NCBI RefSeq assembly: GCF_001194135.2
Contig: NC_068993.1
Location: forward strand, 51,435,370 to 51,477,706
DNA length: 42,337 nucleotides
Direction: 5' to 3'
DNA from: Octopus bimaculoides
Taxonomy: Eukaryota
Part shown: positions 1-42,337 of the stretch, piece by piece
How positions within the stretch are numbered: the stretch's first letter is position 1
Layout of the letters: the number at the start of each line of letters is the position of its first letter
Position numbers and translations under genes: made by a program
Notes under the pieces: model-generated
Database searches by the model: none
What the model saw: only the letters and a program-made list of their open reading frames with translations
Told to the model about the DNA's origin: nothing

Positions 1-13497: not shown

Positions 13498-14190
13498 TGA
13501 AAGGCCGAGGAAAATGCATTCCCTCGAAATGTGTGAAAAATGGTCGTAAATACAGATTCAAAATAGAGTAGTTTATTCTGCCGGATGTTTTGCCGTTCTG
13601 GTTGAATCTTTGTTCTTTCGTTTTTGACCATAAAAATAGGGCACTAATCAGTCACCCAACGTATCTGAATTTGCAACTGAAGTCTTTCCCTCTGTAAATA
13701 AGGGGACAGAGATAATATTACCCTTCATTCTCTCTTTCTTCATGCACCATTCTTAAAAGATTGGTGATTATGGACCTCGATACAAAAACCTGAAAATTCA
13801 TGATTTTTCTTCGAAGAGACACACTGTTTGTTTCTCGTTGATTGTGTCGGTTACACTGCCAGTCTCCTCCCTTCCAAACATACCCTTCAGGCACAGTGAG
13901 TATTTGATTTTTAGGCACAGTGGGCCGTTTTTCATGACATCTGAGCATGTACACACACCAGTAGCCTATGTAGTCTATGGGCCCTTGACGGGTACTATCA
14001 TCTTGGGCCAGAGGAGATCTAGGATTTGTGGTAACTCAGAGGTGAAAGGCCGAAAGAAAACGCGAGCTATCAAAATCTGTGTAAAATATTCACAAAGACA
14101 GATACAAAACCGAATAGAGTATTTCATTCTGCCAGTCGCTTTGCTGTTATGGTCAAATAGTTGTTCTTTCGTTCTCGAAAACAAAAGGTA
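13498..14190 (+). repeat. Pair of diverged ~140-bp direct repeats (13498-13640 and 14043-14190)
   Basis: Both copies read TGAAAGGCCGA...ACAGAT.CAAAA...TAGAGTA.TT.ATTCTGCC...TTTGC.GTT.TGGT..AAT..TTGTTCTTTCGTT.T.GA. The offset is 545 bp. Confidence 0.85.
13722..13789 (-). CDS. Candidate 68-nt coding exon (VFVSRSIITNLLRMVHEERENEx)
   Basis: gaattttcag|GTT...GAAGG|gtaata, open from phase 0 to phase 2. No homology recognised. Confidence 0.18.
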
Positions 14191-15124
14191 AGGTTCTAAC
14201 CTGTCATTTAACATATCCGAATTTCGTATTTACATTCCTCGTTCGAGGAATGTTGGCCTTGTGCCAAAATTTGAACAATATTTATTACTATCATTAATTC
14301 CATTCGCAAAGATCACATGGATATACATATTCGCAACACATATTTACGTGCATGCAAACTTAGCCATACATAAGAACATAGGTCTGCATACACACATATA
14401 TAAGTATATTTCATGGACGTATGTCCCTGTGTCTATCTGTATTCACACGCACGAAAATTCGATGCAAGCATAAATAATCATATATACGCACTTACGTATG
14501 CACATACCGACATACACATATGGCGGCACATATATGCTCATACAGTGGAGTAATACGGGGACGTAGACAATCATGCATTTATGAACACATGCTCTCGAAA
14601 AGATCGCACAGACATATATACAAATACGCATATAAAGTTAATTTTACTATTTCGAATGTGAAGATAAATTGTTATTCGAGACATCCAGGGGAAGTTCCGA
14701 TGTTAATGGATTATTCATACCGGATATACTTAAGAAGTAAACATTCTCCTCTCCATAGCTCAACATTTTACAAACACAGTGTCCTAGCAATTTTAAATAA
14801 TTTGAACGGTCTCTCATTGAATAATATTTTTAAAAAACTTGCAAATTTTCAAGGTGTTTCGTTTAAACATAGCCATCTGAACCAATCTAACAAAAATTCT
14901 TGAATATTAGTCTAGGCCTAGAAGAGTGGACAGTGCTTTCGGCGTTTCGGCCTATCATCCTTCATCGGAATGTCGATAATCACTTGCGTACGCATAAAAG
15001 CACGCGCGCGTTTTCATATACACACGCATAAATGTATGCATATATATAAATATTTACATATACAAATGCATACATACATACAAGCATACATATATTTATA
15101 ATTCCTAGAAACACTAGACAAATT

Positions 15125-15335
15125 CTGCTGCGTATCACACACAAACCAGCTTGAAAAAATATGACAAACACCGGATTAAAAAGCTGCAGAACCTCTGTAT
15201 CAAACGCACCCCCATGCACATGAACAAAACAAGTACAATAAAATGAGGGGATGGTCATGGTTGGATTGAGTGTCATCATACAAAGTCCTGCTCAATCAGA
15301 GCTGACCGGAAATTAAATAATAACGGGAAAAAAAT
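15125..15335 (+). mobile_element. 3' part of the (AAC)n-tailed SINE-like family
   Basis: GGGATGGTCATGGTTGGATTG...CTGCTCAATCAGAGCTGACC...AATAATAAC. Confidence 0.6.
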
Positions 15336-15894
15336 AATAACAAACCTATCTATACTAATATTGATAAGAGTAAATTTTAAAGTTATTTCTTCGGGGATAT
15401 ATATTACCTCGTTCAGATGCATTTTTATTAATACTTGGTAATAACTTCTTACTTTCGTCTATTATCTGCCAAGTTCCCTGCTAATATTAATGTTTCCCTT
15501 ATTTCCCACTACTTGATATCTCATGAAAAATGTGGATATATTATATAGAAAGAGCTGGTAGGAAAGCATACACCATTAATCCTTAATATCGATCTATAAT
15601 GGTGTGCAATTATTTTACCATTTTCTAGCCTATTAGTCCATGCGTTTTTGAAACCTATTATCATAATGTGAGTATTCAATAAGTACAACAGCAACGTGTA
15701 CACAAAAAAAGGGATATACAAATAAATATACGTATACACGTAATTTCAAGCCTACCCATGTGGGTGGCTATGGTTATGTGTATGTACGTATATATATGTG
15801 CGTTTGTGTGTGCATGTGTGTTTGTGTGTTTTGTGTGAGCAAAAGACACTCACCTACATAAATACACAGGCCATATACACACAGGAATGTAGGT

Positions 15895-15918
15895 ATGTTT
15901 CTATCTATCTATCAATCA

Positions 15919-16006
<88 letters not shown>

Positions 16007-16310
16007 CTGAATATAATGTTTATATATATATAAATGAGAGAGTGTGTGTGCGTGTGTGTGTAATATATATACATATATATATATATATTTGTGTGTGTAT
16101 GAATATATGTATGTATGTATATACATATACATACATACATACATACATACTTGCATGCATACCTACCTACGTACGTATACACATACATATGAAAAAATTA
16201 TATGCAGGGACAAACACACACATACACATATATATACAAACATATATTTATATGTATATATATATAAATGCATATANNNNNNNNNNATATATATATATAC
16301 ATATGCATAT
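15895..16310. repeat. (TCTA)n-(TC)n-(TA)n-(TACA)n compound microsatellite
   Basis: Read directly. Confidence 0.95.
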
Positions 16311-16753
16311 ACGTGTATCTACAAATTATACGATTCACTGAGATAATGATATGTTCTAGTTAGTGTAATGATATCGTTGGATTTCGTTGATAATCAAGTA
16401 CTATAGTTGTCGTTCCTCAAGTACAAACTCTTCATCACAGGAAATATAATCTTTTTATATTTCATATCTCTTGGAATGTATTTGATTGAAGCGTTAGGGA
16501 GTCGACAGTATAGGGGGAGGTTGATATGTAGATGGGAACGAAATGTACCTATTGCAGCAGCCACGAATGTAATGGCGACGATGATAGGAAGCAGGACGAC
16601 GGCGAAGCAGAAAATGACAATACTGATGGTGCTGAATGTGTTTATAACGGTGATGATACTGGTCGTGTTGATGGTTTCTGGTTTAGGCAAAGAGCCAACA
16701 GCTGTGAAAAGAGGGGCACTGATTGATACCATGGATACGAATACGTATATAGT

Positions 16754-16887
16754 AGGTTATTTTACGGATCCCCGGAGATATAAATCGCATAGGCGAGAGC
16801 GCCTCGATTTGAAATCAGAATGGAGAGATAAATGAAATACAGTCACGAATTCATTCCAGTGCCCTAACGATTCTGCCAATCTAACGC
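16754..16887 (-). mobile_element. Highly degenerate Meta-core-like SINE
   Basis: Plus strand GATTTGAAATCAGAATG...CTAACGATTCTGCCA is the reverse complement of the head and B box. Confidence 0.65.
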
Positions 16888-17757
16888 ACTCAAGCTGGTC
16901 ATGGTGACGAAGATGATAAGTTTTATATTGGCGATGATGAAGCTAAATATTTCTATAATAATATAAGTTTTATATATATGTTAAGCTGATATTTTTCATA
17001 TATATTCGAGCGACTTCCCGTTTTGATTAGAGGGCTAACACTTTCAAATTCATCACCAAAATTCCTAGATCATTATATTTCCATTGAGTCATTTTCTTCT
17101 TAGAATGATGTTTGCGTGTGTTGTTAGTTCCTTACAGAAAGCAAGACCTGTGTGATTTGCATAGACATTACTACCCGGATTTTAACAGTTGGCGGTTAGA
17201 TTTAGCCATACAAATAGTAAAAGAATTTGCAATAAAATCCCTACTCAGAAAATCAAATTAATTCTCCATCACAAATGAGATCCCTAGGGGAAAGGAGTCT
17301 CAGAATATATTTAAAAAAACAAACTGTTATTCAAAGAAATGAATAGACTATGCTACAACACAATACAGCAAATGCTTGTCAGTAAATTTATTAGGAAAAC
17401 GAATTGTATGCTACATGAAGCAAATGTATGATAATAATAATTCAATAGTTTATCACATTAACAAAATGATTTTAGATGCACTTCTTTCATTCACGTACAA
17501 TATCATATATANNNNNNNNNNNNNNNNNNNNNNNNNNNNNNNNNNNNNNNNNNNNNNNNNNNNNNNNNNNNNNNNNNNNNNNNNNNNNNNNNNNNNNNNN
17601 NNNNNNNNNNNNNNNNNNNNNNNNNNNNNNNNNNNNNNNNNNNNNNNNNNNNNNNNNNNNNNNNNNNNNNNNNNNNNNNNNNNNNNNNNNNNNNNNNNNN
17701 NNNNNNNNNNNNNNNNNNNNNNNNNNNNNNNNNNNNNNNNNNNNNNNNNNNNNNNNN

Positions 17758-17788
<31 letters not shown>

Positions 17789-18047
17789 CGCACATACCCC
17801 CAGATAAACACACACACACACACACCTACGTATGTGTATACATACAAACGTATATAGAGATAAACACACGACAAACACGTAAACTTACACATTAACGCAT
17901 GTTCTTCCGGTGCATGTGTGCACGTCGATCCGTATTCACGTGTCCAAGCACGAAGCACGCGCAAATATGCGCTTGTACGGATAATAATGGTAACGCTCTT
18001 GCAATAATTATTATAAACAAATGGAAAGAATGAGACAGAGAAATCGA

Positions 18048-18262
18048 AAGGCGATGAGATGGCAGAATCGTTAGATCGTCGGAAAAAATACTTTGGATGT
18101 TTGTTTCGATTCTTTACATTCTGAGTTCATCTTCCGCCGAGAACGTTTTAACCATTCATCTTTCCAAGGCCGATCAAATAAAAGACTAATCAAGTACCGA
18201 GATCGATATCGCCAACTAACCTCTTCTGCATAAAATTTTTATTCTTGTACCTAAATCACATA
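18048..18262 (+). mobile_element. Degenerate full-length Meta-core-like SINE
   Basis: AAGGCGATGAGATGGCAGAATCGTTAG...TTTACATTCTGAGTTCATCTTCCGCCGAG...CTTGTACCTAAAT. Confidence 0.8.
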
Positions 18263-18955
18263 CCATGAAACGTCAATACAATGAAGACAGTATTGTTACA
18301 GTAATAATAATTTTAAACAAATGGCAGCAGTTTTAAACAAACTGCTCCCCCATATTTATTTATAAGTATCTTGATGTTGTCCATTTCTTTTGTGTTATGC
18401 CTGTCGTATGTGTATCATAGGCGGTTTTTGGTTGCAATTAACACTTATTTCTCTCGCCATTCTCCGGTGGAACGCCTTTTCCATTGTCCACTGAGATCAT
18501 AAGGCGAACTGACTGGCCTTGTTAGGTATTTATTTGCCTTCAGGAAGAGGAAAGATATGCCGATTCAGGCAGAGCCTTTCATGAAAGTAAAAGAATGGAA
18601 AGCAAACTTAGACTTTCCCTTAACTAAAAAAAAAAAAAAATAGTTTCAGCATTTTCAAGAGTACAGGAGCAGATTNNNNNNNNNNAACCAAAGGTCGCAA
18701 AACTATAACTCTATAGTTTTTATCTTTTCTATTTTAAATTTAAAAAAAATCTTTTTTTAAAACCTAGGAGACTCGGTTCCTGGATTTACGGATCTGAAAA
18801 AAAAAGTATCGACACAAAATAATAGAAAGATCGCTTCATTTTCAACAATATTCATTAAAACACGATGCAATTTATAAGTATTATTTATTAAAGAAGTTAT
18901 AACTTTTATTTATTATGAATTCTTCATTTATTATTTATTATGTATTATTTATTAT

Positions 18956-19018
<63 letters not shown>

Positions 19019-19021
<3 letters not shown>

Positions 19022-20168
19022 GTTTGACTTTTGTTTTGCATTTGTACAAGTTGGATCCAAGTCTCACCCAGAGACCTCAAGAGACAACAAGTTAGAAGTT
19101 CATGTAGGTGTTATGCCTAGGGTACCATATATTTGGATTTGTACAGTTTTGTTCAAGTGAATGTTTAAGAAACCATNNNNNNNNNNNNNNNNNNNNNNNN
19201 NNNNNNNNNNNNNNNNNNNNNNNNNNNNNNNNNNNNNNNNNNNNNNNNNNNNNNNNNNNNNNNNNNNNNNNNNNNNNNNNNNNNNNNNNNNNNNNNNNNN
19301 NNNNNNNNNNNNNNNNNNNNNNNNNNNNNNNNNNNNNNNNNNNNNNNNNNNNNNNNNNNNNNNNNNNNNNNNNNNNNNNNNNNNNNNNNNNNNNNNNNNN
19401 NNNNNNNNNNNNNNNNNNNNNNNNNNNNNNNNNNNNNNNNNNNNNNNNNNNNNNNNNNNNNNNNNNNNNNNNNNNNNNNNNNNNNNNNNNNNNNNNNNNN
19501 NNNNNNNNNNNNNNNNNNNNNNNNNNNNNNNNNNNNNNNNNNNNNNNNNNNNNNNNNNNNNNNNNNNNNNNNNNNNNNNNNNNNNNNNNNNNNNNNNNNN
19601 NNNNNNNNNNNNNNNNNNNNNNNNNNNNNNNNNNNNNNNNNNNNNNNNNNNNNNNNNNNNNNNNNNNNNNNNNNNNNNNNNNNNNNNNNNNNNNNNNNNN
19701 NNNNNNNNNNNNNNNNNNNNNNNNNNNNNNNNNNNNNNNNNNNNNNNNNNNNNNNNNNNNNNNNNNNNNNNNNNNNNNNNNNNNNNNNNNNNNNNNNNNN
19801 NNNNNNNNNNNNNNNNNNNNNNNNNNNNNNNNNNNNNNNNNNNNNNNNNNNNNNTGTTGTTGGCATATACGACATAATGGGGAGTTGCCGTTCTTTAATA
19901 TGTTGGCCTGGTAGTTCTTTGTAGGTAGGCATTGATCTTGGGCTGCTATGATAAACCCCTCTGTTTCTGATTTCAAGCCAGAGGCCATTAACCATTGGTG
20001 AGTAAGGGCTTTGTCAATATCTGCATTATTCGCGCTCTTTGGGTATTTGCCATTGAGAGGTTTTCCATGCCATTTTTCAGTCATAATATCTAAGGCAGCA
20101 ATTTTTGCACGGGTTTTCAAGCGCTTAGCTTTTTCTGCAGATGTTTCTAGTTCGTCTAATTCTTGAAT
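19019..20168 (-). mobile_element. 5'-truncated Dong/R4-clade (RLE) non-LTR retrotransposon with a gap in the middle
   Basis: Open frame IQELDELETSAEKAKRLKTRAKIAALDIMTEKWHGKPLNGKYP...HQWLMASGLKSETEGFIIAAQDQCLPTKNYQANILKNGNSPLCRICQQ matches the post-RT region and CCHC start typical of R4/Dong. The 3'UTR contains GAGGTCTCTGGGTGAGACTTGG, and (TAA)n lies on both sides. Confidence 0.88.
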
Positions 20169-20359
20169 TTATTATTATTATTATTATTATTATCATCATT
20201 ATTATTATTATTATTGCTTAATATTATTTATGATTTTTTATATTATCACTTAATATTATTTCTTATCAGTTAATATTAATTATTTATTGAAGTATTATTT
20301 ATTATTATTTCTAAGAATTATGAGAATTTTATAACGATTTATTTCAAGACAAGTTTGGG

Positions 20360-20750
20360 GTTTTGGTTTAGGTAAGGATTAAAGTTAAACTCATGGTTTA
20401 GTCTTGGCGTTCAGGGTTGGAGTAAATAGTCAGGGATTACGCTCTGAACTTCGAGTTACTGTTTGGTTTGGCCTTAGAGATTAGAGTTAGGGATTTTAGT
20501 TTTGCAGTTAGGGATTTTAGTTTTGCAGTTAGGGTTACATTTTTTAGTCAGATTTAGGGTCATGATGGAATTTAGATTTAGAGTTAGGTGAGCGTTGGAA
20601 TTTCGGTATAGGTTTTAGGTTTAGACGTTAACGTCCCGAGTTATGGTTTACACGAGGCTTTTAGCTTTCGAGCTTAATGCTAAGGATAGGATTGACAGTT
20701 GTGTTAAAAATTTATGGTTAGAGTTAATTTTAGAAATAGGGCTAAGCGTA
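20360..20750 (+). repeat. Degenerate TTAGGG-like hexamer satellite with a 21-bp duplicated unit
   Basis: Many TTAGGG/TTAGAG/TTTAGG variants. GTTAGGGATTTTAGTTTTGCA occurs twice in tandem (20486-20527). Confidence 0.7.
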
Positions 20751-20885
20751 GACATACATTACGCTTATTTCTAGAAAATTATATTCAAACATCTCGGCCT
20801 TTAGAAAGGTCGTGTGACAATTGAAATGTTTAGAGACACACCTCTAGTAAGGATATACACTATATATATAGACATATATATACAC

Positions 20886-20942
<57 letters not shown>

Positions 20943-20964
20943 TATACATTCTTCTTCTTCTTTT

Positions 20965-21098
20965 TTCCACCGAGGTCGACATTGCCTTTCATCCTTTCGG
21001 GGTCGATAAATTAAGTACCAGTTGTGTATTGGAGTCGATTTAATCGACTGGTCTCCTACCCTAAAATTTCGGGCCTTGTGCCTAGAATAGAAAAGATG

Positions 21099-21161
<63 letters not shown>
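20965..21161 (+). mobile_element. 5'-truncated Meta-core-like SINE with a long (ATT)n tail
   Basis: CCGAGGTCGACATTGCCTTTCATCCTTTCGGGGTCGATAAATTAAGTACCAG...GGCCTTGTGCCTAGAATAGAAAAG then (ATT)n. Confidence 0.9.
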
Positions 21162-21163
<2 letters not shown>

Positions 21164-21240
21164 ACGCGGCTCCAAATAACAAACGTGTAATTAAAATGAA
21201 AGCCACATCTTATTTTACAGCGAATTTGTGNNNNNNNNNN

Positions 21241-21648
21241 GGCGGTGGTGGCGGCGGTGGTGGTAGTGGAGGTAGTGGTGGTGGTGGAAATGGTGATGAT
21301 GGTGATGATGATGAAAAGAGGGAAGAGGAGTGGAAAGAAGAGAAGGAGCAGGAGGAGGAGGAGGAAGAACAGAGGGAGGAGGATGAAGACGGGGAGGAGG
21401 ATAATAATAATAGCGGCAGCAATTTGGACGGTGATCATCATGATGAATATGATGATTGTGAATACGAAGGAGTTGATGGCAACGGTTATAATTGGGGGTG
21501 ACAGGGGAGAAGGTGGGACTAGCGGGAGCTGCGACAGCGACGGCGATGGTGTTGACTAAGACGAAAACGAAGGCGACAACAGCGAAAGTGATGCTGCTGC
21601 TGATGATGATGATGACGATGACGATGACGATGACGATGATGATGATGG

Positions 21649-21679
<31 letters not shown>

Positions 21680-21716
21680 GACGGCGACGACGACGTTGAT
21701 GATGATGATGATGAAT

Positions 21717-21749
<33 letters not shown>

Positions 21750-21800
21750 TCAACTACGATGACGGCGTCGGGGATAACCACAAGAATGACGATGTTGGTG
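21241..21800. repeat. Purine-rich trinucleotide field (GGT)/(GAG)/(GAT)/(GAC)n
   Basis: Read directly. Confidence 0.92.
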
Positions 21801-22184
21801 CGAATGATGACGAAAATTACATCAAATATACAGTTTGGAAATAATAAACAAATTTCAAATATTAATAACATTTCATAGGATGTTACTTATGAGTTTAAAA
21901 ACTGAAATTAAATTTAATTTAATTTAATTCTGTATTTGACTCCAGATAATTATAGTAATATTCAGAAATTTTCCTAGCAATTTTAACAGCCAAGTTATTT
22001 ATCATTGCAACTGTATCTATATGTGTATATGTCTATACATACACACATACATGCATGCATATATGTATGTTTCTATGTATGTTTGTTTGCGTGTATGCCT
22101 ATTTGTGTGTACGTACGCATACAAGACGGTTGAGAGATGGCAAGTCCATGTGTGTGCATTTGTTCATTTGCAAATTATAAATTA

Positions 22185-22257
22185 ATGCTCGTGTATGTAT
22201 GCATGAATGTATGTATGCATGAATGTATGTACGTATATATGTATGCATTTATATCTA

Positions 22258-22315
<58 letters not shown>

Positions 22316-22375
22316 GAGGGTATATATGTATGTATGTATATGTATATATGTAAATATGTATATACATACATACAT

Positions 22376-22425
<50 letters not shown>

Positions 22426-22470
22426 GCGCACACACGAAGAAACACACTCACACACTCATACGTATACACA
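22185..22470. repeat. (TATG)/(TC)/(TA)/(CA) compound microsatellite
   Basis: Read directly. Confidence 0.93.
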
Positions 22471-22739
22471 CAGGCATGTACTATAATTTAGCAATTCTAA
22501 ATTATAAGATTCAATATGAAATATGCCCCGAGATTACTATTTCAATGTTAGCGACTGGTAAATGTTATGAAGTATCTAATATTTATAATTTAACATCTAA
22601 TTTAAACCCAACGAAGGAATCAATTAAATATACATATATGTCTAGAGCGTCGTAGCTTTCGGGGACGTGTGCCGTTGGCTGGTTATGTAACTACTTGTAT
22701 TTAGTTAATCTAATCAACAGCAGAATTTCATTATGTAAG

Positions 22740-22950
22740 GAGACAACGAGTGTGTCACTGCATGGTTGCAGATGCTGCTAGAAATACTACCCAGATTTTC
22801 TTGTAACTCAGTATAAAACATATTAGATGATGTGATCAAAGTTATTGAAATTTATGGAAGAAAAGACGTGATGGTCTCGGTTGGAACTTCTTTGGACGAA
22901 AATGTGATAGGTTATATTTCAATAACGACTAAACAAAAACTACAACAATA
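22740..22950 (+). mobile_element. Degenerate 3' part of the (AAC)n-tailed SINE-like family
   Basis: GATGCTGCTAGAAATACTACCCAGATTT...AAAAGACGTGATGGTCTCGGTTGGAAC...CTAAACAAAAACTACAAC. Confidence 0.6.
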
Positions 22951-22971
22951 TATCATATAAATATATACAGC

Positions 22972-23156
22972 GAAGGGCTAATGCAATCGCTGCAAATTTG
23001 CAGGAAATATCTTGCAGTATTTTTCGGGTCAAATTTGCCTTTCTTTCCGCTAAGGTCGTTGAAATAAACAACCATTCAAGTACTGCTGTCGAGTAATAAA
23101 CTCTCATCAAAATCCTTGGCCTTCTGCCCACAAATCATCAGTATTGTTATTATTAT
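22972..23156 (+). mobile_element. Highly degenerate Meta-core-like SINE
   Basis: GGTCAAATTTGCCTTTTCTTTCC...CAAGTACTGCTGTCGAGTAAT...TTGGCCTTCTGCCC followed by a TATTGTTATTATTAT tail. Confidence 0.6.
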
Positions 23157-24000
23157 CTCTTTATCACAGGTTTTGTTCGAGCTCCCGGAGTCTTGCATGC
23201 GTAGCGGGATCTCTACCTGCAGCCTACGGTACCATGCTATTCGTTCTTTTTAGCTATGAAATACTTTCCTGATTATTCTGGCCATGCCAAGGAGGCAAAC
23301 CTTTGTAACAGTTCTACTGGGCACTCTATTCCCATTTATTCCCAAGGACACAACAATAATTGGTACTATCTTCACCTTCTTCATTTACCATGGCCGGGCT
23401 ATTTCGTCACTTAAGAGGGTTGTATCTATCAATCATTTCGCCTTCCTACTTGATTATTCGGGGGTCAACATGAACTATATAGCATATGTTGTGCACCTTT
23501 TCCACCCCCACTAGATCCAGTCTGTTATGCTTTAGTACCTGATCTGTTTAGATTGGGAAATCCCAGAGGATTTTTCTAGTCTCCGACTCCACCACTCTCT
23601 GCGGTTTGTGCTTATACCATGTCTTGCCTCTCTCTCTCTCTAATCCCCCACCACCCAAATTTTTGCAAGTTTCTAATGTAGCACCTTCGCTACCTGGTTG
23701 TGTCGCTACTTGTTATGGTTTTGGGCAAGCCTAGTGCATTTGTTCGTGACACGAGCAATGGTTTCATTCACTCTATTGCAGATGCAGCACAGCGGAGACA
23801 CGTGCTCATTCTTATGAGTTCACTATGAGGATTCACCCTCCAATTCGTGGCCAAAGCTTGGTCCTGTGCTGCCAGTATAATGCTTTGGGTTCCTTTTATC
23901 AGCCAGTCACACCTATATTTTCCAGCAACTTCTTATGTGGTTACATCATCATTGTCATTTTCTTTCAATTTTGTTTCCATTTCTTGGCAAGTATCTTCCT
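23142..24000 (-). mobile_element. Decayed 3' portion of a second Dong/R4-like RLE LINE subfamily (CCHC plus RLE endonuclease)
   Basis: Manual translation through stops and frameshifts gives WLIKG.TQSIILAAQDQALATNW; SPLCCICNRVNETIARVTNKCTRLAQ..RHNQVAKVLH; WYKHKPQRVVESETRKILWDFPI*TDQVLKHNRLDLV; VKIVPIIV; KVCLLGMARIIRKVFHS* (stop 23250-23252). A 3'UTR and an ATAATAATAAC tail follow. Confidence 0.88.
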
Positions 24001-24114
24001 GACAACTAGGTAGGCCATTAAAATAAAGACACCGGATTGTTCATTTACAAGGTCATGTGATAGAGAAAATGGAGAAGAAAGACAGAGAGAAAAAGGGGGA
24101 AAAAGGAAAAATGT

Positions 24115-24217
24115 ATTATTATTATCATCCACACCCTCATCCTTCTCCTCTTCCCCCTCCTTCTCCTCCTCCTCCTCCTCATCATCATCATCACCATCAT
24201 CATCATTATTATTATTA

Positions 24218-24275
<58 letters not shown>
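24115..24275. repeat. (CCT)/(CAT)/(TAT)n compound repeat
   Basis: Read directly. Confidence 0.95.
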
Positions 24276-24479
24276 CGTGCCGAGTATTCATTCTTATATG
24301 AAAGTGCTTGGTTTTGAAAACATCATGAGACTCCTTTTCAAATTGGAAGAATTTTTTTATGTGTGTGCGTGTTCTGTTATGTGGAAGTGTTATAGTGAAA
24401 GATTTCAATTTTTGTCTAGTGAATTCAACTCCTTTGGGTGAAGCAAAGATTCTTTTTTTTTTTTTTGCTGTCTGATAAT

Positions 24480-36633: not shown

Positions 36634-37679
36634 TGACGTGAAAATAATATTTCATATATATATATACTCACATGCATATATACAAACAGACAGACAGACA
36701 GACAGGTAGAGACAGATACTGGCACACACACACACGCACACACGCACACAAACACACAAACACACACACGCACACACACACAGATATATGCTCATCAAGA
36801 TACAACTGGATTAGAAAAGAATTCTCCTTTTTAGTCAGGAAGTTGAGGCAATATCCATAACTCCTTATAGGAAGAGACTGAGATTTGTGGAATTAAGATG
36901 GAGGTAAGGTATCGTTAGAACAGAACCTCCAGGTTCTTGCAACTGCAAAAGGCACCCCTTAATTCACATCTATAGAAAAACGAAGAACACATTAGATCAT
37001 GAAGTTCAAGCCTCCTCTAACGATAAATGGCCACGGCTGGACTGAAAGCTTACTGCAGCAACCTATCGGTCCTTAAACAGAGAGCGCGGTCTGAAGAGGT
37101 TTGACCCGATACCTGTCCAGAACATTTTCATGGAGTTCTTTGTAAAGATCCGTATTTATTTTCAGATTATTTTGCCGTTGTTTCCTATGTTCTGAGTGAT
37201 ATATAGCTTTCCATTTTTATGTCCCAAGTTAATCTGGTGATTGAGAAAACTTGGGTACGTATACCATATGTCGTACGCATCACATGACATATCACGTGTG
37301 ATAAACAGGACAGGCAAGTGGTTAAGAATTTTGTGCAAAGGATACATAACAGGTTAGCGTCTCACTAAGCCAGGGGATAAGGGTATCGAGGAATCGTTCT
37401 TTGCCTGCTGCAATGTGTACAGCAATCTCTCATTTCTCTATCGCTTCGCCCAGATGTGACTCCCCACTTCACGGCTGAATGGTTAGCAATAACAAGACCA
37501 ACCAACTGTAAAATAAAAATAAAATTAAACAAAGATACAAAGCAGCATTCGCTCCAACAATATGTAAATGTCCAAGAGAAATGAAATAAAAAAAAAAGAC
37601 AGAAACAAACCAATGCTCAATAAATAAAACATGCCAGCTATTGATGTAAAACAGTAAATGGACATATATACAAGCACAC

Positions 37680-37680
37680 A

Positions 37681-37733
<53 letters not shown>

Positions 37734-38176
37734 GTGTGTGTGTGTGTGTATGAATGTATGTATGTATGTATGTATATATAAATATATATATATATACATG
37801 GCTATCTTATGTAAGTAACTAACCGTTGCGAAATTTATGATGTTGCGCAGTCTAGTGGATATCAAACAGCAAGTGGAAATTCTCTTTAATCTTTTACGTT
37901 TTCACGAGGTCATGTGTACTCTTCTATAAAACAAAAAAAAGAAAGAGATATTAATATAGATGCATGTTTGCAAATATGTTTGCATATGTGTCTTTATTTG
38001 TGGATGTGACACATACACACTTTCACACACATACGCTCAAACACATTATGAAAACTTCCATAGTGCGCCTGACATATACGCGCATGGGAAAACATTTAGA
38101 AACGTATGCATGCGTACACGCGTACATAAATACATACATACATACATACATATATATACATACACACATACATATG

Positions 38177-38261
<85 letters not shown>
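37680..38261. repeat. (TA)/(TG)/(TACA)n microsatellites
   Basis: Read directly, with a unique island at about 37800-37960. Confidence 0.9.
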
Positions 38262-39139
38262 NNNNNNNNNNNNNNNNNNNNNNNNNNNNNNNNNNNNNNN
38301 NNNNNNNNNNNNNNNNNNNNNNNNNNNNNNNNNNNNNNNNNNNNNNNNNNNNNNNNNNNNNNNNNNNNNNNNNNNNNNNNNNNNNNNNNNNNNNNNNNNN
38401 NNNNNNNNNNNNNNNNNNNNNNNNNNNNNNNNNNNNNNNNNNNNNNNNNNNNNNNNNNNNNNNNNNNNNNNNNNNNNNNNNNNNNNNNNNNNNNNNNNNN
38501 NNNNNNNNNNNNNNNNNNNNNNNNNNNNNNNNNNNNNNNNNNNNNNNNNNNNNNNNNNNNNNNNNNNNNNNNNNNNNNNNNNNNNNNNNNNNNNNNNNNN
38601 NNNNNNNNNNNNNNNNNNNNNNNNNNNNNNNNNNNNNNNNNNNNNNNNNNNNNNNNNNNNNNNNNNNNNNNNNNNNNNNNNNNNNNNNNNNNNNNNNNNN
38701 NNNNNNNNNNNNNNNNNNNNNNNNNNNNNNNNNNNNNNNNNNNNNNNNNNNNNNNNNNNNNNNNNNNNNNNNNNNNNNNNNNNNNNNNNNNNNNNNNNNN
38801 NNNNNNNNNNNNNNNNNNNNNNNNNNNNNNNNNNNNNNNNNNNNNNNNNNNNNNNNNNNNNNNNNNNNNNNNNNNNNNNNNNNNNNNNNNNNNNNNNNNN
38901 NNNNNNNNNNNNNNNNNNNNNNNNNNNNNNNNNNNNNNNNNNNNNNNNNNNNNNNNNNNNNNNNNNNNNNNNNNNNNNNNNNTTATATATATATATATAT
39001 ATATAATACAAAATGGGACAAGAACGCAAAACATCCAGACAGTTAGGTGATACAAAAATGGGACAAGAAAACATCCCGATAGACGATACAAAGAAAACAA
39101 GGACGGGTCATTCGGAGTTTTCTTTCTTCAGTACAAAGT

Positions 39140-39292
39140 GCTTCTTTCAGTTTCCGTCTACAAAATCCACTCACAAGCCTTTGGTAGGCTCGAAACTATA
39201 GTAGAAGACATTTGCCCGAGGTGCCACGCGGTAGGACTGAACCCCGAACCATGTGGTTGAGAAGTAAGCTTCGTACGACAGAGTCACGCGGC
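39140..39292 (-). mobile_element. OR2-like CORE SINE 5' part
   Basis: Plus strand CTTCTTTCAGTTTCCGTCTACAAAATCCACTCACAAGCC...TATAGTAGAAGACATTTGCCCGAGGTGCCACGCGGTAGGACTGAACCCCGAACCATGTGG. Confidence 0.85.
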
Positions 39293-39875
39293 AGCTTAAG
39301 TATGAATACAAATATTCATTTTAGAGTAATTCACACCAAATATGTTCACCCTGGCCAATAAACCCACATTTTGGAACCACTTATGATGTGGAAAAAATAA
39401 TAAAGGTAAAATAAACACGTAATCAAGCGCTCTTTAGACCCACAAATACGGAATATCGTTGTCCAGATAAAAGTCGGGTTACATCTTAGGTTTTTATATA
39501 GCACAAAGTACATTTTTATATCGATTTCATATGAATAATACATTCTCCCAAATTCGGCATCACACACCACCTATATAGCTACATTAGACTTTTAATGGAA
39601 CACTTAATGCATAGAAACAATGACCGTAAAACACACATACACACACATATATACAAATATCACATGTAAATGGGGACACACACACACACACACTCAGGCA
39701 ATGACATGTACAGGGGTTACTAACGCAACTTGCGTCTGCGCACATAGTAACTGTCGTTCGCTTTTCTTGTAATTATGGCTAGCAATGTACCAAAACGTTT
39801 ATTGCATTGCATCATACACACACACTGGAAAAGTAGATATAAGATTGCCAAGATTTTGTCTCTCATCAAAGATCA

Positions 39876-39934
39876 GTGGCTATCGAACGCCGACGAAGGG
39901 AAATAACCCTGAAACCCGGGTCCGTTCGTGCTAC
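39876..39934 (+). ncRNA. Type I hammerhead ribozyme candidate, U4C core variant, palindromic stem III
   Basis: Stem I CGAACG(39884-89)/CGTTCG(39923-28), extended by GTGGC/GCTAC across an internal loop. Core CCGACGA(39890-96). Stem II AGGG-AAATAA-CCCT. GAAA(39911-14). Stem III ACCCGGGT palindrome. GUC triplet with predicted cleavage after 39922. Confidence 0.75.
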
Positions 39935-40576
39935 AGGTCATGATGGGAGGGATAACTTCCCTTGGCAAACAGGACACAATAGTGTGTCGATAAGCCAGCT
40001 GGAGGAGATGTCCTCCTGGGGCTAAAAGCAACAGTAACATCCACCCCTAGGGGTCAGCCACACTTAAGTGGCAATATACTACACTTTATCGTGCAGTTAC
40101 TGTTAATACTTCATTTAGAGAATTAACATTGCTNNNNNNNNNNNNNNNNNNNNNNNNNNNNNNNNNNNNNNNNNNNNNNNNNNNNNNNNNNNNNNNNNNN
40201 NNNNNNNNNNNNNNNNNNNNNNNNNNNNNNNNNNNNNNNNNNNNNNNNNNNNNNNNNNNNNNNNNNNNNNNNNNNNNNNNNNNNNNNNNNNNNNNNNNNN
40301 NNNNNNNNNNNNNNNNNNNNNNNNNNNNNNNNNNNNNNNNNNNNNNNNNNNNNNNNNNNNNNNNNNNNNNNNNNNNNNNNNNNNNNNNNNNNNNNNNNNN
40401 NNNNNNNNNNNNNNNNNNNNNNNNNNNNNNNNNNNNNNNNNNNNNNNNNNNNNNNNNNNNNNNNNNNNNNNNNNNNNNNNNNNNNNNNNNNNNNNNNNNN
40501 NNNNNNNNNNNNNNNNNNNNNNNNNNNNNNNNNNNNNNNNNNNNNNNNNNNNNNNNNNNNNNNNNNNNNNNNNNNN

Positions 40577-40609
<33 letters not shown>

Positions 40610-40627
40610 CCATAGTTATATCGATAC

Positions 40628-40681
<54 letters not shown>

Positions 40682-40945
40682 GGACAGATACATGCATACA
40701 CATAGACACATATCGATAGGTAGCCAAGCAGGTGTTAAAACATACAAATCTAAAATTATTGAAAATTTACCTTTACATAGTCACCGGCATTTCATAATAA
40801 CGAGTTACTATTACATTAAAATGCAATTAGACACATATAAATGCAGCCACAGTTGCCAGACATCCACACACTTATCTCTACATCTGAACGAACTGATGTG
40901 CAAGAGACATGTAAACAGAAAGATATGTGCTCAACTACATTTGCA

Positions 40946-41026
<81 letters not shown>

Positions 41027-41078
41027 ATATATATATTATTTACATACAGATATATAGATAGATAGATAGGTAGGTAGG

Positions 41079-41125
<47 letters not shown>
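40577..41125. repeat. (TA)n, (GATA)n and (TG)n microsatellites
   Basis: Read directly. Confidence 0.93.
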
Positions 41126-41127
<2 letters not shown>

Positions 41128-42337
41128 TTCGTATGACTATAACCAATATAAGAGTAGAGTCACAGCCATACATATGTATATATTTATGTCTCATAAATGA
41201 AGCATACACTTTTTATATTTATATATATTTCATACTTTTTCTTTTTACCAAACGCTAAATTCACAATTTTATATATCCAAGCTTCATCTTACGCATGCGT
41301 TGTTTTAATTTCTGCTATATTAGTAAGCTAATCCCAGATTGCTCACCAGAATTTACATTCTGCCACATATTCACGCCAGAACGTTCGTATATTACATTGC
41401 AGAAGCCGTTCTAGCAACATTTAACGCATCGTTAATTAAGTTTGTCTCTGGTCTAAGAGTATTCTTCCTAGTTCCAGTCATAAACCTACTTTTATAACAC
41501 ACTTCATGTAATTTCTGAATTCGAAATTAATTTTAGTGATGGCGGCGATAGATGTAAACGAAAAGAAAACGATAACGCACCACACATGTTAGAAACACTC
41601 ATCATCAGCTCCCTGTTAAATATGTCCATGGTTTCGCTACCAAAGTTTCGCTACTACATCCCATGAAATTTATAACGCAACCATATTTTTCGTAACTAGT
41701 ATCTTACCTCTGTTTTCTATGCATATTTGACAGAAGTCTTGATGAGAATATTCTACTAGTCCAAATATTAAACTGTTATACATGCACACTCACATATGGT
41801 TGCGAATAATTTTTCAAATTCAATGAATAAAGTAACACTGACGGACAGATCTTCGCAACCTAATTATTAATTTACGCTGGCACCAATAATTACTGGTGTA
41901 CTTGTTTATTGTAATATACATAACTTATATATTCATCATGAATCTCTGTGTTTTACTGGTCAAAACAAGTGGACAACTAACATGAAATTTTCCTATTCAG
42001 CATTTAATAGCTACTGAAAGTATAGATAAAGTGCTTCTAAAATTCAACATACAAATCGTCACCGCTGCTGCTATGGAAATTCCAGCCCTAGACTCGTGTT
42101 TCTTTGTCGGAAACCAGTCATGTTGTATAGGAAAAAGTCAAGGTATTCAAAATAAAAACAGTAGACATACACATAAATGTACAAACCTTCACGCGCGCAA
42201 AATCTCTTGCAAGTACTAAATCACGTATACATACACACATAAACGCACTCGCATGCAATATTGTGAGCCATCAGTCTCTCAGGGTCACAAATATAACAAA
42301 TATGTGAATGACCCCTTAGTTATATTTATATATATAT

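What the first reader, a model, noticed from the sequence alone, without database searches (positions are those of the whole stretch)
39876..39934. Complete type I hammerhead ribozyme with a non-canonical CCGACGA core and dimer-type stem III
Seen: every hammerhead element is present in order with perfect pairing. These are a 6-bp stem I plus a 5-bp extension beyond a TAT/T internal loop, a 4-bp stem II with a 6-nt loop, GAAA and a GUC site. Known: the canonical core is C3-U4-G5-A6-N7-G8-A9, so position 4 is C here. Stem III (ACCCGGGU) would leave a 2-nt loop but is a perfect palindrome, the hallmark of minimal hammerheads that cleave as dimers (newt satellite 2, Penelope-associated and metazoan retrozyme types). 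Inference: either an active natural core variant in a cephalopod repeat family or a single-copy inactivating mutation.
Basis: partly seen in the sequence, partly recalled or inferred. Interest (0 to 1): 0.9.

Follow-up and report, generated by a model that had tools for sequence, protein, structure and literature searches.

The report
Variant hammerhead ribozyme in octopus repeat
This short stretch folds like the self-cutting "hammerhead" RNA that many animal mobile repeats carry, but two of its normally fixed letters are changed, so it is most likely a weakened or dead copy of a well-known kind of element.

Summary
Window 39876-39934 (+) has every hammerhead element in order, and helix I continues out to 39861/39948 (about 23 bp).

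- **Architecture:** it matches the canonical metazoan type I hammerhead: helix I 6 bp, helix II 4 bp with a 6-nt loop, and a short palindromic helix III that needs a dimer.
- **Independent support:** a covariance model built from one published Nematostella hammerhead finds the motif as the top hit (23.6 bits, E about 5e-4).
- **Against:** no Rfam family matches. There are two consensus deviations, not one: U4>C, and A10.1-U11.1 in place of G10.1-C11.1.
- **Second copy:** the only other copy I could recover is translated antisense in an Octopus bimaculoides gene model. It keeps both deviations. All eight differences I could infer preserve the predicted fold, including one compensatory U-A>C-G change.

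C4 is therefore a family trait rather than a private mutation. The literature says U-turn substitutions strongly reduce cleavage.

Most likely this is a hammerhead domain of a structured interspersed repeat of the retrozyme or Penelope-pLTR type, with weak or lost catalysis. It is a new member of a known kind and of modest interest. Cleavage and genome-wide copy statistics could not be tested here.

The parts
39861..39880 (+). Distal 5' strand of the extended helix I. It forms three sub-helices: 39861-68, 39871-74 and 39876-80.
   Evidence: MFE folds, with helix coordinates. It pairs with 39930-39948. It contains G.U pairs that make the fold strand-specific.
39881..39883 (+). UAU, the 5' side of internal loop 1 and a candidate tertiary-contact bulge.
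   Evidence: The same UAU precedes the 6-bp helix I in the published Nematostella 'typical' hammerhead and is aligned to it by model R1.
39884..39889 (+). Helix I proximal 5' strand, CGAACG.
   Evidence: Six Watson-Crick pairs with 39923-39928.
39890..39896 (+). Catalytic core 5' half, C3 C4 G5 A6 C7 G8 A9. The consensus has U at position 4.
   Evidence: C4 (39891) is also fixed in the paralog by an Arg codon.
39897..39910 (+). Helix II hairpin AGGG-AAAUAA-CCCU. It is closed by A10.1-U11.1, where the consensus is G-C.
   Evidence: A10.1 (39897) is also fixed in the paralog by a Leu codon.
39911..39913 (+). G12 A13 A14 of the core.
39914..39921 (+). Helix III, ACCCGGGU, a perfect 8-nt palindrome. 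As a monomer it gives only 2 bp plus a CCGG loop. As a dimer it gives an 8-bp intermolecular helix.
   Evidence: The cofold MFE of two copies uses it as an intermolecular helix.
39922..39922 (+). C17. The predicted cleavage is between 39922 and 39923.
   Evidence: Position in the motif. Cleavage itself was not tested.
39923..39948 (+). 3' strand of helix I: proximal CGUUCG, the bulged U 39929, then the three distal sub-helices.
39949..40133 (+). Downstream, strongly structured part of the same repeat unit. It holds hairpins at 39973-88, 40001-16, 40043-54 and 40057-72. It is cut off by an assembly gap at 40134.
   Evidence: The fold of 39860-40133 has z = -4.5. The paralog similarity runs at least to 40021.
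39695..39860 (+). Upstream structured flank that possibly belongs to the same unit. It starts right after a (CA)n tract. Membership is uncertain.
   Evidence: The fold of 39695-40133 has z = -5.5, with the ends 39697-39703 and 40127-40133 paired. There is no paralog information for this part.

Best explanation
**What it is.** This is the hammerhead-ribozyme domain of a structured, non-coding interspersed repeat in an octopus genome. The repeat resembles the animal non-LTR retrozyme or Penelope-like pLTR class. At least 39861-40021 belongs to it, and probably about 39695-40133 and beyond.

**How it works.**
- On the + strand RNA the domain forms a long, interrupted helix I, a 4-bp helix II and a helix III too short to be stable alone.
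- A single copy is therefore trapped in an inactive hairpin. In the predicted MFE, C3-G5 pair with 39917-39919.
- Two copies, in tandem or in trans, can pair their ACCCGGGU palindromes into a double hammerhead.
- Cleavage would follow after C17 (39922|39923) by the usual G12/G8 acid-base mechanism. It would leave a 2',3'-cyclic phosphate and a 5'-OH end at 39923.
- In retrozymes such monomers are ligated into circles and copied by a retrotransposon reverse transcriptase.

**State of this copy.** Two of the most conserved positions are changed: U4>C in the uridine turn, and G10.1-C11.1>A-U. Both were already present in the ancestor of the two copies I could compare. Catalysis is therefore most likely slow or lost, and this solitary copy is probably a relic.

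**Shown:** the motif, the strand-specific fold, the dimer prediction, the shared variant positions and the fold-preserving substitutions.

**Inferred:** transcription, cleavage, circularisation, mobility and reduced activity.
For: - **Motif and coordinates:**. It is the only hit of my descriptor in the window.
- **Chance expectation:** about 0.004 or fewer hits per window.
- **Architecture:** it equals the published definition of canonical metazoan type I hammerheads (PMC4209133).
- **Segment-by-segment match to the Nematostella 'typical' hammerhead:** UAU bulge, 6-bp helix I, N7=C, 4-bp helix II, 6-nt NAAYAA loop and palindromic helix III.
- **Model from that sequence alone:** the motif is the top hit at 23.6 bits, E about 5e-4. 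The next hit scores 14 bits.
- **Strand-specific stability:** + strand -34.8 kcal/mol (z = -4.0) against - strand -25.3 kcal/mol (z = -0.9).
- **Larger unit:** z = -4.5 to -5.5.
- **Dimer:** -47.9 kcal/mol against 2 x -20.2, and the MFE is the double hammerhead.
- **Second copy:** residues 24-74 of P0001 (O. bimaculoides A0A0L8G4E9) are the antisense translation of a paralog of 40021-39869. Identity is 84% with no indels, and the window copy carries a stop codon, so it is a different locus.
- **Shared variants:** back-translation fixes C4 and A10.1 in the paralog.
- **Substitutions:** back-translation gives 8 forced differences. U39877-A39933 becomes C-G (compensatory). Four differences (39915, 39937, 39943, 39946) are single-sided changes that keep pairing, either to or from G.U. 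Two fall in unpaired positions.
- **Permutation test:** P = 0.044 for no broken pair, and P = 0.002 for no broken pair with at least 5 pairs touched.
- **Composition:** the unit is 44% GC, within the under-45% reported for animal retrozymes.
- **Reduced activity expected:** U4C 'considerably decreases activity in vitro' (PMC3088659). All U-turn single and double mutants except the C3:G8 swap have low activity (PMC9901934). The Aedes cCgauga variant is among the inactive RNAs (I matched primer names to the Fig. S7 list, which is an inference).
Against: - No Rfam hammerhead family matches even at E<=10 on 79 nt.
- The motif fails the published type I RNAMotif descriptor on both the core and helix III.
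- Only one other copy was found, and it is known only through a protein translation. One third of its bases are unseen.
- There is no second copy in the window and no tandem partner in the assembled 1.15-kb island.
- No Penelope-like or other reverse-transcriptase ORF is recognisable nearby.
- Retention of C4 and A10.1-U11.1 in both copies, together with fold-preserving changes, could equally mean the variant core is functional.
- The model's E-value is rough, and the model rests on a single reference sequence.
Confidence: 0.6

Rival explanations
1. It is an active natural core variant. The octopus family uses a C4 / A10.1-U11.1 hammerhead that still self-cleaves as a dimer at biologically useful rates. 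The long helix I and the loop contacts would compensate for the altered core.
For: - C4 and A10.1 are shared by both comparable copies, and every inferred substitution preserves the fold, including one compensatory pair.
- Perreault et al. report that a U4C viroid hammerhead, although poor in vitro, supports infectivity. They argue that tertiary contacts can offset variant cores.
- The UAU bulge and the A-rich 6-nt loop 2 resemble those of an active-type cnidarian hammerhead.
Against: - U-turn substitutions give low activity even in a tertiary-stabilised hammerhead.
- A natural Aedes cCgauga variant is listed among the inactive RNAs.
- A second conserved pair (10.1-11.1) is also changed.
- Two copies sharing a state shows common descent, not selection.
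- There is no expression or cleavage evidence.
Confidence: 0.2
2. It is a chance look-alike. The stretch is just a long imperfect hairpin inside a structured repeat, or another hairpin RNA, that happens to contain GAAA, a near-core heptamer and a small side hairpin. It has no hammerhead ancestry.
For: - Rfam finds nothing.
- Two consensus positions are off.
- One-mismatch look-alikes are expected at about 0.05 per Mb, which is tens to hundreds per octopus-sized genome.
- The fold-preserving substitutions support the long hairpin, not catalysis.
Against: - The joint occurrence of all features was never seen in 200 Mb of random sequence. Those features are a 6-bp helix I, a 4-bp helix II with a 6-nt loop, GAA, an A...U palindromic helix III, H17 and the helix I extension.
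- The motif matches feature by feature a real Nematostella hammerhead, including parts my descriptor does not require (UAU bulge, loop 2 composition). The model gives E about 5e-4.
Confidence: 0.12
3. It is a protein-coding exon read on the minus strand, as in the octopus anion-exchanger gene model. In that case the RNA structure is incidental.
For: P0001 begins with 74 residues that translate an antisense copy of the element.
Against: - The window copy has stop codons in that frame, at 40022-24, 39938-40 and 39866-68.
- The repeat-derived N-terminus has no Pfam domain, and Band_3_cyto starts only at residue 98.
- No other protein in 5.8 billion shares it.
- The structure is specific to the + strand.
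Confidence: 0.03

Closest known systems
Canonical metazoan type I hammerheads of non-LTR retrozymes and satellite-like repeats (Nematostella, coral, mussel, newt/axolotl, Schistosoma Sm-alpha)
   Same: - Type I topology.
- 6-bp helix I followed by a UAY-type bulge and a further helix.
- 4-bp helix II with a 6-nt A-rich loop.
- Very short palindromic helix III that requires a dimer.
- Embedded in a structured non-coding unit of a few hundred nt with under 45% GC.
   Different: - The core has C4 instead of U4, and A10.1-U11.1 instead of G10.1-C11.1.
- No tandem repeat is visible. The copy is solitary next to an assembly gap.
- No Rfam match.
- Copy number and circRNA expression are unknown.
Minimal hammerheads in the pLTRs of Penelope-like elements
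   Same: They are dimer-dependent, have a palindromic or absent helix III, show low in vitro activity and are associated with retroelements that insert into microsatellites.
   Different: [quoted passage not shown] This motif has the canonical 4-bp helix II and no extra base.
- No PLE ORF is present in the window.
Natural U4C core variants: a viroid hammerhead (Ambros & Flores 1998, cited in PMC3088659) and the Aedes aegypti 'cCgauga' hammerhead-like RNA
   Same: The same substitution at core position 4 in an otherwise recognisable natural hammerhead.
   Different: - The viroid variant is a type III hammerhead in a replicating RNA and retains function in vivo.
- The Aedes copy is a PLE-type motif and is listed as inactive.
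- Here the substitution is shared by two genomic copies and comes with a second deviation.

Membership tests
Hammerhead ribozyme (core consensus) | 5' core C3-U4-G5-A6-N7-G8-A9 | tested here: not met
   The sequence is CCGACGA, with C at position 4 (39891). The other six positions fit.
Hammerhead ribozyme (core consensus) | G12-A13-A14, an A15.1-U16.1 pair, and H17 at the cleavage site | tested here: met
   GAA at 39911-13, A39914 pairing with U39921, and C39922.
Hammerhead ribozyme (core consensus) | Highly conserved G10.1-C11.1 pair closing helix II | tested here: not met
   A39897-U39910. The conservation of this pair is stated in PMC4209133 and PMC3088659.
Hammerhead ribozyme (core consensus) | Three helices around the core in type I order (helix I open) | tested here: met
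Hammerhead ribozyme (core consensus) | Match to the Rfam hammerhead covariance models (Hammerhead_1, _3, _II, HH9, HH10) | tested here: not met
   No match at the gathering score, nor at E<=10 on 601 nt or on 79 nt.
Hammerhead ribozyme (core consensus) | Published type I RNAMotif descriptor (Perreault 2011): cuganga core, and helix III of at least 3 bp with a loop of at least 3 nt | tested here: not met
   It fails on C4 and on helix III, which gives either 2 bp + 4 nt or 3 bp + 2 nt. All other clauses are satisfied.
Hammerhead ribozyme (core consensus) | Site-specific self-cleavage giving 2',3'-cyclic phosphate and 5'-OH ends | not testable with these tools
   This needs in vitro transcription and cleavage assays, or end-mapping of cellular RNA.
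Canonical metazoan type I hammerhead | Helix I 6 bp, helix II 4 bp, helix III 1-2 bp capped by a 2-4 nt palindromic loop (PMC4209133) | tested here: met
   6 bp, 4 bp, and A-U plus C-G capped by CCGG.
Canonical metazoan type I hammerhead | Conserved loop 1 / loop 2 nucleotides for the tertiary contact | tested here: inconclusive
   The UAU bulge and loop AAAUAA parallel UAU and UAACAA of the Nematostella typical hammerhead, and are aligned to them by model R1 at 23.6 bits. No structural or functional test was possible.
Animal non-LTR retrozyme | Short tandem repeats (about 170-400 bp units), dimers to multimers | tested here: inconclusive
   There is no internal repeat in 39695-40133 and no second copy in the window. 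The unit is cut by a 443-N gap at 40134. Solo monomers are also described.
Animal non-LTR retrozyme | Low GC (under 45%), non-coding, strongly structured unit | tested here: met
   GC is 44%. The fold has z = -4.5 to -5.5. The ORFs have no Pfam domain.
Animal non-LTR retrozyme | Multi-copy family in the genome, expressed as circRNA | not testable with these tools
   No cephalopod genome or transcriptome is searchable here. Only one further copy was seen indirectly.
Penelope-like element pLTR hammerhead | Located in a pLTR flanking an RT + GIY-YIG ORF | tested here: not met
   No RT or GIY-YIG domain was found in the ORFs of at least 90 aa scanned in the window. Gaps could hide one.

The most novel reading that the evidence does not exclude
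Octopus genomes carry a family of retrozyme-like repeats whose hammerhead has a fixed, functional C4 / A10.1-U11.1 core. This would be a natural uridine-turn variant that still cleaves, as a dimer. It would be maintained by selection, as suggested by the fold-preserving and compensatory substitutions between copies.
Probability: 0.15. Interest if true: 0.55.

Novelty: new member of a known kind. Interest (0 to 1): 0.3.

Why it matters
Hammerheads in animal repeats are common and well described, so a further example in an octopus is not surprising in itself. I found no paper in the held library that describes cephalopod hammerheads or retrozymes.

The mildly interesting point is that two near-invariant positions, U4 and the 10.1-11.1 pair, are changed in both copies that could be compared, while the surrounding fold is preserved.

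- If the family proves active, it would be a natural test case for how peripheral structure rescues a defective uridine turn.
- If it proves inactive, it would show that such repeats can persist or spread without an efficient ribozyme. That bears on the open question of what hammerheads actually do for Penelope-like elements and retrozymes.

It also flags a probable annotation artefact. An antisense copy of the repeat is translated as the N-terminus of an octopus anion-exchanger gene model.

Tried and rejected
- **Rfam cmscan:** whole window at gathering score, 601 nt and 79 nt at E<=10. There was no hammerhead match, only chance hits to mir-4928, SNORD34 and ClpQY.
- **Other copies in the window:** none, by pattern search with 3 mismatches and by self-BLAST. 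Only a neighbouring SINE-like piece is repeated.
- **Exact look-up of seven ORFs across the motif in the 15-billion protein collection:** none present.
- **Six-frame concatenated protein search:** one true hit, P0001.
- **Search with P0001's N-terminus:** nothing.
- **Look-up of P0001's encoding contig:** not on record, so the paralog's DNA could not be read.
- **Exhaustive HMMER search with the sense-frame ORF:** only spurious hits to RCC1-like and SprB-like repeat proteins. I rejected these as chance similarity.
- **DNA pattern scans:** two in metagenome contigs and one each in viral and prokaryotic genome contigs. All gave zero matches.
- **ARAGORN on the island:** no tRNA-like head, so a tRNA-SINE origin is not supported.
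- **Pfam on the ORFs:** no RT or GIY-YIG domain.
- **CpG observed/expected as an age indicator:** uninformative.
- **Coding-exon reading:** considered and rejected (see rivals).
- **Nematostella helix III register:** I could not resolve it, because the published sequence has GAAAA with one extra A. I therefore do not use that part of the comparison.

Full report
**1. Observation**

Window 39876-39934 (+) reads GTGGC TAT CGAACG CCGACGA AGGG AAATAA CCCT GAA ACCCGGGT C CGTTCG T GCTAC.
- a 6-bp Watson-Crick helix I (39884-89 with 39923-28);
- a UAU/U internal loop;
- a 5-bp extension (39876-80 with 39930-34, one G.U);
- the heptamer core with C at position 4 (39891);
- a 4-bp helix II with a 6-nt loop;
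- G12 A13 A14;
- the 8-nt palindrome ACCCGGGU as helix III;
- a GUC site with C17 at 39922.

Two things were missed:
- Helix I continues for another 4 + 8 base pairs out to 39861/39948, giving an interrupted helix of about 23 bp.
- Helix II is closed by A10.1-U11.1 rather than G10.1-C11.1. That pair is the most conserved in hammerheads after A15.1-U16.1 (PMC3088659; PMC4209133).

The motif therefore departs from the consensus at two positions, not one.

**2. Chance**

A descriptor of my own required a core with at most one mismatch, helix I of at least 5 bp, helix II of at least 3 bp, GAAA, and a U-H site. It finds exactly this one site in the window on either strand, and no canonical-core site.

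In 200 Mb of first-order Markov sequence with the window's composition:
- 10 sites had a one-mismatch core with helix I of at least 6 bp and helix II of at least 4 bp;
- 1 of them also had a palindromic helix III;
- 1 had a helix I extension of at least 5 bp;
- none had both, and none had a canonical core.

For the 75 kb of non-N sequence on both strands this predicts about 0.004 sites, or about 0.0004 or fewer with the extra features. The same rates predict tens to hundreds of bare one-mismatch look-alikes in a genome of a few Gb. The count alone therefore cannot settle the matter if this window was picked from a whole genome.

**3. Independent signs that it is a real hammerhead-type domain**

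*Architecture.* Published work defines most metazoan hammerheads as type I motifs with helix I of 6 bp and helix II of 4 bp. The two helices interact through loop nucleotides. Helix III has 1-2 bp capped by a 2-4 nt palindromic loop, which makes the monomer inefficient and a two-copy dimer active (PMC4209133). The motif here fits that exactly: 6 bp, 4 bp, and A-U plus C-G capped by CCGG.

*Comparison with a bona fide example.* The Nematostella "typical" hammerhead was recovered from primer JP_304 in Table S1 of PMC3088659. Laid side by side, the two sequences are:

| Segment | Nematostella | Window |
|---|---|---|
| Bulge | UAU | UAU |
| Helix I 5' | GCCAUG | CGAACG |
| Core | CUGACGA | CCGACGA |
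| Helix II 5' | GUCC | AGGG |
| Loop 2 | UAACAA | AAAUAA |
| Helix II 3' | GGAC | CCCU |
| G12-A14 | GAA | GAA |
| Helix III | (A)ACAGCUGU | ACCCGGGU |
| Position 17 | C | C |
| Helix I 3' | CAUGGU | CGUUCG |

The segment lengths are the same, the UAU bulge is the same, N7 is C in both, loop 2 is A-rich in both, and helix III is palindromic in both.

A covariance model built from that single Nematostella sequence and its structure was run over the whole window with filters off. It gives 39881-39930 (+) as the top hit, full length, at 23.6 bits and E about 5e-4. This E-value is rough. The next hit scores 14 bits.

*Strand specificity.* The 88-nt domain 39861-39948 folds to -34.8 kcal/mol on the + strand (z = -4.0, 0 of 200 shuffles as good). 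The reverse complement reaches only -25.3 kcal/mol (z = -0.9). This is what G.U pairs in a real RNA structure produce.

*Larger context.* The wider stretch is also unusually structured. z is -4.5 for 39860-40133 and -5.5 for 39695-40133.

**4. Against**

- No Rfam family, hammerhead or otherwise, matches at the gathering score.
- No hammerhead match appears even at E<=10 on 601 nt or on 79 nt.
- The motif also fails the published type I RNAMotif descriptor. That descriptor demands cuganga and a helix III of at least 3 bp with a loop of at least 3 nt.

I attribute the Rfam miss to the two consensus deviations plus the minimal helix III.

**5. A second copy**

No other copy exists in the window. 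DNA pattern scans of the metagenome, viral and prokaryotic collections found nothing.

I then ran a protein search with all six reading frames of 39695-40133 joined together. It gave one hit, P0001 = UniRef A0A0L8G4E9_OCTBM, an Octopus bimaculoides "anion exchange protein".
- Residues 24-74 of P0001 align without gaps to the minus-strand translation of 40021-39869, at 84% identity.
- The window copy has a stop codon in that frame.
- The rest of the protein is not encoded in the window.
- The Band 3 domain starts only at residue 98, and the N-terminus has no domain.

The gene model has therefore absorbed an antisense paralog of this repeat. This also places the window in, or close to, an octopus genome. 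The paralog's DNA could not be fetched.

Codon-by-codon back-translation fixes 74 of 153 bases and forces 8 differences:
- **Position 4:** the codon covering core positions 3-5 is Arg in both copies. A canonical CUG would read Gln. The paralog therefore also has C4.
- **Position 10.1:** the Leu codon fixes A10.1 as well.
- **Compensatory pair:** U39877>C and A39933>G are partners in the helix I extension, so U-A becomes C-G.
- **Changes that keep pairing:** C39915>U in helix III (C-G to U.G), G39937>A, A39943>G and G39946>A in helix I (each with a U partner).
- **Unpaired positions:** 39940 and 39981 lie in a bulge and a hairpin loop.

I reassigned the same eight substitution types to random positions with the same original base. 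This gives no broken pair in 4.4% of trials. It gives no broken pair with at least 5 pairs touched in 0.2% of trials.

The comparison is limited to one pair of copies and to amino-acid-visible changes. Even so, it says two things. C4 and A10.1 are ancestral to both copies, and the + strand fold has been preserved.

**6. Mechanism**

As a monomer, the hammerhead fold costs -13.6 kcal/mol against an MFE of -20.2 kcal/mol. In that MFE, C3-G5 are sequestered by pairing with 39917-39919.

Two copies cofold to -47.9 kcal/mol, against 2 x -20.2. The MFE structure of the dimer is the classical double hammerhead. It has an 8-bp intermolecular helix III, swapped helix I strands and both helix II hairpins. 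This agrees with the dimer mechanism established for newt, viroid and Penelope-associated hammerheads.

Cleavage, if it happens, would fall between 39922 and 39923. In animal retrozymes such monomers are circularised and are thought to be mobilised by Penelope-like elements.

Several lines of evidence suggest poor activity:
- The U4C substitution is reported to decrease activity considerably in vitro, although a viroid carrying it stays infectious.
- A natural Aedes "cCgauga" variant appears among the constructs listed as inactive hammerhead-like RNAs. I matched primer names to the Fig. S7 list, and that step is my inference.

With a second deviation at 10.1-11.1 and no tandem partner in the assembled island, I judge this copy most likely a slow or dead ribozyme. 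The island spans 38983-40133, between gaps of 721 and 443 N.

**7. What the element is**

The unit is non-coding, 44% GC and strongly structured. It starts just after a (CA)n tract and runs into an assembly gap. That fits an animal non-LTR retrozyme or a pLTR-derived fragment.

The defining tandem arrangement, copy number and circRNA could not be tested. No reverse-transcriptase or GIY-YIG ORF is recognisable in the window, and no tRNA-like head was found. I therefore say that it works like a retrozyme-type hammerhead domain, and I do not claim membership of that family.

**8. Novelty and verdict**

The following are all already known:
- hammerheads in animal repeats;
- dimer-type helix III;
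- isolated U4C variants.

I found no description of cephalopod hammerheads or retrozymes in the searchable library. This is a new member of a known kind, with a core variant shared by at least two copies.

The hammerhead and dimer-type readings hold, and C4 is not a private mutation. The claims of completeness and of high interest are overstated.
- Interest is 0.3.
- The most novel reading still open is a selected, active C4 core family, at about 15%.

Noticed in passing
window 39144-39287; also 10776-10867 (+) and 12257-12357 (-): A roughly 100-140 nt interspersed repeat lies 600 nt upstream of the motif and recurs twice more in the window at 74-77% identity. It looks SINE-like. From memory it resembles the abundant octopus SINE, but I did not verify that. 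Similar translated fragments appear at 2865-3401, 20844-21206 and 30953-31237.
   Followed up: partly
P0001 (UniRef A0A0L8G4E9_OCTBM) residues 1-97; equivalent to window 40021-39869 (-): The N-terminus of an Octopus bimaculoides anion-exchanger gene model is the antisense translation of a copy of this repeat. It has no Pfam domain, and Band_3_cyto starts at residue 98. No other protein shares it. This is probably an annotation artefact or an exonised repeat.
   Followed up: partly
window 38262-38982 and 40134-40576 (and 13 further N runs, 4,889 N in all): The motif sits on a 1,151-bp island between two assembly gaps, and the structured unit is cut off by the downstream gap. Collapsed tandem copies could be hidden there.
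   Followed up: no
window 19855-20120 (-): This ORF fragment (…GFIIAAQDQCLPTKNYQANILKNGNSPLCRICQQ) runs into a 678-N gap. From memory it resembles the C-terminal zinc-binding tail of non-LTR retrotransposon ORF2 proteins. Pfam gave no hit.
   Followed up: partly
window 21196-21878 (both strands): Long acidic (D/E-rich) and Gly-rich low-complexity reading frames built on GAT/GAA/GGT trinucleotide repeats. They could be a coding exon or just microsatellite.
   Followed up: no
window 12585-12738 and 31067-31220: A 154-nt inverted repeat pair, 80% complementary and 18 kb apart. These are probably two copies of the same interspersed repeat in opposite orientation.
   Followed up: no
whole window: The window is extremely rich in microsatellites: (TA)n, (CA)n, (GATA)n, (TAA)n, (TAC)n, (CTT)n and (CCTA)n. 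Overall GC is 36% and CpG observed/expected is about 0.8. This is eukaryotic, short-read-assembly style sequence.
   Followed up: no
window 39949-40133 (+): A chain of tight hairpins lies downstream of the hammerhead domain: 39973-88, 40001-16, the CCCCTAGGGG palindrome at 40043-54, and GCCAC…GTGGC at 40057-72. The last repeats the GTGGC of the helix I extension. Their function is unknown.
   Followed up: partly
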